The notes below the pieces were generated by a model. It had not been told where the DNA came from. It was given only the letters and a program-made list of their open reading frames with translations, and did no database searches. Of a DNA stretch of 64,000 nucleotides, positions 1-64,000 are shown piece after piece (the first letter of the stretch is position 1; each line of letters opens with the position of its first letter). The stretch covers positions 4,096,001 through 4,160,000 of the forward strand of contig OY776510.1 in NCBI GenBank assembly GCA_963675665.1, given 5' to 3'. The stretch comes from Spirochaetia bacterium. GTDB lineage: Bacteria; Spirochaetota; Spirochaetia; UBA9216. The position numbers were made by a program, and so were the translations under genes.

Positions 1-94
1 CCTTTACCATTCCTGCATATGCAACCATCCGGCCCATCGACAGTACACCCTGGCCTCCGAATCCTGCAAATATCACTTCTTCAGTAAATGCCAT
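1..94 (-). CDS. 2-oxoacid:ferredoxin oxidoreductase gamma subunit (N-terminal part, runs off window)
   Basis: Manual translation MAFTEEVIFAGFGGQGVLSMGRMVAYAGMVK; AGFGGQG motif; directly follows the beta subunit. Confidence 0.9.
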   Translation of the reverse strand, partial: MAFTEEVIFAGFGGQGVLSMGRMVAYAGMVK

Positions 95-95
95 G

Positions 96-839
96 CTACT
101 TCTCCTCCGGTGTTTTAAAATTGCCGAGCGGGTAATAAGGAACCATCTTTTCATCAACCCAGCCCAAAGCATCAGCCGGAGTCATCCCCCAGTTGGTGGG
201 GCATGTTGAGAGCACCTCTACAAGACTGAATCCTTTCCCGGCAGTCTGCACCTCAAAGGCCTTCTTTATAGCCTTTTTGGCTTTTCTGACGTTAGCAGGC
301 TTATTTACCGCTACCCTTTCAATAAAGGCGGTACCGTCCAGTGTGGCCAGCATCTCGGCGACACGTATGGGATACCCCTGCAGTTCAACCGAGCGTCCGT
401 AGGGCGATGTTGTTGCTTGCTGGCCGACCAGGGTTGTGGGAGCCATCTGTCCACCCGTCATACCGTATATTGCGTTATTCACGTAAATAATCGTGATATT
501 CTCACCGCGGGCTGCGGCATGCACCGTTTCGGCGGTGCCTATTGCGGCGAGGTCTCCGTCGCCCTGGTATGTAAATACGGTGCGATCTTTCAATACCCGT
601 TTTGCCCCGGTGGCAACGGCGGCTGCGCGTCCGTGTGAAGCCTGGTATGCATCACAATCGAAATAGTTATAGGTAAAAACCGAACAGCCGACCGAAGAAA
701 CACAAACTGCGTCTTCAAGCAGTCCGAGTTCGACCAGCGACTCTGAAACAAGCCGGTGAATAATGCCGTGAGTACATCCCGGACAATAATGAAAGGGAAT
801 ATCGTTAATACCCTCTGTTCTTTCGAAAACTACGCTCAT
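96..839 (-). CDS. 2-oxoacid:ferredoxin oxidoreductase beta (TPP-binding) subunit, Vor/Kor type
   Basis: YCPGCTHG, VGCS, HGRA, YQGDGD...NNAIYGMTGGQ, SxCPTNW motifs. Confidence 0.95.
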   Translation of the reverse strand: MSVVFERTEGINDIPFHYCPGCTHGIIHRLVSESLVELGLLEDAVCVSSVGCSVFTYNYFDCDAYQASHGRAAAVATGAKRVLKDRTVFTYQGDGDLAAIGTAETVHAAARGENITIIYVNNAIYGMTGGQMAPTTLVGQQATTSPYGRSVELQGYPIRVAEMLATLDGTAFIERVAVNKPANVRKAKKAIKKAFEVQTAGKGFSLVEVLSTCPTNWGMTPADALGWVDEKMVPYYPLGNFKTPEEK

Positions 840-1897
840 TTTGCACCTCCGAGAATCTCTTTAACCTTGTCCACAATTTCCACCGGTTTTGGGACTACCC
901 CGCCCAGCCTGCCGTAAAATTCAACAGGCAGCCTGCCAGCATTGGCAATTTTAACATCATCAATCATCTGCCCCGCACTCATTTCCACAGTCAGAAATGC
1001 TTTTGTCTCGGGACTTATCTCGTTAAAAGCCTCAAAAGGAAACGGCCAGAGCGTAATCGGTCTGATAAGTCCCAGCCTAATTCCTTCCGATTCCAGTTTT
1101 TTTATTGCGTTTCGAACAATTCGCGATACAGTGCCGTAAGCAACCGCTACAATATCGGCCCCGTCGCAGTTGTATTTTTCGTAACGTACTTCCTTTTCTT
1201 TGATAACATCATATTTTCGAAAAAGTTTCTGAATATGCGGTTCCATTTCTTCGGGTTTTATATATAGGGAATTAATCAGTTTCTTGTCCCCGGGAACCCT
1301 GTGCGGTTGCACAGCCCAGTCTTTCTGAGGCAGGCTGCGTTTATCAGGCTCCTTGAATTCAACAGATTCCATCATCTGACCGATCATTCCGTCGCCGAGG
1401 ATAACAACCGGGGTCCTGTATGCATCGGCAACATTGAAAGCTTCCATCACGAGATCAACAGTTTCCTGAATACTCGCCGGTGCAAATACCGGGGTATAGT
1501 AATCCCCGTTTCCGCCGCCGCGGGTCGCCATAAAATAATCGCCCTGTGCCGGCTGGATTCCGCCCAGCCCGGGACTTGTTCTGCTCATGTTTACAATAAC
1601 ACACGGCAGTTCAGCTCCGCAAAGGTAAGATATACCTTCCTGCTTCAGCGCAATTCCGGGGCTTGAAGATGAGGTCATTACCCGTGCCCCGGCGCCTGAA
1701 GCCCCGTAGACCATATTTATTGCTCCTATCTCGCTTTCCGCCTGAAGAAACGTCCCGCCGTTTTTGGGCAGTTCTCTTGCCATGTATTCAGGCAGTTCAT
1801 TTTGCGGAGTAATAGGATAGCCGAAAAAATACTTGCATCCGGCTTTTATAGCGGCAGCACCCACCGCCTCATTTCCCTTCATCAGCAGTTTTGCCAT
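836..1897 (-). CDS. vorB: 2-oxoacid:ferredoxin oxidoreductase alpha subunit (3-methyl-2-oxobutanoate dehydrogenase VorB family)
   Basis: GNEA, GYPITPQ, QAESE, TSSSSPG motifs; ATGA overlap with the beta gene. Confidence 0.92.
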   Translation of the reverse strand: MAKLLMKGNEAVGAAAIKAGCKYFFGYPITPQNELPEYMARELPKNGGTFLQAESEIGAINMVYGASGAGARVMTSSSSPGIALKQEGISYLCGAELPCVIVNMSRTSPGLGGIQPAQGDYFMATRGGGNGDYYTPVFAPASIQETVDLVMEAFNVADAYRTPVVILGDGMIGQMMESVEFKEPDKRSLPQKDWAVQPHRVPGDKKLINSLYIKPEEMEPHIQKLFRKYDVIKEKEVRYEKYNCDGADIVAVAYGTVSRIVRNAIKKLESEGIRLGLIRPITLWPFPFEAFNEISPETKAFLTVEMSAGQMIDDVKIANAGRLPVEFYGRLGGVVPKPVEIVDKVKEILGGAK

Positions 1898-1909
1898 TTT
1901 ATTCCTCCT

Positions 1910-2125
1910 CTACAGCCTTTCCACTGTTATGACAAGATCAGGACACATCTGCGCGCAATTTCCGCAGCCTATGCATTCCTCCATCTTTTCTACTGTGGCG
2001 GGATTATATCCCTTCAGATTAATTTTATTTTTATTCAGAAAAATAATATTTTTGGGACAGGCTGTAATACAGAGACCGCAGCCCTTGCAGCTGTTTTCCC
2101 TGAAAGTAACTTTTCCACTTGCCAT
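1910..2125 (-). CDS. 2x[4Fe-4S] ferredoxin, delta subunit of 2-oxoacid:ferredoxin oxidoreductase
   Basis: Two CxxCxxCxxxCP motifs; SD AGGAGGA at 2135-2129. Confidence 0.95.
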   Translation of the reverse strand: MASGKVTFRENSCKGCGLCITACPKNIIFLNKNKINLKGYNPATVEKMEECIGCGNCAQMCPDLVITVERL

Positions 2126-2128
2126 ATT

Positions 2129-2243
2129 TCCTCCTAATAAAAAGAATTCCAGCCATGGAAGGCTGGTGAGTTTGTATGAAGTTTTGCATGCAAAGCATGT
2201 AAAACTTCGAAAATATAAAAGAACAAGGATGTTCTTTTATATT
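2129..2243. repeat. Composite three-hairpin intergenic element, copy A
   Basis: CCAGCC-ATGGAA-GGCTGG (2149-2166), GAAGTTTTGCATGC-AAA-GCATGTAAAACTTC (2178-2208), AATATAAAAGAAC-AAGGAT-GTTCTTTTATATT (2212-2243); related copies at 39218-39294 and 51129-51250. Confidence 0.8.
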
Positions 2244-2922
2244 ACGACATCCATTCATCCCGCATGAAAAGCTCAATCGGAAAAAAATTCTTTCTTATTT
2301 CTTCAGGAAGTTCATCCTCAAGCTTTTCAAGCCCTGCATTATATCTCAACGGAATCCCGGTCATTTCAGACACTTCAACCGACAAACTGTAACCCGAGAC
2401 AATATCAGCTGCGGTGGTAGATCTTAACATATGAGTATTATTTATTAAACCTGAAACCTTCAGTCCGCAGGTGTTTTCAAACGATTTTATATACTCAATA
2501 ATTTGTGCCGGACTTCGTGTTTCGGGACGATTTGCGTTTATTACAAGAAAAAAATCATATTCTTCCGGATTGGAAAAATGATCAGAAAATCTTTTAAGTA
2601 CGGCAATTCCGGCCCTGCCGCCGCCGGCATCTATAACAGCATCTGAATCATGACGGTCAAACACAGTATAGACCTCCGCAGATATTGCAGGAACATCTAT
2701 TAATGAAGTATTTACCGTATCTGCAACTACCCTGACACCGTGATCTTCAAGCATTCGTATTCGTTCCCGGCTTCTGAAATAGGGATTAATCACATCTATA
2801 TCTGCAAGAACGGGAGTCCGGCCGGTTTCAGCCAGTTTTACGGCATAATTAACCGCAAACTCCGTTTTTCCGCTTCCGTAATGCCCGGAAATTATTCGGA
2901 CTCTTCTGTCATTTTCTATCAA
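2242..2922 (-). CDS. P-loop ATP-binding protein (SIMIBI/MinD-like) associated with vor operons
   Basis: GHYGSGKTEFAVNYA Walker A, DIDVINPYFRSRE motif; TTG start. Confidence 0.85.
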   Translation of the reverse strand: MIENDRRVRIISGHYGSGKTEFAVNYAVKLAETGRTPVLADIDVINPYFRSRERIRMLEDHGVRVVADTVNTSLIDVPAISAEVYTVFDRHDSDAVIDAGGGRAGIAVLKRFSDHFSNPEEYDFFLVINANRPETRSPAQIIEYIKSFENTCGLKVSGLINNTHMLRSTTAADIVSGYSLSVEVSEMTGIPLRYNAGLEKLEDELPEEIRKNFFPIELFMRDEWMS

Positions 2923-3161
2923 GCACTTACCTCAAGCTTCAACCGGACAGCATTCGGTTGCCGCCCGATACCGGACATTCTATCAGCAGGATGAAAAAAA
3001 TGCAAACATCGAAACGGGGTTATCAGCCATTCTGTTATCTGAAATCGGATATTAATGGTCATATAGCCTGTAAACATATGAAATAGTCCGTAAAAAACGA
3101 TTTTTTTGCCTTCAAAGCAGCCATATTGCAATACTTTATTTATTGTGAAGAGTTTTCATGC

Positions 3162-3190
3162 TTGACTATGTACGATAAATAATCTACGCT
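3162..3190 (+). promoter_or_regulatory. Putative sigma70 promoter of the RRM gene
   Basis: TTGACT-N17-TACGCT, implying a 5' UTR of about 135 nt. Confidence 0.55.
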
Positions 3191-3331
3191 TGTATCAGAA
3201 AATCTGTTCTGTTTTATCTTCTATTTTTCTTGTCGTATTTGTTTTTCAGTCCTGACAGTAAAAGCATTTCAACTATCACAAGACATTTGAAGAAACTGCA
3301 AATCAGATTAAAAAATTTTCAGAGGATTTAA

Positions 3332-3604
3332 ATGGCAAAAACAATCTATGTGGGTAATCTTAATTACTCAACAACTGAAGAGGATCTTAATGAACTCTTC
3401 TCACAGTATGGCGAAGTTGAAAGCGTAAAACTGATCATGGATCGCGAAACTAATCGACCGAGAGGATTCGGATTTGTAGAAATGGTTGAAGAAGATGCTG
3501 CGACTGCCGCAGTTTCTATGCTCAACGACAAAGACTTTAAAGGCAGAAACCTTAGGGTCAATGAAGCCCGGGAGCGGGAACGCCGTCCAAGAAGAGAGTT
3601 CTAA
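3332..3604 (+). CDS. RRM-domain RNA-binding protein (RbpA-like)
   Basis: RNP2 IYVGNL, RNP1 RGFGFVEM; SD AGAGGA. Confidence 0.97.
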   Translation: MAKTIYVGNLNYSTTEEDLNELFSQYGEVESVKLIMDRETNRPRGFGFVEMVEEDAATAAVSMLNDKDFKGRNLRVNEARERERRPRREF

Positions 3605-3712
3605 AACAACTTAAGCCCGCAGTGCGGTCAGTAGTTGTTTTTCCGGATTTCAGGTAACTCCTGCGGAAGCACCTGAATATTCATGATATAACATATCTTA
3701 ATTGGAAAATTT

Positions 3713-3748
3713 AGAGGGAATCGTCTGAACGGCCGATTCCCTTTTTTT
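3713..3748 (+). terminator. Intrinsic terminator after RRM gene
   Basis: AGAGGGAATCG...CGATTCCCTTT stem followed by T-tract. Confidence 0.85.
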
Positions 3749-3837
3749 ATCCGGTTCTCCCGGTTTTTAAATAACACTTCAACACTTTCTAAAAAGTTGC
3801 TTAACAGATTTATAGCCCGACCATATTATTTTCATAA

Positions 3838-4047
3838 TATTCCGTTAACAGCGCTCATCATCAGATAATATCAATGCTGTCGGACTCGCTTACAGCTTCT
3901 GCTGTAAGCGAAGATGGAATAATAGAAGGGGTTGAATCATCAGGCTTCCGCTTTCTTGCCGGCATTCAATGGCATCCCGTGGTCCTCACCGGCAGGTATG
4001 CAATTCACCAGAATATATTCAACGCCTTCGTCACGGCGGCAAAATGA
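3838..4047 (+). pseudogene. C-terminal remnant of a peptidase C26 / PuuD-like class I glutamine amidotransferase
   Basis: Manual translation YSVNSAHHQ...AVSEDGIIEGVE...FLAGIQWHPV...FNAFVTAAK*; in-frame TAA at 3835-3837, N-terminal catalytic Cys half absent, HPE changed to HPV. Confidence 0.8.
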
Positions 4048-4054
4048 ATTGAAA

Positions 4055-4432
4055 TTAAACCAGTTTATCAGCCCCTGAATAAACCGATTCTATCGCCACA
4101 GCAGCAGCTCCGTGCCCGGGATGCTGTTCAGGGTTCCAGCTCTTCATAAAATCAAAAACCGGCCCGTCTTCATAATACTCGACGCAGCCCTTTATCTGAT
4201 AGGCTTTTTTATCTTCGGTTATAAAAACAACAGAAGCCCTGCTGCCTGCCCTGATGTTCTTTATGGTTTTATCAAAATAATTATTTGCAACAACAATTTT
4301 GCTGTCGTCGTATAATCCGACACAGGTTGCATAAATTGAGTTGGGCGTTCCATCTGCATCCACAGTTGACAAAACTACTGCCCCGGCGCGTTTTTCCCAG
4401 TCTTTTTTTACTACTTCGGGCATTTCAGGCAT
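4055..4432 (-). CDS. Pyridoxamine 5'-phosphate oxidase-like FMN-binding protein
   Basis: LSTVDADGTPN, NYFDKTIKNI, YQIKG motifs; SD AGGAG. Confidence 0.88.
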   Translation of the reverse strand: MPEMPEVVKKDWEKRAGAVVLSTVDADGTPNSIYATCVGLYDDSKIVVANNYFDKTIKNIRAGSRASVVFITEDKKAYQIKGCVEYYEDGPVFDFMKSWNPEQHPGHGAAAVAIESVYSGADKLV

Positions 4433-4516
4433 ATTCTTCTCCTAATATAGTGTGTATTAATTTTGTTAAGAATACATAATAATTCCATAAAAATCAATCG
4501 TCGACCAATGTTCTGA

Positions 4517-6346
4517 TTATTTTCTTTTATTCTCAACCTTTCGATTCTGTGCCGACAGAATTTTCTTTCTCAGCCTGATTGATTTCGGAGTTATCTCAAC
4601 CATTTCGTCTTCTTTTATATACTGGATAGCCCTTTCGATCGTAAGAGGCATAATCGGAGTCAGCACGACCGCTTCATCCTTGCCTGAGGCCCGCATGTTG
4701 GAAAGCTTTTTGGTTTTAATCGGGTTTACGTTCAGATCATTATCGCGTGAATGTTCGCCGACAATCATTCCCTCATAAACTATGTCTCCCGGAACAACAA
4801 ACATGTGTCCGCGGGGTTCCAGATTGAAAATTGCATACGGGACACATTCTCCGGCCCGGTCTGCAACAAGAGAGCCCGTATGGCGCTCGGGGAAGTCGCC
4901 CCTGTAAGGTTCATACCCGCTAATATATGAACTCATGATCCCGGTGCCGCGCGTGTCGGTTAAAAACTCATCCCTGTAACCGATAAGCGCGCGGGACGGA
5001 ACCGAAAACTCAAGTCTGGCCCGACCATTATGATGCGATACAAAATTCGTCATACGTCCTTTCCGCTGAGACAGCTTCTCGGTAACTATTCCGGTATATA
5101 CTTCTTCACAATCGACAAAAAGGTGTTCAACGGGTTCCAGCGTCTTACCGCTGTCATCCGTTTTGAAAATTACGTGAGGACGCCCAACCGTCAGTTCAAA
5201 GCCTTCGCGCCGCATGGTTTCAATCAGTATAACCATCTGAAATTCCCCGCGGCCTTTGACTATAAAACCTTCTCCTCCGGGCTGCTGCTCAACTTTAATC
5301 GACACATTCAGCATCGTCTCTTTCTCAAGCCTTTCGCCGATCTTGTTCCCCTGAACAAACTTCCCTTCTTTTCCGAGAAGCGGCGAATTATTGGGCGCAA
5401 AAAGCATGGAAACAGTAGGCTCGTCTACGGTTATTCGCGGAAGAGCTTTCGGGTTGCCGCGCGTGGATATTGTGTCGCCAATAAATACATCATTTATTCC
5501 CGAGAGTACAACTATATCTCCCGGCTGGACCGATTCCGTTTCCGATAATCCCGGGCCGTTGTAAACCTGCAGCTTTGTAACGCTGAGGTTCTGCACCTGG
5601 TTCCTGCTGTTTATGCATACCAGGCTGTCTTTTGATTTTACCGACCCATTAATAACCTTGCCTACTGCAAGACGTCCGAGATAATCAGAGTACGACAAGT
5701 CCGAAACCAGCATTTGAAAGGGTTCATCCTCATAATACGAAGGGCCGGGTATCTGATCGATAACAGCGTTGAATAATGGTTGAAGATCGGTGCCTTTATG
5801 CTCGAGAGATTCTGATGCAATCCCGTCACGGCCTACTGCATAAAACAGCGGAAATTCAAGTTGTTCTTCATCAGCATCAAGGTCTATTAAAAGTTCATAG
5901 ATCTCTTCCAGTACTTCCCTGCACCGGGCATCGGCCCGATCTATCTTGTTAATCACTACTATTATCTTCAACCCGGCAGCAAGCGCCTTTGACAAAACAA
6001 AACGGGTCTGGGGAAGAGGCCCTTCTGATGCGTCGACCAGCAGAATGGCGCCGTCGACCATTGAAAGAGCACGCTCAACTTCCCCGCCAAAATCGGCATG
6101 ACCCGGAGTGTCAAGGATATTTATCTTCACATCCCGCCAGCTGACAGAACAGTTTTTGGCGGCTATTGTAATGCCCCGCTCTTTTTCAAGGTCCATATTA
6201 TCCATCAGACGATCAGCAGTTTCCTGATTGTCACGAAAAGTTCCGCTCTGCCTGAACATTGCATCAACAAGAGTTGTCTTGCCGTGATCTACATGCGCTA
6301 TTATCGCGATATTTCTAATCTTTTCATTGTGTACATGGTGTTTCAT
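4517..6346 (-). CDS. typA: Translational GTPase TypA/BipA
   Basis: AHVDHGKTT, ERGITI, DTPGHADFGGEVER, NKID, KKLSNMRASGKD C-terminal motif. Confidence 0.98.
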   Translation of the reverse strand: MKHHVHNEKIRNIAIIAHVDHGKTTLVDAMFRQSGTFRDNQETADRLMDNMDLEKERGITIAAKNCSVSWRDVKINILDTPGHADFGGEVERALSMVDGAILLVDASEGPLPQTRFVLSKALAAGLKIIVVINKIDRADARCREVLEEIYELLIDLDADEEQLEFPLFYAVGRDGIASESLEHKGTDLQPLFNAVIDQIPGPSYYEDEPFQMLVSDLSYSDYLGRLAVGKVINGSVKSKDSLVCINSRNQVQNLSVTKLQVYNGPGLSETESVQPGDIVVLSGINDVFIGDTISTRGNPKALPRITVDEPTVSMLFAPNNSPLLGKEGKFVQGNKIGERLEKETMLNVSIKVEQQPGGEGFIVKGRGEFQMVILIETMRREGFELTVGRPHVIFKTDDSGKTLEPVEHLFVDCEEVYTGIVTEKLSQRKGRMTNFVSHHNGRARLEFSVPSRALIGYRDEFLTDTRGTGIMSSYISGYEPYRGDFPERHTGSLVADRAGECVPYAIFNLEPRGHMFVVPGDIVYEGMIVGEHSRDNDLNVNPIKTKKLSNMRASGKDEAVVLTPIMPLTIERAIQYIKEDEMVEITPKSIRLRKKILSAQNRKVENKRK

Positions 6347-6395
6347 TAAGCTGAATGTACAGATTTACGGAAGCTTTGCATAGTAGCAGAGGCAA

Positions 6396-6845
6396 TTATT
6401 TATCAGGGGCACACTCAGCACATTTTCCGTAAACCAACAGTTGCTTGCCTTCCACGATAAAACCTGAAGGGACATCGATTAACGGAATAACCTGATCTTT
6501 CAGACACACCATCTTTTTACATTCAACACATACAAAATGTGCATGCCCCCCCGGACAGCCTCGCATATTCGTATCATGTGCACAAAAGCGTTCCACCCCG
6601 TCAATCCCCTGAACGGTATGCACGAGTTCAGCCTCTTTAAGAAGAGAAAGGTTGCGGTAAACTGAAACCCTGTCTGCATCGGAAAGCTGTTCAAGCGCCA
6701 TCAGTTCATTATGAGAAACAGGACGACCGTATGCCAGCAGAAGTCCGAGGACCTGTACACGAAGCTCCTTTTCCCTGAGACCTGCGTTTAAAACCATTTC
6801 TCTGGCTTTTTTCATATAGTTACTATTTAAATCTGATTTTTGCAT
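6396..6845 (-). CDS. Fur-family transcriptional regulator (Zur-like Cys pattern)
   Basis: DRVSVYRNL helix, HAHFVCVEC and CAEC motifs; own promoter TTGATT(6880-6875)-N17-TAAAGT(6857-6852). Confidence 0.9.
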   Translation of the reverse strand: MQKSDLNSNYMKKAREMVLNAGLREKELRVQVLGLLLAYGRPVSHNELMALEQLSDADRVSVYRNLSLLKEAELVHTVQGIDGVERFCAHDTNMRGCPGGHAHFVCVECKKMVCLKDQVIPLIDVPSGFIVEGKQLLVYGKCAECAPDK

Positions 6846-6900
6846 TCTTACACTTTAAAATGCCTGACAGTAAAAATCAAGAGAACGGCAGAACCGGCAT

Positions 6901-7593
6901 TTAAACATCAGCTGCTGTCATACTGGTGCGCGTGATCTTTGTCACAATCAGCGAAATACCCCCCAGAATCGCTGCAAGAACAAAAGCCCGGTTAAATTCT
7001 CCTGTAAAAACTGAATTATAGATTTCAAGAGATATGGTGTTTGTTCTGCCGGTAATATTTCCGCCGAGCATCAGCGTAATGCCTACATCTCCCAATGCTC
7101 TTGCTGCCCCGATAAACATTCCCGTAATAATACCCTTTCGAAGCAGCGGAATCACAACTCTGAAAAAGGTTTCCAGTTCGGATTTCCCAAGCATATACGA
7201 AGCCTCTATATATCCGTTAAGATCATTTCTGACAGCTGACTGAACAGTTTTTACAAGAAGCGGAAGTCCTGAAACAAACCCGGCGAAGGCCACGCCCGCA
7301 AAACTGAAAACCATATCAAGGCCGGAGACTTTGTGAAGAAATCCGCCTATAAGACTCTGCCTTCCCAAAAGAACAAGCAGAATAAAGCCTGTGGCTATCG
7401 GGGGAAATATTAACGGTATCGAGACCAGAAAATCGGCGATTACTGCTCCGTAACCGGTCCGCCGGCCAAGAAAAACCCCTATGGGAATACCGAATAAAGC
7501 CAGCATGGGTAAAATTACAATCAATATTTTTATGCTGAGCATTACGGGTTCAATAACCGAAGAAGATCCAAGCAGTTTAAAAAACTCCATCAT
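6901..7593 (-). CDS. modB: Molybdate ABC transporter permease
   Basis: PLIFPPIATG, EASYMLG EAA loop, ARALGDVG, TISLEIY. Confidence 0.9.
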   Translation of the reverse strand: MMEFFKLLGSSSVIEPVMLSIKILIVILPMLALFGIPIGVFLGRRTGYGAVIADFLVSIPLIFPPIATGFILLVLLGRQSLIGGFLHKVSGLDMVFSFAGVAFAGFVSGLPLLVKTVQSAVRNDLNGYIEASYMLGKSELETFFRVVIPLLRKGIITGMFIGAARALGDVGITLMLGGNITGRTNTISLEIYNSVFTGEFNRAFVLAAILGGISLIVTKITRTSMTAADV

Positions 7594-7594
7594 C

Positions 7595-8323
7595 CTAAAA
7601 TCCGTGCTTCACTGATGTTTCCTTTGCTTTTTCGGACAGCAGAAACTTTCCGAACATATCAGCTTCATAATCCGAACCGGTTTCAGCCATTCTACCGGCA
7701 ACAATACTAATTGGACTGTAATATTCCTGCGGTACATTTATCCAGCCGTCGATTTTGTCGCTAATTGCCAGTGCATCGGTCATATTTATAAACCCCATAT
7801 CAATTTCACCGCTGATCAGATACGCTGAAACCTGCGGTACAGTACCCACTATAATCAGCCTGTCTTTCAGCTCTTGATCAATTCCCGTATTCTCAAGATA
7901 CTCCGACGCGGCTTTTCCGTAGATTGCATGTGAAGGATCAGGATGGGCAATACGACTTGCTTCGCCTGAAAACAGTTTTTCCAGCGAAGCAGGGCCTTTT
8001 CCTGAAGAAAATGCCAGAACAAGTTTACCGTTTCCTATTTGATACTCTTTTTCTAATGGCAGGCCCGCGGAAGAGAAAAAGTTGCTGTCTCCGATTACAA
8101 AATCAACAATTCCGCTGATTTTGGCCTGATTTGTGACCTGTCCCATATTTCCGTAAATTTTGTCTATTTTAATTCCTGTTTCATCAAAAAATAAAGTTCC
8201 AAGCTCATCTACAAGAGCCCTGTAACCGGCGCCTGATGCAACAGTCAGACTCTGCGCAGAGGCTGCTGCTAAACAAATCAGAAATATTACTGCAACAGTA
8301 ATTACCCTTTTAAATAATTTCAT
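7595..8323 (-). CDS. modA: Molybdate ABC transporter substrate-binding protein
   Basis: Signal peptide; ASGAGY, YGNMGQ, PSHAIYGKAA, TVPQV motifs. Confidence 0.9.
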   Translation of the reverse strand: MKLFKRVITVAVIFLICLAAASAQSLTVASGAGYRALVDELGTLFFDETGIKIDKIYGNMGQVTNQAKISGIVDFVIGDSNFFSSAGLPLEKEYQIGNGKLVLAFSSGKGPASLEKLFSGEASRIAHPDPSHAIYGKAASEYLENTGIDQELKDRLIIVGTVPQVSAYLISGEIDMGFINMTDALAISDKIDGWINVPQEYYSPISIVAGRMAETGSDYEADMFGKFLLSEKAKETSVKHGF

Positions 8324-8332
8324 TTTAACTCC

Positions 8333-9040
8333 TCAGATGACCGTCACTGCCGGAATCTCCGAATTCAGGTATTTCATCTGCTTATCTATCCAGGCGTCGT
8401 CCTTTTTTCCCGAATTCACAGCATGAAGACTGTCGGCGTAACATACAGCTCCGGCAAGATCATGCGTCACATGAATAACGGGGATATCCCGCTCATAACT
8501 TATCCTTCGAATAAGTTGTTGCAGAATAAACCGGTTTTCCGGATCAAGCGCTGAAAAAGGCTCGTCAAGCAGCAACATATCCGGCTGCATTGCAAGTACC
8601 CGGCATACTGCACAGCGCTGTCTCTCTCCGCCGGATATTCTTGCCGGTTTCTCGGCAGCCAGATGCAGAATCCCGCATAATTCCAGAAGTTCCTGTGGTG
8701 AAGGTCCGCCGGCATGAGCATATCTTATATTTTCCAGAACCGTCATATGGGGAAAAAGACTGTAATCCTGATTTAACAGTCCGGTCTTGCGATGCTGAGG
8801 TTTCAGTACAATTCTTTTTGATGTATCGGTCAGGACCTTGTTTCCAAACACAATATAAGCTGAATCGGGAACAGAGAAACCGGCAATACATTTGAGTATT
8901 GTTGTTTTTCCCGATCCGGAAGGGCCGGCTATGACAGCGATTTCACCTGACTTAACACTCATCTGAAATTCAAGCTCAAAGTGTCTGAGTCTTTTTCTTA
9001 AACTGACAACAAAACGACCCGGCTCTGCGTCTGTGAACAT
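8333..9040 (-). CDS. modC: Molybdate ABC transporter ATP-binding protein
   Basis: GPSGSGKT, ISGGERQR, LLDEPFSALD, VTHD; upstream of modA/modB. Confidence 0.88.
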   Translation of the reverse strand: MFTDAEPGRFVVSLRKRLRHFELEFQMSVKSGEIAVIAGPSGSGKTTILKCIAGFSVPDSAYIVFGNKVLTDTSKRIVLKPQHRKTGLLNQDYSLFPHMTVLENIRYAHAGGPSPQELLELCGILHLAAEKPARISGGERQRCAVCRVLAMQPDMLLLDEPFSALDPENRFILQQLIRRISYERDIPVIHVTHDLAGAVCYADSLHAVNSGKKDDAWIDKQMKYLNSEIPAVTVI

Positions 9041-9060
9041 TATGCTGCACCTCTACCCAA

Positions 9061-9089
9061 ATTATTGCAACACTATTGCATTTTGTCAA
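9061..9089 (-). promoter_or_regulatory. modCAB promoter with palindromic operator in the spacer
   Basis: TTGACA(9089-9084)-N17-AATAAT(9066-9061); TGCAA-CACTA-TTGCA palindrome at 9066-9080. Confidence 0.7.
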
Positions 9090-9193
9090 TTATACTTTTC
9101 ACTTTCCCTTTGCTGAACGGATATGCAAAACTTCAGAATGGAACAACTTTATTAATCTTTTTCAAATATGTATAATGACAGAAAGGTTAGCTG

Positions 9194-10684
9194 ATGGATT
9201 ATAAATGTTATATAAAAAGCCATGGTAAATTTCAGGTAGAATTAAAGATTCGGTACCCGGTAACAGATAAAAAAAATAAATATTCTCTTGATCTATATAT
9301 TTTTTCACCGAAAGTACTGGCAGTAAATAATATAAGTTACGGTATAAACTCTTTTTTGAGGGATGTCAGGATCATGACGAGGATTTCAACTCCCGAACTC
9401 TCGTTTCCGCGGCTTGTCAGTAAAGATTGCCCGGAGAGCCCGCTATTCAGAATAAAAACCGAACTCGAAAAATCTTTTACCGGAATAAAAATTAAAAATA
9501 ACAAGGTTATTTATGAACTCAGAACTCTCGCTAATATTATCCGGGTCGAACTCAGAAAGAACAGGCTTTTTCTGAGAAATAAAATTGACAGTGAAACGGA
9601 TATTGATTTGCTTACGGAATGGTTGACCGAATTTATCAGTCATATCAGGATTTTTCTATTGCGGTTCAGGGAAATAAAATCCATGCTCATCAATCCCGAA
9701 ATAGACGACAGCCTTCTGCTTGCGTATGAATGGACAGATGAATCAATAAGTCTGACGATACAGCGTGAAGCCGGAGAATTTTATCGTTTATGCCAGAAGA
9801 ATACCGAGACAGAATACTGTTCAGTTAAATTCGCTAATATTATCGAAGGTGAAATTCAGCATAGAATCGAAAAGGCGTATTCTACTGGAATTCCATATCC
9901 TGAGAAAAAGAGTACGGGCGAACTTCTAATATACCGCACAAACCTGTTAAAAAAATGGTCGCAGTCTGCTATGTATCTTAACGTAACCGGAAGCCGGTCG
10001 CCCGCACGAATAACGCAGATACTGGCAGGCACCGCCGCTGCGATTGCAATGGCATTTGCCGTAACGGCTACTATTCTGACCGACCGTTTTTTTCCTGCCA
10101 ATACAACGGCATGGGCGCTTGCTGCAGTTGTTGCCTATATTTTCAAGGACAGAATCAAGGAGATTCTCAGATCAGGTTTAAAATCTCTTGTTCCGAGACG
10201 AATGCCCGATCAGATGAGCATACTGAAGGATTCATCGGTACAGGTAAGAACAGGCTACACTAAATCATTTGTCAACTTCACAACTGAAGCCAATATCCCT
10301 GAAGAGGTAAAGAACGTACGCGGGACAGGGAAAAAACCCTTCAGGGAGCTTCTGCCTGAAGAAAATATAATCAACTTTCGTCACGAAGTTATGCTTAATG
10401 GAGCCAAATTCAGCAAAAACCATCAAAGAATGGAATCTGTAACCGAAATTATCAGATTCGAACTTCATAAATTCATTCAGCTTATGGATGATCCTGACCA
10501 GATTTATTATTATACCGACAGTGAATCAGTTCAGAAAAAAATGTGCAGAAGAGTCTACCATCTTAATTTTGTAATTATGCTGCAGGATTTGTCGGACGGG
10601 AAAAAAAGTTTTCTGAAATACCGTATCATATTAAACCGGGAAGGTATAATCAGAATTGAAAGACCTGCAATAGAATCGCAATAA
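9194..10684 (+). CDS. Hypothetical protein with two-helix membrane hairpin
   Basis: 496-aa ORF; hydrophobic segments ILAGTAAAIAMAFAVTATI and WALAAVVAYIF; TATAAT at 9171-9176. Confidence 0.8.
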   Translation: MDYKCYIKSHGKFQVELKIRYPVTDKKNKYSLDLYIFSPKVLAVNNISYGINSFLRDVRIMTRISTPELSFPRLVSKDCPESPLFRIKTELEKSFTGIKIKNNKVIYELRTLANIIRVELRKNRLFLRNKIDSETDIDLLTEWLTEFISHIRIFLLRFREIKSMLINPEIDDSLLLAYEWTDESISLTIQREAGEFYRLCQKNTETEYCSVKFANIIEGEIQHRIEKAYSTGIPYPEKKSTGELLIYRTNLLKKWSQSAMYLNVTGSRSPARITQILAGTAAAIAMAFAVTATILTDRFFPANTTAWALAAVVAYIFKDRIKEILRSGLKSLVPRRMPDQMSILKDSSVQVRTGYTKSFVNFTTEANIPEEVKNVRGTGKKPFRELLPEENIINFRHEVMLNGAKFSKNHQRMESVTEIIRFELHKFIQLMDDPDQIYYYTDSESVQKKMCRRVYHLNFVIMLQDLSDGKKSFLKYRIILNREGIIRIERPAIESQ

Positions 10685-10696
10685 CATCATTATCAG

Positions 10697-11761
10697 TCAG
10701 GTTTTTATAAGCTCTTCAACCCATTCCCTGTTCTCAAAAAGCGTACATCCGCCTTCGGCCTCCTCAAGCAGATAGTGATTATCCCTGAGTCGTCCAAGCA
10801 GCCGGGACTGTAATGCCTGTATGAAAGACATGTCCTTGAGATTAACGTCCGAGTAAGGCGCAAACGGGCAGGCTTCGACATTTCCCATGCTGCTGATGTG
10901 TAGAAACCCTCTTCCCGCGGCAAGACATCCTCCGAATTTTTCCTCATCACCCGGAAGCGCTACAGGAAGCATGGAATAATTCTTTCGAATCATCTCCGTT
11001 TGCACCAGGAGGTCTTCTTTCTGAGTTTCAGTTAGACATTTTTCCGGATCACCTTCACACGGAACATATTCAATCAGGAACAAAACCCTGCATCCTGATT
11101 TATCAAGGCTTTCCAGATAGCCCGGTGCGGTCACCATTTCATAATTATCACGCGTCAAAGTAATTGATACGCCGTACATCAGTTTCTTTTTATTCATTTC
11201 ACTCATGGTTGAATTGATTGCGGAATAAACGCCTTTTCCCCTTCGGTTGTCCGTAACCTGTTCATCGCCTTCAAGGCTGAATGCCGGCACAAGGTTTTTT
11301 ATCTGTTTCAATTCGTTTATTAATTCAGCATCAATCATCAGACCGTTTGTAAACATCACAAAAAGCGTATTCTTATATTTACGCGTAATATCAAGAATAC
11401 CGACTTTCATCAGCGGTTCGCCTCCGGCAATAAATACTATGCTTACGCCCGCAGCGGTTCCTTCACCTATAATTCGATCGATATCCTCTATGGACATTTC
11501 GGAATCTCTGCATCTGTCCTGGGAACAGGCATAACAGCCCTTGCATGCAAGGTTACAGTTGTTTGTAACGCTTATTATCAGAATGGGAGGAACAGTAATC
11601 CCCTCGGCGGTCAATATATTTGCCCTGACCTTCTCGCTTTTTCTGATGTTTCTGAAAATATCCGCATATGCAGGCAGATATGCCGATCTTCCGGAAAAAA
11701 CCCTGCTGTTGTTTATCAAGTTGTTGTTAATAACCCTGTTGAATACTTCGATTCCGTTCAC
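10697..11761 (-). CDS. Radical SAM protein with SPASM/twitch-like C-terminus
   Basis: CNLACKGC, GGEP, FTNG, GGCLAAGRG...VEACPF. Confidence 0.93.
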   Translation of the reverse strand: MNGIEVFNRVINNNLINNSRVFSGRSAYLPAYADIFRNIRKSEKVRANILTAEGITVPPILIISVTNNCNLACKGCYACSQDRCRDSEMSIEDIDRIIGEGTAAGVSIVFIAGGEPLMKVGILDITRKYKNTLFVMFTNGLMIDAELINELKQIKNLVPAFSLEGDEQVTDNRRGKGVYSAINSTMSEMNKKKLMYGVSITLTRDNYEMVTAPGYLESLDKSGCRVLFLIEYVPCEGDPEKCLTETQKEDLLVQTEMIRKNYSMLPVALPGDEEKFGGCLAAGRGFLHISSMGNVEACPFAPYSDVNLKDMSFIQALQSRLLGRLRDNHYLLEEAEGGCTLFENREWVEELIKT

Positions 11762-11921
11762 TCTTCCCCCAACTGAATTTGAATCAGAGACGTCTATATA
11801 ACAGTTAATGTCTTTACCTTCAAAAAACTGTTACTTTTAATTTGTTTTTTCATATTTTTTATTTATATCATAAGTAATGAAGAACTTGCCTCATGGATTT
11901 TAAATAAGTAAATTAGTACAA

Positions 11922-13466
11922 ATGAAAAAAGACAGGATTGCAAACTGGTTCTCAAACAGAAACGAATTACTTATATCTGAAAAAATCATGTATTCAGTCG
12001 GATCCCGAATTTCCCGAAAGCTGATTGATAAACAAACATCAAATGATCTGCTTTTGCCCGAATATTTTAATACCATCGACCGGGCCTATACCATGCCGGG
12101 ACGTAATGTACTTTACGCGTTGCTTCACGCGCCCCTTACCGAAGTGGATAATATCACAAGCAGAAGAATCTTTATCGAAAACCTGAAAAAACAAACGGAG
12201 CTGCGAGGCAAGTTAAAGCTGCTTTTCTGGAAAGTAAAGTTTTCTCCTGTTCACAGTATTAACACTGTTATATTTGAAAAAACTGAAAGCCTTTTTACCA
12301 GGGAAAAAATGGCTGTATTGATAATTTGTTTTTTGTTTCTGGTTTTTGCAGTTCCCGTATTATACTCTCAATTCGCTCTTTACAGTATTCTGCTGTTTCT
12401 TCTGATATCATTTCTTACTTTTGCCCGTAATCTTTCAATTTACAACACACACATTCCCGGACTGATTTTGCTGGCGGCCCATTTTTATACAGCACAGAAA
12501 ATTATCAAATTATTTAAAACCTGTGAAGCATACGACAGCCATATAAAAAACCTTGAAGAAGCTTTGCCTCAAATCAAATCCGTACTCAGAAGCTGTAAAG
12601 TTTTACGAACAGGTTCGTTTGCCTCAGCTGATCCGCTTCAATTGCTTCTTTTCTGGATAAAGAACATCTTCTGCCTGGACCTTCTGGCATATAATAATGC
12701 GGTTAATATTATAAGCCGAAACAGAAAAGCTTTTATTAATTTTTATTGCTGTTACGGTATTATTGACGCGCTGCTTTCGCTTTCAGAAACAATCGGGTCA
12801 GATACCGAAACCATATGCAAACCTGAATTTATTTCAAACCGGGGTTTATCAGTAAAAAATATTTTTCACCCGTTGATTCCGGCGGCCGTCAGTAATTCCG
12901 TTGATATCGGCAGCGGAATGATTCTTACCGGTTCGAACATGGCGGGCAAGTCTACATTTTTAAGAACTATCGGGTTGAATACAATACTTGCCCAGACAAC
13001 GGGATACTGCTATGCGGAAAAATTCAGTTTACCGCTTATAAACATCGTTTCCATCATAAACAAGCATGACAACCTCAATCAGGGCGAGAGCTTTTATTTC
13101 TATGAAGCAAACAGGATAGTTGAAATGATAAACAATAAAAATAATGATTGTTACCTGTTTCTTATTGATGAGTTATTGTCCGGAACCAATTCAATTGAGC
13201 GTATCAGCGCTTCAACCGCCATTATCAGGCATCTTGTCTCACGTGAAAACATTATCTCAATAATAGCGACACACGACATCTCCATTGCGGAAAATCTTCA
13301 GGGCAACTGCGAATGCTTCTATTTTTCCGACATGATGAATGAAAACAGAATGTATTTTGACTACAAACTGAGAAAAGGCATAATTAAAACAACAAATGCG
13401 ATAAAGATGCTAAAGCTCCTCGGTATGCCGGTTGATATTACGGATGAAGCTGAAATGCTTACTTAA
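11922..13466 (+). CDS. MutS-related ATPase (domain V) with N-terminal membrane segments
   Basis: FHPL, TGSNMAGKSTFLR, GESFFYEA, LIDELLSGTNSIER, ATHD, FDYKLRKG. Confidence 0.9.
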   Translation: MKKDRIANWFSNRNELLISEKIMYSVGSRISRKLIDKQTSNDLLLPEYFNTIDRAYTMPGRNVLYALLHAPLTEVDNITSRRIFIENLKKQTELRGKLKLLFWKVKFSPVHSINTVIFEKTESLFTREKMAVLIICFLFLVFAVPVLYSQFALYSILLFLLISFLTFARNLSIYNTHIPGLILLAAHFYTAQKIIKLFKTCEAYDSHIKNLEEALPQIKSVLRSCKVLRTGSFASADPLQLLLFWIKNIFCLDLLAYNNAVNIISRNRKAFINFYCCYGIIDALLSLSETIGSDTETICKPEFISNRGLSVKNIFHPLIPAAVSNSVDIGSGMILTGSNMAGKSTFLRTIGLNTILAQTTGYCYAEKFSLPLINIVSIINKHDNLNQGESFYFYEANRIVEMINNKNNDCYLFLIDELLSGTNSIERISASTAIIRHLVSRENIISIIATHDISIAENLQGNCECFYFSDMMNENRMYFDYKLRKGIIKTTNAIKMLKLLGMPVDITDEAEMLT

Positions 13467-13497
13467 ATGCAGATTCAGCCTTTTGTACTTAAGACAG

Positions 13498-14373
13498 CTA
13501 CTCTACTGTAATATTCAGTCTCCCGGTTTTACCGCTTGCTATAGTTACGGAACCTTCTTCATCAACGCTTGAGTCGATGTAGGTTCCGTCTGCATCAAAC
13601 ACGGCCGAAACAAGATCATAAGCGCCCGCTGCAAGAAACGGAAGGACATAAGATCCGTCAGTAACAATTGCACTGCTGACAGCATTCAGAAACATCGGAT
13701 CTGTACTTAATTCTGAAGTTGAATAATCTCCGTCTTGATATGCATAAACTAAAACAGTGTCTGTTCCCGAATAAGTTACATCACCTGCTATCCTTCCCGC
13801 TTCTCCGTCCGCAATAACTCTCACAGTAGGCTGAAGGTTGTAATCTCCGTTTGTATACCTGATTGATTTTCTTACGTCAAAATCAGCAGTTACAGCTACA
13901 GTATCGTTAACAGGAACATCAAATGCACCCGTAGCCTTGAACCCTGAAGTGCTGCCGCTCGGAATAAAAAGCGGATATTCACTGTCGTCCGCCAAAATGA
14001 CATAACATCCCGGATTTACAGGCGAGCCGCTGGTTTCAGGAGCATCAACCTTGAAACGCATCTGGGTAACCTTTCCTGCCGGGAATTCAAACTGCCCGAG
14101 CATATCCGTAACCCCGTTGGTTAATGCAAGAAGGTCGAATTCTTTCGGACCGTCGAAATCTTCAACCACAACCCATTCTTCCGATTCATCCATATAACTC
14201 ATATGAAATGATATTTCTGTAACCGTTATCACTACCGATTTGACATCTGTATCATCGATCGGCGCATCAGTTATTTTTAAAGTAACGCTTCCGGTGTCGC
14301 CGCCGCATCCTGCTGCAAAAAAAGCAATAAAAAGTATCAGTAAAATTATCAATATTTTTTCCGGTTTCTTCAT
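13498..14373 (-). CDS. DUF4382-like lipoprotein
   Basis: Lipobox AAGC, LKITDAP, FDLLALTNG, PSGSTSG, DFDVRKS; start refined to MKKPEK after AAGGAA. Confidence 0.8.
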   Translation of the reverse strand: MKKPEKILIILLILFIAFFAAGCGGDTGSVTLKITDAPIDDTDVKSVVITVTEISFHMSYMDESEEWVVVEDFDGPKEFDLLALTNGVTDMLGQFEFPAGKVTQMRFKVDAPETSGSPVNPGCYVILADDSEYPLFIPSGSTSGFKATGAFDVPVNDTVAVTADFDVRKSIRYTNGDYNLQPTVRVIADGEAGRIAGDVTYSGTDTVLVYAYQDGDYSTSELSTDPMFLNAVSSAIVTDGSYVLPFLAAGAYDLVSAVFDADGTYIDSSVDEEGSVTIASGKTGRLNITVE

Positions 14374-14470
14374 CAAATATTCCTTATAAATAGGGTCATG
14401 TTTTATTATAACACATGGACGACTGAAGTTCATATTCGAAATCCGGAGAATTCAATATTTTTAAATAACA

Positions 14471-14502
14471 GCCGTCCGGAGGCTTTTTATAATCCGGACG
14501 GC
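14471..14502 (-). terminator. Hairpin terminator after the hsp20 pair
   Basis: GCCGTCCGGA / TCCGGACGGC 10-bp inverted repeat with T-rich tail on minus strand. Confidence 0.65.
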
Positions 14503-14514
14503 ATTCCCAAACAC

Positions 14515-14874
14515 TTATCCTGCTTTTATTTCAATCTTTCTGGGTTTGACTGATTCTTTAATGCCCAAAACAAGTGTTACAACTCCATTCTTTATTGATG
14601 CATCGATATTTGTTCTGTCTATCGTATCATCCAGGGCAAACTCATGGTAATAATTCCCGGTACGTATTTCCCTGAGAATATATTTACCGTTATATTCCTG
14701 TTCCGTTCTCTTTCCGCTGATTATAAGCAGATCTTCATCAACCTTAATATCAAGGTTTTTGTTCGTTACCCCGGGCATTTCAAGTCTCAGAACAACCTTG
14801 TCGGCATCATGATAAATATCACAGCAGGATTTATAAATTTTCGCCTCCGGTTCACGGTTCTTCTTATCGTTCAT
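14515..14874 (-). CDS. Hsp20/alpha-crystallin family small heat shock protein
   Basis: EMPGV, LIISGKR, ASIKNGVVTL, PRKIEI; SD AGGAGG. Confidence 0.93.
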   Translation of the reverse strand: MNDKKNREPEAKIYKSCCDIYHDADKVVLRLEMPGVTNKNLDIKVDEDLLIISGKRTEQEYNGKYILREIRTGNYYHEFALDDTIDRTNIDASIKNGVVTLVLGIKESVKPRKIEIKAG

Positions 14875-14883
14875 ACGTTCCTC

Positions 14884-15342
14884 CTAATGCACCTTTACGC
14901 TAATCTGCTTCGTTTTTGCTTCATCCCTTTTGGGCAATACAAGCTGAAGGATTCCTTCCTTAAGCTCAGCAGTAATTTTTTCAGCATCAATCGTAGCGGG
15001 AAGAGGCAGTGTACGTTGAAAGGAACCCGACCATGATTCCCTGCGGTAATACTTGCCGCCGTCCAGGGTCCGATCTTCCTTCTTGTTTCCCTTAACCGTC
15101 AGCACATTCGATGCAATACTTACATCGATGTCGCCCTGCTCCAGGCCGGGAAGTTCACACAGGATTCTGAACTCGTGATCACCTTCAATGATATCTACCG
15201 ACGGAGAAACACTGCGATCGAACAGACCGGTAGATGCCGGATAACGATCATTGTTAAAAAGATCATTGATCTCATTTTGAAGACTCTTGAATTCAGCCCA
15301 TGGATCATAGCTTTCATCTTTTTTCCACCTGGTAATTGCCAT
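14884..15342 (-). CDS. Hsp20/alpha-crystallin family small heat shock protein
   Basis: PSVDIIE, ELPGL, GSFQRTLPLP, AELKEGILQL; SD AGGAGG. Confidence 0.95.
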   Translation of the reverse strand: MAITRWKKDESYDPWAEFKSLQNEINDLFNNDRYPASTGLFDRSVSPSVDIIEGDHEFRILCELPGLEQGDIDVSIASNVLTVKGNKKEDRTLDGGKYYRRESWSGSFQRTLPLPATIDAEKITAELKEGILQLVLPKRDEAKTKQISVKVH

Positions 15343-15380
15343 ATCAGCACCTCCTGAATTTAATTTTCAAATAATATTGA

Positions 15381-15397
15381 TGCATAAATTATGCCAA
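15381..15397 (-). promoter_or_regulatory. Sigma54 (-24/-12) promoter of the hsp20 pair
   Basis: TTGGCATAATTTATGCA on minus strand, correct GG-N10-GC spacing. Confidence 0.7.
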
Positions 15398-15587
15398 TCT
15401 CTTCAACGGTAGTATCTGGTTAAATATATGTACAGAAAGGAATTATGATCGAACATTATCAGGAGATCGAATATAAATCCGGCCGGATTATTCATTTTTA
15501 TTGAGTCATTTCGACACAAAACTGACATCTAATCAGAGACAAAGGGTAAATTTAACCCGAAATTTGCTTTACACGGAAAAAATGATA

Positions 15588-15616
15588 CAGCCCGCCCGGT
15601 TCGAACCGGGCGTCTG
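15588..15616 (-). terminator. Terminator hairpin at end of the sugar ABC operon
   Basis: CGCCCGGT-TCGA-ACCGGGCG GC-rich stem just after the stop at 15625. Confidence 0.7.
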
Positions 15617-15624
15617 TTCTTTTG

Positions 15625-16590
15625 TTATGCAGCCTGACTTTCCTCTTTGAACGTTTTGGTAGAATAGAAGAAAACAGCCGTTATCAGGATCAGGCCTTTC
15701 AGAAGCATCTGGATATAAGGACTGACATCCAGAATATTCATCATATTGCTGAAGATGGCCAGAATCAGGACTCCTCCCACGGCGCCTGCGATATTTCCCT
15801 CGCCGCCCGATAGTGAAACCCCGCCGATGACGACCGCGGTTATCGTATCAAGTTCATAGCCCTTGCCTACAAGCGGGCCTCCGCCGCCCATTCGTCCCGC
15901 CAGAAATACCGATGCAAGCCCGGTCAGCAGCCCTCCCAACAGGTAAGCGGACAGTTTTACCCTGTCGACCGCAATGCCTGTGATTGCCGACACCCACTCA
16001 TTTGCCCCTACAGCATAAAGGTGGCGGCCGAACCTCGACCGGTTCATCAGAATAAGCGCAAGCACGAATATGACCGCAAAATAGAGAAAACAAACCGGGA
16101 TGCCGCCCAGGGAGCCTTCGGCTATAAAACGAAAACTTTTCGGTATTCCTCCGATTGTTTTTTTTGTATAAATGAATATTCCGCCCTGTATTACGGACAT
16201 TGTTGCAAGAGTAGCCATAAACGGAGCTATCTTCAGTTTGACGACTAGCAGACCGTTAACAAGGCCGATAAGCAGTCCCAGTGCCGCAATTATCAGCATT
16301 ACCGGAAGAACCCCGATTTGCGGAAAATCGCGAAACAAGCCTCCTGCTATGGACGTAAGAAATGATACGGCGGCGCCGACGGACATATCAATTCCGCCTG
16401 AAATTATTACCACCGCCTGTCCAAGCGAAGCAAGACCGATTCCGACCGGCTGTATAAGAAATACATTCTTTAAATTACGGGCCCTGATAAACATAGGGTT
16501 GGCTAATATGCTTAAAACGATTATTGCGGCTAACAGGATCCAGACAAATATGCCCGGATCAGTTATTTTAAACTTCTTCTTCATCTTCAC
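15625..16590 (-). CDS. Monosaccharide ABC transporter permease (RbsC-like)
   Basis: GGIDMSVG, PFMATL, FGRHLYAVGAN, AVVIGGVSLSGG. Confidence 0.95.
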   Translation of the reverse strand: MKMKKKFKITDPGIFVWILLAAIIVLSILANPMFIRARNLKNVFLIQPVGIGLASLGQAVVIISGGIDMSVGAAVSFLTSIAGGLFRDFPQIGVLPVMLIIAALGLLIGLVNGLLVVKLKIAPFMATLATMSVIQGGIFIYTKKTIGGIPKSFRFIAEGSLGGIPVCFLYFAVIFVLALILMNRSRFGRHLYAVGANEWVSAITGIAVDRVKLSAYLLGGLLTGLASVFLAGRMGGGGPLVGKGYELDTITAVVIGGVSLSGGEGNIAGAVGGVLILAIFSNMMNILDVSPYIQMLLKGLILITAVFFYSTKTFKEESQAA

Positions 16591-18106
16591 ATCCTCCTGC
16601 CGGCAGCTGATATTCGTGGCCTACCGCAAGCGACAGGATTTCCTCTTCGGTAAATATTTTCTCATGCTGGTCAAGTATTCCGGCGGCGTTACCCTGGTTC
16701 ATTACCAGGATCCTGTCGGACATTCCAATGACCTCCGGAAGCTCCGACGATACCATAATAATCGATTTGCCCCTGGCTGTAAGATCCCGCATAATCTTGT
16801 ATATTTCATGTTTCGCCCCGACGTCGATTCCCCGGGTAGGCTCATTTATGACATATATTTCCGGTTCTTTAAGAAGCGCCCTGGAAAGAAGCACTTTCTG
16901 CTGGTTTCCGCCTGAAAGATCTTCAATCTTCTGATTAATGTTGGCAATCTTTGTTCCAAGCAGTTCAACCTGAGTACCTGTAACTTTCTTTTCCTCTCTG
17001 TAATTTATCAACCCGCGTTCGGTATATTTATCCAGGTTTGTTATCGTGGTATTAACGGTGATTGATTCGGGCGCAATAATACCCTTGTTTTTCCTGTCGC
17101 TGTGAATATAACAGAACCCCGCGTTTATCGCCTGGCGGATATTTCTGAAATCAGCAGATGCACCCATAAAGCTGACGCTGCCGGCGGTTTTTGCTCTTAT
17201 TCCCAGAAGGGTCTCTACAAGGGCCGACCGTCCTGAACCGGCAATCCCGGCAATTCCGAGAACTTCACCCCGAAAGAGCGTAAGGCTGACATCATGAAGA
17301 CTTCCGCTTGTTATTCCGGACGCTTCCAGTATTGTCTCGCCGAGACTCTCCGAAAGCGCAGGGTATATATCACCTATTTCACGGCCTACCATCAGCCTGA
17401 CAAGTTTGTCCTTGTCAAGATCACAGACATCTTGGGTGGCCATCACCTTTCCGTCTTTAAGTACAGTCACCCTGTCGGCTATGGAAAAAACCTCTTCCAG
17501 CATATGCGAAATATAGATTACGGTTTTTCCGTCCTCACGAAGTTTTCTTATAATACTGAAAAGCTTGGACAGTTCCTTGTCGGAAAGAGCTGCGGAAGGT
17601 TCGTCCATGATTATTATATCAGCGTCAATAGAAAGCGCCTTTACTATTTCAACCGTCTGCTGTTCAATTACGCTCAGCTCTTTTATTTTCGCTGAAATAT
17701 CAATATCTATGCCTATAGAAGCAAGCAGATCGCGCGTCATCGCGGAAGCTTTCTTTTTATCAAAGAGACCGAGCCTTGTTTTGGGCTCCCTGTTCAGAAA
17801 AACATTTTCCACAACATCAAGAGTATTAATCAGGCTGAATTCCTGAAAAATTATCGAGATACCTGCCGTCTGGGCATGGTGAGGATTATTCAGTACAAGC
17901 TTTTGACCCTTATAATAAATTTCCCCGCCGCTTGGCTGATATACTCCCGACAGGATTTTCATCAGGGTTGATTTTCCGGCTCCGTTTTCTCCTACAAGCG
18001 CATGAACCTCGCCCGGTCTGAATGACATACTTACGTCCGATAAAGCCTTGACGCCGGGAAAATGCTTGTCGATGTTTCTGAATTCCAGTACATTTTCGTT
18101 TGCCAT
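16568..18106 (-). CDS. Monosaccharide ABC transporter ATP-binding protein (RbsA-like, two ABC domains)
   Basis: GENGAGKST, MDEP, LSGGNQQK, PTRGIDVGAK. Confidence 0.96.
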   Translation of the reverse strand: MANENVLEFRNIDKHFPGVKALSDVSMSFRPGEVHALVGENGAGKSTLMKILSGVYQPSGGEIYYKGQKLVLNNPHHAQTAGISIIFQEFSLINTLDVVENVFLNREPKTRLGLFDKKKASAMTRDLLASIGIDIDISAKIKELSVIEQQTVEIVKALSIDADIIIMDEPSAALSDKELSKLFSIIRKLREDGKTVIYISHMLEEVFSIADRVTVLKDGKVMATQDVCDLDKDKLVRLMVGREIGDIYPALSESLGETILEASGITSGSLHDVSLTLFRGEVLGIAGIAGSGRSALVETLLGIRAKTAGSVSFMGASADFRNIRQAINAGFCYIHSDRKNKGIIAPESITVNTTITNLDKYTERGLINYREEKKVTGTQVELLGTKIANINQKIEDLSGGNQQKVLLSRALLKEPEIYVINEPTRGIDVGAKHEIYKIMRDLTARGKSIIMVSSELPEVIGMSDRILVMNQGNAAGILDQHEKIFTEEEILSLAVGHEYQLPAGGCEDEEEV

Positions 18107-19053
18107 TACTTCTTCCCCCTTCCGAAAAGACCCAGCGCAAGAATTATAACCAGGCCTTTAACCATCATCTGGCTCTGTATCGGCAGATGTGCCAGAATAG
18201 CAAGGTTTGTTATCAACAGAAGGATGATTGAACCGATTACTGTTCCCTGGACAGAACCGGAACCACCGCCGATTGCGGCCCCGCCTAGAACCGCCGCTGC
18301 AATACTGTTTATATCATATTCATTTCCAGCCCAGTTATCAGCAATACCGGTATATCCCGAAAGGAACACGCCTGTTACCGCGGAAAGAGCTCCGCACAGA
18401 ATATAGGCTGTCATCACCACCTGGTCCCTTTTTATTCCGCTTAAAACCGCAACTTCCGGATTTGCACCGGTAACACGCAGACGTCTTCCGTAAGCGGATT
18501 TGGCGAGTAATATATAGAAGAAAACTGCGACGACTGCAAAAATAATTACGAGCCACGGCAGTCCCAGAAAATTTCCTGTACCTACTTCAATCAAAGCCCC
18601 GGCAACATTACCCTTGGGAATACCGCCTGTAGCAATAAGTCTCAGTCCGTTAACAATTATCGATACGCCGAGGGTTGCGATAAACGGGGGCACCTTTCGC
18701 TTGGTTACCAGCAGGCCGTTTACCGAGCCGATTACTGCACCGACAACTATTGTAAACAAAAGCACCGGAAAAACCAGCGCATCACGGCCGTTGATAAGCG
18801 ACGCCGCAAGAATATTACCGGTTGAAATAATGGCCACAACCGACAGATCAAGCCCGCCGGACATGATGACCATTGTCTGACCGAGGGCGACCAGACCCAG
18901 CATTGAAAAGTTTCGCGCAACATTAAGCATATTACTGATGGTAAAAAAACTGACGCCTGTAATTATCTGCATTACAAGCGCAGCAATAATCAATACAGCA
19001 AGAGCTGCCCATAATCCGGGCGCTATACTCCCCTGTTTAAATTTTCGAATCAT
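18106..19053 (-). CDS. Monosaccharide ABC transporter permease (RbsC-like)
   Basis: GGLDLSV, PPFIATL, AAVLGGAAIGGG; start refined to ATG overlapping upstream stop (ATGA). Confidence 0.94.
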   Translation of the reverse strand: MIRKFKQGSIAPGLWAALAVLIIAALVMQIITGVSFFTISNMLNVARNFSMLGLVALGQTMVIMSGGLDLSVVAIISTGNILAASLINGRDALVFPVLLFTIVVGAVIGSVNGLLVTKRKVPPFIATLGVSIIVNGLRLIATGGIPKGNVAGALIEVGTGNFLGLPWLVIIFAVVAVFFYILLAKSAYGRRLRVTGANPEVAVLSGIKRDQVVMTAYILCGALSAVTGVFLSGYTGIADNWAGNEYDINSIAAAVLGGAAIGGGSGSVQGTVIGSIILLLITNLAILAHLPIQSQMMVKGLVIILALGLFGRGKK

Positions 19054-20192
19054 TTGTATACCACACATTTGACATGTTTATTACTTAAAAGAAGGCCTCC
19101 GCACCCCAGGCATGCGGTACAGTAATTTACATCATCTTCTTTACCGGACATAACCTTGGAAGGAAGCAGCGGATCGGCAAACCCCTGCCGTCCCATTCCG
19201 ACAAAATCCACATTTCCGTCGGCAACATTTTTTTCAGCCCAGTATGTCCAGCGTCCTATTCCTGTTCCGCCGTCCGCGAGCAGACTGTATCCTGCTCCGA
19301 CTACCGGAATGCTGACCGCTTTTTTAACGGCAGCAGCCCAGCCGAAATGACGGTAAACACCATCAGGATACTTCGGTGTCGGGTGTATCAAATCCGCATT
19401 GCCTACGGCGCTTCCGGCCGACACACTGATAATGGAAATACCGGCCTTTTCAGCAAGCCTGCACATTTTTACGGGTTCCGACAGATCTTCAATTACCTCT
19501 TCGGGCCCGCCGCTTCCGAACCCTCCCGGGATGCTTTCATATGCAGGAATTCTCAATCCCATTATAAAGTCGGATCCGGCGGCTTTCTGTACCCCGGCGG
19601 CAAATTCCGTAATAAAAGCAGTCCTGTTTTCGAAACTGCCTCCGTATTTTCCACTTCTGTTATTCAGAGGCTGAATAAAATCCGTTCCGAGAAAACCGTG
19701 GCAAATCTTGATTTCGACTCCGTCAAAACCGGCTTTTTCCGCCGCGAGGCTTGAATCAATAAAAGCCTGTATAACATCTTCAATCTGCCTGTCGGACAAA
19801 ACAGGAACACCTGCGCCGGGACGTTCATAAACGGCCGCCGGCTTTGAAAATGCGGGATCAGCAAGAGCTCCTGCGTGGTCCAGCTGAATAATAAATACCG
19901 CATCAGGATTTACATCCTTAACCGCCTTTACCAGCGGAATAAATTTCTCCCAGTTGTCGGGGGTCAGAACAAGCTGATTCAATCTTGCCCGCGCATCCGC
20001 ACCGATTGCAGTTGCCTCGCAATAAATAAGCCCGGCCCCGCCTTCAGCCATTTTTCTATACCGTTTTAAGGTATCTTCGGATGGAACCCCTCCCCCGGCA
20101 GCGCAATTACTCTCTGTCGGTAACACTGCAAATCGGTTTGGCGCTGTCTTTCCGTTGATTGTAATTTCTTTCTTTAAAAACTCTACACTCAC
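19050..20192 (-). CDS. NADH:flavin oxidoreductase, Old Yellow Enzyme family
   Basis: PNRFAVLP, GGAGLI, QLDHAG, AGFDGVEIKICHGFL, YGGSFENR, MGRQGFADP, C-terminal CxxCxxC...C. Confidence 0.92.
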   Translation of the reverse strand: MSVEFLKKEITINGKTAPNRFAVLPTESNCAAGGGVPSEDTLKRYRKMAEGGAGLIYCEATAIGADARARLNQLVLTPDNWEKFIPLVKAVKDVNPDAVFIIQLDHAGALADPAFSKPAAVYERPGAGVPVLSDRQIEDVIQAFIDSSLAAEKAGFDGVEIKICHGFLGTDFIQPLNNRSGKYGGSFENRTAFITEFAAGVQKAAGSDFIMGLRIPAYESIPGGFGSGGPEEVIEDLSEPVKMCRLAEKAGISIISVSAGSAVGNADLIHPTPKYPDGVYRHFGWAAAVKKAVSIPVVGAGYSLLADGGTGIGRWTYWAEKNVADGNVDFVGMGRQGFADPLLPSKVMSGKEDDVNYCTACLGCGGLLLSNKHVKCVVYK

Positions 20193-20233
20193 AGCTTATA
20201 CTCCTGTCCCGGAATTGAAAAAAATTAAAATTT

Positions 20234-20265
20234 TGGAGTTTTCCGAACAATGCCGGAAAACTCCA
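20234..20265 (-). terminator. Stem-loop after solute-binding protein gene (stabiliser or partial terminator)
   Basis: TGGAGTTTTCCG / CGGAAAACTCCA 12-bp perfect inverted repeat. Confidence 0.7.
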
Positions 20266-20293
20266 CCGTTTAATTCAAACCGGAAATTTAATA

Positions 20294-21301
20294 TTAAAGT
20301 TCAGGCAGGAACTCTTCCGGCATCTGGTCGTCTCCAACCCACCACCAGTCGGAAAGTTCGGGTTTTACAAATTTCTTGATTTCTTCAGGTCCCATTCCCT
20401 TGAATGATGTAGCTACAGTTTTATCAACAGCTTCACCCTTCATGGCCTTAAGCAGAACTTTTACTGCTTCAGCCGAGAGTCTGGTTGACATCGGGTAAAG
20501 ATATGCCGGAACATTCTTTTCACTGACATATTTTGCATAACCGTTAAGCTGATCTCCTGTAGAAGGAACCAGGGGTCTTCCGGCTTCTTCGAAAGCCTGA
20601 AGCGCCGGCCATGACATTAAACCTGAATCGGCCCAGATACCGTCGATTTCAGGGAATGCGTTCAGCATGGCTTCTACAATGGTTTTGGTTTTTGCTGATG
20701 ACCAGTCACAATACTGGTGATCAAGAATTTCAATTCCGGGATTTTCTGCGAATACTTCTCTTGCCCCTGCAAGCCTTTCTTCGGCAGTTGTGTTTCCGGC
20801 AATTCCGCTGAGCATTATAATCTTGCCCTTTCCGCCAAGCTCGTCGGCAAGCCATTTAGCCTGGGAACGGCCGAATTCGTAGAGGTCCTGTGTTACAAGA
20901 CTTGTAAGATTATCCGTATTTATGCTTCCGCCGAATACAACAACAGGAACACCTGCTTCATATGCACGTTCGATAGCCGGGATAATCGCATCGCCGACTG
21001 TAGGATAGACTATAAGGCCGTCAACTCCCTTTGCAAGCAGATCATCAATGTCGGAAATCTGTTTTTCAGGTCTTTCATTGGCATCGGAAATATAATATTT
21101 TACAATTTCCGGATGAGCAGAAACTTCGGCTTCAAAATTAGCCTTGAGAAACTGTCTCCAGGAATCTCCCATTCCTGCATTACTCCAGCCTACAATAAAT
21201 TCATCCTTTGCTCCTGCATCCTGCTGACCTGCAGCAAAACCGCTGACAACTGCACTTGCCAGAAGAACTACGATCAGTATAAAAGATACTCTTCTTTTCA
21301 T
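20294..21301 (-). CDS. Sugar ABC transporter substrate-binding protein (RbsB-like)
   Basis: Signal peptide ending FAAGQQD; QISDIDDLLAKGVDG, GIAGNTTAEER; SD AGGAGA. Confidence 0.93.
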   Translation of the reverse strand: MKRRVSFILIVVLLASAVVSGFAAGQQDAGAKDEFIVGWSNAGMGDSWRQFLKANFEAEVSAHPEIVKYYISDANERPEKQISDIDDLLAKGVDGLIVYPTVGDAIIPAIERAYEAGVPVVVFGGSINTDNLTSLVTQDLYEFGRSQAKWLADELGGKGKIIMLSGIAGNTTAEERLAGAREVFAENPGIEILDHQYCDWSSAKTKTIVEAMLNAFPEIDGIWADSGLMSWPALQAFEEAGRPLVPSTGDQLNGYAKYVSEKNVPAYLYPMSTRLSAEAVKVLLKAMKGEAVDKTVATSFKGMGPEEIKKFVKPELSDWWWVGDDQMPEEFLPEL

Positions 21302-21367
21302 TTGCAATTTTCTCCTTTCATTTATTTGTGTTTAATGTTATTTTAATATTGAGATTTCAAATCTGTA

Positions 21368-21396
21368 TATGGACGAAATTGATCCGTGTTATGGAC
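21368..21396. promoter_or_regulatory. Direct repeat TATGGAC x2, putative AraC-type response regulator site
   Basis: Repeats at 21368-21374 and 21390-21396 (22-bp period), adjacent to the -35 position of a TAAAAT -10 (21345-21340) for the binding-protein gene. Confidence 0.5.
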
Positions 21397-21427
21397 ATTT
21401 CCAACTTTTACGGAAAATTGATGTAAT

Positions 21428-23236
21428 ATGAGACGACAAACAGTACAAAAAACTCTCTTCTTCTCTTATTTCATTCCTATCCTGATCACCATCATCATTC
21501 TTTCATTATTGTTCTTTACCTATACATCGGGAGTACTTCGCAACTCTGAAGAAAAAAATCTTGCCGATGTCACCGACAAGCTGGTGAGCCTGATTGATTC
21601 CCAGATATCAAGAATAAACAATCTGTCGCTGAACATTACCAATTCTGCTCTGCTGAAAGAACAGATAAGAAAATACAACCGTTTAATGGAAGAAGGATAC
21701 CCTCCGGAAAGCCGCGAAATCTACATAGTTGCACGTGATATCTCAAACATTCTTTCGATGATAGCGGGCCCCATCAAGGCGGTTCCTCAAATTAACTTTA
21801 TAGGTCCGGGGGAATTAATGATAGGAACCGGAACCTATAACCTTATTGCGGATCTTCCGCCTGAAACCGCCGAAGCCCTTGAAGGAATAGATACAAACTT
21901 CGGAAAACGTCATTTCAGTAAACCCCTGCGTGATCCGCACGCGGAAAAAGCGCTGCCCCTTTATAAAAACCAGAGATATGTTTCGCTGTTCAGAACAATT
22001 TTTGATGATTACAAGAATGAAGCTATCGGAATTATCGAAGTAAAACAGTTTGAAGAAACCATTTTTTATGGATTTTCAAAAACACCCCAGAATTTTATTG
22101 TATTCGACGGTGATTACAATAAACTCTATCCTTATACCAATAACTCGGCCCGGCCTTATTCCGAAATGCTGAAAGCACAACCTTCCGAGGGAATCATATC
22201 TTTCCGGAATTCGGAATCCGGGGCAAAAGAAATTCTGTCAATTGTTAAATGCCGTGAAATTAATTGGACGATAATAAACATTGCCCAGGAAGCCAGTCTG
22301 CTTCGTCCGGTTTACAAGTTCCTGCTGATCATATTAATCAGCGGAATAGTAATGTTTTTCATAAGCATATCAGTGGCAAGAAGGCTTTCAAGCCTGATAA
22401 CCCAGTCTCTGCAGCAGCTGAACGGCTGGATCAGTAACCTTCACTGGAACAACCTGTCTGCCGAAACTCCGGCTGATTTAAAAGTACTCTCGCCGCTGGC
22501 CGAATTTGAGGAAATTCATCGTGAATTCTGGAAGATGAACAAGAAGCTTGCCGAGTCCATGAAGCTTGTTGTCCAGGAGCGAAGTCTTCAGGAAAATGCA
22601 AGAATGCTTGCGCTTCAGGCGCAGATGGATCCCCATTTCATGTACAACATGCTGACGACAATCAGCATAATGGCTGAAGACGGAGAAACCGACAATATTG
22701 TGGAAACCATCAGCCGCCTGACCTCGATTATTCGCTATACGGCTTCAAGAAGCAGGCTGAGCGTTCATCTGGAAGAAGAGATTGAGATTACGCGGAATTA
22801 TCTTGAATGCATGAAGATCCGCTTCGGAGACGACCTCCTGTTCGATATTGATACAGACAGCAGTCTTTGCAAATTGACGGTGCCGAAGCTTATAATACTT
22901 CCTTTTGTCGAGAACAGCATAAAATATGCAACCTGCAGGGAGCCGCCCTGGAAAATCAGTATAAGGGTTTCCGAAAGAAACAAACGCTGGAAAATACTGA
23001 TTACTGATTCGGGAACCGGGTTCAGTGACGAAGCCTTCGATAAAATAAACGAAATGATTTCTCATTGCGATGAGAACGCTCAAAACCAGCTGAACTTTCA
23101 TTTCGGAGGGCTCGGCATTCCCAATATTTACTCGAGACTTAAAATTTATTTTAATGATGACATTGAGTTCAGAATGTATAATAGCAGCGGAGCATGTATT
23201 CTTATTGGAGGGCCGATTGAACAACCAGCCGTTTAA
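21428..23236 (+). CDS. Two-component sensor histidine kinase, YesM/LytS type
   Basis: Two TM segments, LQAQMDPHFMYNML, PFVENSIKY, DSGTG, GLGIPN. Confidence 0.94.
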   Translation: MRRQTVQKTLFFSYFIPILITIIILSLLFFTYTSGVLRNSEEKNLADVTDKLVSLIDSQISRINNLSLNITNSALLKEQIRKYNRLMEEGYPPESREIYIVARDISNILSMIAGPIKAVPQINFIGPGELMIGTGTYNLIADLPPETAEALEGIDTNFGKRHFSKPLRDPHAEKALPLYKNQRYVSLFRTIFDDYKNEAIGIIEVKQFEETIFYGFSKTPQNFIVFDGDYNKLYPYTNNSARPYSEMLKAQPSEGIISFRNSESGAKEILSIVKCREINWTIINIAQEASLLRPVYKFLLIILISGIVMFFISISVARRLSSLITQSLQQLNGWISNLHWNNLSAETPADLKVLSPLAEFEEIHREFWKMNKKLAESMKLVVQERSLQENARMLALQAQMDPHFMYNMLTTISIMAEDGETDNIVETISRLTSIIRYTASRSRLSVHLEEEIEITRNYLECMKIRFGDDLLFDIDTDSSLCKLTVPKLIILPFVENSIKYATCREPPWKISIRVSERNKRWKILITDSGTGFSDEAFDKINEMISHCDENAQNQLNFHFGGLGIPNIYSRLKIYFNDDIEFRMYNSSGACILIGGPIEQPAV

Positions 23237-23972
23237 AGTGGTAATTGCTGAAGATGAACACCGGATACGGGAACACCTTGAGAAAAAAATCCCTGAAACA
23301 AACAGGCGCTTTATTATCGCCGGCGCGGCGGCAAACGGAAAAACAGCGCTTGAACTTGTAAAAAAAACACTGCCTGATTTGCTTGTCACTGATATCAAAA
23401 TGCCGGTTATGGACGGCCTTGAACTTATTGAAGAGCTTTACCTTTCCTATCCTGAACTGCCCGTAATTATCCTCAGCGGTTATGATGATTTCAATTATGC
23501 CAGAAAGGCTATTCACTTCGGAGTCAGGGATTATATTCTCAAGCCTGCTTCAAAAAAGGAACTTTCTGAGGTTCTGGGCAAACTTGAAATTTTACTTGAT
23601 CGTAACAGGAACTTTTCAGCAGGTTCGGAGATCGGATATGATTCTTCAGCAGCAGCAACCGAATTATGCGGCAAACTTGCTGAATACCTGAAATCTCATT
23701 ATACCAGGGAAATACTGATATCGGATCTTGCCGGTACATTCAACCTGAATCCGACTTACATGAGCCGCATTTTCAAACAGCAGACGGGGCGCACTCCAAC
23801 GCGTTACCTTACCGAACTGCGCATCAATAAAGCAAAGAAAATCCTGTCGGAGAACCCCGAACTCGAAATAAAGGAAATATCTTCAAGGATCGGTTTCCAG
23901 GACCAGGGATATTTCAGCCGGCTGTTTAAAAAGGAAACCGGAATAAGCCCGATAGATTATAAAAAGAAATAG
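23217..23972 (+). CDS. Response regulator, receiver + AraC HTH (YesN type)
   Basis: AEDE, TDIKMPVMDG, LSGYDDF, LKP, YFSRLFKKETG; TTG start after GGAGGG. Confidence 0.94.
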   Translation: MNNQPFKVVIAEDEHRIREHLEKKIPETNRRFIIAGAAANGKTALELVKKTLPDLLVTDIKMPVMDGLELIEELYLSYPELPVIILSGYDDFNYARKAIHFGVRDYILKPASKKELSEVLGKLEILLDRNRNFSAGSEIGYDSSAAATELCGKLAEYLKSHYTREILISDLAGTFNLNPTYMSRIFKQQTGRTPTRYLTELRINKAKKILSENPELEIKEISSRIGFQDQGYFSRLFKKETGISPIDYKKK

Positions 23973-23993
23973 GCGGCTGCAGATGCCGGCCTT

Positions 23994-24965
23994 TTAGCTT
24001 CTCCGGTTGTTTTTAATAAATTCCTCAACTTCACCCATATCGGGCATGGAATTAATTGCGCCCTTGCGGCTTGAAACAATTGCTCCGCACGCATTTGAAA
24101 AACGCAGAAGTTCTCCTGCATAATCCTTGCTGATATCATCTGCCTTTTTCCCGTCTCTCATCAGTTTGCCCACAAATCCGCCCAGAAACGCATCGCCGGC
24201 GCCGGTTGTGTCGATCGCTTCAACCTTGAAGCCGCCCGCTGATAACCCGAACTCGGGAGTAAAAAGTTTGGCACCGTTTTTTCCCATTGTATAGATGAAG
24301 ATCCTGATGCCTTTATCAAACAGAAACTTTGCGGCTTCATTCTCATCAGCCGTTCCTGTAATAAATTCAAGTTCCTCATCGCTGATTTTGATTACATCGG
24401 CATATTCCATAAACTCCAGACAGGTTGCCTTAAGGGCCTTACGATCGGGCCATAACGGAAAACGGAGATTGGGATCAAAAACAATCAGGCCGCCTTTGCT
24501 TTTTACAATTTCGATTACCCGTTTGTGTGCATACCTGACGGGAGACTCGGGAAGACTGACTGTACAGAACTGCATTATATCGCCGGACTGAAACCAGTTT
24601 TCATCAATTTCATCAGCTTCAAGTAAAAGATCGGCGCTTGGTTTCCTGTAAAATGAAAACTCGCGGTTGCCGTCGCTTTTAAGCGATACAAAAGCAAGAC
24701 AGGTATTGGCTTTATCCGTCTGGCTGATATATGAAGTGTTGATGCCTACTGCTTTCATTGTATCAAGAAGGTATTCCCCGAACGCATCGTCCCCCAGTTT
24801 CCCGATAAAATAAGCTTTATTGCCCAGCTTTGCCACGCAGGCTGCAACATTGGCCGGAGCTCCCCCCGGTTTTTTTATAAACCCGGATACGTTTTTTAAA
24901 TCCGTATCCAAATCCATCGGGATAAAATCTATCAGAGCTTCACCCATGCTGAAAAATCTGGCCAT
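23994..24965 (-). CDS. PfkB-family carbohydrate kinase (fructokinase-like)
   Basis: GEALID, GGAPANVA, FDPNLR, DTTGAGDAF. Confidence 0.95.
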   Translation of the reverse strand: MARFFSMGEALIDFIPMDLDTDLKNVSGFIKKPGGAPANVAACVAKLGNKAYFIGKLGDDAFGEYLLDTMKAVGINTSYISQTDKANTCLAFVSLKSDGNREFSFYRKPSADLLLEADEIDENWFQSGDIMQFCTVSLPESPVRYAHKRVIEIVKSKGGLIVFDPNLRFPLWPDRKALKATCLEFMEYADVIKISDEELEFITGTADENEAAKFLFDKGIRIFIYTMGKNGAKLFTPEFGLSAGGFKVEAIDTTGAGDAFLGGFVGKLMRDGKKADDISKDYAGELLRFSNACGAIVSSRKGAINSMPDMGEVEEFIKNNRRS

Positions 24966-25018
24966 AAGAACACTCCTGCTTAATTCATTGTAGAGATACT
25001 CATTATAAACAAGATTAT

Positions 25019-25882
25019 TTAATTTGGGAACAGAAGTTCTTCCGCATTCCGGTAAAGGATGCTCTCAATCTGTTCACGGCTTAATTCCGATTCTTCAAGC
25101 TCCTGAAGATACCGGTCCGCATTAAGAAGCGGGAAATCGGTGCCGAACAGTATTTTCCCGGCCCCGACCAGGTTTACCGCCGTTTTCCAGATCGACTTGT
25201 CATAAAGATACGGAGAGGCTGCGCTGTCGTACCAGACATTACCAAGAACCTGCTTTGCTTCTTTTTTCAATGTGTTGAAAAAGAACAAGCCGCCGCCCCA
25301 GTGCGCAAGAATTATCCTGTTGTCCGGGTATGTTTTAACAAAATCATAGATTCCTTTTATGGACATCGGAGCTTTTCCGCTGTAACTGTGGCCGACGGGT
25401 TCGTTTACATGCATAAGAACAGGCTTGTTCCGTTCCCTGCAGACAGCCATAACGGCAGCCATGGCTTCGATATATTCATGGTCCATATCACGATCGTAAA
25501 GCCCGACCTCACCTATCCCTGAAGCTCCCGCATCAAAACATCTTTCGGCTTCTTTTCCTGCGGCGTTGTTGCGGGCGAACGGGTATATGCAGGTAAATCC
25601 GTACAGCCTTCCGTTGCTTGCTGCCGAATCGGTTAAAATCATGTCGTTATGCTCACGCAGCAGTTTTTCATTCCTCCAGGCAAAACCGAGGATTACCGAT
25701 GCATCAACTCCGCAATCATCCATCTGCCTGATTACATCAGCGCTGCCCGACAACCTGTATTCAGGATTGTCATAAAGAATTCTGAAATCAGGTTCTGTTT
25801 CCAAAAAAGGCCGGCGATCGGTAACGACCCCGGCCGGCTGTACATGCGAATGGAAATCTATAATCTTTCCGTTATAATCCAA
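25019..25882 (-). CDS. Amidohydrolase family protein (Amidohydro_2-like)
   Basis: IDFHSH, GIGE, LMHVNEP, ILAHWGGG, LFGTDFP. Confidence 0.9.
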   Translation of the reverse strand: MDYNGKIIDFHSHVQPAGVVTDRRPFLETEPDFRILYDNPEYRLSGSADVIRQMDDCGVDASVILGFAWRNEKLLREHNDMILTDSAASNGRLYGFTCIYPFARNNAAGKEAERCFDAGASGIGEVGLYDRDMDHEYIEAMAAVMAVCRERNKPVLMHVNEPVGHSYSGKAPMSIKGIYDFVKTYPDNRIILAHWGGGLFFFNTLKKEAKQVLGNVWYDSAASPYLYDKSIWKTAVNLVGAGKILFGTDFPLLNADRYLQELEESELSREQIESILYRNAEELLFPN

Positions 25883-25897
25883 AGCCTGTTCCGTTTG

Positions 25898-26425
25898 TTA
25901 CCAGGCAAGCCGCTTGACCGGCGGATATGCCTTTCTGACAGCCCTGGATAATACAAAGCCGCCTGCTACACCTACCGCGCTCTGAAGAATATTCATTGGA
26001 ACTTCCACCGCAGCAGCGCCGAATCCTACCATGAAAGCGCCGCCCAACAGATAAAGGCCGACCATAACAATCATTCCGGCAAAACCTGCTGCGGGTTCGG
26101 CAAACTTCCTGGTCGAAAGCGCCTTTATAATAAGTGCGGCGACAAACCCCTGAAGGCCGTGAGCCGCAAAGGTTATCGGAGCCCATTGTGAATAACCTGC
26201 AACAATATCGGCAATTGCCGGGCCCAAACCGCCTGAAATTAAAGCCGTAAAAGGTCCGAAAGTAAATGCTGTAAAAAACACCGCTACATCGCCCAGGTTG
26301 ATATACCCGCGCGTCGGCGCAACCGGAATTCTCACTACATAGGTAAAAACCATTGTAACCGCTGTCATGATTGCGATTGCCGCAATACGCCCTGAAATAT
26401 TCTTTCTCTCCATATTGTCACTCAT
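25898..26425 (-). CDS. ECF transporter S component
   Basis: RIPVAPTRGYINLGD, GGLGPAIAD, WAPIT; hydrophobic throughout. Confidence 0.92.
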   Translation of the reverse strand: MSDNMERKNISGRIAAIAIMTAVTMVFTYVVRIPVAPTRGYINLGDVAVFFTAFTFGPFTALISGGLGPAIADIVAGYSQWAPITFAAHGLQGFVAALIIKALSTRKFAEPAAGFAGMIVMVGLYLLGGAFMVGFGAAAVEVPMNILQSAVGVAGGFVLSRAVRKAYPPVKRLAW

Positions 26426-26493
26426 AAGGTTATCTTACCAGAATCATTAAAAGGGTACAATCAAGGCGAATAACAGTATTATTATATTTGTTA

Positions 26494-27213
26494 CTATTTG
26501 ACTATTCCGAAGGTCATGGGCGTCCATAAACCCGTAGCCTGGCCGGAAGCTTTCAATACCCGATTCACCCAGTTGTTACTGGTAAAAAAAAGGGAATATT
26601 TGCCGCGCGATTCATAAAACCGGTAACCCTTATAGGAAGGGTGAGCCAGACTTTCGGGAATTTTTCTTATGCCGCCCGGGACTGAAGAACTCATTTTGCC
26701 GGAATAAAACCATCCGGCAATATAATCAGCGGCGGCAGCGGCAGCTTTCCCGGATACCGGCACTGCGGTAACCGATGCGCGGCCAAGCGGAGTACGTTCG
26801 GAATACTGAACGGCAAGTACCGATCGGCTCGGCAGGAAAAGGGCCTTTAAAAGGATACCGGGCCTGACATCGGCGGCATATGGAGTATTTAAAAAGAAAT
26901 CCCGGTCGCCCCAGCCGAAACCGTACCAGCCGCCGGATAACGGATTATCATCAATATCGAGAAAACCGCAGTATTGCGTCGGAAGCCAGACATCAAAGTG
27001 CCGGCCGTTATCATCAAGGAAAATAAATGTGTCCGCATCTTTTTCATGAATACCGGCGGATACGGTCTGCTGCGGGGTTACGGTAATTATTCCTCCGAAA
27101 AAAACGGCGCAAAAATACAGCAGAATGAATCCGCAGAAAAGAGCGCCGGCTGTAACCGCCGCGCGCCTCAACCTGCCCGGCCTTTTTTTACCGGAGGATT
27201 TTTTAATTCTCAC
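26494..27213 (-). CDS. DUF2459-like membrane-anchored protein
   Basis: NGRHFDVWLP, FGWGDRDFFLNTP, FYESRGKYSLFFTSNNWVN, GLWTP; GTG start overlapping EcfT stop. Confidence 0.75.
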   Translation of the reverse strand: MRIKKSSGKKRPGRLRRAAVTAGALFCGFILLYFCAVFFGGIITVTPQQTVSAGIHEKDADTFIFLDDNGRHFDVWLPTQYCGFLDIDDNPLSGGWYGFGWGDRDFFLNTPYAADVRPGILLKALFLPSRSVLAVQYSERTPLGRASVTAVPVSGKAAAAAADYIAGWFYSGKMSSSVPGGIRKIPESLAHPSYKGYRFYESRGKYSLFFTSNNWVNRVLKASGQATGLWTPMTFGIVK

Positions 27214-27995
27214 AGCAGAACCGAAACAGCTGTTGCAAGTCCCATTATCAGGGTTGCTGCAATTAACTGTAGAATAATCGATTTCCATGGACGGAGCTTT
27301 CGGCATGATGTGCGCGGATTGCTGCGCCCCAGCCCCTTTGAGTCAAGGGCCATCGCAAGAGCCGGTATGCTTTTTACCGCATGAATCAGAACCGAGACAA
27401 GAACAGGGAACATATTGTTCAAACGGTGTCTGAACCCATGCCTGCGTCCCGCTTCCCGTTCTTCAAAACCCGCACGGCGTAGTTTATGTGCATCGGAAAT
27501 TCTGCCGTATGTACTGAACATATCCGGAATATAACGCAGCGATATTGTTACAGTAAGAGCAGCACGGTACGGCAGCCCGAACGCGCGCAATGCAAGAATA
27601 AAGGGGCCGGTTTCGGTTGTACTGAAAAAAAGGTAAAAACCCGCGGTTATTCCCGTAAAACGAATAATAAGCGCGGCCGTAAGCAGCAGGCCCCGGTCGG
27701 TAAGAATCCTTCTCTGCCCGATTTCCAGCAGAACAGCTCCGTCGGTATTAAAAGGGGGCGTCAGCAATGCAGTAAGGACCAGAATCGGAAGGATTGACTT
27801 TACAGGCGTTAGAACTCTCCGCGGCCCAAGACTCAAACCCACCCAAAAAAGAATAAAAATCAGCATGGCTCCCTGTACTGCAAGCGTGCTTTCGGCCAGA
27901 AACAGCACGACAAAACAAACAAGCATGATAAATTTGGGCCTCGGGTCCAGAGAATACACAGGCCCGCTGCCGTGAATAAACGTCTCAGTTATCAT
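27210..27995 (-). CDS. ECF transporter T component (CbiQ/EcfT)
   Basis: LDPRPK, ISLRYIP, AHKLRR, ALDSKG motifs. Confidence 0.92.
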   Translation of the reverse strand: MITETFIHGSGPVYSLDPRPKFIMLVCFVVLFLAESTLAVQGAMLIFILFWVGLSLGPRRVLTPVKSILPILVLTALLTPPFNTDGAVLLEIGQRRILTDRGLLLTAALIIRFTGITAGFYLFFSTTETGPFILALRAFGLPYRAALTVTISLRYIPDMFSTYGRISDAHKLRRAGFEEREAGRRHGFRHRLNNMFPVLVSVLIHAVKSIPALAMALDSKGLGRSNPRTSCRKLRPWKSIILQLIAATLIMGLATAVSVLL

Positions 27996-29469
27996 ACGGC
28001 ATATCTCCGGAATCAGTCAGCCATTCGTTAATCCGGCCGGGGCTCAACTCCAGTATGTTTTCGTGGAGCTTCCCGCCGCTCATTCCCAGGACCCTGTCGG
28101 ATACGGAAGCAGCCAGCTCAAGATTATGGGTAATAATTATCAGGCCGCGGCTTGTTTTCTTCAGTTTCACCGCAAGTTCAATAAAATCCCTGAAAGAAAG
28201 CCCGGTATCCGCTTCATCCAGAATAAAAACAGGGCGCCTGAGAAGATAGTAAACCGCCGCCTGAAGTCGTTTTCGGGCGCTGAAACTCATAAGCGCCGGA
28301 GGAGTGTCCGCTTCAGGAAGTTTGAAATCTTCAATGGTTTTGTCGACCGTCGCCTTAATAACAGAAGCGGTGTAACCGGCTTCTTTTAAACCGTATGCAA
28401 GCTCTTCATAAACAGTCGGCAGAAAAATCTGGTAATCAGGATTTTGAAACATATATGCGCAGAAAGCATTTAAATATGAAGCATCCGCCGGCTCGGGGGT
28501 TCCAATCGTGCCGCTTTGGGGTTCAGCCAAACCGCACAGAAGCCTTGCAAGGGTTGACTTGCCGCAGCCGTTGCGTCCGACAATCGAAACAATCTCATTT
28601 TCTTTAAGTTCAAATCTTTTAACGGACAATCTGAACTCGCCGTTATCGTAACGGTATTCAAGATTATCAGCCCGGATAAGTATACTGCCGCCGGCTGAAC
28701 CGGAATAATTCTTCCTAATCTCGGGCAGATCCGGTATTATGCCGGCGTCAGCCAGCTTTTTTCTGAACGATCCCGGAAAAGGAAACCTGACAGCATCTGA
28801 CATTTTGCCGTGATCAAGCAGATAAAACGCGTCAGCTTCCCTGAAAACATTGAAATACTTCGAAGAAAAAACAAGAACGCTTCGGCCGGAAGCCCTTAAA
28901 ATTTCAAACAACTCAATTTTTGAAGGATTATCAAGTTCTTCAAAGGTTTCATCAAGTATCCATAACTCCGGATTAACCGAAACCAACCCGGCAAGAGCAA
29001 GTTTCTTTTTTTCTCCGCCGGATGTTTCAGATGTCGGAGAGTCAAGCAGACAGGATATTCCGAGTTTTTCGAATGAATCTTCAACACGGATTTTTATCTC
29101 ATTTTCATCGATGCCGAGCGACTCAAGAGCAAAAGCAGCCTCATCAAAGCATTCGGTAGTAACGGTCTGACGTTCGGGATCCTGAAAAACCAGCCCGCAA
29201 TGTTCAATAATATTTGAAGGGTCAGAATCAAGCAGATTAATCCCGCCCAGTTCCGCCTTTCCCGACAAACTGCCTCCGGTATGCAGCGGAACAAGGGCGG
29301 TTAAAATCATTGCCAGGGTACTTTTCCCCGACTCGGCCCCGCCGAAAACAACTGTAATTTCACCTGCCGGGAGTTTGAATGAAAGCTCCGACAGGATTTC
29401 ACTGCTGCTGAAATCATTATACGACGGATATTTAAAACACAGCTTTTCGACCTTCAAACAGTTCTTCAT
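27985..29469 (-). CDS. ECF transporter ATPase with two fused ABC domains
   Basis: GGAESGKST, FQDPE, SGGEKKK, LDE; second GRNGCGKST, FQNPD, LDEA. Confidence 0.92.
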   Translation of the reverse strand: MKNCLKVEKLCFKYPSYNDFSSSEILSELSFKLPAGEITVVFGGAESGKSTLAMILTALVPLHTGGSLSGKAELGGINLLDSDPSNIIEHCGLVFQDPERQTVTTECFDEAAFALESLGIDENEIKIRVEDSFEKLGISCLLDSPTSETSGGEKKKLALAGLVSVNPELWILDETFEELDNPSKIELFEILRASGRSVLVFSSKYFNVFREADAFYLLDHGKMSDAVRFPFPGSFRKKLADAGIIPDLPEIRKNYSGSAGGSILIRADNLEYRYDNGEFRLSVKRFELKENEIVSIVGRNGCGKSTLARLLCGLAEPQSGTIGTPEPADASYLNAFCAYMFQNPDYQIFLPTVYEELAYGLKEAGYTASVIKATVDKTIEDFKLPEADTPPALMSFSARKRLQAAVYYLLRRPVFILDEADTGLSFRDFIELAVKLKKTSRGLIIITHNLELAASVSDRVLGMSGGKLHENILELSPGRINEWLTDSGDMPYDN

Positions 29470-29635
29470 TTCTTAAAGATTATACCTATTTTAGGATTTT
29501 CCTCAATCGAATGATTATTTTAACAGAATTTTATCATAGATCCTGAATTACGTATTACATTGTGGTATAGTCTCAAGGATTTGGATTCAATTTTGCCGGC
29601 CAAACGATTAACTTGATAGGCAAGGAGGACGAAAG

Positions 29636-30370
29636 ATGAACTACGATCTTACTTTCGGAAACAGGATAAAATGTACTGAAGCAGAAAAAAAGCACTCACT
29701 CGTACTTCTGAGAGAAATTCTTGAACAATCAAAAAAAGCGCGCACAGCCGGATTTTTGGTTCTGGGTAAAGATGCGGATTTAATTTCCAATTCTTTTCTC
29801 AAAGACGGAATCAAACTTATAGGCAAGGGATATGATTATTCCGCAGTTGAAAAAATACTTGATATAAAAATCGCCGTCAGAAATGCGGACGGTATTCATT
29901 TGCTGGAAATGGCCATGGTAAAAGAAGGAATCCTTTCAATACTGAGAGCTGATCCGGTCAGTCTGACTGAAGAAATTCTGTTCTCTTTTCTTGGATCAAC
30001 TATCTATGAAAAACATCTGAGAGAGCAGAACGATGATTTTACAAAATATATTGCCCAGATTGCAAACTCGGAGCGCACAGCCCGATCCGAATGCGGATTC
30101 TGGATGCTGCAGGCAAGCGACAACGAAATCAGTTTTATGCTGAAAGCCTTCGACTGGGAAACCCTCGGAATTCTCATGAAAATGGAAACTGACGCGGTTC
30201 TTTACCGCGTGTACAGCAATCTGAGCCGCGAATCAGGCAAACTCTTCAGGGAACGGCTGCTCATTTTAAAGGATCCCGACGGCAAAGCGATCGGCGAGGC
30301 AGAAAACAAGTTCAGAGCTGTTACATCAAAGATATCTTCAGGCAAGGCTGCAACAGCAAAAGCAGGGTAA
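29636..30370 (+). CDS. Soluble protein with MotA-cytoplasmic-like N-part and FliG C-terminal-like domain
   Basis: KKARTAGFLVL...FLKDGIKLI...KEGILSI; SDNEISFMLKAFD...VYSNLSRESG...IGEAE; SD AAGGAGG. Confidence 0.65.
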   Translation: MNYDLTFGNRIKCTEAEKKHSLVLLREILEQSKKARTAGFLVLGKDADLISNSFLKDGIKLIGKGYDYSAVEKILDIKIAVRNADGIHLLEMAMVKEGILSILRADPVSLTEEILFSFLGSTIYEKHLREQNDDFTKYIAQIANSERTARSECGFWMLQASDNEISFMLKAFDWETLGILMKMETDAVLYRVYSNLSRESGKLFRERLLILKDPDGKAIGEAENKFRAVTSKISSGKAATAKAG

Positions 30371-30457
30371 ATTCCCAGGGCAGACGACAGCGCCTGCCCT
30401 CCCAAATAATATCCTCCGCCTTGCCCCAAAGCATTATAACTGATAGACTGACTGGCT

Positions 30458-32137
30458 ATGGCAGATATCGGAGAAAAACCTCTTATTGTTCAAAGCGACA
30501 GCTCTCTCATGCTGGATGTACACAATTCGTCTTACGAGGCGGTCAGAAATGATATTGCGGCTTTCGCAGAACTGGAGAAATCTCCGGAACATCTCCACAC
30601 TTATCGTATCACTCCGCTTTCATTATGGAATGCAGCATCTGCAGGCATTCCGGCAGCAGAAGTTATGGACAGGCTCTCCCGCTGGTCCAGGTTTGCAATC
30701 CCCGAGAACGTACGTTTTTCCGTGGAACAGACTATCAGCAGGTTCGGCCAGCTTGTACTGAAGGAAACGCAAAACCCCGATTTTCTTTACCTGGAAGCAG
30801 ATAATTATAATATTGTAGTCGAACTCGAATCACGAAAAAGTCTCTCAAAACTTCTGATCCGGGAAGGCGACGGGTTTCTGGTCAGACTTGTTGATCGTGG
30901 CTCTGTGAAAGTTGAACTGATAAAAGCCGGCTGGCCGGTCAAGGATATAGCGCCGCTGACCGACGGCGAACCGCTGGAGTTTTCACTCAGGGAACAGACT
31001 ATAGGCGGCATGGATTTCCATATCCGGGACTATCAGATTGAGGCGGCAGACGCTTTTTACGGCGCCGGAAGCCAGGGTTTCGGTTTCGGAACAATCGTAA
31101 TGCCGTGCGGTTCGGGCAAAACCATTGTCGGAATGAAAGCCATGGATCTCTGCAAAACCAATACGCTTATCATTACAACCAATATAGCCGCTGTCCATCA
31201 GTGGATGCGGGAGCTTCTTGATAAATCAAATATTGACCCGGAGCATCTCGGGGAATATACAGGCTCGAGGAAGGAAATCAAACCGGTAACAATCGCTACA
31301 TACCAGATTCTTACCTGGCGGCCGGACAAGGAAAGCGATTTCCCGCACTTTAAACTGTTCACAGCAGGCGGCTGGGGACTTATCATATACGATGAGGTCC
31401 ATCTTTTGCCTGCCCCCGTGTTCAGGGTCACTGCCGAAATTCAGGCTGTAAGACGAATAGGCCTCACTGCTACCCTTCTGCGTGAGGACGGCCGCGAAGC
31501 GGATGTATTTTCGCTGGTCGGCCCGAAACGTTTTGATGTACCATGGAAAGAACTCGAAGCAAAAGGCTGGATTGCCGAAGCAGGCTGTAACGAGATTCGT
31601 GTTGATCTGCCGAAAGACCTGCTTATACAGTATGCGGCCGCCGACAAAAGGCAGAAATTCCGCATTGCAAGCGAAAACCCGCGTAAACTCACAATCGTCA
31701 AACAGCTTGTTGAGAATCACCGGGAGGATCAGATACTTGTGATCGGTCAATATCTTAAACAGCTTCACCAGATTGCACACATGCTCAAGGCGCCCATCAT
31801 TACCGGCAAAACACCTAACGCAGAAAGAGAGATTATCTATCAGGATTTTCGCGATGGAAAAGTTCGTGTAATCGTCGTCTCCAAGGTCGCGAACTTTGCA
31901 ATTGATCTGCCGGACGCATCGGTGGCAGTTCAGGTTTCCGGAACCTTCGGCTCGCGCCAGGAGGAAGCACAGCGGCTTGGACGGATTCTTCGGCCGAAAG
32001 AAAAAAACTCATGGTTTTATTCCATTGTATCGAATTACACAACAGAAGAAGTATTTTCAGCCAACCGGCAGAAATTTCTGACTGAGCAGGGATATAAATA
32101 TAATATTGAAATCTGGGATGATCTTGTTGATGACTGA
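30458..32137 (+). CDS. DNA repair helicase XPB (ERCC3/Rad25 family)
   Basis: FAELEKSPEHLHTY, RDYQ, MPCGSGKT, DEVH, GLTAT, QRLGRILR. Confidence 0.96.
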   Translation: MADIGEKPLIVQSDSSLMLDVHNSSYEAVRNDIAAFAELEKSPEHLHTYRITPLSLWNAASAGIPAAEVMDRLSRWSRFAIPENVRFSVEQTISRFGQLVLKETQNPDFLYLEADNYNIVVELESRKSLSKLLIREGDGFLVRLVDRGSVKVELIKAGWPVKDIAPLTDGEPLEFSLREQTIGGMDFHIRDYQIEAADAFYGAGSQGFGFGTIVMPCGSGKTIVGMKAMDLCKTNTLIITTNIAAVHQWMRELLDKSNIDPEHLGEYTGSRKEIKPVTIATYQILTWRPDKESDFPHFKLFTAGGWGLIIYDEVHLLPAPVFRVTAEIQAVRRIGLTATLLREDGREADVFSLVGPKRFDVPWKELEAKGWIAEAGCNEIRVDLPKDLLIQYAAADKRQKFRIASENPRKLTIVKQLVENHREDQILVIGQYLKQLHQIAHMLKAPIITGKTPNAEREIIYQDFRDGKVRVIVVSKVANFAIDLPDASVAVQVSGTFGSRQEEAQRLGRILRPKEKNSWFYSIVSNYTTEEVFSANRQKFLTEQGYKYNIEIWDDLVDD

Positions 32138-32200
32138 ATCGAATTATCGGACTGCAGCTGAATTCACCGGCCATCCAAAACGACCGGAGGTTTTTTTAGG

Positions 32201-34204
32201 ATGATAGACAGCTGGAAGAACAATTTGCTCAACCTTCCCGATTCCGTATTCTTCGATATAATGCGCAATTATCTCGGCGACCTGAAAACCCCTTTTAACA
32301 AACATGATCTTATGCGCTCGCTTACAAAACTGATTTCAAAAAAGGAAATAAGAGCCAAAATATTCTCACTGATAGATCATGACGATTCCAGGCTGCTGAC
32401 TGCCATAGCCCTTTTGAACACTGCCGGAATTGATGAACTTTACGAATTTACCAGACAGTATTATTCGTTTCTTGAACTTCACAACAGGATTGCTAATCTG
32501 CAGGAAAGGCTTCTGATCTGTATCGAAGACAAGCGCCTGATAAAACTCAATCCGGTCTTTGAAGAAGAACTTAAAGAGGATTATCTCGATTCGGCAGCTA
32601 TTTTTTCTTCTTTGTCCGTAGCTGATGAACCCGGAAATCCCTGGCTCAACGAACAGTTCATAGCAGCCCTTTTGTCTTTTTTCATCAATAACAGAAATAT
32701 CTTCAACCAGAACCTGAACAGCCGTAAAAAAGCTGAAGGCCGCCTGGCGGCTGTATTTCCCTGGCTGACTGAAGCCGACAGCGATGAGCCGGTGAGTTTT
32801 CTCATCAGGATGCTCAGTACCCTCGGATTCATCAGTATATCCGATTCGGATCCGGAAATTATTATCGACAATATTTTATCCTTCGGAAAACAGCCAGTCA
32901 GCAATCGACGGATTCTCACGGCAGCGGCGGCTGTTTCCGCATGGTCCGATGATAAAGCCGTCAGTCCGGAAACTTTGACCTGTTTTTTATCAACGCTTTT
33001 TTCGAGCCTGAAACCCGGCTCAAGGCTTCATGAAAACGATTTAAAATCCTTTTTCTACCTTATCAGAAGAAATATTAATAAAACGGATGACGGCGCTGCA
33101 AACCTGACGGACGACCTTCTTACCGAAGCGCTCTGTTTCTGCGGTTTTATGATTAAAGATGATGATTTCAGACAATTTACACATGGAGAGACCTCTCCGG
33201 TTTCCGGAGAAAAGATAAGGATTCAGTCCAACTTTGATATAACTGCGCCTGCGGCTTTTCCTTTCAATAATGAAATTTTGACTGCTTTAAGCTGCGAAAT
33301 AAGCAGTTATGATATTACCAGAACGTACGAACTGAAAAAATCTTCTTTTGCCGCTGCGCTTGATGCGGGACTGACTCTCGGGCGGATCCGGGAAAACATG
33401 ACGGAGAATTCAACCGGCGGTATACCGCAGAATATACAATTCTCGTTAAATGCATGGGAAAAGGAATATAACAGTATTAATCTTAAATACGGTGTTGTAA
33501 TGATTGTCGAGCGTGAAAGACTGCCGTTAATCGAACATTCCCCGGGACTGAAAGATTTCTTCACAGCTTCACCTGCACAGGGTGTATTTATACTTGATCC
33601 GGCAAGAGAACCCGAATGGCGGCGGGCTTTTGCCGATGCCGGTTTTGATATGCTTCCGAGAATTATAATCCCGCATGCACAACAGCCTATACCTGAAACA
33701 GGACCGGCTGCGTTTAAAAGGTTTAAATTGACAGGTAAAACCGTTATCCAAAACTACTCGGCAACTTTCAAACCTCAGACAGACGATATAATCGGAAAAA
33801 TATCAGAAAAAATTCGCAGGCTGTCCGTTTCAACGGAAAACAAACAGAAACTTGAAGCCCGGGCAAAAAAGAAATTGATTCTGGCCGATTCCCAGCTGTC
33901 CGCATCAAACAAGCCGGAAGAACGCGGAGAAGCCGGAGGCCTGGACCACCGCGCAAAAATACGCCTTACAGAGCGCGCTCTTGAACTCGATAATCTTTTG
34001 GAAATCACAACAGCGAAGGATCTCGAACTTGAAAAAAGGCTGATTAAACCTTTAAGGCTTGTAAAATCCGATGCCGAAACACCTGACAAACCACCTGTTT
34101 ACCGGATTGAAGCAATAGAACTGCCGGAAGAAACCCAATTAACAGTATCAATAACCCGTATCAGCTATATGCGGATGCTTAAAAGCTCACTTTTCACACC
34201 GTAA
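32201..34204 (+). CDS. XPB-associated protein (helicase-associated XPB N-terminal-like domain, possible C-terminal WYL-like domain)
   Basis: LKTPFNKHDL; QSNFDITAP...KSSFAAALDAG...PQNIQFSLNAW; directly downstream of XPB. Confidence 0.75.
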   Translation: MIDSWKNNLLNLPDSVFFDIMRNYLGDLKTPFNKHDLMRSLTKLISKKEIRAKIFSLIDHDDSRLLTAIALLNTAGIDELYEFTRQYYSFLELHNRIANLQERLLICIEDKRLIKLNPVFEEELKEDYLDSAAIFSSLSVADEPGNPWLNEQFIAALLSFFINNRNIFNQNLNSRKKAEGRLAAVFPWLTEADSDEPVSFLIRMLSTLGFISISDSDPEIIIDNILSFGKQPVSNRRILTAAAAVSAWSDDKAVSPETLTCFLSTLFSSLKPGSRLHENDLKSFFYLIRRNINKTDDGAANLTDDLLTEALCFCGFMIKDDDFRQFTHGETSPVSGEKIRIQSNFDITAPAAFPFNNEILTALSCEISSYDITRTYELKKSSFAAALDAGLTLGRIRENMTENSTGGIPQNIQFSLNAWEKEYNSINLKYGVVMIVERERLPLIEHSPGLKDFFTASPAQGVFILDPAREPEWRRAFADAGFDMLPRIIIPHAQQPIPETGPAAFKRFKLTGKTVIQNYSATFKPQTDDIIGKISEKIRRLSVSTENKQKLEARAKKKLILADSQLSASNKPEERGEAGGLDHRAKIRLTERALELDNLLEITTAKDLELEKRLIKPLRLVKSDAETPDKPPVYRIEAIELPEETQLTVSITRISYMRMLKSSLFTP

Positions 34205-35738
34205 AACCGGTAAACAACCTGAACTGCTCATCAGCCTGGGCTTTAAGCATCGGGAAACCGTTCATCACGATACATCCGGCGGCTTCCGCCTGCTTCAGAA
34301 AAACCGTCTTCTCCGGGGCATAAATCAGGTCATAAGCAATTTCCACCCCCCTGAAATCAAACCCCGGAACCGGGTTGCCATCGATGTCAGGTTCCATCCC
34401 GGCGCTTGTGGTCTGGACCACTATCCGGTACGGTGATCGTTCAGCCCGGCGCTCTTCCGTCAGGGCATCAAGCCCTGTGCCGCGGCAGCCGAAATCAGCA
34501 GCAAGGGCTTCAGCCTTTTCAACGGTTCTGTTCGCAACAGTAACGTCAGCCCCGCGGCTTGCAAGCGCATAAACGACCGCCCGCGCCGCGCCGCCGGCGC
34601 CTATGACAAGGGCTGAACAGCCTTTGACGGGTGTTTTTCCTGAAAGGATTTTCTCAAGCGGCGCAAGAAAACCGAGCCAGTCCGTATTACTGCCCCGCCA
34701 GCCGTTTTGAAACACAAGGGTGTTGCAGGCCCCGATTGCATCTACCGATTCATCGACTGAATCAGCGGCGCTGATGACACGCTGTTTATACGGAATAGTA
34801 ACGGAAAGACCGTGGAGGTTCAGTTTTCCGGCATTTTCCAGCAGCATTTCAGGATCCGGCGTCTCAAAAGGAAGATATACCGCATCGATACCGTGCTTCC
34901 GGATCGCTGCATTATGTATTTCAGGCGACTTTGTATGCATTACGGGACGACCGATTATACCGAAAACCTTCGTGCCGGCATTAAGATGCCTGTAATTATA
35001 AATTTCAACAAGATCACGGGGCCGAATATGACCGGGAGCGGCACTTACGCTGCCTGCCGAGCAGAAAGTCAACATAGACCCCCATGCCCCGGCCATAATC
35101 CGCGAGGGAAAACCGATCGGGCCCATTCCGACCAGGATATAATCCGAAAGGAGCGGCCCGTTGGTGCATGAATACCCCTGCGAGGTGTGTTTAACCTCCT
35201 CAAGCCTTTTGTATACATCAACCAGTTTAAGTAAATCATTCGAGCTTTGAGGCATTACCGCAGCTTTCGGAATAAACCTGTCTCCCCGTGAATTATCAAT
35301 CATCCGCTGTGCCAGATTATCCGGAACTCCGGTGAAATCATGAAAGGAAATTATCACCCTGGTGCCTGCAGCTTCGGCGCTTTTAACCAGTTGCAGCTCA
35401 CATTCGGCATCAGCATCTTCTTCCAGATCGATAAAGGCCCACCCCCCCGAAAGAGCCTCATGTATAATACGGCAGCGGCTTTCAATTGCAGAAGGATTCA
35501 AACCTTCCGGTCCGCCGGCAGCCCCTACGGCTTCATTTTCCCGGCCCCCGTCTTTCGGCCATCTGTACGTCAATATACACGGAAGCCCCGCCTGTTCCGG
35601 AAAATCCCGCAACAGGGGCATCTGGTCAGGCAAAAGAAAGTCTGCACGGATTTCAGCCATATCGATGTAATCAAGGTTGTTTTTTATCAGTTCGAGATCG
35701 GCTTCTATTGTACTGCCGGGGCAACTCAGACATATCAT
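34194..35738 (-). CDS. aroE: Bifunctional type I 3-dehydroquinate dehydratase / shikimate dehydrogenase
   Basis: EIRAD, ISFHDF, PKAA, GMG, APG (AroD) fused to HTKSP, SVTIPYK, GACNT, NTD, GAGGAA, NRT, DLIY (AroE). Confidence 0.93.
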   Translation of the reverse strand: MICLSCPGSTIEADLELIKNNLDYIDMAEIRADFLLPDQMPLLRDFPEQAGLPCILTYRWPKDGGRENEAVGAAGGPEGLNPSAIESRCRIIHEALSGGWAFIDLEEDADAECELQLVKSAEAAGTRVIISFHDFTGVPDNLAQRMIDNSRGDRFIPKAAVMPQSSNDLLKLVDVYKRLEEVKHTSQGYSCTNGPLLSDYILVGMGPIGFPSRIMAGAWGSMLTFCSAGSVSAAPGHIRPRDLVEIYNYRHLNAGTKVFGIIGRPVMHTKSPEIHNAAIRKHGIDAVYLPFETPDPEMLLENAGKLNLHGLSVTIPYKQRVISAADSVDESVDAIGACNTLVFQNGWRGSNTDWLGFLAPLEKILSGKTPVKGCSALVIGAGGAARAVVYALASRGADVTVANRTVEKAEALAADFGCRGTGLDALTEERRAERSPYRIVVQTTSAGMEPDIDGNPVPGFDFRGVEIAYDLIYAPEKTVFLKQAEAAGCIVMNGFPMLKAQADEQFRLFTGFTV

Positions 35739-35769
35739 TATTCAGCTCCTGTAAGGACTTCAGCAGTTT

Positions 35770-36312
35770 TCAGCGGACCAGGTAGAGATACACCTCGGTG
35801 AGGCCTTCTTCTAATCCGGAATCTGTAAAGACGAAGCGCAGCCTTACCGGAGCTCCCCGCCAGGGAAGATTATAATACAGCGAACCGTCGGCTTCAATCC
35901 ACGGAGAACCGCAAACGTGCATGACGGCGGCGGGCGAACTGCCCATTCCGAGCCCTGCAAGCCTGCCCCGGACGGTTGAATCCAGCCGCAGCTGCCTCAC
36001 TCGCCCGTTTACAAACCAGACTGTAAGTCCCCGGAGAAGCTTTTCGTCGGCCGGGTACTCTTCACCGGTATGCTGACCGGCGAAATATAAAATGCGGTCG
36101 GCACGGCTGTCTATTGATTCAGGCTCTATATCGACTGCTTCGGTTCCGAACCCGGCTGAACCGGCGGCGGACAAAACTGTTTGCAGGTCGGACCCGAGCA
36201 AATTATACCAGAACGACAATTCCGGCTGCGATTCCGGGTCCAGCCCGTTTGCAAAGAGAGCTGCGGCAGAAAGTATAAAAAATAAAATAATTGCTGTTCT
36301 TTTACCGATCAC
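35770..36312 (-). CDS. Hypothetical exported protein
   Basis: Signal peptide ending ALFA; ATGA-type overlap with upstream TPR gene. Confidence 0.7.
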   Translation of the reverse strand: MIGKRTAIILFFILSAAALFANGLDPESQPELSFWYNLLGSDLQTVLSAAGSAGFGTEAVDIEPESIDSRADRILYFAGQHTGEEYPADEKLLRGLTVWFVNGRVRQLRLDSTVRGRLAGLGMGSSPAAVMHVCGSPWIEADGSLYYNLPWRGAPVRLRFVFTDSGLEEGLTEVYLYLVR

Positions 36313-38030
36313 TGAAGCATTCCTTCTATTTCAGCCATCTCTCTTTTTATTTCCTGGTCGGCAGGGGCAAGAGCGGCTGCCTGCTTGATGTACCGGTAAG
36401 CCTTCCGGACATCTCCCATAGCGGTATAGAGCCTGGATATGCTTATAAGGGCATCAATATTCTGAAGGTCTTCAAACAGCGCCGATCTCAGCGACTGCAG
36501 CCTTGCATCATCCGTAAGATCTATAAGACTTTTAAGGTAATAAAGCACGGATCTTTTTTCAGCATCCTTTTCAAGGGGAATCCTCTGATCCAGTATCCGC
36601 TCAGCCTGCAGACGCCTGTTCATACTGATCAATGTTCGTATAAATATTATCGAAGCGTCACTTGAATCCGGGAAACGCTCATATAATCCGCCTGCAATTG
36701 ACAGAGCTTTCTCATAATTACTCTGAACATACCATGCTTTCCATGCTGCAAGCCCCGCTTTCAATGAACCATCGGCTTCAATAAGCCTTGTGGCGTATTC
36801 AGATGCGGCATTCCAGTCCTCCATTTCGATTGCATCGTCAATAAGAACAATCAGCCCCTCAACACCGGCGTCGTCGCTTCGTCCTTCGCCGGTAAGAATT
36901 TCCCGAGCTTCGTCCTTACGCCCGGTGAGCATTAAAACGGCGCCGTATGCTTCTTCAATTGATTTATCTCCTGCATATTTTTTCCTTGCCTGCTCCAGTG
37001 TATTCAAAGCGCTGAGATTATCCCCTGCAGCCCTCTCAATACCGGATTTTACAAGGTAAAAACCTGGTGTTTCATAAGGCATTCTTGCAAGCACATCAAT
37101 CAGGCGCCTGGCCTGCTGAAGATTATTCTGTTCAAGAAAAATTCTGGCGCGCAGAAGAAGTATTTCGGGATTATCAGGTTCAGCACGAAGCACCGCCGAT
37201 GAATAATCAAGCGCACCGCTGTAATCCTTTATCAGCAGTCGTGTCTCAGCAGCCGTTATAAGGATTTCTGTCGAAAACGGATATTGCGCAGAAAGAAGAT
37301 CCATTATTTCAACTGCGGCATCGTTCTTTCCGGTCCTTATATAGATTCGGGCAAGTCCCATTTCCGCCGGGTAAGTCGACGGATCAAGCTCAAGGGCTTT
37401 TGAATAATCAGTGAGTGCTTCATCGTATCTGCCGCGGCGTTCATTAATTAGGCCCCGCAGATAAAGGGGAAGGACCGACTTGTTGTTCATCTGAATAGCC
37501 TGATTAATGAACTCGAGAGAAGTCTGCTCAACTATATCATCTTCCGTATACAACACGGCTGCCGGAACAGTAAGTACAGTGAGAAAAGTTATGTCTTTCT
37601 GGCTGACGTCAGGCACAAGTCCGGATTCAATTTTTGCAAAAATATCCGGATATATGCTTCCGGCCGGTGCTTCAGGAATCATTCTGTCGCCGAGTATGAC
37701 CGGATAGGCGTGCGCCATCAGTTCAGCGGCTATATATGCGTATTCCAGGCCCGCCTCCGACCTGCCGGCGTCTGATTCCGAAAGCAGACTGATAGCCGAT
37801 CTTAGAGTGTCGGGCGAAGCAATACTCAAGTTTCTTTTGCATGTCTCGAGAATATCAAGTTCACTGCTGCTCACGCCGATTTCGGTGCTCTCCCGTGTAT
37901 CGGAAGCGGAAGTACATCCGAAGAGAATCAGCATGAGGCCAAGTATGAGACATGCAGCAAGCTTATTACACAGGGTAATGTTCCTTCGGGAAAAATCCCT
38001 TTTAACACATGTTTTCGATAATAGTATCAC
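36309..38030 (-). CDS. Tetratricopeptide repeat lipoprotein (start uncertain)
   Basis: Lipobox LFGC; TPR-like repeats e.g. [27 protein letters not shown]. Confidence 0.85.
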
Positions 38031-39210
38031 CGAATTTCGAACATGATACTTCGACAGCGTTTTCCATCAGCCTGGCGAAATCATATGTTACAATTTTCCT
38101 GGAAATTGCAGCGGTGATTCCTTTTTCTATCAGACGGGATGCCTCGGTCCAGCCCATGTATTCAAGCATCATCCGCCCCGACAGGATTATAGAACTGGGA
38201 TTCACCTTGTCGAGACCTGCATATTTAGGCGCGGTTCCGTGAGTGGCTTCGAAAATTGCCGTTCCGCTTGTGTAATTAATATTAGCACCCGGGGCAATCC
38301 CGATACCGCCGACCTGAGCAGCCAGAGCGTCTGATATATAGTCACCGTTCAAATTCATTGTAGCTACTACATCATATTCGGCAGGTCTGGTCAAAATCTG
38401 CTGCAGAAATGCGTCGGCTATAACATCTTTTATCAAAATTTTACCTTCAGGCACTTTTCCGTTGCAGTCTTCCCAGCTGACGACCTGGTCTGCAAATTCA
38501 CGTTTGGCAAGAGCGTATCCCCATTCGCGAAAAGCACCCTCGGTATACTTCATGATATTGCCCTTATGAACAAGGGTCACCGACTTTCTGTCGTTGGCAA
38601 CAGCGTATTCAATAGCCGCACGCACAAGACGTTCAGTGCCGCTCAGACTGATTGGTTTAATGCCTATTCCGGAATCAGGTTTTACTTCCCAGCCCATGGT
38701 CTCTTTCAGGAATTTTATCAGTTCTGCCGTCTTGTCTTTACCGGCAGCAGTTTCGTAGCCGGCGTAAACGTCTTCGGTATTCTCTCTGAAAACCACCATG
38801 TCGATTAGATCCGGATTTATAACAGGACTCGGGATTCCCGGGTAATGCTTTACCGGACGCAGACAGACATAAAGATCAAGCCTCTGTCTCAGCGCAACAT
38901 TAAGACTGCGGATACCGCCCCCGATTGGTGTTGTCAGCGGCCCCTTGATTCCGACAAGGTATTCCGTAAAAGCTTCCTCGGTTTCTCCCGGCAGCCAGCT
39001 CCCGGTTTTATCAAAGGCTTTCTGCCCTGCCAGAACTTCCATCCATTCTATCTTTTTATCGCTTCCGTAAGCTGTTTTTACTGCTGCATCCATGACGCGC
39101 ACTGCCGCGGCCCAGATATCAGGACCGATTCCGTCCCCTTCGATATACGGAATAACCGGATCCGAAGGCACCTGCAGCACACCGTTGTTCATGGTTATTT
39201 TTGTTCCCAT
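38002..39210 (-). CDS. icd: NADP-dependent isocitrate dehydrogenase
   Basis: [57 protein letters not shown]. Confidence 0.98.
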
Positions 39211-39217
39211 CAAATAA

Positions 39218-39294
39218 CTCCTATAAAAAATTCCAGCCGTGGAAGGCTGTTCGGGAAGTAATGATAAAATATCATGTATTATATTTTATCATTA
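39218..39294. repeat. Composite hairpin element, copy B (upstream of icd)
   Basis: CAGCC-GTGGAA-GGCTG (39234-39249) in a ~35-nt block nearly identical to copy A; TAATGATAAAATAT / ATATTTTATCATTA palindrome (39259-39294). Confidence 0.75.
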
Positions 39295-39391
39295 ATGCAA
39301 CTGATTCTAACAGAATGAATTAGCTCTATCAATCACTATGCATAAACACCCGCTTTTCTTTCATAAACCATTATGGTATCATCTGTCAGAT

Positions 39392-40537
39392 ATGCGAAGG
39401 ATATTTTTTGCCCTGGTGTTGCTGACTGCAATTTTGTTTCTGTTTTCCGGATGCAGAAACCCCAAAGACTGGTTCTACGACAGATTTCTCGCACCTGTAA
39501 ATTATTATATAGTCGGTGATTCCGAAGAACGAACCCAGCTCAGAAGGCTATTCGAAGAAACTGAAAACCGGAAGGGCGATCATGAGGGAACTCTTACGGT
39601 TATGCAACAGATAATCAAGATTCTGCACAATGCCGATGAAGATGAAAAAATGAACCTCTTTCTTACGGCATATGTTGAAAACAATCCGGCTGATCCGTTT
39701 AATGCATATTACCTTCTGATGGTTGCTGAAAACTACCATCAGGACGGCGCCTACCCGTTCGCAACGCATTATTATGAACGAATCCTGAAAAATTACCCTG
39801 ATCTGCTTGTTCAGGGGCAGTCCATTCACAATATCTGCCTTAAATATCTGATTAATATGATCGAAGAACCCGCTATCAGGGTTAATTACTACAAGGAACT
39901 TATCGCGCGTTTCAGCGAACCGAACGAACTTTACCCTGAACTGGACCTGATAGATAAAGGACCGGTGTACTATTACATGGCGAAAACATACGAAGAGCTC
40001 GGCGAATGGGAACTGGCGGTTCAGGCTTACCGCAGTTTTCTGTCATATCCCGAATGTGAAATTCCCGGCAACCCGATGGCCCACTCAGAAATATCAGACA
40101 TGATTGCTTTCTATGATTACCGGGATAAAAGCTGGATAATGGACAACCTTGAGGATCTGACCAAATACGTCCAATGGGCGGTCTGGGGCCGCAACTCATC
40201 CAGGCTCAACCGGTACCGTGCAAAGGTAAACTTCTTTGCTACAGCCTGGGAAGAAGAACTGACCGAAACGAACAAACTGGATGATCTTGAAAGCTTCTAT
40301 TCGGACCTCGGGGTGCTGATGACATCAAGGCTCCGCTGTGCCGAAGAACTTGATTCCGATTCCAACATGCAGGAAGCTTATCTTGAAACCTGGGGCTGGT
40401 CTTACCGAATCCCTACCTGGTATTTTTATTTCAGAAAAATATCGTTTCCTGCCGATCCTGAAATAAACGGAAAATGGGAATGGGCCGGAATTTACCTCGG
40501 CGAAAAACCCTTCTCCAGTGCAAAAAAGGAAGATTAA
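39392..40537 (+). CDS. Tetratricopeptide repeat lipoprotein (spirochaete type)
   Basis: MRRIFF...LFSGC lipobox; TPR-like helices; WEWAGIYLGE C-terminus. Confidence 0.85.
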   Translation: MRRIFFALVLLTAILFLFSGCRNPKDWFYDRFLAPVNYYIVGDSEERTQLRRLFEETENRKGDHEGTLTVMQQIIKILHNADEDEKMNLFLTAYVENNPADPFNAYYLLMVAENYHQDGAYPFATHYYERILKNYPDLLVQGQSIHNICLKYLINMIEEPAIRVNYYKELIARFSEPNELYPELDLIDKGPVYYYMAKTYEELGEWELAVQAYRSFLSYPECEIPGNPMAHSEISDMIAFYDYRDKSWIMDNLEDLTKYVQWAVWGRNSSRLNRYRAKVNFFATAWEEELTETNKLDDLESFYSDLGVLMTSRLRCAEELDSDSNMQEAYLETWGWSYRIPTWYFYFRKISFPADPEINGKWEWAGIYLGEKPFSSAKKED

Positions 40538-40543
40538 AAACAA

Positions 40544-41836
40544 TTGGGCAGATCAGGACTGCTTTTCCTACTGATATTTATTCTCTTCGCCGTCCCGGCG
40601 GTATTTTCGGATAATTCCCAGCCTCCGTCTTTTTTCCCGCTGCCGCTGCAGGATGTCGGAGGCGCTGCCGTCCATTCTTCAGACGTTTCGGCAGATCCGC
40701 TGATTGCCCACTATATCAATGAATATACAACCGAAAACGGGCAGAAAACAATGACTGCAATCCTTCGCCGCGGCGCCCCCTATTTCGGGTTTATCTACAA
40801 CAGACTTGTTTACGCCGGAATGCCGCCCGAACTGATGTACCTGCCTGCTGTTGAATCAGGTTTCAGGGCCTGGGCGGTTTCACGTTCCGGGGCTGCCGGA
40901 TTCTGGCAGTTTATGATGAACAGTATCTCTCCGTACGACATCGATATCAACGAATGGCAGGACGACCGGCGCGACTTCTGGAAAGCAACTGAAGCGGCGC
41001 TGAAAAAACTGCAGCATAACTACGAACGAACAGGAAGCTGGCCTCTCGCCGTGGCTGCCTATAACTGCGGTCTGGGCCGGATTGAACGCGCTGTTGCGGC
41101 ATCCGGTACAACCGATTATATTAAACTTTACGAACAGGGTTACATTCCGGGGGAAACACGTAATTACGTGCCGAAATTTTTCGCATTTGCCCATCTTGCA
41201 ACCCATGCTGAACAGTACGGTCTTACGGCATCTGCCGTGATGGACACCCCTGCCGCTGAAGAATCTTCCGAATGGGAACGTATCGAGCTTAACCAGGCCG
41301 TTAATCTTGTTATTCTGGCCTCAAAAGCCGGTATTCCCGTGTCTTTTCTGCACGAAGCAAACGCCGAACTCCGTCACGGTATAACGCCGCCGGTATCATA
41401 CAGCTATAAGCTGAAGGTTCCGGCAGGATATTCCGATAGTATAAAAAGAGTGCTTGAACAGACCAGCGAACCGCTTATGAGATTCTACATACATGAGATA
41501 AAAAGCGGTGATACCTTCTATGCGCTCTCACGGCATTTCGGAGTTTCGGTTTCGATGATCGAAATGTATAACCCCGGAGCTGATGCAAGGGCCCTGCGTT
41601 CCGGACAGAAGATAATCATTCCGGCGCTTAAGGAAACAGAGCCGTTCAGGACTGATTATAAAGCGGCTGAAAGATGGAACAGTTCAACGGCGTATACCGT
41701 TGCGGCCGGGGACAGTTTCTGGAGTATCGCCAGAAGGTTCAATACAAGCGTTGAGGAAATTGCTTTTAACAACGGAATGGACGCCGGAGAAACATTGAGA
41801 GCGGGCATTATTATTCAGGTTCCGCTTGATAACTGA
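40544..41836 (+). CDS. Lytic murein transglycosylase with LysM domains (MltD-like)
   Basis: PAVES, AAGFWQF, AAYNCG, ETRNYVPKF; two LysM repeats (SGDTFYAL, AGDSFWSIA). Confidence 0.93.
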   Translation: MGRSGLLFLLIFILFAVPAVFSDNSQPPSFFPLPLQDVGGAAVHSSDVSADPLIAHYINEYTTENGQKTMTAILRRGAPYFGFIYNRLVYAGMPPELMYLPAVESGFRAWAVSRSGAAGFWQFMMNSISPYDIDINEWQDDRRDFWKATEAALKKLQHNYERTGSWPLAVAAYNCGLGRIERAVAASGTTDYIKLYEQGYIPGETRNYVPKFFAFAHLATHAEQYGLTASAVMDTPAAEESSEWERIELNQAVNLVILASKAGIPVSFLHEANAELRHGITPPVSYSYKLKVPAGYSDSIKRVLEQTSEPLMRFYIHEIKSGDTFYALSRHFGVSVSMIEMYNPGADARALRSGQKIIIPALKETEPFRTDYKAAERWNSSTAYTVAAGDSFWSIARRFNTSVEEIAFNNGMDAGETLRAGIIIQVPLDN

Positions 41837-42725
41837 ACGGGAGAAAATATCGGCATTAATGAACAGGCTGCAGTATATAAAAAGGAAAATACCGCTCTTG
41901 ATTTCAGCATTACTGCTGACGGCGGCCCAGGGCCTTTACGCCCAATATAATATAGAAACAGATACTGAAGTATCGTGGATTACAGGAGATATACTGATCT
42001 CTGCGTCAGCGGAAATACCGGCAGCAACTGCAAATCTTACTACGGCCAGGTTCCGTTTAACGGAAACCATAGACCGGGATTTAACGTCTATCGTAACCGG
42101 CGCGTTTGACGAAATATATCTTGATTCCCGTCAGACTTTAAGCGAAGGCTTCACTTCAAACCAGAAAAGACTTACCGATTTTGATGCGCTGAACCTGACG
42201 AAAAGCCGGGTTTCAAGCAGTATGAGTCTTAAACTCGATTCGGTCACGAATCTTTATAAATACAATATCTATAACGATCTTATACCGCTTCTTCTTACTC
42301 ATGAAAAACCCGCGCCGATACCGACAATTCTCAACTGGGAACCGACGGCCGCTTTCTCGGGGATAATAATATACGCTGCGGATCCCCTGCCCTGGTACGG
42401 CGAACCAGGCAGCGGGCATCTTCAGCAGGCGGTTTTTCCCAAAATATACAGCCGCCGGATGTCACCGGTAGCCTCAGCCGAAATGGCCGAGCCTGAATAC
42501 CTTGAGAAATGGGGTTTTGTACTTTATACGGATTCTCTTGATGAACGTCGTTTCGAAGAAAGGATAGGCCTGTATCCTTACCGCACAACAGCAGAGGCTA
42601 TTTTCGGGAACAACCACACCGACATCCTGATTACGGAAGAAGCAGCGCAAAAAATCCTGTTCAACAAAGCCAATCACCGCCTTATCCGGGAAGGCCGGAT
42701 TGTCGTTGTTATCGGAAATCACTGA
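41826..42725 (+). CDS. Conserved hypothetical exported protein (start may be ATG 41859)
   Basis: Signal-like segment; FSGIIIYA, FPKIY, EGRIVVVI motifs; coupled to mltD. Confidence 0.75.
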   Translation: MITEREKISALMNRLQYIKRKIPLLISALLLTAAQGLYAQYNIETDTEVSWITGDILISASAEIPAATANLTTARFRLTETIDRDLTSIVTGAFDEIYLDSRQTLSEGFTSNQKRLTDFDALNLTKSRVSSSMSLKLDSVTNLYKYNIYNDLIPLLLTHEKPAPIPTILNWEPTAAFSGIIIYAADPLPWYGEPGSGHLQQAVFPKIYSRRMSPVASAEMAEPEYLEKWGFVLYTDSLDERRFEERIGLYPYRTTAEAIFGNNHTDILITEEAAQKILFNKANHRLIREGRIVVVIGNH

Positions 42726-43882
42726 AAATAGAGGCCAAGCGCCTGCTTTCGGAAGTTTCGTACCTTCACGTTATCAGTTTCAAAATCAAGATCACCGTCA
42801 TACAGCAGCAAGCCGGCGCCCTGCGGGTTCGAGAGCTTTCTGAAATACCTGATGCCCCTGATAAAATCTTCCCTGAAGGTCCTCGCCGATTTAATTTCTA
42901 CCGGTGTATAGGAAACGCCGGGAATAAGCAGATCCACTTCATTGCCGTGGTGGTCCCTGAAAAAATACAGGTTCGGATCGCTTCCTTTATTCAGCCTTTC
43001 TTTATAAATATCCGCAATTATCATGTTCTCAAAAAGGCTGCCGAATACGGGGTCGCGCTCCAGTTGTTCAGCCGTTTCGATACCCAACAGATAAATCGCC
43101 AGACCTACCTCCGTAAAATAAATTTTCGGCGATTTCGTTAATCTTTTTCCATAATTATTAAAGAAAGGAGGAAGCCTGAATACAATAAAGGAAGCTTCAA
43201 GGACGCTTAGCCATTTTTTCAGCTGCGGGGCGCTTATCCCAACCTGGTTCGCAATGCTGTTGTAGTTGATTTCCTGCCCTGCTCTGGCTGCAAGCAGCTT
43301 CATGAATAGCTCAAAAGCCTGTTGATTCTCTATAGCCATCAGTTTTCGAACATCGCGCTCAATATAGGTCTGAAAATAATCACGGTAAAATCTTCCGGGC
43401 CTGATATTCTGATCATGAAGCCTGGGCATAAACCCCCTCAATAACAACTCACTCCTGTCCTTTTGAATATACGCCGGGCCCAGCTCGCTGAACGAGAAAG
43501 AAAGCAGCGTCAGCATAGCAGTACGGCCTGCCAGCGATTGTGTGATTGCTTCTTTTAACTTCAACTGATGACTTCCGGTCAATATAAATTGTGCCTTCAA
43601 CCGGGGAGAATTATCAGTAGCCACCTGTATCCATGACAGAAGTTCCGGCACGTTCTGGATTTCGTCAATAATAACCGGCGTCGGATACATTTTCAGAAAA
43701 CTCTTAGGATCATTCAAAGCCAGGGTCCGCAACTCCGGATTCTCAAGATTTGCATATCTGTATTCGGGAAAACACATTTTTGCGAGCGTGGTCTTTCCCG
43801 ATTGCCGCGGTCCCGTGATTGTAATTACCGGATATTCCTTTGCTGTTTGAAGCAACTCTGCTTCTATATTCCTTTTCAACAT
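42719..43882 (-). CDS. AAA_14 ATPase with DUF4143 (PD-(D/E)XK-like) C-terminus
   Basis: GPRQSGKTT, IDEIQ, LTGS, SLAGR, YIERD, KSPKIY, FENM, EVD, VEIK. Confidence 0.93.
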   Translation of the reverse strand: MLKRNIEAELLQTAKEYPVITITGPRQSGKTTLAKMCFPEYRYANLENPELRTLALNDPKSFLKMYPTPVIIDEIQNVPELLSWIQVATDNSPRLKAQFILTGSHQLKLKEAITQSLAGRTAMLTLLSFSFSELGPAYIQKDRSELLLRGFMPRLHDQNIRPGRFYRDYFQTYIERDVRKLMAIENQQAFELFMKLLAARAGQEINYNSIANQVGISAPQLKKWLSVLEASFIVFRLPPFFNNYGKRLTKSPKIYFTEVGLAIYLLGIETAEQLERDPVFGSLFENMIIADIYKERLNKGSDPNLYFFRDHHGNEVDLLIPGVSYTPVEIKSARTFREDFIRGIRYFRKLSNPQGAGLLLYDGDLDFETDNVKVRNFRKQALGLYFQ

Positions 43883-43884
43883 AT

Positions 43885-43919
43885 TGGACAATTATAAACT
43901 CAGAGTTTAGATTTGTCCA
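43885..43919 (-). promoter_or_regulatory. Promoter fully covered by a 17-bp-arm inverted repeat (putative operator)
   Basis: TGGACA-N17-TATAAT on minus strand; arms TGGACAATTATAAACTC / GAGTTTAGATTTGTCCA, 15 of 17 complementary, 1-nt centre. Confidence 0.75.
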
Positions 43920-43980
43920 GATTTAGTAAGCCGAAATTTGATACTATCTTACTCTTTGTACTATCCACAAAATTTTCAAA

Positions 43981-44667
43981 TCACAAAAGGCTCTTCGTTT
44001 CATATTCTTTATTTAACTTCCTAAAATAGTCCTGTAAAATCAGGCGGATCGCATTTTTCTCATTTCCACTATTTCTTTGACTATTCAAATCAAGCGCACG
44101 ATTGAATTCTCTGCTTGCATTTGCATAAGCATCTTCAATAACCGCAGTCTCACTTTCCTGCATTATAGATAACCAATAGATACCGTTAAAAAAACATCTT
44201 GTAACGTCATCATCTTTACCTTGCCAATTATAACTATTAAAAAGGCTTACAAAATGCGATATCATCTCATTCTCGGAATTAATTTTTGCTTCTACAATCA
44301 ACATACTCTTTTCTAATATTATCAAATCATTTTTGATGTCATCGGAGGCTCTGGAATAATCAGCCTGAAGTGTTATTACCGCACTCTCTATTCCAGTGAA
44401 GATTGAGCCCATCTTTGAATCAACTCTTTCAAAATAAGGCTCAATATCTTTGACCTTATCTTCAATATTTATGGTTCTAGTATTTATATTGCTTACAGTA
44501 CGATTAAACTGATTCTTAAGAAACTCATTTTGTTCTTCAAGCTTTTCATTTTGCTCTTCTAATCTTGTTATAATATTTGAATAATCGCTTAAATCTTTGT
44601 ACTTGTTATAAGCGGTAAATCCTAATTGCAAAAAAAGGCATAGAATTGAAACACATATAATAGCCAC
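43981..44667 (-). CDS. AT-rich hypothetical membrane-anchored coiled-coil protein, probably N-terminally truncated
   Basis: TM segment then LEEQNEKLEEQNEFL heptads; frame stays open upstream to 44718 with no clear start or SD. Confidence 0.55.
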   Translation of the reverse strand: MAIICVSILCLFLQLGFTAYNKYKDLSDYSNIITRLEEQNEKLEEQNEFLKNQFNRTVSNINTRTINIEDKVKDIEPYFERVDSKMGSIFTGIESAVITLQADYSRASDDIKNDLIILEKSMLIVEAKINSENEMISHFVSLFNSYNWQGKDDDVTRCFFNGIYWLSIMQESETAVIEDAYANASREFNRALDLNSQRNSGNEKNAIRLILQDYFRKLNKEYETKSLL

Positions 44668-44714
44668 CTTTCTCTTTAGTTCTATATATTTTACAGTAAG
44701 AAAAATACCAGCTA

Positions 44715-45398
44715 TTGTTTATTCTGTCTTATGAAACCGACAACAACGGTGTTTTTAAGGCTTACGGCAAAGAAATAGCTGAGCCACTATCGACAGGACC
44801 TGATTACGGAGTTAAAGGCATGCTGCTGAAAATTTCTCCGGACGGAGAAACTGCAGGCGAACATATTGTTCTTTCAAATTCCTCCTTTCTTCTTGATAAA
44901 CTGAGCTACTTTGCCGTGCCGAACATGAGAAATGAAGCGCTGCTGCTTCACAACCTGACCCGGGAGCGAACGGACAATCCAGGGTACCAACTATACAAGG
45001 TCTCAGTAGATACCGGAAAAATCATAACTGAAAGCGATTTTTTTGAAGGCGAGACTGCCGACAGCAGGGTAATCCCGTCCGGCGAAAACTTCCTCATTGC
45101 AGTTTCCTCCATTGAAAACGGCAGCCCGGTTCTCCGGATCTTTGATAACTGCCTGCATGAGATAAAAGCAATCGAATGTATTGCGCCCTTGTCTTTGGGC
45201 CCGCTGCTCTTCTCAAAAGGCGACGGATTCCGCCTCTTTTTTCTGCAGGACGGCGAAGTCTGGTCGCTTGATTCAAACATGGTTCCCCGAATTGAGCTTT
45301 CATCGAAATATCAACAAGCGGTTTTTTTTCAGAATAAGGGACCCAAACTGCTTCTTTATCGCGATGATAACATAGAAATATTTCCTCTTCTGCGTTAA
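44715..45398 (+). CDS. Hypothetical protein, probably C-terminal fragment of a beta-rich exported protein
   Basis: 227-aa ORF with TTG start, no SD, begins at a compositional junction. Confidence 0.5.
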   Translation: MFILSYETDNNGVFKAYGKEIAEPLSTGPDYGVKGMLLKISPDGETAGEHIVLSNSSFLLDKLSYFAVPNMRNEALLLHNLTRERTDNPGYQLYKVSVDTGKIITESDFFEGETADSRVIPSGENFLIAVSSIENGSPVLRIFDNCLHEIKAIECIAPLSLGPLLFSKGDGFRLFFLQDGEVWSLDSNMVPRIELSSKYQQAVFFQNKGPKLLLYRDDNIEIFPLLR

Positions 45399-45410
45399 AC
45401 TTCATCTGCA

Positions 45411-46817
45411 ATGATTAAACTTTTATTCACTACAGAATACAACAGGACACAAAAGGATTACGGACTTGAGCTGACGGAAAATGAAAACGCCTGGTCTGCT
45501 TTTTCTGACGGAATGATGGAACTCTGGCCGGACCTGAAACTGCCATCTCCCGGCAGCCTTTCGTTTTCCCGGAGTGAAGAGAATATCACGCTGCATTGTA
45601 AAAAACCTTTAACAATAAACGGAGTTTCGGTTACCGACAGGACACTGAAACAGGGCGACCGCATTATTATCGGTCCGCTCAGAATATTCTATAACTCAAC
45701 TGAAACCGAAACAGAAGCGCCGGTTGCCGCCGCAAGTCCTTCCGTTTTGCCTGATTTCGGTATTCGCCGGGTTAAGCTGCTCCCCGCTGCAATAATAACC
45801 GGCGCTATAGTAGCGGCCGTTATTGCAGGCTGCGTAACCATTCCGAGGGGGAAAACCGCCATGGAAAGCCCTGACAAAGGACTCAGGGAAACTGCAGCAG
45901 CTGTATCAGCGGAACAGATACCGGCGCCGGCGGATGTCCCGGAAAGAGGTTCCGAAAAAAATATTGTAATACCTCCGGGCGGAACAGTGCCTGATTTTGA
46001 CCTCGACATTCTTTTTATTCATGCGCACCCGGACGACGAATCGCTTGATTTCGGCTGCCTGATGGCGCTGGCTGATGCCAAAGGGCTGAAAACCGGGCTC
46101 GTAACCTTCACGGACGGCGAGTCGGGACTCGACCTGTACCCTCTCAGACCGATAACAAACAATTATTCTGATCATTACATGGAAGGCGCCGAACTGGCAT
46201 CAGTCCGTTCGGTTGAACTTAAAAAAGCTGCCGGAATGCTCGGCGTGGACGTTCTTATCCGCCTCGGGCTGAAAAATCATCCGTATAACAGTATCGAGGA
46301 CGAGCTGACCACGGAAGATATTATCGACATCTGGGGCGGTGAAATCCGGTTGTCTGAAAAACTTCGAATGATAATGAATAAAACTTCACCAGAAACTGTC
46401 GTCGCTCCCGAAGGCCCCGGGAAAGCACGCGAACATTTTGAGCATGAAGCAGTGGGCTACATTGTGTCGATGGTGATGTCCGGATTCAGGCAGGAAGACT
46501 CCCATGCGCCCAAAAGGTTCATAACCAGTATTGATCCGAGACAGCGTGAATTATATCCGGAAGCTTCGAAGCTTGATGCCGGAATCATCACAGAAAACAC
46601 AGCAAAAAGCGGGAAGGTATCACTCAGACAAGTGCAGCTGTCGGCTCTGATACAGCATAAAACGCAAAACGATGCGGTAAACGTCGGCGCCGGTTTTCTT
46701 CCTGAATTCGATTATGAATATTATCAGATTCACTACTGGCGGACAAATAATACATGGAACGAATGGATCGCGGAACTTGATAAAACGGATAACAGGCTGG
46801 CGCAGACTACGCGGTAA
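45411..46817 (+). CDS. PIG-L/LmbE family deacetylase with N-terminal FHA-like segment and membrane anchor
   Basis: HAHPDDE, TDGE, RSVEL, EHFEH, HKTQ; N-terminal INGVSV...LKQGDRIIIG; TM ending IAGC. Confidence 0.85.
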   Translation: MIKLLFTTEYNRTQKDYGLELTENENAWSAFSDGMMELWPDLKLPSPGSLSFSRSEENITLHCKKPLTINGVSVTDRTLKQGDRIIIGPLRIFYNSTETETEAPVAAASPSVLPDFGIRRVKLLPAAIITGAIVAAVIAGCVTIPRGKTAMESPDKGLRETAAAVSAEQIPAPADVPERGSEKNIVIPPGGTVPDFDLDILFIHAHPDDESLDFGCLMALADAKGLKTGLVTFTDGESGLDLYPLRPITNNYSDHYMEGAELASVRSVELKKAAGMLGVDVLIRLGLKNHPYNSIEDELTTEDIIDIWGGEIRLSEKLRMIMNKTSPETVVAPEGPGKAREHFEHEAVGYIVSMVMSGFRQEDSHAPKRFITSIDPRQRELYPEASKLDAGIITENTAKSGKVSLRQVQLSALIQHKTQNDAVNVGAGFLPEFDYEYYQIHYWRTNNTWNEWIAELDKTDNRLAQTTR

Positions 46818-46897
46818 TTTAGCGTAACCGCCCCTTGCTAAAACCCTGATAACAGGTACAATATACTTGCAGATGACATTTCAAACCGGAGGCTCTC

Positions 46898-48190
46898 ATG
46901 CGTATTTTCAACAGATATTTTACCATTGCCCTAATCATAATTGCCGCCGTTTTTCTTTCATCCTGCCGTTCGCAATATATCGGATGGGGTGTTTTATATG
47001 TAGAAAACCCGGAAAACAATCTGGCTGCCGGAACCGTCCTTCCTGTTCTCCAGGAATCTGAAATCCGTGACGTTTATACAATTGAAGCCGCCGGCAAAGC
47101 CGCCGGAATCGATATCAGCCGCTGGAAAATATCTTTTCATGATAAAGAAACTGAAGCCGAAACATTTGCGGAAAACTATAAACAATGGACCGACATGTTT
47201 GCCGTGACCCTGCTTAACGGTTTATCTATCAGGGAAAACCCCGACGGCGAAGCAGAGAGGATTTACAAGCTTCGGGAAGGCCAGGTAGTAAAGATAATCG
47301 GCCGTGACAACGGCATGGTCAACATCGCCGATCATGACGGCTACTGGTATCTCGTACTTACTGAAGACGGAACATCGGGGTACTGTTTTGATAAAAACCT
47401 GAGAGTTTATGATTCAAAAGAAAGCAGCGCCGGAGCCTCAAATGTGCTGGATGCCGATCTTCTTCAGACTTTTCTCGACAGGGCGTTCAGGCCCGAATCT
47501 TTTAAGGAAATGATTCGCGAGAATTCGATTGACCTGTCAAAATTCAGAACAACCCACGGTATTTTTGCATACCCGGAAGAAAAAAAGGTTGTTCTTTCAA
47601 CCAGCGAACACCAGACTGTATTCGACTATACGGAAATTACGCAAAACAACAGCGGCAGGTTCATTTTTGAAGGTTCATCCCTTCAGGTTGAGATTCGCGG
47701 AGAAAACACAATTGCTGTTTATTATAATTACAACAGTAAGGAATATGCTGAAGTAATGGTTTATATCAGCAATATGGAAGAGCTGATAGAGGCCGAGCTT
47801 GAACGTCGCGATTTACTTTTTCAACAAATCGAAGAACTCGGCAGTGTTTCAAGCAGCGCATACGGCAGGATATCATTTGAGCAGGATAAAAAATTTACCT
47901 GGCAGAGCTATAAGCGACTGATTCCCAATGTTATTCCGGAAAACGCCGGAGAAAAAGGAAAGCTTTCGCTTAATTACTTTCCCGGCATTTCACTCAGAAA
48001 TGATTACGACGGTGTATTGTCTTTCGCTTTTGATAATATTCCCGGCGGCGGACTTGTTAATTTCCTGTTTGAATTATCCGATCTGGGGATCAAACTTGTT
48101 TATGTTCCGCAGTCTGATATAAAAAAAGGCAAGGTAGAACAGGAAAGCGCTTCTCCTCTGGTCATTTTCATGTCCGGCGCGGGGGAATAG
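46898..48190 (+). CDS. SH3-domain lipoprotein (spirochaete type)
   Basis: Lipobox LSSC; GLSIRENP...YKLREGQ...WYLVLTEDGTSGYCF SH3b pattern; SD GGAGG. Confidence 0.85.
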   Translation: MRIFNRYFTIALIIIAAVFLSSCRSQYIGWGVLYVENPENNLAAGTVLPVLQESEIRDVYTIEAAGKAAGIDISRWKISFHDKETEAETFAENYKQWTDMFAVTLLNGLSIRENPDGEAERIYKLREGQVVKIIGRDNGMVNIADHDGYWYLVLTEDGTSGYCFDKNLRVYDSKESSAGASNVLDADLLQTFLDRAFRPESFKEMIRENSIDLSKFRTTHGIFAYPEEKKVVLSTSEHQTVFDYTEITQNNSGRFIFEGSSLQVEIRGENTIAVYYNYNSKEYAEVMVYISNMEELIEAELERRDLLFQQIEELGSVSSSAYGRISFEQDKKFTWQSYKRLIPNVIPENAGEKGKLSLNYFPGISLRNDYDGVLSFAFDNIPGGGLVNFLFELSDLGIKLVYVPQSDIKKGKVEQESASPLVIFMSGAGE

Positions 48191-48207
48191 GAGCTTCGTT
48201 TATAACA

Positions 48208-50160
48208 ATGGCATTTGTACAGCTAAATAATATTTCACTCAGCTTCGGGGACCGCCGAATTATTGAAAACGTCAATCTGAATATTTCTCATAACAGCAAA
48301 ACGGCCCTTTCCGGCGGGAACGGAAGCGGAAAATCGACGCTGATGAAGATAATTGCCGGTCTGAGCCCATCCGACAGCGGTGAAATCATAAAGGATAAGT
48401 TGTCGCGTGTTGCATATCTGCCCCAGTCGGGTATAATCCTCAGCGGAAAAAAACTGATTGAAGATGCGGAAAGCGCTTATGATTATATTATTCCCGTTAT
48501 AAAGGAAAAAGAAAGCGTAGAGCATGAGCTTTCAGAATCCAGGGAAGATTCCGGCGGAACGGAAACCAGGCTTGAACGTCTGCACGAACTGCAGGAGCAT
48601 ATAACCGAAAGCGGCTATTATTCCAGACGTGAAAATGCGGCAATTATTCTTACAGGCCTCGGGTTTTCCCAAACAGACCTGAACCGTACAACCGATGAGT
48701 TTTCGGGAGGCTGGCAGATGCGTATTGCCCTTGCCCGCCTGCTGCTGTCAAAACCCGATATAATGCTTCTCGACGAACCGACAAACTACCTGGACATTGA
48801 GGCGCGCAACTGGCTTGAAGATTACCTGAATGCATACAGCGGAGGCTTTATTGTTGTTTCACACGATCGATATTTTCTTGATTCTACGGTAAATGAGGTG
48901 GCTGAGCTGTTCAACGGCAAACTGAAAATATACAAAGGTAATTTTACAGCCTATGAAAAGCGGCGCGAGATAGAGCTTCAACAGCTGTTAAAAGATTACA
49001 GCCGCCAGCAGGAAGAAATAGCCAAAACCGAAGAATTTATCAACAGGTTCAGATACAAGGAATCCAAAGCCAGGCAGGTCCAGAGCCGTATAAAACAGCT
49101 TGAAAAAATTGAAAAAATTGTTCTGCCGGAAAACATGAAAAAGATTCATTTTCATTTTCCACAGCCGCCGCATTCGGGAAAACAGGTCCTGAAGATCAGC
49201 AACCTTTACAAGGCCTATGGAGATCTCAGAGTTATAAACAATCTTGAACTACAGCTTGAGGCCGGCGAGAAACTGGTAATTGCAGGCAAAAACGGCGCAG
49301 GTAAATCAACCCTGATGAGGATTGTCGCCGGCATTGATTCGGAATTTTCCGGAGAAATAATATACGGAAGCGGCGTTTCCGCAGGATACTTTTCACAGGA
49401 TGTCGATAATGCACTCACGCCCGGCCTGAACGTCCTTCAGGAGATGGAATCTGCGGCGCCTACTCATCTGATACCTGATCTGCGTGGAATGCTCGGAGCG
49501 TTTCTGTTTCGCGGAGACGATATCTTCAAAACAACCGACATCCTCAGCGGAGGCGAAAAAAACCGTCTGGCGCTGCTGAAACTGCTTCTGCATCCTTCGA
49601 ACCTTTTAATCCTCGATGAACCGACGAACCATCTTGATCTCCAGTCCAAGGATGTTCTGCTTGAAGCGCTGAAAAACTATAACGGAACACTTATTTTCGT
49701 CTCGCATGACAGGTATTTTATAGAACGTCTTGCAACAAAGGTCCTTGAAATAGAAGACGGCAGCCACCGGCTGTTTCCGGGTGATTATGAATATTATCTC
49801 TGGCGCAGGGAACAGGAAGCTCTCGGTGAAACAGACTATACTCCGGCTGCAGTTTTAAAAACATCTGAAACAGAAATTATTTCTGCCGGGAAGCTGAGTC
49901 ATCAGGAAGAAAAACGAGTTAAAAACAGGCTTCGGAAAATCGAACGTGAAGAAGAGGATATAATTGCGAGGGTGGAAATACTTGAGGCAGAAGCAGAGGA
50001 ACTGGAAAAAAGACTGCATGATCCGGATATTTACTCATCCGCACAGAAAGCCCGGGAAGTGCAGCAGGCAATAAAGGAGAAAGAAACTCTGCAGGCGGAA
50101 CTTCTTGAACAATGGGAAACACTTGAAGCCGAAAAATCAGAATTGGAGATCGGGTACTGA
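48208..50160 (+). CDS. ABC-F family ATP-binding protein
   Basis: GGNGSGKST, FSGGWQMR, LLDEPTN, GKNGAGKST, LSGGEKNR; C-terminal coiled coil; no TM. Confidence 0.96.
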   Translation: MAFVQLNNISLSFGDRRIIENVNLNISHNSKTALSGGNGSGKSTLMKIIAGLSPSDSGEIIKDKLSRVAYLPQSGIILSGKKLIEDAESAYDYIIPVIKEKESVEHELSESREDSGGTETRLERLHELQEHITESGYYSRRENAAIILTGLGFSQTDLNRTTDEFSGGWQMRIALARLLLSKPDIMLLDEPTNYLDIEARNWLEDYLNAYSGGFIVVSHDRYFLDSTVNEVAELFNGKLKIYKGNFTAYEKRREIELQQLLKDYSRQQEEIAKTEEFINRFRYKESKARQVQSRIKQLEKIEKIVLPENMKKIHFHFPQPPHSGKQVLKISNLYKAYGDLRVINNLELQLEAGEKLVIAGKNGAGKSTLMRIVAGIDSEFSGEIIYGSGVSAGYFSQDVDNALTPGLNVLQEMESAAPTHLIPDLRGMLGAFLFRGDDIFKTTDILSGGEKNRLALLKLLLHPSNLLILDEPTNHLDLQSKDVLLEALKNYNGTLIFVSHDRYFIERLATKVLEIEDGSHRLFPGDYEYYLWRREQEALGETDYTPAAVLKTSETEIISAGKLSHQEEKRVKNRLRKIEREEEDIIARVEILEAEAEELEKRLHDPDIYSSAQKAREVQQAIKEKETLQAELLEQWETLEAEKSELEIGY

Positions 50161-50175
50161 TACCCGAAATTATAA

Positions 50176-51114
50176 ATGGAAATTTTAATTCATATACTTA
50201 CGCATAATCTTATTCCCATTTTTGTTATGATTGGAACAGGAATTCTGCTCGGCAGGAAATTCGACCTTCACATACAGACCTTAAGCAAACTTAATATTTA
50301 CGCTTTTATGCCTACTTTTACATTTGTGGCTATCTACACAAGCGATTTATCTGTAAATATAGGAACAACTCTGATTTTTCTCGCTGTCTATCTGCTGATC
50401 AACACTGCAATAGCATATACCGCAGCAGGAATAATGCGGATGAAAGGAAACAAAAAATACGTTCTGCTCAATTCCGTAATCATGTATAACACAGGGAACA
50501 TCGGGATTCCGTTAATCACTCTAATTTTTGCCGGAAGCCCTTACCTGAATCAGGCTCTGGTAATCCAGATTACGGTAATGCTCAGCCAGGTTGTGATAGG
50601 AAGCACCCTTGGATTCTACAACGCCGGAAGAGGCGCAATGCACTGGAAAGATTCCATCATCAGCGTTATAAAATTACCTACAATTTACGCAATTATTGCT
50701 GCTATTATTCTCAAAAAGTTTAACTATGATTTTACTCAAAATTTTGTATGGCCGGCATTTATTTATACAAAACAGGCAATGATAGGCTTTGTGCTGATTA
50801 CTCTTGGCGTACAGTTGTCCGCAACAAAACCCGGCAAGGGAGATTCGGAAGTTGCCGTTGTTGTAGCCCTGAGACTGCTTGCCGGTCCGGCCGCAGCATT
50901 TCTTCTTCTAAAGCTTGCAGGAATACAGGGGATTCTTGCCCAGGTACTGTTTATCTCGTCAGCCGCACCGACCGCCGTGACATCCGCTTTAATTTCGATT
51001 GAGCGTAATTGCGAGCCTGAATTTGCCGCAAAAGTTGTCATGTATTCAACCTTATTCTGCGCCCTGACGTTTATTTTTGTTGTATACTTTTCCAGAATAC
51101 TGTTTCCGGTCTAA
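50176..51114 (+). CDS. AEC family transporter
   Basis: NTGNIGIPL, LPTIYA, LRLLAGP, AAPTAV; multiple TMs. Confidence 0.92.
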   Translation: MEILIHILTHNLIPIFVMIGTGILLGRKFDLHIQTLSKLNIYAFMPTFTFVAIYTSDLSVNIGTTLIFLAVYLLINTAIAYTAAGIMRMKGNKKYVLLNSVIMYNTGNIGIPLITLIFAGSPYLNQALVIQITVMLSQVVIGSTLGFYNAGRGAMHWKDSIISVIKLPTIYAIIAAIILKKFNYDFTQNFVWPAFIYTKQAMIGFVLITLGVQLSATKPGKGDSEVAVVVALRLLAGPAAAFLLLKLAGIQGILAQVLFISSAAPTAVTSALISIERNCEPEFAAKVVMYSTLFCALTFIFVVYFSRILFPV

Positions 51115-51128
51115 CTTTATTGGAGGAT

Positions 51129-51250
51129 TGATAAAAAGTCAAAAAGTATGCAGTACTTTACATAACTTTTTATCATTTTGAAATTTCCAAACTTTGTTTG
51201 AAAACTTTATCACGCCGACCACCATCCATGGTGGAAGGTTTTACAGGAGG
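51129..51250. repeat. Composite three-hairpin element, copy C (upstream of xth)
   Basis: TGATAAAAAGT / ACTTTTTATCA (51129-51175), CAAAC-TTT-GTTTG core (51188-51200), CCACC-ATCCAT-GGTGG (51219-51234), SD AGGAGG 51245-51250. Confidence 0.75.
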
Positions 51251-51254
51251 GATT

Positions 51255-52016
51255 TTGAAAACTTTTATATCATGGAATGTAAACGGCATCAGGGCAGCTG
51301 AAAAAAAGGGATTGTTCAACTGGATAGCCGAAAAAAATGCCGATTTCGTCTGTCTTCAGGAGACAAAAGCCCAAACGGAGCAGCTTGACGAAACATTTAC
51401 AGCCCCTGAAGGCTATAAATCATGGTTCGCGTCAGCCGAAAAAAAAGGATACAGCGGGGTTGTCACTTACGCAAAGGAAACGCCTCTTTCAGCAGCGACT
51501 CTGAATATAGATGAATTCGATGCTGAAGGGCGAAGCATAATACTTGAGTACCCTGAATATAAACTGATTAACTGTTACTTTCCGAACAGTCAGGAAGAGG
51601 GGAAACGTCTCGATTACAAAATAAGATTCTGTAACGCCGTCATGGACTACTGCGACAAAACCGTTTCGGAAGGGAAAAACATCATCCTTTGCGGAGATTA
51701 CAATGTTGCGCATAAGCCCATAGACCTGGCAAACCCCACACGCAACGAAAAGAATCCCGGTTATCTTCCGGAAGAACGCGCCTGGATGGACAAATTTACA
51801 GGAGCCGGTTATATCGATACATTCAGGAAGTTCTGTCCCGACCCCGACCGCTACAGCTGGTGGTCGTACCGGTTCAAGGCGCGTGATAAAAATGTCGGCT
51901 GGCGTATCGATTATTTCTGCGTAAATCCCGGCATAGAAGATAAACTTGAAAGCGCGGATATACTCGACCAGGTTATGGGCTCGGATCACTGCCCCGTCGA
52001 ACTGGTGCTGAAGTAG
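51255..52016 (+). CDS. xth: Exodeoxyribonuclease III
   Basis: SWNVNGIRA, LQETK, GYSGV, YFPN, GDYNVAH, WWSYR, GWRIDY, SDHCP; TTG start after AGGAGG. Confidence 0.96.
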   Translation: MKTFISWNVNGIRAAEKKGLFNWIAEKNADFVCLQETKAQTEQLDETFTAPEGYKSWFASAEKKGYSGVVTYAKETPLSAATLNIDEFDAEGRSIILEYPEYKLINCYFPNSQEEGKRLDYKIRFCNAVMDYCDKTVSEGKNIILCGDYNVAHKPIDLANPTRNEKNPGYLPEERAWMDKFTGAGYIDTFRKFCPDPDRYSWWSYRFKARDKNVGWRIDYFCVNPGIEDKLESADILDQVMGSDHCPVELVLK

Positions 52017-52022
52017 AGGTTT

Positions 52023-52259
52023 ATGAAGGTAACAAATAAAAACCTGGGCAAATTTATCGGGTTTCTAATCATCTTTGCCGTTGCAGGCACGCTTGCATGG
52101 GACCTTATAGAGGTGCTTCTGAATGCGGCAGGGCTTCCTGTCCGGCTTCATGCCGGTCCTGTAGGGTTTGATATCGATGTACTGTCTGTTTATATCTTCG
52201 TTAATCCCGGAACATTTCTCGGTGGAGCCGCCGGATGGTTTCTATTCAGGAAAATATGA
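52023..52259 (+). CDS. Small membrane protein (DUF4321-like)
   Basis: 78 aa, two hydrophobic segments, NPGTFLG; overlaps maf start. Confidence 0.75.
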   Translation: MKVTNKNLGKFIGFLIIFAVAGTLAWDLIEVLLNAAGLPVRLHAGPVGFDIDVLSVYIFVNPGTFLGGAAGWFLFRKI

Positions 52260-52843
52260 ACGGGTTTATACTGGCGTCAGCATCACCCAGGAGACAGGAA
52301 ATTTTGTCCCGCATGGGTATCACCTTTACAGTCAGACCGCAGGATGTAGATGAAAACTTTGAAGGACTGCCTGCATCTGAAGAGGCTGTCAGAATAGCAG
52401 TAAAGAAAGTCAGCGCCTGTATTGATGATGGCTGCGGATCCGCCTGCTGGATTCTGGGCGCCGATACATTTATTGATTTCGATGGGGAGCTCATTGGCAA
52501 ACCGCAGAACCGTTCATCAGCCTTTGCTATGCTGGAACGCCTTTCCGGCCGCACACATTCTGTTATAACCGGCCTGGCGCTTAATGTTCCCGGCGAAAAT
52601 GAACCGAATATTGCAACCTCCTGGTGCAGAACAGATGTTACCTTTTCAATACTGGAAAATGATGAAATTGAATGGTATCTCGATACCGATGAATGGAAAG
52701 GAGCCGCGGCAGCCTACCGGATACAGGAAAAAGGAGCCTTCTTCGTTAACTCAATAACAGGCTCTTATTCAAATGTAATGGGGTTGCCAATTAATACATT
52801 TTATGGCATGCTCAGGGCGAATAATTATAACTTCCGAAACTGA
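52256..52843 (+). CDS. maf: Maf family nucleotide pyrophosphatase
   Basis: ILASASPRR, VDE, GADT, GKP, LSGRTH, AYRIQ, GSYSNVMGLP. Confidence 0.95.
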   Translation: MNGFILASASPRRQEILSRMGITFTVRPQDVDENFEGLPASEEAVRIAVKKVSACIDDGCGSACWILGADTFIDFDGELIGKPQNRSSAFAMLERLSGRTHSVITGLALNVPGENEPNIATSWCRTDVTFSILENDEIEWYLDTDEWKGAAAAYRIQEKGAFFVNSITGSYSNVMGLPINTFYGMLRANNYNFRN

Positions 52844-52867
52844 ACCGGCTTATACCGGTTTCTTTTT
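52843..52867 (+). terminator. Probable terminator after maf
   Basis: AACCGG-CTTATA-CCGGTT followed by TCTTTTT. Confidence 0.5.
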
Positions 52868-52984
52868 CGAGAAAAAGAGAAGGATAAGTAACGACCTTCG
52901 GTCGTTTTGAACAAACTTTGTTTGTTCTCGCGATTGAATGGATATATTGAACCGGTCGTTGCTGAAAGAACTCAGGAGGACAAA

Positions 52985-53920
52985 TTGGCAGTAGTAACAA
53001 TGAAGAACCTGCTTGAGTCAGGTGTACATTTCGGACACCAGACCAAGAGGTGGGATCCGAGGATGAAAAAATTCATCTTCGCAGAAAGGAACGGGATTCA
53101 TATCATCGACCTTCAGAAAACAATAGTTTCCATCAAGGAAGCATATGAAGTTGTCAGAAATCTTGTTCACAACGGGCAGACTGTTCTGTTCGTAGGCACC
53201 AAAAAGCAGGCACAGGCGGCCATTCAGCGCGAAGCTGAAAGATGCGGTATGTTTTATGTAAACAATCGGTGGCTGGGCGGTATGCTTACAAACTTTTCAA
53301 CAATCAAAAAATCAATTCTCAGACTTAAAAAGATTGAAAAGATGGAGGTTGACGGAACCTTCGAAAGCCTCACAAAGAAAGAGGTTGCAAAACTCAATCG
53401 GGAAAAAGCAAAACTGGAAAAGAACCTCGGCGGAATCAAGGAAATGAAAGACCTGCCGGGCGCAATTTTTATCATCGATACAAGAAAAGAAGCAATTGCT
53501 GTTGCTGAAGCAAAGCGAATGGGAATTCCTGTAATCGCCATAGTTGATACAAACTGCGATCCTACAGATATTGATTATCCGGTTCCCGGAAATGATGATG
53601 CCATCAGGGCAATTACTCTGTTTACCCAGATTATCGCTAATGCTGTTGTTGAAGCCGATAACGAAATAGGTCTTGAAGTTATTGAGACTCTTCAGGATGA
53701 TGACGATGAAGACGGAATGTCTTTCAGCAGCGGCAGATCGGACAAAGACGATTATGACGACGACGACGATGACGACGACGATGAAAGCGATGATGAGAGT
53801 GAATCTGATGAACCTGAAACTGAAGAAGTTTATGATTCAGAAGCCGCTGAAGAACCTGAAGCCGAAGATGATTCTCAAACTGAAGAATCTGATAAAGAAG
53901 AGACCACAGGAGAAAAATAG
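52985..53920 (+). CDS. rpsB: 30S ribosomal protein S2 with long acidic C-terminal extension
   Basis: [43 protein letters not shown]; TTG start after AGGAGG. Confidence 0.98.
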
Positions 53921-54766
53921 ATGGCAGACGTTAAACCAGCTGATGTAAAAAAACTCCGGGACAAGACCGGAGCAGGTATGTTGGATTGCAAAAAAGCTCT
54001 TGTTGAAGCTGACGGAGATTTCGCCAAAGCCGAAAAGCTTCTCAAGGAACAGGGCCTTGCTGCAGCAGCGAAAAGAAGCGACCGCGCAACTAACGAAGGG
54101 CGCGTTTTCACCAAAATAGAAAACAACAAGGCGGGAATTGTCGAACTTGCATGTGAAACCGACTTTGTTGCACGAAATGAAAACTTCATTAATGCCGGAA
54201 CAGAACTTCTTGACGCAATAGTCAGAGACAGTCTTTCCGAAATAACACCTGAGCTTGAAGAACAGGTTAAAATGGTAATCAGTAAGATCAAGGAAAATAT
54301 CTCTATCAAGAGATTTAAGACCTTTGACCTTGCAGACAGCGAATTCTGTATGGACTATATCCATGGCGAAGGCGGAATCGGCGTACTTGTAAAGATGTCC
54401 GCAGACAACAAAAGCCTTTTTGAGAATGAGAAGGTAAAAGAATTCGCTTTTGACTGTGCGCTTCATATTGCAGCCTTCAACCCGCTTTACCTTTCCAAAG
54501 ACGATGTGGACGAAGCATATCTTAACGAACAGACTGAAATATTCATGAAGCAGGCCCAGAATCTCGGCAAGCCGGAGAATGTTCTTCAGGGAATTGTAAA
54601 AGGTAAACTCGGCAAGCATTTTTCACAAATTTGCCTTCTTGATCAGCCTTTCGTAAAAGATGACAAAAACAGCCTTCAAAAGGTTCTTGACTCTGTCGGC
54701 AAAGAAGCCGGCGGCAAACTTAAAATCGAAGACTTTGTATATTACAGAGTCGGAGTGGAAGAATAG
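53921..54766 (+). CDS. tsf: Translation elongation factor Ts
   Basis: VKKLRDKTGAGMLDCKKAL, CETDFVA, KIKENI, HIAA. Confidence 0.98.
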   Translation: MADVKPADVKKLRDKTGAGMLDCKKALVEADGDFAKAEKLLKEQGLAAAAKRSDRATNEGRVFTKIENNKAGIVELACETDFVARNENFINAGTELLDAIVRDSLSEITPELEEQVKMVISKIKENISIKRFKTFDLADSEFCMDYIHGEGGIGVLVKMSADNKSLFENEKVKEFAFDCALHIAAFNPLYLSKDDVDEAYLNEQTEIFMKQAQNLGKPENVLQGIVKGKLGKHFSQICLLDQPFVKDDKNSLQKVLDSVGKEAGGKLKIEDFVYYRVGVEE

Positions 54767-54868
54767 ATTTAATCCGCCTGACGTCAGAGCCCCTGTCGTC
54801 ACGGCGGCAGTTCGAAAGACCATCAGCTGCTCTGAAAAGAGCAGCCGCTTTCCTACAAGGAGATAAAA

Positions 54869-55423
54869 ATGCAGGAATCAATTTCAAAAGCCGAAAGCAA
54901 GATGAAAAAAACTCTTGCGGCACTAGAAGATGAATTCAAAACAATACGTACCGGCCGGGCATCAGCAGCACTTTTCGACCAGGTAAAGGTTGAAGCATAC
55001 GGTACGCCCACCCCGCTGAGTCAGGTTGCAACCGTCTCGGTTCCCGAAGCCAGACTTGTTGTAATTCAGCCCTGGGACAAGGGACTCCTTTCCGAGATCG
55101 AACGTGCCATACAAAAATCAGAACTTTCAGTTAATCCCAGCAACGACGGCAAGGTAATAAGAATAAACATTCCGCCCCTTACTGAAGACCGCAGAAAAGA
55201 ATTCGTCAAGGTTGCAAAAAACATGGCGGAACAAAGCCGTGTTGCAATAAGAAATATCCGCCGTGAAGCTAACGAAATTCTTAAGAAAAAACAGAAAAGC
55301 AGCGAAATAACAGAAGACGATGAAAAGAAAGGAACTGACGAGACTCAGAAACTTACTGATAAATATATTAATGATATCAACACCCTTCTCGAAGATAAAG
55401 AAAAGGAAATAATGGAAATTTAA
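54869..55423 (+). CDS. frr: Ribosome recycling factor
   Basis: IRTGRA, IQPWD, PPLTEDRR, RVAIRNIRR. Confidence 0.98.
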   Translation: MQESISKAESKMKKTLAALEDEFKTIRTGRASAALFDQVKVEAYGTPTPLSQVATVSVPEARLVVIQPWDKGLLSEIERAIQKSELSVNPSNDGKVIRINIPPLTEDRRKEFVKVAKNMAEQSRVAIRNIRREANEILKKKQKSSEITEDDEKKGTDETQKLTDKYINDINTLLEDKEKEIMEI

Positions 55424-55429
55424 ATATAG

Positions 55430-56152
55430 ATGACGGATTTTCGGATTGATAAAAACAATCTGCCGCCTCATATCGCATTCATTATGGACGGAAACGGCAG
55501 GTGGGCTAAACAACAGGGCAAACCCCGGACAGCCGGACACAGGGAAGGACTTGAAGCAGCCAAGCGGATAGTTAAAGCTGCATCAGAAATGGGAATAAAA
55601 TATGTTACCCTTTACACCTTCTCTACGGAGAACTGGAAACGTACCAGGGACGAAGTATCTTTCCTGATGAATCTTATTAATCTGCATTTAAAAAAAGAAA
55701 TGGATTTTTACAGAAAGAACAGGATCCGGGTTGTTCACAGCGGAGATTCTTCGGCTTTACCCTTATCCGTCAGGCAGGAAATCAACTCCGTAATACAGTC
55801 AACATCAGACTTCAGCGGCACTTCGGTAAATCTCGCTATTAATTACGGAGGAAGGGATGAAATTGTCCGCTCGGTTAACAGATGGCTGGACAACCGGGAA
55901 TCAATAGGCAACCCGCAACTTACCGAAGCTGCAATATCGGAAAATCTGGACTGCCCTGATTTTCCGGATCCGGATCTGATCATCAGAACAGCCGGCGAAC
56001 AGCGTCTGAGCAATTTCCTTATCTGGCAGTGTGCTTATGCTGAATTCTACTACAGCAGTAAATTCTGGCCGGAATGGAACTCTTCCGATCTTGAAGAGGC
56101 TGTTTTGGATTATCAAAAGCGAAACAGAAAATTTGGCGGTATAAATGAATAA
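55430..56152 (+). CDS. uppS: Undecaprenyl/isoprenyl diphosphate synthase
   Basis: HIAFIMDGNGRWA, FSTENWKR, NYGGR, RTAGEQRLSNFL. Confidence 0.98.
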   Translation: MTDFRIDKNNLPPHIAFIMDGNGRWAKQQGKPRTAGHREGLEAAKRIVKAASEMGIKYVTLYTFSTENWKRTRDEVSFLMNLINLHLKKEMDFYRKNRIRVVHSGDSSALPLSVRQEINSVIQSTSDFSGTSVNLAINYGGRDEIVRSVNRWLDNRESIGNPQLTEAAISENLDCPDFPDPDLIIRTAGEQRLSNFLIWQCAYAEFYYSSKFWPEWNSSDLEEAVLDYQKRNRKFGGINE

Positions 56153-56990
56153 TCTGGTTAAAAGAATACTTCTGGCGGTGTTCGCCATTCCTCTTCTGCT
56201 TGTTTTAATCTTCTTTCTTCCCCATTATCATCATCTTCTGTTGAATCTGGTGATTACCGGCTTGTCAGTACTCGGTGGACTCGAAGCCCGCAGATTGTTT
56301 TTGAAAAGAAAAACGGTGCTTAACCCGGTTAAGTCCGCAATTACTGCAGCAGTCTTTCCACTTTTCAGTATATTTGTAGTACTTGGTTATCTTCCGGAAA
56401 AAATGATCATACCTCTTCTTGCATTATCGATAAGCGTCCTTTTCATCAGGGAAGCTCTGATGCGTAGACAGGATTTAATCCAGTCGGTACTTGAAAGATT
56501 GCCGGCATACAGCTTTCTGCTGATTTTTCCCGGGTTCTTCATGTCGTTTCTTATAAGGCTTAATGCCTTTCCGAATTCTTCGCTGCTGCTGATAATTTTT
56601 CTGACCTTTGTGTTCAGCAACGATACTTTCGCTTACTTTACAGGGATGTTATTCGGAAAAAACAACAGGGGAATTTTCGCCGTAAGCCCGAAAAAAAGCA
56701 TTGCCGGTCTTATAGGCGGAATAGCGACATCCGGTATTGCCGGATATTTATACTACATCTTCTTTCCCGATATTTTTAATAATAACCCTGTCTATGCACT
56801 GTTTACCGGATTCGCAATCGGTTTTACATCGGTTATAGGCGACCTTGTAGAATCAGCATTGAAACGTTCTGCGGATGAAAAGGACAGCGGTACCCTTATG
56901 GGAGGCCGCGGCGGAGTCCTGGATTCTATTGACTCAGTACTGTTCAGCGCCCCGCTTTATTATTATTTGATTTACTTTTTTCAGAAATAA
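56145..56990 (+). CDS. cdsA: Phosphatidate cytidylyltransferase
   Basis: DTFAY, SPKKS, GDLVESALKR, KDSG, GGVLDSIDS. Confidence 0.97.
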   Translation: MNNLVKRILLAVFAIPLLLVLIFFLPHYHHLLLNLVITGLSVLGGLEARRLFLKRKTVLNPVKSAITAAVFPLFSIFVVLGYLPEKMIIPLLALSISVLFIREALMRRQDLIQSVLERLPAYSFLLIFPGFFMSFLIRLNAFPNSSLLLIIFLTFVFSNDTFAYFTGMLFGKNNRGIFAVSPKKSIAGLIGGIATSGIAGYLYYIFFPDIFNNNPVYALFTGFAIGFTSVIGDLVESALKRSADEKDSGTLMGGRGGVLDSIDSVLFSAPLYYYLIYFFQK

Positions 56991-57000
56991 GAGTTTTAAA

Positions 57001-58143
57001 ATGAACCGTAAAAAACTTATCGTACTCGGATGCACCGGGTCTATCGGCAGAAACACAGCCACCGTATTAAAATCCAACAGGGAATATTTCAACGTTACGG
57101 GCATTTCCGCTCATACCGACGAAAGCAATCTTATGAAGTTTGCCGAAACATTCGATGTACAGAACATATGCCTGACCGGCCGTGAACCGTCGTATCCCGG
57201 AATCAATTATAAAGGTAATGACGGCCTCATCGAAATGATTAAGAACTCGGAGGCCGACATTGTTTTGAACGGTATTTCCGGCTCTGCGGGCCTGGCTTCA
57301 TCAATCGCTACCCTCGAATCAGGCAAAGATCTTGCGCTTGCAAACAAGGAAACCATTGTAATGGCCGGCGATCTGATTCTTGAACTTGCTGCAAAGAATA
57401 ATTCCGCAATTATTCCTGTAGATTCCGAACACTCTGCTATCTGGCAGCTGATCAGGGGGTTCAAAAAAGAATATATATCTGAGATTATACTGACGGCATC
57501 CGGCGGAGCATTTAGAAACAGATCAATATCATCGCTTAAAAATGTTACGGTGAATGCGGCGCTTGCCCACCCCACCTGGGAAATGGGTCCTAAAATCACA
57601 ATCGACAGCGCTACAATGGCGAACAAGGGGCTTGAAGTAATTGAAGCCCATTTCCTGTTCGGGATCCCGGCTGAAAAGATTAAAATAGTTATCAATCCGA
57701 AAAGTTATGTCCATTCGTTCATCAGAACCATTGACGGTTATCTTTACTCCCAGATTAGTCTTCCGGACATGTCCATCCCCATACAGAATGCCCTGAGCTG
57801 GCCGGAGATAATTCCGTCCAACTTTGCAGCGCTGGAGCTGCCCGGGGTATCTCTTGATTTTGAGGCGCTTGACGAACTGAAATATCCGATTGTCAGCAGC
57901 GCCTACCATACTCTGGAAAAGAAAGGGGCCTACCCTCTTGTTTTCAATGCAGCAAACGAAGTGGCTGTTGCGTCGTTTGTTGACGGGAGTATAGCTTTCA
58001 CTGATATAGCCGATATTGTAGACAAAACCCTGCAGAAAAAATGGCCGTCTCGTATTGATTCGTTTAACCATATCTTTGAGGTCGACTCGGAAGCGCGTGC
58101 TGTAACAATGAAACTAATCAATAAAATCGGACAGAATCTATGA
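57001..58143 (+). CDS. dxr: 1-deoxy-D-xylulose 5-phosphate reductoisomerase
   Basis: [36 protein letters not shown]. Confidence 0.98.
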
Positions 58144-59501
58144 TTATAAATATTCTTATTGGCATCATCGGCCTTGGAATTGTTGTTTCAATCCATGAAC
58201 TGGGACATTTTGTCGCTGCAAAGCTTACCGGCATTGAGGTTGAAGCATTTTCCCTGGGCTGGGGAAAACCTGTTTTCAGACATAAATTCAAGGTGACTGA
58301 ATTCCGCATTTCCGTATTCCCGGTAGGCGGCTACTGCAAAATGAAAGGCGAAGAAATGTTTCAGAAAGCCCTGAATTCCGGAAATCCTGAAATTCCCAAA
58401 GATCCGGGGTCACTGTTTGCAGCCCATCCGTTGAAGAGGATTCTCACATATATTGCCGGACCCGGATTCAATTTTATCTTTTCAATCATTTCGCTGGGAT
58501 TAATCTGGTTTATCGGTTTTACCACGTACACCTTTGAAAACAGGGTAATACTGCTGTCCGATTACCAGGAAACTGCAATCGAATCTCTTTATCCAGCGGA
58601 TATTGCAGGAATTCAGACGGGCGACAGAATTGTCGGAATTAACGGCAAACCGGTCAACAGTTTTTACGATTGCCAGAACTACATTTCCCGCAACCCGGAT
58701 AAACCGCTTAAGCTCGAGCTTGATCGTGACGGCAGCATTATTGAAACAACAGTTACGCCCGAACTGGATAAATCTACAGGTACGGGTTACATCGGCATAT
58801 CTGCCTGGATAGAACCCGTCATCAGTTTTGTTCAGCCTGATTCATCAGCCGCCATAGCCGGACTTGAAGTAGGCGACAGGATAATTTCCATAAACGGTAT
58901 TCAAATAATGCACCAGGTTCAATTGTCGGCAATCATCAGAAATAATCCGGGAAAGCTCGAAACAGTTTATGAACGCAACAGTTCCGAACAATCGGTTTTA
59001 CTGATACCGCATGTCAATGATGCCGGAATACCATATATCGGTGTTTCATTCGCCGGCGTCGAGATAAAATCTCCCAAACTTAATTTATTTCAGGCAATCG
59101 GACGCGGAGCGGGCGAAACATTTACAACCCTGGGCCTGAGCATAAAAAGCATCGGCCTTTTCTTTAAAGGGATTAACGTCAGCGAAGCCGTAGCGGGACC
59201 GGTCAAGCTGACCTATTATATGGGCCAGGCGGCTTCATCCGGTTTTAAATCAGGCATAACGGAAGGTTTTACAAATTTCTTCCGCTTTATGAGTCTTATC
59301 AGCGTTGCCCTGGGATTTATGAACCTGCTGCCGATACCGGTAATCGACGGAGGCATGATAATCTTTAACATAGCCGAGATTATCAAAGGCTCGCCGCCCA
59401 AAACCAAATCGCTGTACCGCTATCAAATGATTGGATCTTTCCTGATTCTTCTGTTACTATTGTTAGCTGTATTCAGCGATATAAATTTCATTTTCGGCTG
59501 A
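58140..59501 (+). CDS. rseP: RIP metalloprotease RseP with two PDZ domains
   Basis: HELGH, PVGGYC, AGPGFN, two GDRI PDZ motifs, [11 protein letters not shown]. Confidence 0.97.
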
Positions 59502-59517
59502 GTGCAAGGGTTATACT

Positions 59518-60108
59518 ATGATAAAGATACCGTGTCATTGCGGAAATATAATTGAATCTGATCTGGAACCTGTAGTTGATCCCGGAGACGATCCGGATAT
59601 ATATACTAAAATAATCGAAGGCGACTTCATGACCTTTCATTGCCCTCAATGCGGAACAGACCTTAAAACCGAAACGGCACTGAGGCTTACAGACTCCGGC
59701 CGCGGAATAGATATCAGCTTCATTCCTGAACTTGATCGCGGAGAATATCTCAGCGGAAGAATGGATCTTCCCGGAAAGAGAGTTGCAATAGGATACAGAG
59801 AGCTTGTCGAAAAGATTGTTCTTGCAGGAGAAAACCTTGACGACCGCCTGATTGAAATAATAAAATTCAATCTTCTTGAAAAAGCTGATTCGAACTTAAT
59901 TAAGATCTATTTCAGCCACAGGGAAAATGATGATCTCATATTTCATATACACGGGCTGAAACCTGATCAAATCGGATTGTCAAGAATACCGGGAACAGTC
60001 TATACCAAACTGTTGCCGCAGCTTGATGATCTTCTTGGGAATGATGATATTAAACTTTTTACGGAAGGCCCGTATGTTTCCGTCAGCAGGATTTATCTGG
60101 AGGACTGA
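59518..60108 (+). CDS. CpXC domain-containing protein
   Basis: CHCG and CPQCG motifs, GYRELVEK; position after rseP as in other spirochaetes. Confidence 0.85.
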   Translation: MIKIPCHCGNIIESDLEPVVDPGDDPDIYTKIIEGDFMTFHCPQCGTDLKTETALRLTDSGRGIDISFIPELDRGEYLSGRMDLPGKRVAIGYRELVEKIVLAGENLDDRLIEIIKFNLLEKADSNLIKIYFSHRENDDLIFHIHGLKPDQIGLSRIPGTVYTKLLPQLDDLLGNDDIKLFTEGPYVSVSRIYLED

Positions 60109-60111
60109 CAA

Positions 60112-62154
60112 GTGCGAAAATTAATGCCCCTGATTCTAATAATGTGTTTTACTTCTGTTTTTTCAGCATCGGCCGACGTTCCGCGGTTTATTATAAACAG
60201 CGGGCATACAGATGCTGTGTCTTCACTTGATTATCTTGAAGATGAAAGCCTTCTTTTTTCCGGAAGCAACGACGGGATGATTAAAGTCTGGAACAGCAAT
60301 ACAGGTGAAATTAAATTTCAGTTGCAGGTTTCACACATGCCGGTTTTGAAAATTGAGGTATGCAACGGAAAACCCTATGTGGCTGCGGTAATCAGCGACG
60401 GAATTAACGCGACAAACCTGGCTGTCTACAACTGGCAGACAGGCGATCTTGTATTTCGGAACAGACTTGCAGAAATGCCTTTGTTTCTGCTGTTTTCGCC
60501 CCAGGGAAACTTTTTAACATACGGTAAAACCGACTGGGACAGTCTTGTTTTCCTGGATACGGAAACGGGAAAACCGCTGAATCTTCTTTCAGAGGGCTTC
60601 GGCATAGTCTCATCGGCATTTATATCCAACAGTGAAAAAACACTGCTTACCTACAATAATTCCGGTTCAATCCAGTACTGGGACCTGGCGAATGGAAACA
60701 GAAAAACAAAAATAAACACGGCTGCGAATCTGGAATACATATCATTTACATCAAACGGAAGGTACATGACGGGGTACAGCGGAAAAGAGCTGTTGCTCAT
60801 CGATCTTCTTAAGGGAAATATAATCGATTCAATTTCCGCGGCTGCACTCAGCGGAACAGTAGTAGACCAGAAAAACGACAAACTTGTCTGGATAACCAAA
60901 ACTGCACGTGAAATAATATTCAATTCGGCGTTAATTACCGGCAGCGGTTTTACAAACACCGATGAAACAGTAATCAGAAACTTTGCCGCCCCTGCGGTAC
61001 TGCTTTCAAGCGGAGGCCGTATATTTACAGGCTATGATTCAGGAGCAATTTATAAAAAAAACAGCTGGTCGGACAGTATTGATCTTTTTTCGGAGAACAA
61101 ACTTCTGGAAATCCATGATTTTGCGATAAACGATACTGCACTTGCCATTACAGCTCCGGGAAAACTGCTCTCAATTTCATCGATTTTTTTCAAAAACAAT
61201 ATTTCCGGTATTTCAAGGGCCGAAGCCGCTTCAAATGTATTAAGCATTGATAATTCCGCTACATACGGCATAAGCTCCGGAAACCATTCGGATTTTCTGC
61301 TGTGGGAGTCAGACGGAACAACAGGCGGTTCAATACGAATTTTCAACAGTGAAACAGGCGATATAAACGAACTGGCCCTGATGTCCACCCCCCTTGTGTC
61401 TGCCGGTTATAAAAACGGAAGAATCCTTACGCTTGATCGAAACGGCGAATGCCGGATAATCAATTATAGCGACGGGACAGAGCAATTCAAATATGCTTCT
61501 TTCGGACTTCGTGCCGTTGATTTTATAGACGGCGGAAATATAATCGCCGGAAGGAACAGCTCTTCGGCCCTGCCCTCGCCCCTGCTGCATATCAATACAC
61601 GCACAGGTGAAACCGTTCCGGTTGAAGACAGTAATCTTCTTACTTTTGACCTCGAATATGACGAACTGACGCGCAAACTGTATACCCTGGGTTTTGAAGA
61701 ACGCGGCGGCATTATGCGCACGGTTCTGAAACAGCATACGGGCCGCAGTCACGACAGGGCCGAAACAATTCTTGCTGTTCCCGGCGAAGATTTCAGCGCC
61801 TCTTTTGCATCCGATACCGACAGTTCCAAACTGTTTACGTCTCTCGGGTACGACGGAGTTAAAATGCTCTACTGGGGAGGCTTCACCTCGCTGGAAAAAT
61901 CATTGAGTATTCCCAAAAAACTGAAACTAGAAGGAACACTTCTTGCATCGTTGAACCATGATTCATCTTTTACAATCTTCAATTCCTCAAACGGTTCCAA
62001 AATCATGGATCTTTTTATTTTCAGCGATCTGAGCTGGGCTGCGTTGCTCTCCGACAACATGTTTTACGTATCAGCAGGAGCGGAAAAATATATTACGGTA
62101 TATGACGGAAATACGGACCGCGAACTGCGAAAAACTGAATATATGATTAAATAA
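60112..62154 (+). CDS. WD40-repeat (beta-propeller) exported protein
   Basis: Signal peptide; GHTDAVSSL...FSGSNDGMIKVW, FSPQG, QYWD repeats. Confidence 0.88.
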   Translation: MRKLMPLILIMCFTSVFSASADVPRFIINSGHTDAVSSLDYLEDESLLFSGSNDGMIKVWNSNTGEIKFQLQVSHMPVLKIEVCNGKPYVAAVISDGINATNLAVYNWQTGDLVFRNRLAEMPLFLLFSPQGNFLTYGKTDWDSLVFLDTETGKPLNLLSEGFGIVSSAFISNSEKTLLTYNNSGSIQYWDLANGNRKTKINTAANLEYISFTSNGRYMTGYSGKELLLIDLLKGNIIDSISAAALSGTVVDQKNDKLVWITKTAREIIFNSALITGSGFTNTDETVIRNFAAPAVLLSSGGRIFTGYDSGAIYKKNSWSDSIDLFSENKLLEIHDFAINDTALAITAPGKLLSISSIFFKNNISGISRAEAASNVLSIDNSATYGISSGNHSDFLLWESDGTTGGSIRIFNSETGDINELALMSTPLVSAGYKNGRILTLDRNGECRIINYSDGTEQFKYASFGLRAVDFIDGGNIIAGRNSSSALPSPLLHINTRTGETVPVEDSNLLTFDLEYDELTRKLYTLGFEERGGIMRTVLKQHTGRSHDRAETILAVPGEDFSASFASDTDSSKLFTSLGYDGVKMLYWGGFTSLEKSLSIPKKLKLEGTLLASLNHDSSFTIFNSSNGSKIMDLFIFSDLSWAALLSDNMFYVSAGAEKYITVYDGNTDRELRKTEYMIK

Positions 62155-62303
62155 CTGATAAATTCTGAAAAAAAACAGTTATTAAAAAACACTTTCAGTT
62201 AATCCTATATATAATAAAATTTTACCGATAACTTAATATTAATTTCAGTATGGAATTCCCGGTATTTTTGTGATAAACTCGAATTGTCCGGAGGCCTGTT
62301 TTT

Positions 62304-64000
62304 ATGAATTTTAAAAAATCTCTTTTTTTGATATTTTTGGGTATTTTCTCGATTTCCTGTATGTTGTATGCACAATCATCTGAAAGGATCGATTTAAACG
62401 TGAAATATAAATATCCGGCGGCGGTAAGCTTTGAATACAAAGGCATGTCGGCACTGGCTGAGTTAGGCACCGATTACGGCGGAGACTTTATTACGACAGA
62501 TTTGGCGCTGTCAGGATATATGCCTCTCAATTTCATGCCGGCGCTTCAGCCTTTTGCCAGAATAGGACTTATAGGACTGAATACCGTTGATTCCGCCTCT
62601 GCTGAAGATTCCGGCCTTGACCGTTTTAACAACAGCCAGTTTTACGCTGAACTTGGCGCGGCATATAAAAGCCTCATGACCAAACAGTTTGAACTCGGCG
62701 GACACCTCGGCCTGGGTTTGGCGCAAATAGCCTATGATGATATCCTGAGAGACGGCGTAACCTACGGCCAGCTCAATTTTCTGGCCGATTTGGGCGGCAC
62801 AATAGGAATAAACCTTTCATACAACCTTAACCTCAGCGCAACGCCTACCCTGCGCTTCACCAGGCATTTCGGAGATTCAATTGAGAGGTTCGACGGGTTC
62901 TCGTTCGGCTTTGCATTCAGCGGATCATACAGGTTCGGAGAGGACCCGGACGCTCCCCATGCGGAAATACGAAGTATAAAGGCTGAGACGATAGAGTTTC
63001 CTCCCATCTTTGCCCCGATGCAGAGTTACTATTCCAAAAATCCCGTAACAACAATAAGCCTTAAAAATATCGAAAAAATAGACATAACGGATGTGGAAGT
63101 TTCTTTCTTCCAGGCAGGCTTTATGGATACGCCCACCCAGGCCGGAACCTTTGATGTTGTAGAGGGCGGAGATACGATAAACGTTAAAATTTCGGCAATC
63201 TACAACCAGCAGGTTTTTACAACAGAGGGAATAACCCCGCTGACGGGCGAAATCATCGTTGATTACAAAAACAACGGGCGGATTGCCCATCAGAAATTCC
63301 CGGTTTCCTATGATCTTTACGACAAGGAATCTCTGACCTGGGACGACGACAACAAGGTCGCCGCCTTCATCACTCCTTCGGACAGCGCATTGCGTAATTA
63401 CTCAAGTTATATAAGGCAGACCTGCAAAGACTACACTATAGCCGGTTTCAGTCCCGAATTACAGACGGCAATGCAGATCTATTACGCCCTTGGGGCCCTC
63501 GGAGTGCTGTACCAGCGTGATCCGACTTCTCCTTTTGAAGCCGCACAGGAAAATCCGATGATTGTAGACGCCATCAGCCTTCCGCGAAACACCCTTACCC
63601 GATCAACAGGAGACTGCGACGATCTTACAGTCCTTTTCTGCAGCCTGCTTGAATCGGTAGGTATAGAAACAGCCTTTATAACCGTACCGGGCCATATCTA
63701 CGCAGCTTTTAAAACCTCAACACCGTCAAAAAGCTACAAGATGCTTCATCCCGACAAGAACATGACGCTTAATATCGACGGGGAATTGTGGGTTCCGGTT
63801 GAAATAACCCTAATCGGTGAAGCAGACTTTCTGACAGCCTGGAGGACCGGTATTGAAGAGTTTATTGTTCATGACGATAATCCCGAAGGACGGGCGCTTA
63901 ACCGCACCCGCAAAGCCCAGGAAATATATCGTCCTGTAGTACTGACGGAAAAAGACCTTGGCCTTCAGTATGGAGACAAGAGCAGAATAGTAAAGGATTT
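62304..64000 (+). CDS. Exported protein: putative OM beta-barrel + Ig-like + transglutaminase-like domain (runs off window; absent from ORF track)
   Basis: Manual translation from ATG 62304 after GGAGG: MNFKKSLFLIFLG...; alternating Gly/aromatic strands ending SGSYRF; LTWDDD, YQRDP, GDCDD (63609-63623), PGHIY (from 63687), WVPVE (63789-63803); motifs all in the frame of the ATG. Confidence 0.85.
   Translation, partial: MNFKKSLFLIFLGIFSISCMLYAQSSERIDLNVKYKYPAAVSFEYKGMSALAELGTDYGGDFITTDLALSGYMPLNFMPALQPFARIGLIGLNTVDSASAEDSGLDRFNNSQFYAELGAAYKSLMTKQFELGGHLGLGLAQIAYDDILRDGVTYGQLNFLADLGGTIGINLSYNLNLSATPTLRFTRHFGDSIERFDGFSFGFAFSGSYRFGEDPDAPHAEIRSIKAETIEFPPIFAPMQSYYSKNPVTTISLKNIEKIDITDVEVSFFQAGFMDTPTQAGTFDVVEGGDTINVKISAIYNQQVFTTEGITPLTGEIIVDYKNNGRIAHQKFPVSYDLYDKESLTWDDDNKVAAFITPSDSALRNYSSYIRQTCKDYTIAGFSPELQTAMQIYYALGALGVLYQRDPTSPFEAAQENPMIVDAISLPRNTLTRSTGDCDDLTVLFCSLLESVGIETAFITVPGHIYAAFKTSTPSKSYKMLHPDKNMTLNIDGELWVPVEITLIGEADFLTAWRTGIEEFIVHDDNPEGRALNRTRKAQEIYRPVVLTEKDLGLQYGDKSRIVKD

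Follow-up and report, generated by a model that had tools for sequence, protein, structure and literature searches.

The window, by which we mean the whole 64,000-nucleotide stretch analysed here, contains at positions 2129-2243 an interval between a P-loop gene and a gene for a 71-aa ferredoxin-type subunit, which is followed by 2-oxoacid:ferredoxin oxidoreductase-like genes. The three stable hairpins that a sequence-only reading had placed in this interval are borne out, with the letters as it quoted them. The sense strand of this copy (copy A) is the minus strand of the window. In that direction, the first hairpin (hp1, 2212-2243) is an AT-rich perfect palindrome, AATATAAAAGAAC / loop ATCCTT / GTTCTTTTATATT, which overlaps the stop codon of the P-loop gene (2242-2244). 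Its 5' arm constitutes the left end of the element and is homologous to the left end of an IS110-family insertion sequence (IS). The second hairpin (hp2, 2178-2208) is a C-TTT-G hairpin, GAAGTTTTACATGC-TTT-GCATGCAAAACTTC, with one A-C mismatch, and the third (hp3, 2149-2166) consists of a GC stem, CCAGCC / TTCCAT / GGCTGG. The right-end tail AATTCTTTTTATT (2136-2148; tail and Shine-Dalgarno (SD) sequence together 2130-2148) leads into the SD of the ferredoxin-subunit gene, AGGAGG at 2130-2135, ahead of the ATG at 2123-2125. Judged by its letters, hp3 together with the U-rich tail is terminator-like on the sense strand.

The two further copies that had been proposed as related are truncated or variant relatives of copy A. 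Copy B (39217..39293, minus strand) lies 5' of icd and lacks hp2. Its hp1 (39260-39293, AATGATAAAATAT...) is the left-end hairpin of the family (AATGATAAAAT...), its hp3 (39234-39249) carries the loop TTCCAC, and the tail and the SD AGGAG (39218-39222) precede the icd ATG at 39207-39209. A profile search (nhmmer) matches only hp3 and the tail of this copy, with an E-value of 0.34. Copy C (51121..51251, plus strand) lies 5' of xth and begins with a left GGAGG (51121-51125). It has a different hp1 (51129-51173), of which the arm GATAAAAAGTC equals the IS110 left end, followed by hp2 (51179-51207), hp3 (51218-51233, loop ATCCAT), the tail, and the SD AGGAGG (51245-51250), with the TTG start of xth at 51255. 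This copy is a significant member of the family, as the profile match spans hp2, hp3 and the tail (E 8.7e-8). Against shuffled sequences, the folding z-scores of the sense and antisense strands are -7.3 and -6.4 for copy A, -3.7 and -3.5 for copy B, and -2.8 and -4.3 for copy C. All four antisense loops (C-AAGGAT-G, C-ATGGAA-G, C-GTGGAA-G and C-ATGGAT-G) are as claimed, and the inner stem of hp2 differs in a compensatory manner between copies A and C. The accompanying claim that the A-C mismatches become G-U pairs on the other strand holds for these two copies, while across the genome it amounts to a weak trend.

On the strand antisense to the genes, copy A matches the Rfam family TD-2 (RF03162) over its full length (2149..2248, plus strand; 50.1 bits against a gathering score of 48.7). 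By this match the element family is one already described, TD-2; a match to an existing Rfam family is what the sequence-only reading had named as refuting novelty. The covariance model finds no TD-2 match at copies B and C at E<=10. TD-1 (RF03155) has no match at copy A at E<=10 and none over threshold in the genome, where its best score is 28.6 bits against 64.5. Both motifs were described in 2007 by Weinberg et al.; the part of that paper which deals with them places them in Treponema denticola only, with 28 representatives of TD-1 and 36 of TD-2, and notes covariation together with pair-breaking mutations (PMC1950547). There, TD-1 is rated as probably RNA, in a 5' regulatory configuration, and TD-2 as lying outside such a configuration and possibly being a non-coding RNA (PMC1950547). 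The element described here resembles TD-2 in its three hairpins, in their order and in the GGA of the loops, and copy A and 17 others exceed the threshold. It differs in that almost all copies lie antisense to an SD or start region and are flanked by AGGAG and IS110-type ends, and in its host, which belongs to a different family of the class than Treponema denticola. With TD-1 it shares the 5' regulatory configuration and a consensus ending in ...AAAAAGUUUUUAUAGGA, which corresponds to the right end plus SD found here (3' end ...GUUUUUAUAGGA), whereas the internal hairpins of TD-1 are unlike those of the element.

The covariance model yields 46 TD-2 matches in the genome, 18 of them over the cut-off, and a profile built from 25 copies yields 76 non-overlapping matches at E<1e-3. 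Some form tandem arrays, for example five units at C1:1652331-1652894. On the sense strand the layout is [AGGAGG]-hp1-hp2-hp3-AAGTTTTTAT-AGGAG-spacer-start, with hp3 10-13 nt from the SD and an SD-to-start spacing of most often 5-7 nt. Among the 65 matches that keep their 3' end, 51 are followed within 30 nt by a gene start on the same strand (50 counted, plus copy A, which was added by hand as its 71-aa gene falls below the ORF floor). Five abut an IS, four are internal units of tandem arrays, two have a gene start at 39-41 nt, and three have no gene start. Random intergenic positions give 9.8% in place of 51/65 (P about 6e-39). Seen from the TD-2 strand, the start codon that these 51 copies immediately precede is encoded on the opposite strand, in contrast to the original placement of TD-2 outside the 5' regulatory configuration. 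In six other genomes, the sister genus included, 20 loci were compared; two are without a match, and at most of the remaining 18 a sense copy leads into an SD and an open frame. Orientation is thus far from random; taken alone, this is no proof of regulation. The genes downstream of the copies are unrelated to each other.

Two additional patterns were observed in the census. Weak TD-2 clusters (20-26 bits) occur at C1:2137222-2137537 and C1:4667889-4690645, some of them overlapping at steps of about 75 nt, and may represent hairpin repeat arrays of another kind, unconnected with the main family. In a younger subfamily, hp2 contains one or two small palindromes (AAACTGCAACGCAGTTT-like) nested within it (L010:2393-2551; C1:738785-738950; C1:4930025-4930173; C1:1454621-1454708), which points to a second palindromic unit of very small size, inserted into the element or duplicated inside it.

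When the loci are compared with those of related genomes, the copies are seen to be insertions. At the site of copy A, three congeners have an empty allele in which the P-loop and ferredoxin genes abut (...GAGTTAGGAGGAACTATGG) and the SD is kept; congener G002, with other upstream sequence, and congener G005, whose contig begins inside the gene, are uninformative at this site. Locus C1:4968478 is empty in all five congeners, C1:2525924 is filled in G004 and empty in three congeners, and C1:742050 is filled in G001, empty in three and occupied by other sequence in G002. Empty alleles contain one AGGAG(G), and filled alleles read AGGAGG-[AATGAT...TTTTTAT]-AGGAG(G), as in the pair of empty CCTTT-AGGAGG-CATGTATGG and filled TCTTT-AGGAGG-[element]-AGGAGG-AAATAATGG. 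Copy A is without the left AGGAGG: the junction on that side corresponds to the predicted product with GGAGGA removed, from which we infer a secondary 6-bp loss; the left GGAG is kept in only 33 of 53 copies. A separate arrangement is seen in G002, where a different AT-rich palindrome, CTTTTTATCGG...CCGATAAAAAG, stands directly before the SD of the ferredoxin-subunit gene (L004, G002:C69) and no P-loop gene adjoins.

Presence and absence also differ between close strains, within the parts of locus L140 that are covered by contigs. The contigs of runs X4 and X7, which are about 1.8-2% diverged, join position 8644 of this locus to 10168. The 1523 nt that they skip are precisely the IS (1391 nt) and its adjoining repeat (about 132 nt), and 8-9 letters are common to both sides of the joint; the copy at 16403-16511 is without cover and uninformative in this comparison. 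At a different place in the same locus (13857-15173, corresponding to C1:4933857-4935173), a contig of run X3 that is otherwise identical to the genome skips 1317 nt over which sequencing depth is raised. The segment probably represents a further mobile element of multiple copies, in whose presence near-identical strains differ.

The IS itself was reached through sequence common to the downstream side of five repeat copies. It is 1.39 kb long and present in 15 copies that are 99.6-100% identical, one at C1:893411-894803 of this genome (G000), outside the window, and 14 in further places. Its protein of 370 aa contains DEDD_Tnp_IS110 (PF01548) and Transposase_20 (PF02371) domains. All 15 copies occupy SD sites that precede a start codon, in the orientation of the downstream gene, with a left junction of WWWW-AGGAG-G-AATGATAAAAAGTC... 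and a right junction of ...TTGACTTTTTAT-AGGAG-spacer-ATG. Joining of the right and left ends of the IS would create TTGACT-17 nt-TAAAAA, a promoter-like junction.

Both ends of the repeat resemble those of the IS. The 15-mer GGAGGAATGATAAAA occurs 34 times in the genome against 0.016 expected, namely at 15 IS left ends, at 16 repeat left ends (15 classed as such, and one tandem unit classed as 'other' that we read as a repeat end) and at three places elsewhere. In some repeat copies, similarity to the IS left end extends over 28-31 nt (93-97% identity), in certain cases through the hp1 loop (GATAAAAAGTCTTCCATGA against GATAAAAAGTCTTCATGA), and repeat copies of G002 match IS positions 1-31, likewise at 93-97%. 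The right end of the repeat is (A/C)TTTTTATAGGAG, and the element is about 120 bp long. A repeat copy directly adjoins five of the 15 IS copies (P about 9e-7), and the other ten occupy SD sites without a profile-called repeat, two of whose flanks we read as hp3-like remnants. A composite of repeat and IS that moves as one unit was considered and rejected, as in two pairs the IS are nearly identical and the repeats only about 90% alike. Most repeat copies have a best paralogue at 73-87% identity. Since the IS copies are near-identical and the repeats diverged, the IS is recent here and most repeats are old.

Homologues of the IS with 52-79% protein identity are found in other Spirochaetia, Syntrophales, Desulfobacterales and other metagenome-assembled genomes, where both ends and the SD location are kept. 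At 80 such loci in other taxa, the profile search detected no repeat copy beside the IS homologue. Within the genus, the repeat-bearing congeners G001-G004 yielded no intact IS of this clade, and G005 contains a 106-nt relic of the IS left end at 89% identity.

Folding of the IS leader gives two hairpin-loop units, both conserved. Across homologues, the three letters ahead of GGAG in the first loop follow those at the left junction: they agree in 8 of 10 copies with ACA, 8 of 9 with AAA and 5 of 6 with TAA, along with single CAA and AGA cases, and in a few other homologues the agreement extends to two of three letters. In the present genome, the first loop reads TTA, which by our reading four of the 15 junctions match exactly, the others having ATA (nine), AAA (one) and TAA (one). 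The sequence of the second loop, ATAGGAGAATGG, does not vary and fits the joined ends TATAGGAG-GAATGA. An Rfam scan of the leader returned no family at E<=1. Such loop-target behaviour is what the relevant sections of two papers describe for bridge RNAs (PMC11208160, PMC11208158), and with two loops, the first covarying with the target, the leader appears to behave as expected of a bridge RNA. The DEDD and Tnp domains, the two-loop RNA and the loop-target covariation together assign the IS to the IS110/bridge-RNA elements on sequence-based evidence.

We consider it probable that, in this genus, the element is a MITE-like passenger of this SD-targeting IS110. Both of its ends are like those of an IS110-family IS of the same genome, it contains no transposase, and it shares with the IS the target, the junction architecture and polymorphism in presence and absence. 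A copy has the form [target-left]-AGGAG-G-AATGATAAAA... hp1-hp2-hp3 ...TTTTTAT-AGGAG-[spacer]-start codon, which is the junction architecture of the IS. A circularised repeat copy would present the donor junction of the IS, and we postulate that the IS110 recombinase and its bridge RNA would recognise the joined ends of the repeat, which are identical to the IS donor site. Recombination into an NNN-GGAG target would then leave an AGGAG core on both sides, and the right end of the element would rebuild the SD of the downstream gene. Mobilisation would in this case be provided by IS110 in trans. Insertion at NNN-GGAG would account for the fixed sense orientation, the distance of 10-13 nt between hp3 and the SD, the tandem arrays and the differences in presence and absence. 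The place just upstream of a ribosome-binding site (RBS) would follow from target choice, and the host genes would tolerate the element because their SD is rebuilt. Once inserted, the element may affect gene expression, through the terminator-like hp3 or as a hairpin in the 5' region of the mRNA. Several findings count against the passenger model: the IS is younger than most repeats, copy A needs a secondary loss on its left side, the two repeat-plus-IS pairs did not move as one unit, no repeat was seen beside the IS homologues of other taxa, and in most other genomes with the repeat the IS was not found.

Among the three alternatives put forward from the sequence, a REP/MITE-like element that donates an RBS comes closest to this interpretation, as copies are inserted at SD sites and the right end rebuilds the SD. 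The transposase partner proposed with it, of the HUH/RAYT type, is wrong: the genome has 0 matches to the Y1 transposase (PF01797), and the ends of the element fit an IS110-family element. A precedent for an IS110-associated MITE exists in MITEPpu9 with ISPpu9 of Pseudomonas putida, which the part of the source that deals with it describes as a small non-autonomous element with IS110-family-like flanks, for which movement by a transposase provided in trans has been proposed (PMC12288879). MITEPpu9 differs in carrying an sRNA gene and inserting into REP sequences, whereas the element here consists of three palindromes and inserts at SD sites. In a full-text literature search, we found no paper on an SD-targeting IS110 or on a link between TD motifs and IS110.

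The hairpins could instead constitute an autonomous REP/BIME-like repeat that spreads by another route or is maintained by the host, with IS110 merely preferring a hairpin, T-run and SD, and with the similarity of the IS and repeat ends arising by capture or convergence. We regard this as possible but unlikely. REP and BIME sequences, the targets of IS621 or ISPpu10, are likewise dispersed extragenic palindromes, modular and sometimes tandem. Targeting of REP by IS110-family elements appears in the pertinent parts of two sources (PMC12288879, 10.64898/2026.03.19.712850), the second of which presents, in its part on ISPpu10, a GC stem-loop 5' of the target as a determinant of specificity (10.64898/2026.03.19.712850); hp3 before AGGAG resembles such a stem-loop. 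The greater age of the repeat relative to the IS in this genome also favours an independent repeat. Against it, ten of the 15 IS copies are at SDs without a profile-called repeat, and the left-end identity lies on the side outside the IS target. Moreover, this left end is conserved in IS homologues of other phyla that are without the repeat, and the repeat insertions share the AGGAG-flanked junction with the IS insertions. REP and BIME further differ from the present copies in that these carry IS-type ends and the IS junction architecture in a genome without a RAYT/Y1 transposase.

The host range bears on the same question. In a 151-genome sample of the class, TD-2 scores over the cut-off in three genera only. 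It is present in 3 of 3 sampled genomes of the same genus (and in 5 of 5 in a separate search of congeners), in one of two genomes of the sister genus, and in 4 of 4 genomes of an unrelated second genus (g38; genomes of 2.7-2.8 Mb), with scores up to 95 bits. The IS110-type transposase domain is absent from all four complete genomes of that second genus; taken with the congeners of the present genus, where G001-G004 have no intact IS and G005 a relic, repeat and IS do not co-occur across hosts. Nineteen of the 20 best TD-2 copies in the second genus have no SD-adjacent right end; in close resemblance to REP/BIME elements, they follow genes or belong to mixed arrays. Spread or persistence of the hairpin core is therefore possible without such ends, and a core with neither IS-like ends nor any IS110 favours the autonomous repeat. 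The twentieth copy is a TD-1 match of 132.6 bits with GTTTTTATTGGAG on both flanks, and these flanks, together with the end of the TD-1 consensus, indicate that the IS-type right end also exists in the second genus. Copies in this genus (G043; L173, L176, L178, L179) are often followed by partial extra hp1-type hairpins, and a recurring AAAAAGAACCAAAGTTACC...GGTTAC palindrome lies upstream of copies, in modular, BIME-like arrays.

A cis-acting 5'-UTR or intercistronic RNA of the TD-1 kind, whose hairpins modulate termination, mRNA stability or ribosome access and which is kept by selection for that role, is in our view distinctly unlikely. The strict placement of sense copies 10-13 nt before an SD, the terminator-like hp3 with its tail and the rating of TD-1 as a probable RNA in a 5' regulatory configuration, in the part of the 2007 paper on that motif (PMC1950547), speak for such an RNA, as do the double changes that RNAalifold finds in 15 of 26 consensus pairs over 22 copies (one-sided cells being only four). 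Target choice alone, however, explains the placement, the downstream genes are unrelated, and their orthologues in congeners are without the element. The stems argue in the same direction. In hp1 and hp3, 973 pairs comprise 939 Watson-Crick, 3 G-U, 5 A-C and 26 other mismatches; in hp2, 536 pairs from 48 copies, which are partly related and not independent, comprise 514 Watson-Crick, 3 G-U, 11 A-C and 8 others. About 97% of pairs are thus Watson-Crick, and G-U pairs amount to 0.3-0.6% with no clear strand bias, in contrast to the leader RNA of the IS in the same lineage, which contains many G-U pairs. Two related copies differ almost solely by paired changes in their stems. From this we infer that upkeep of the palindromes takes place on the DNA itself, whether one arm templates the other or a DNA hairpin is under selection, in which case the covariation is no evidence of RNA function. 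The balance of G-U and A-C pairs was also tried as an indicator of the functional strand and discarded, the non-Watson-Crick pairs being too few and the copies non-independent.

The passenger model gives no account of the loops, which are invariant NTCCNT on the sense strand. The suggestion that a UCC loop pairs with the adjacent SD as a pseudoknot finds no support, as the loops read NUCCNU with CUCC in only 14 of 98, and complementarity to the SD in most copies does not go beyond 3 nt.

Read as an RNA, the antisense (TD-2) strand would offer C-ANGGAN-G loops for binding of CsrA, two per unit and up to ten in a five-unit array, and could sequester CsrA as a decoy or regulate the SD region in antisense. 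We think this very unlikely, despite a marked strand asymmetry. The motif CANGGANG occurs in the copies 104 times on the antisense and twice on the sense strand, and ACANGGANGU 32 times against 0; the latter occurs 160 times in the whole genome, so that copies making up 0.2% of the genome hold 20% of its occurrences. The SELEX consensus for CsrA, as quoted in one source, conserves ACA, GGA and GU within the loop of a hairpin (PMC7652899). The antisense loops fit the features of this consensus, with the strict 12-mer in 0 copies, and several GGA loops, as in CsrA-sequestering RNAs, are present on the antisense strand only. Further points in favour are a slight antisense excess of G-U pairs, a TATAAA upstream of the first TD-2 hairpin, and a csrA gene in the genome. 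This gene, however, lies beside fliW and a flagellin gene (L009, C1:3851809-3854967), an arrangement of the protein-antagonist (FliW) type, for which the relevant part of a review has no sRNA antagonist on record. There is no conserved -35, the stems are 13-14 bp long against mostly <=4 pairs in the SELEX hairpins, as given in the same source (PMC7652899), and the loops could be inherited from the left end of the IS (GTCTTCATGA). The repeated ANGGAN-loop hairpins on one strand, in arrays of up to five units, are reminiscent of CsrB/RsmZ-type sRNAs, from which the element differs in its much longer stems and its FliW-type CsrA host. A shade less likely again is a combination of both views, in which the TD hairpin module would be a portable pair of high-affinity CsrA sites spread by the SD-targeting, RNA-guided IS110. 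If this were true, copies transcribed in antisense, single or in five-unit arrays, would sequester CsrA or cover the SDs of about 50 genes. An RNA-type CsrA antagonist would thereby be on record for the first time in an organism with a FliW system, delivered by a mobile element.

As Rfam motifs, TD-1 and TD-2 have been of unknown function since the 2007 screen. With the passenger model that we favour, the present analysis offers them a concrete identity in one genus, namely as palindromic passengers of an IS110 recombinase. It also carries a caution for the discovery of RNA motifs, in that abundant compensatory changes without G-U intermediates need not mean a functional RNA. The partner IS clade, represented in several phyla by homologues that share its ends, is notable for a bridge-RNA-like NNN-GGAG loop, for a natural target that would be the RBS itself, and for a right end that rebuilds the site.
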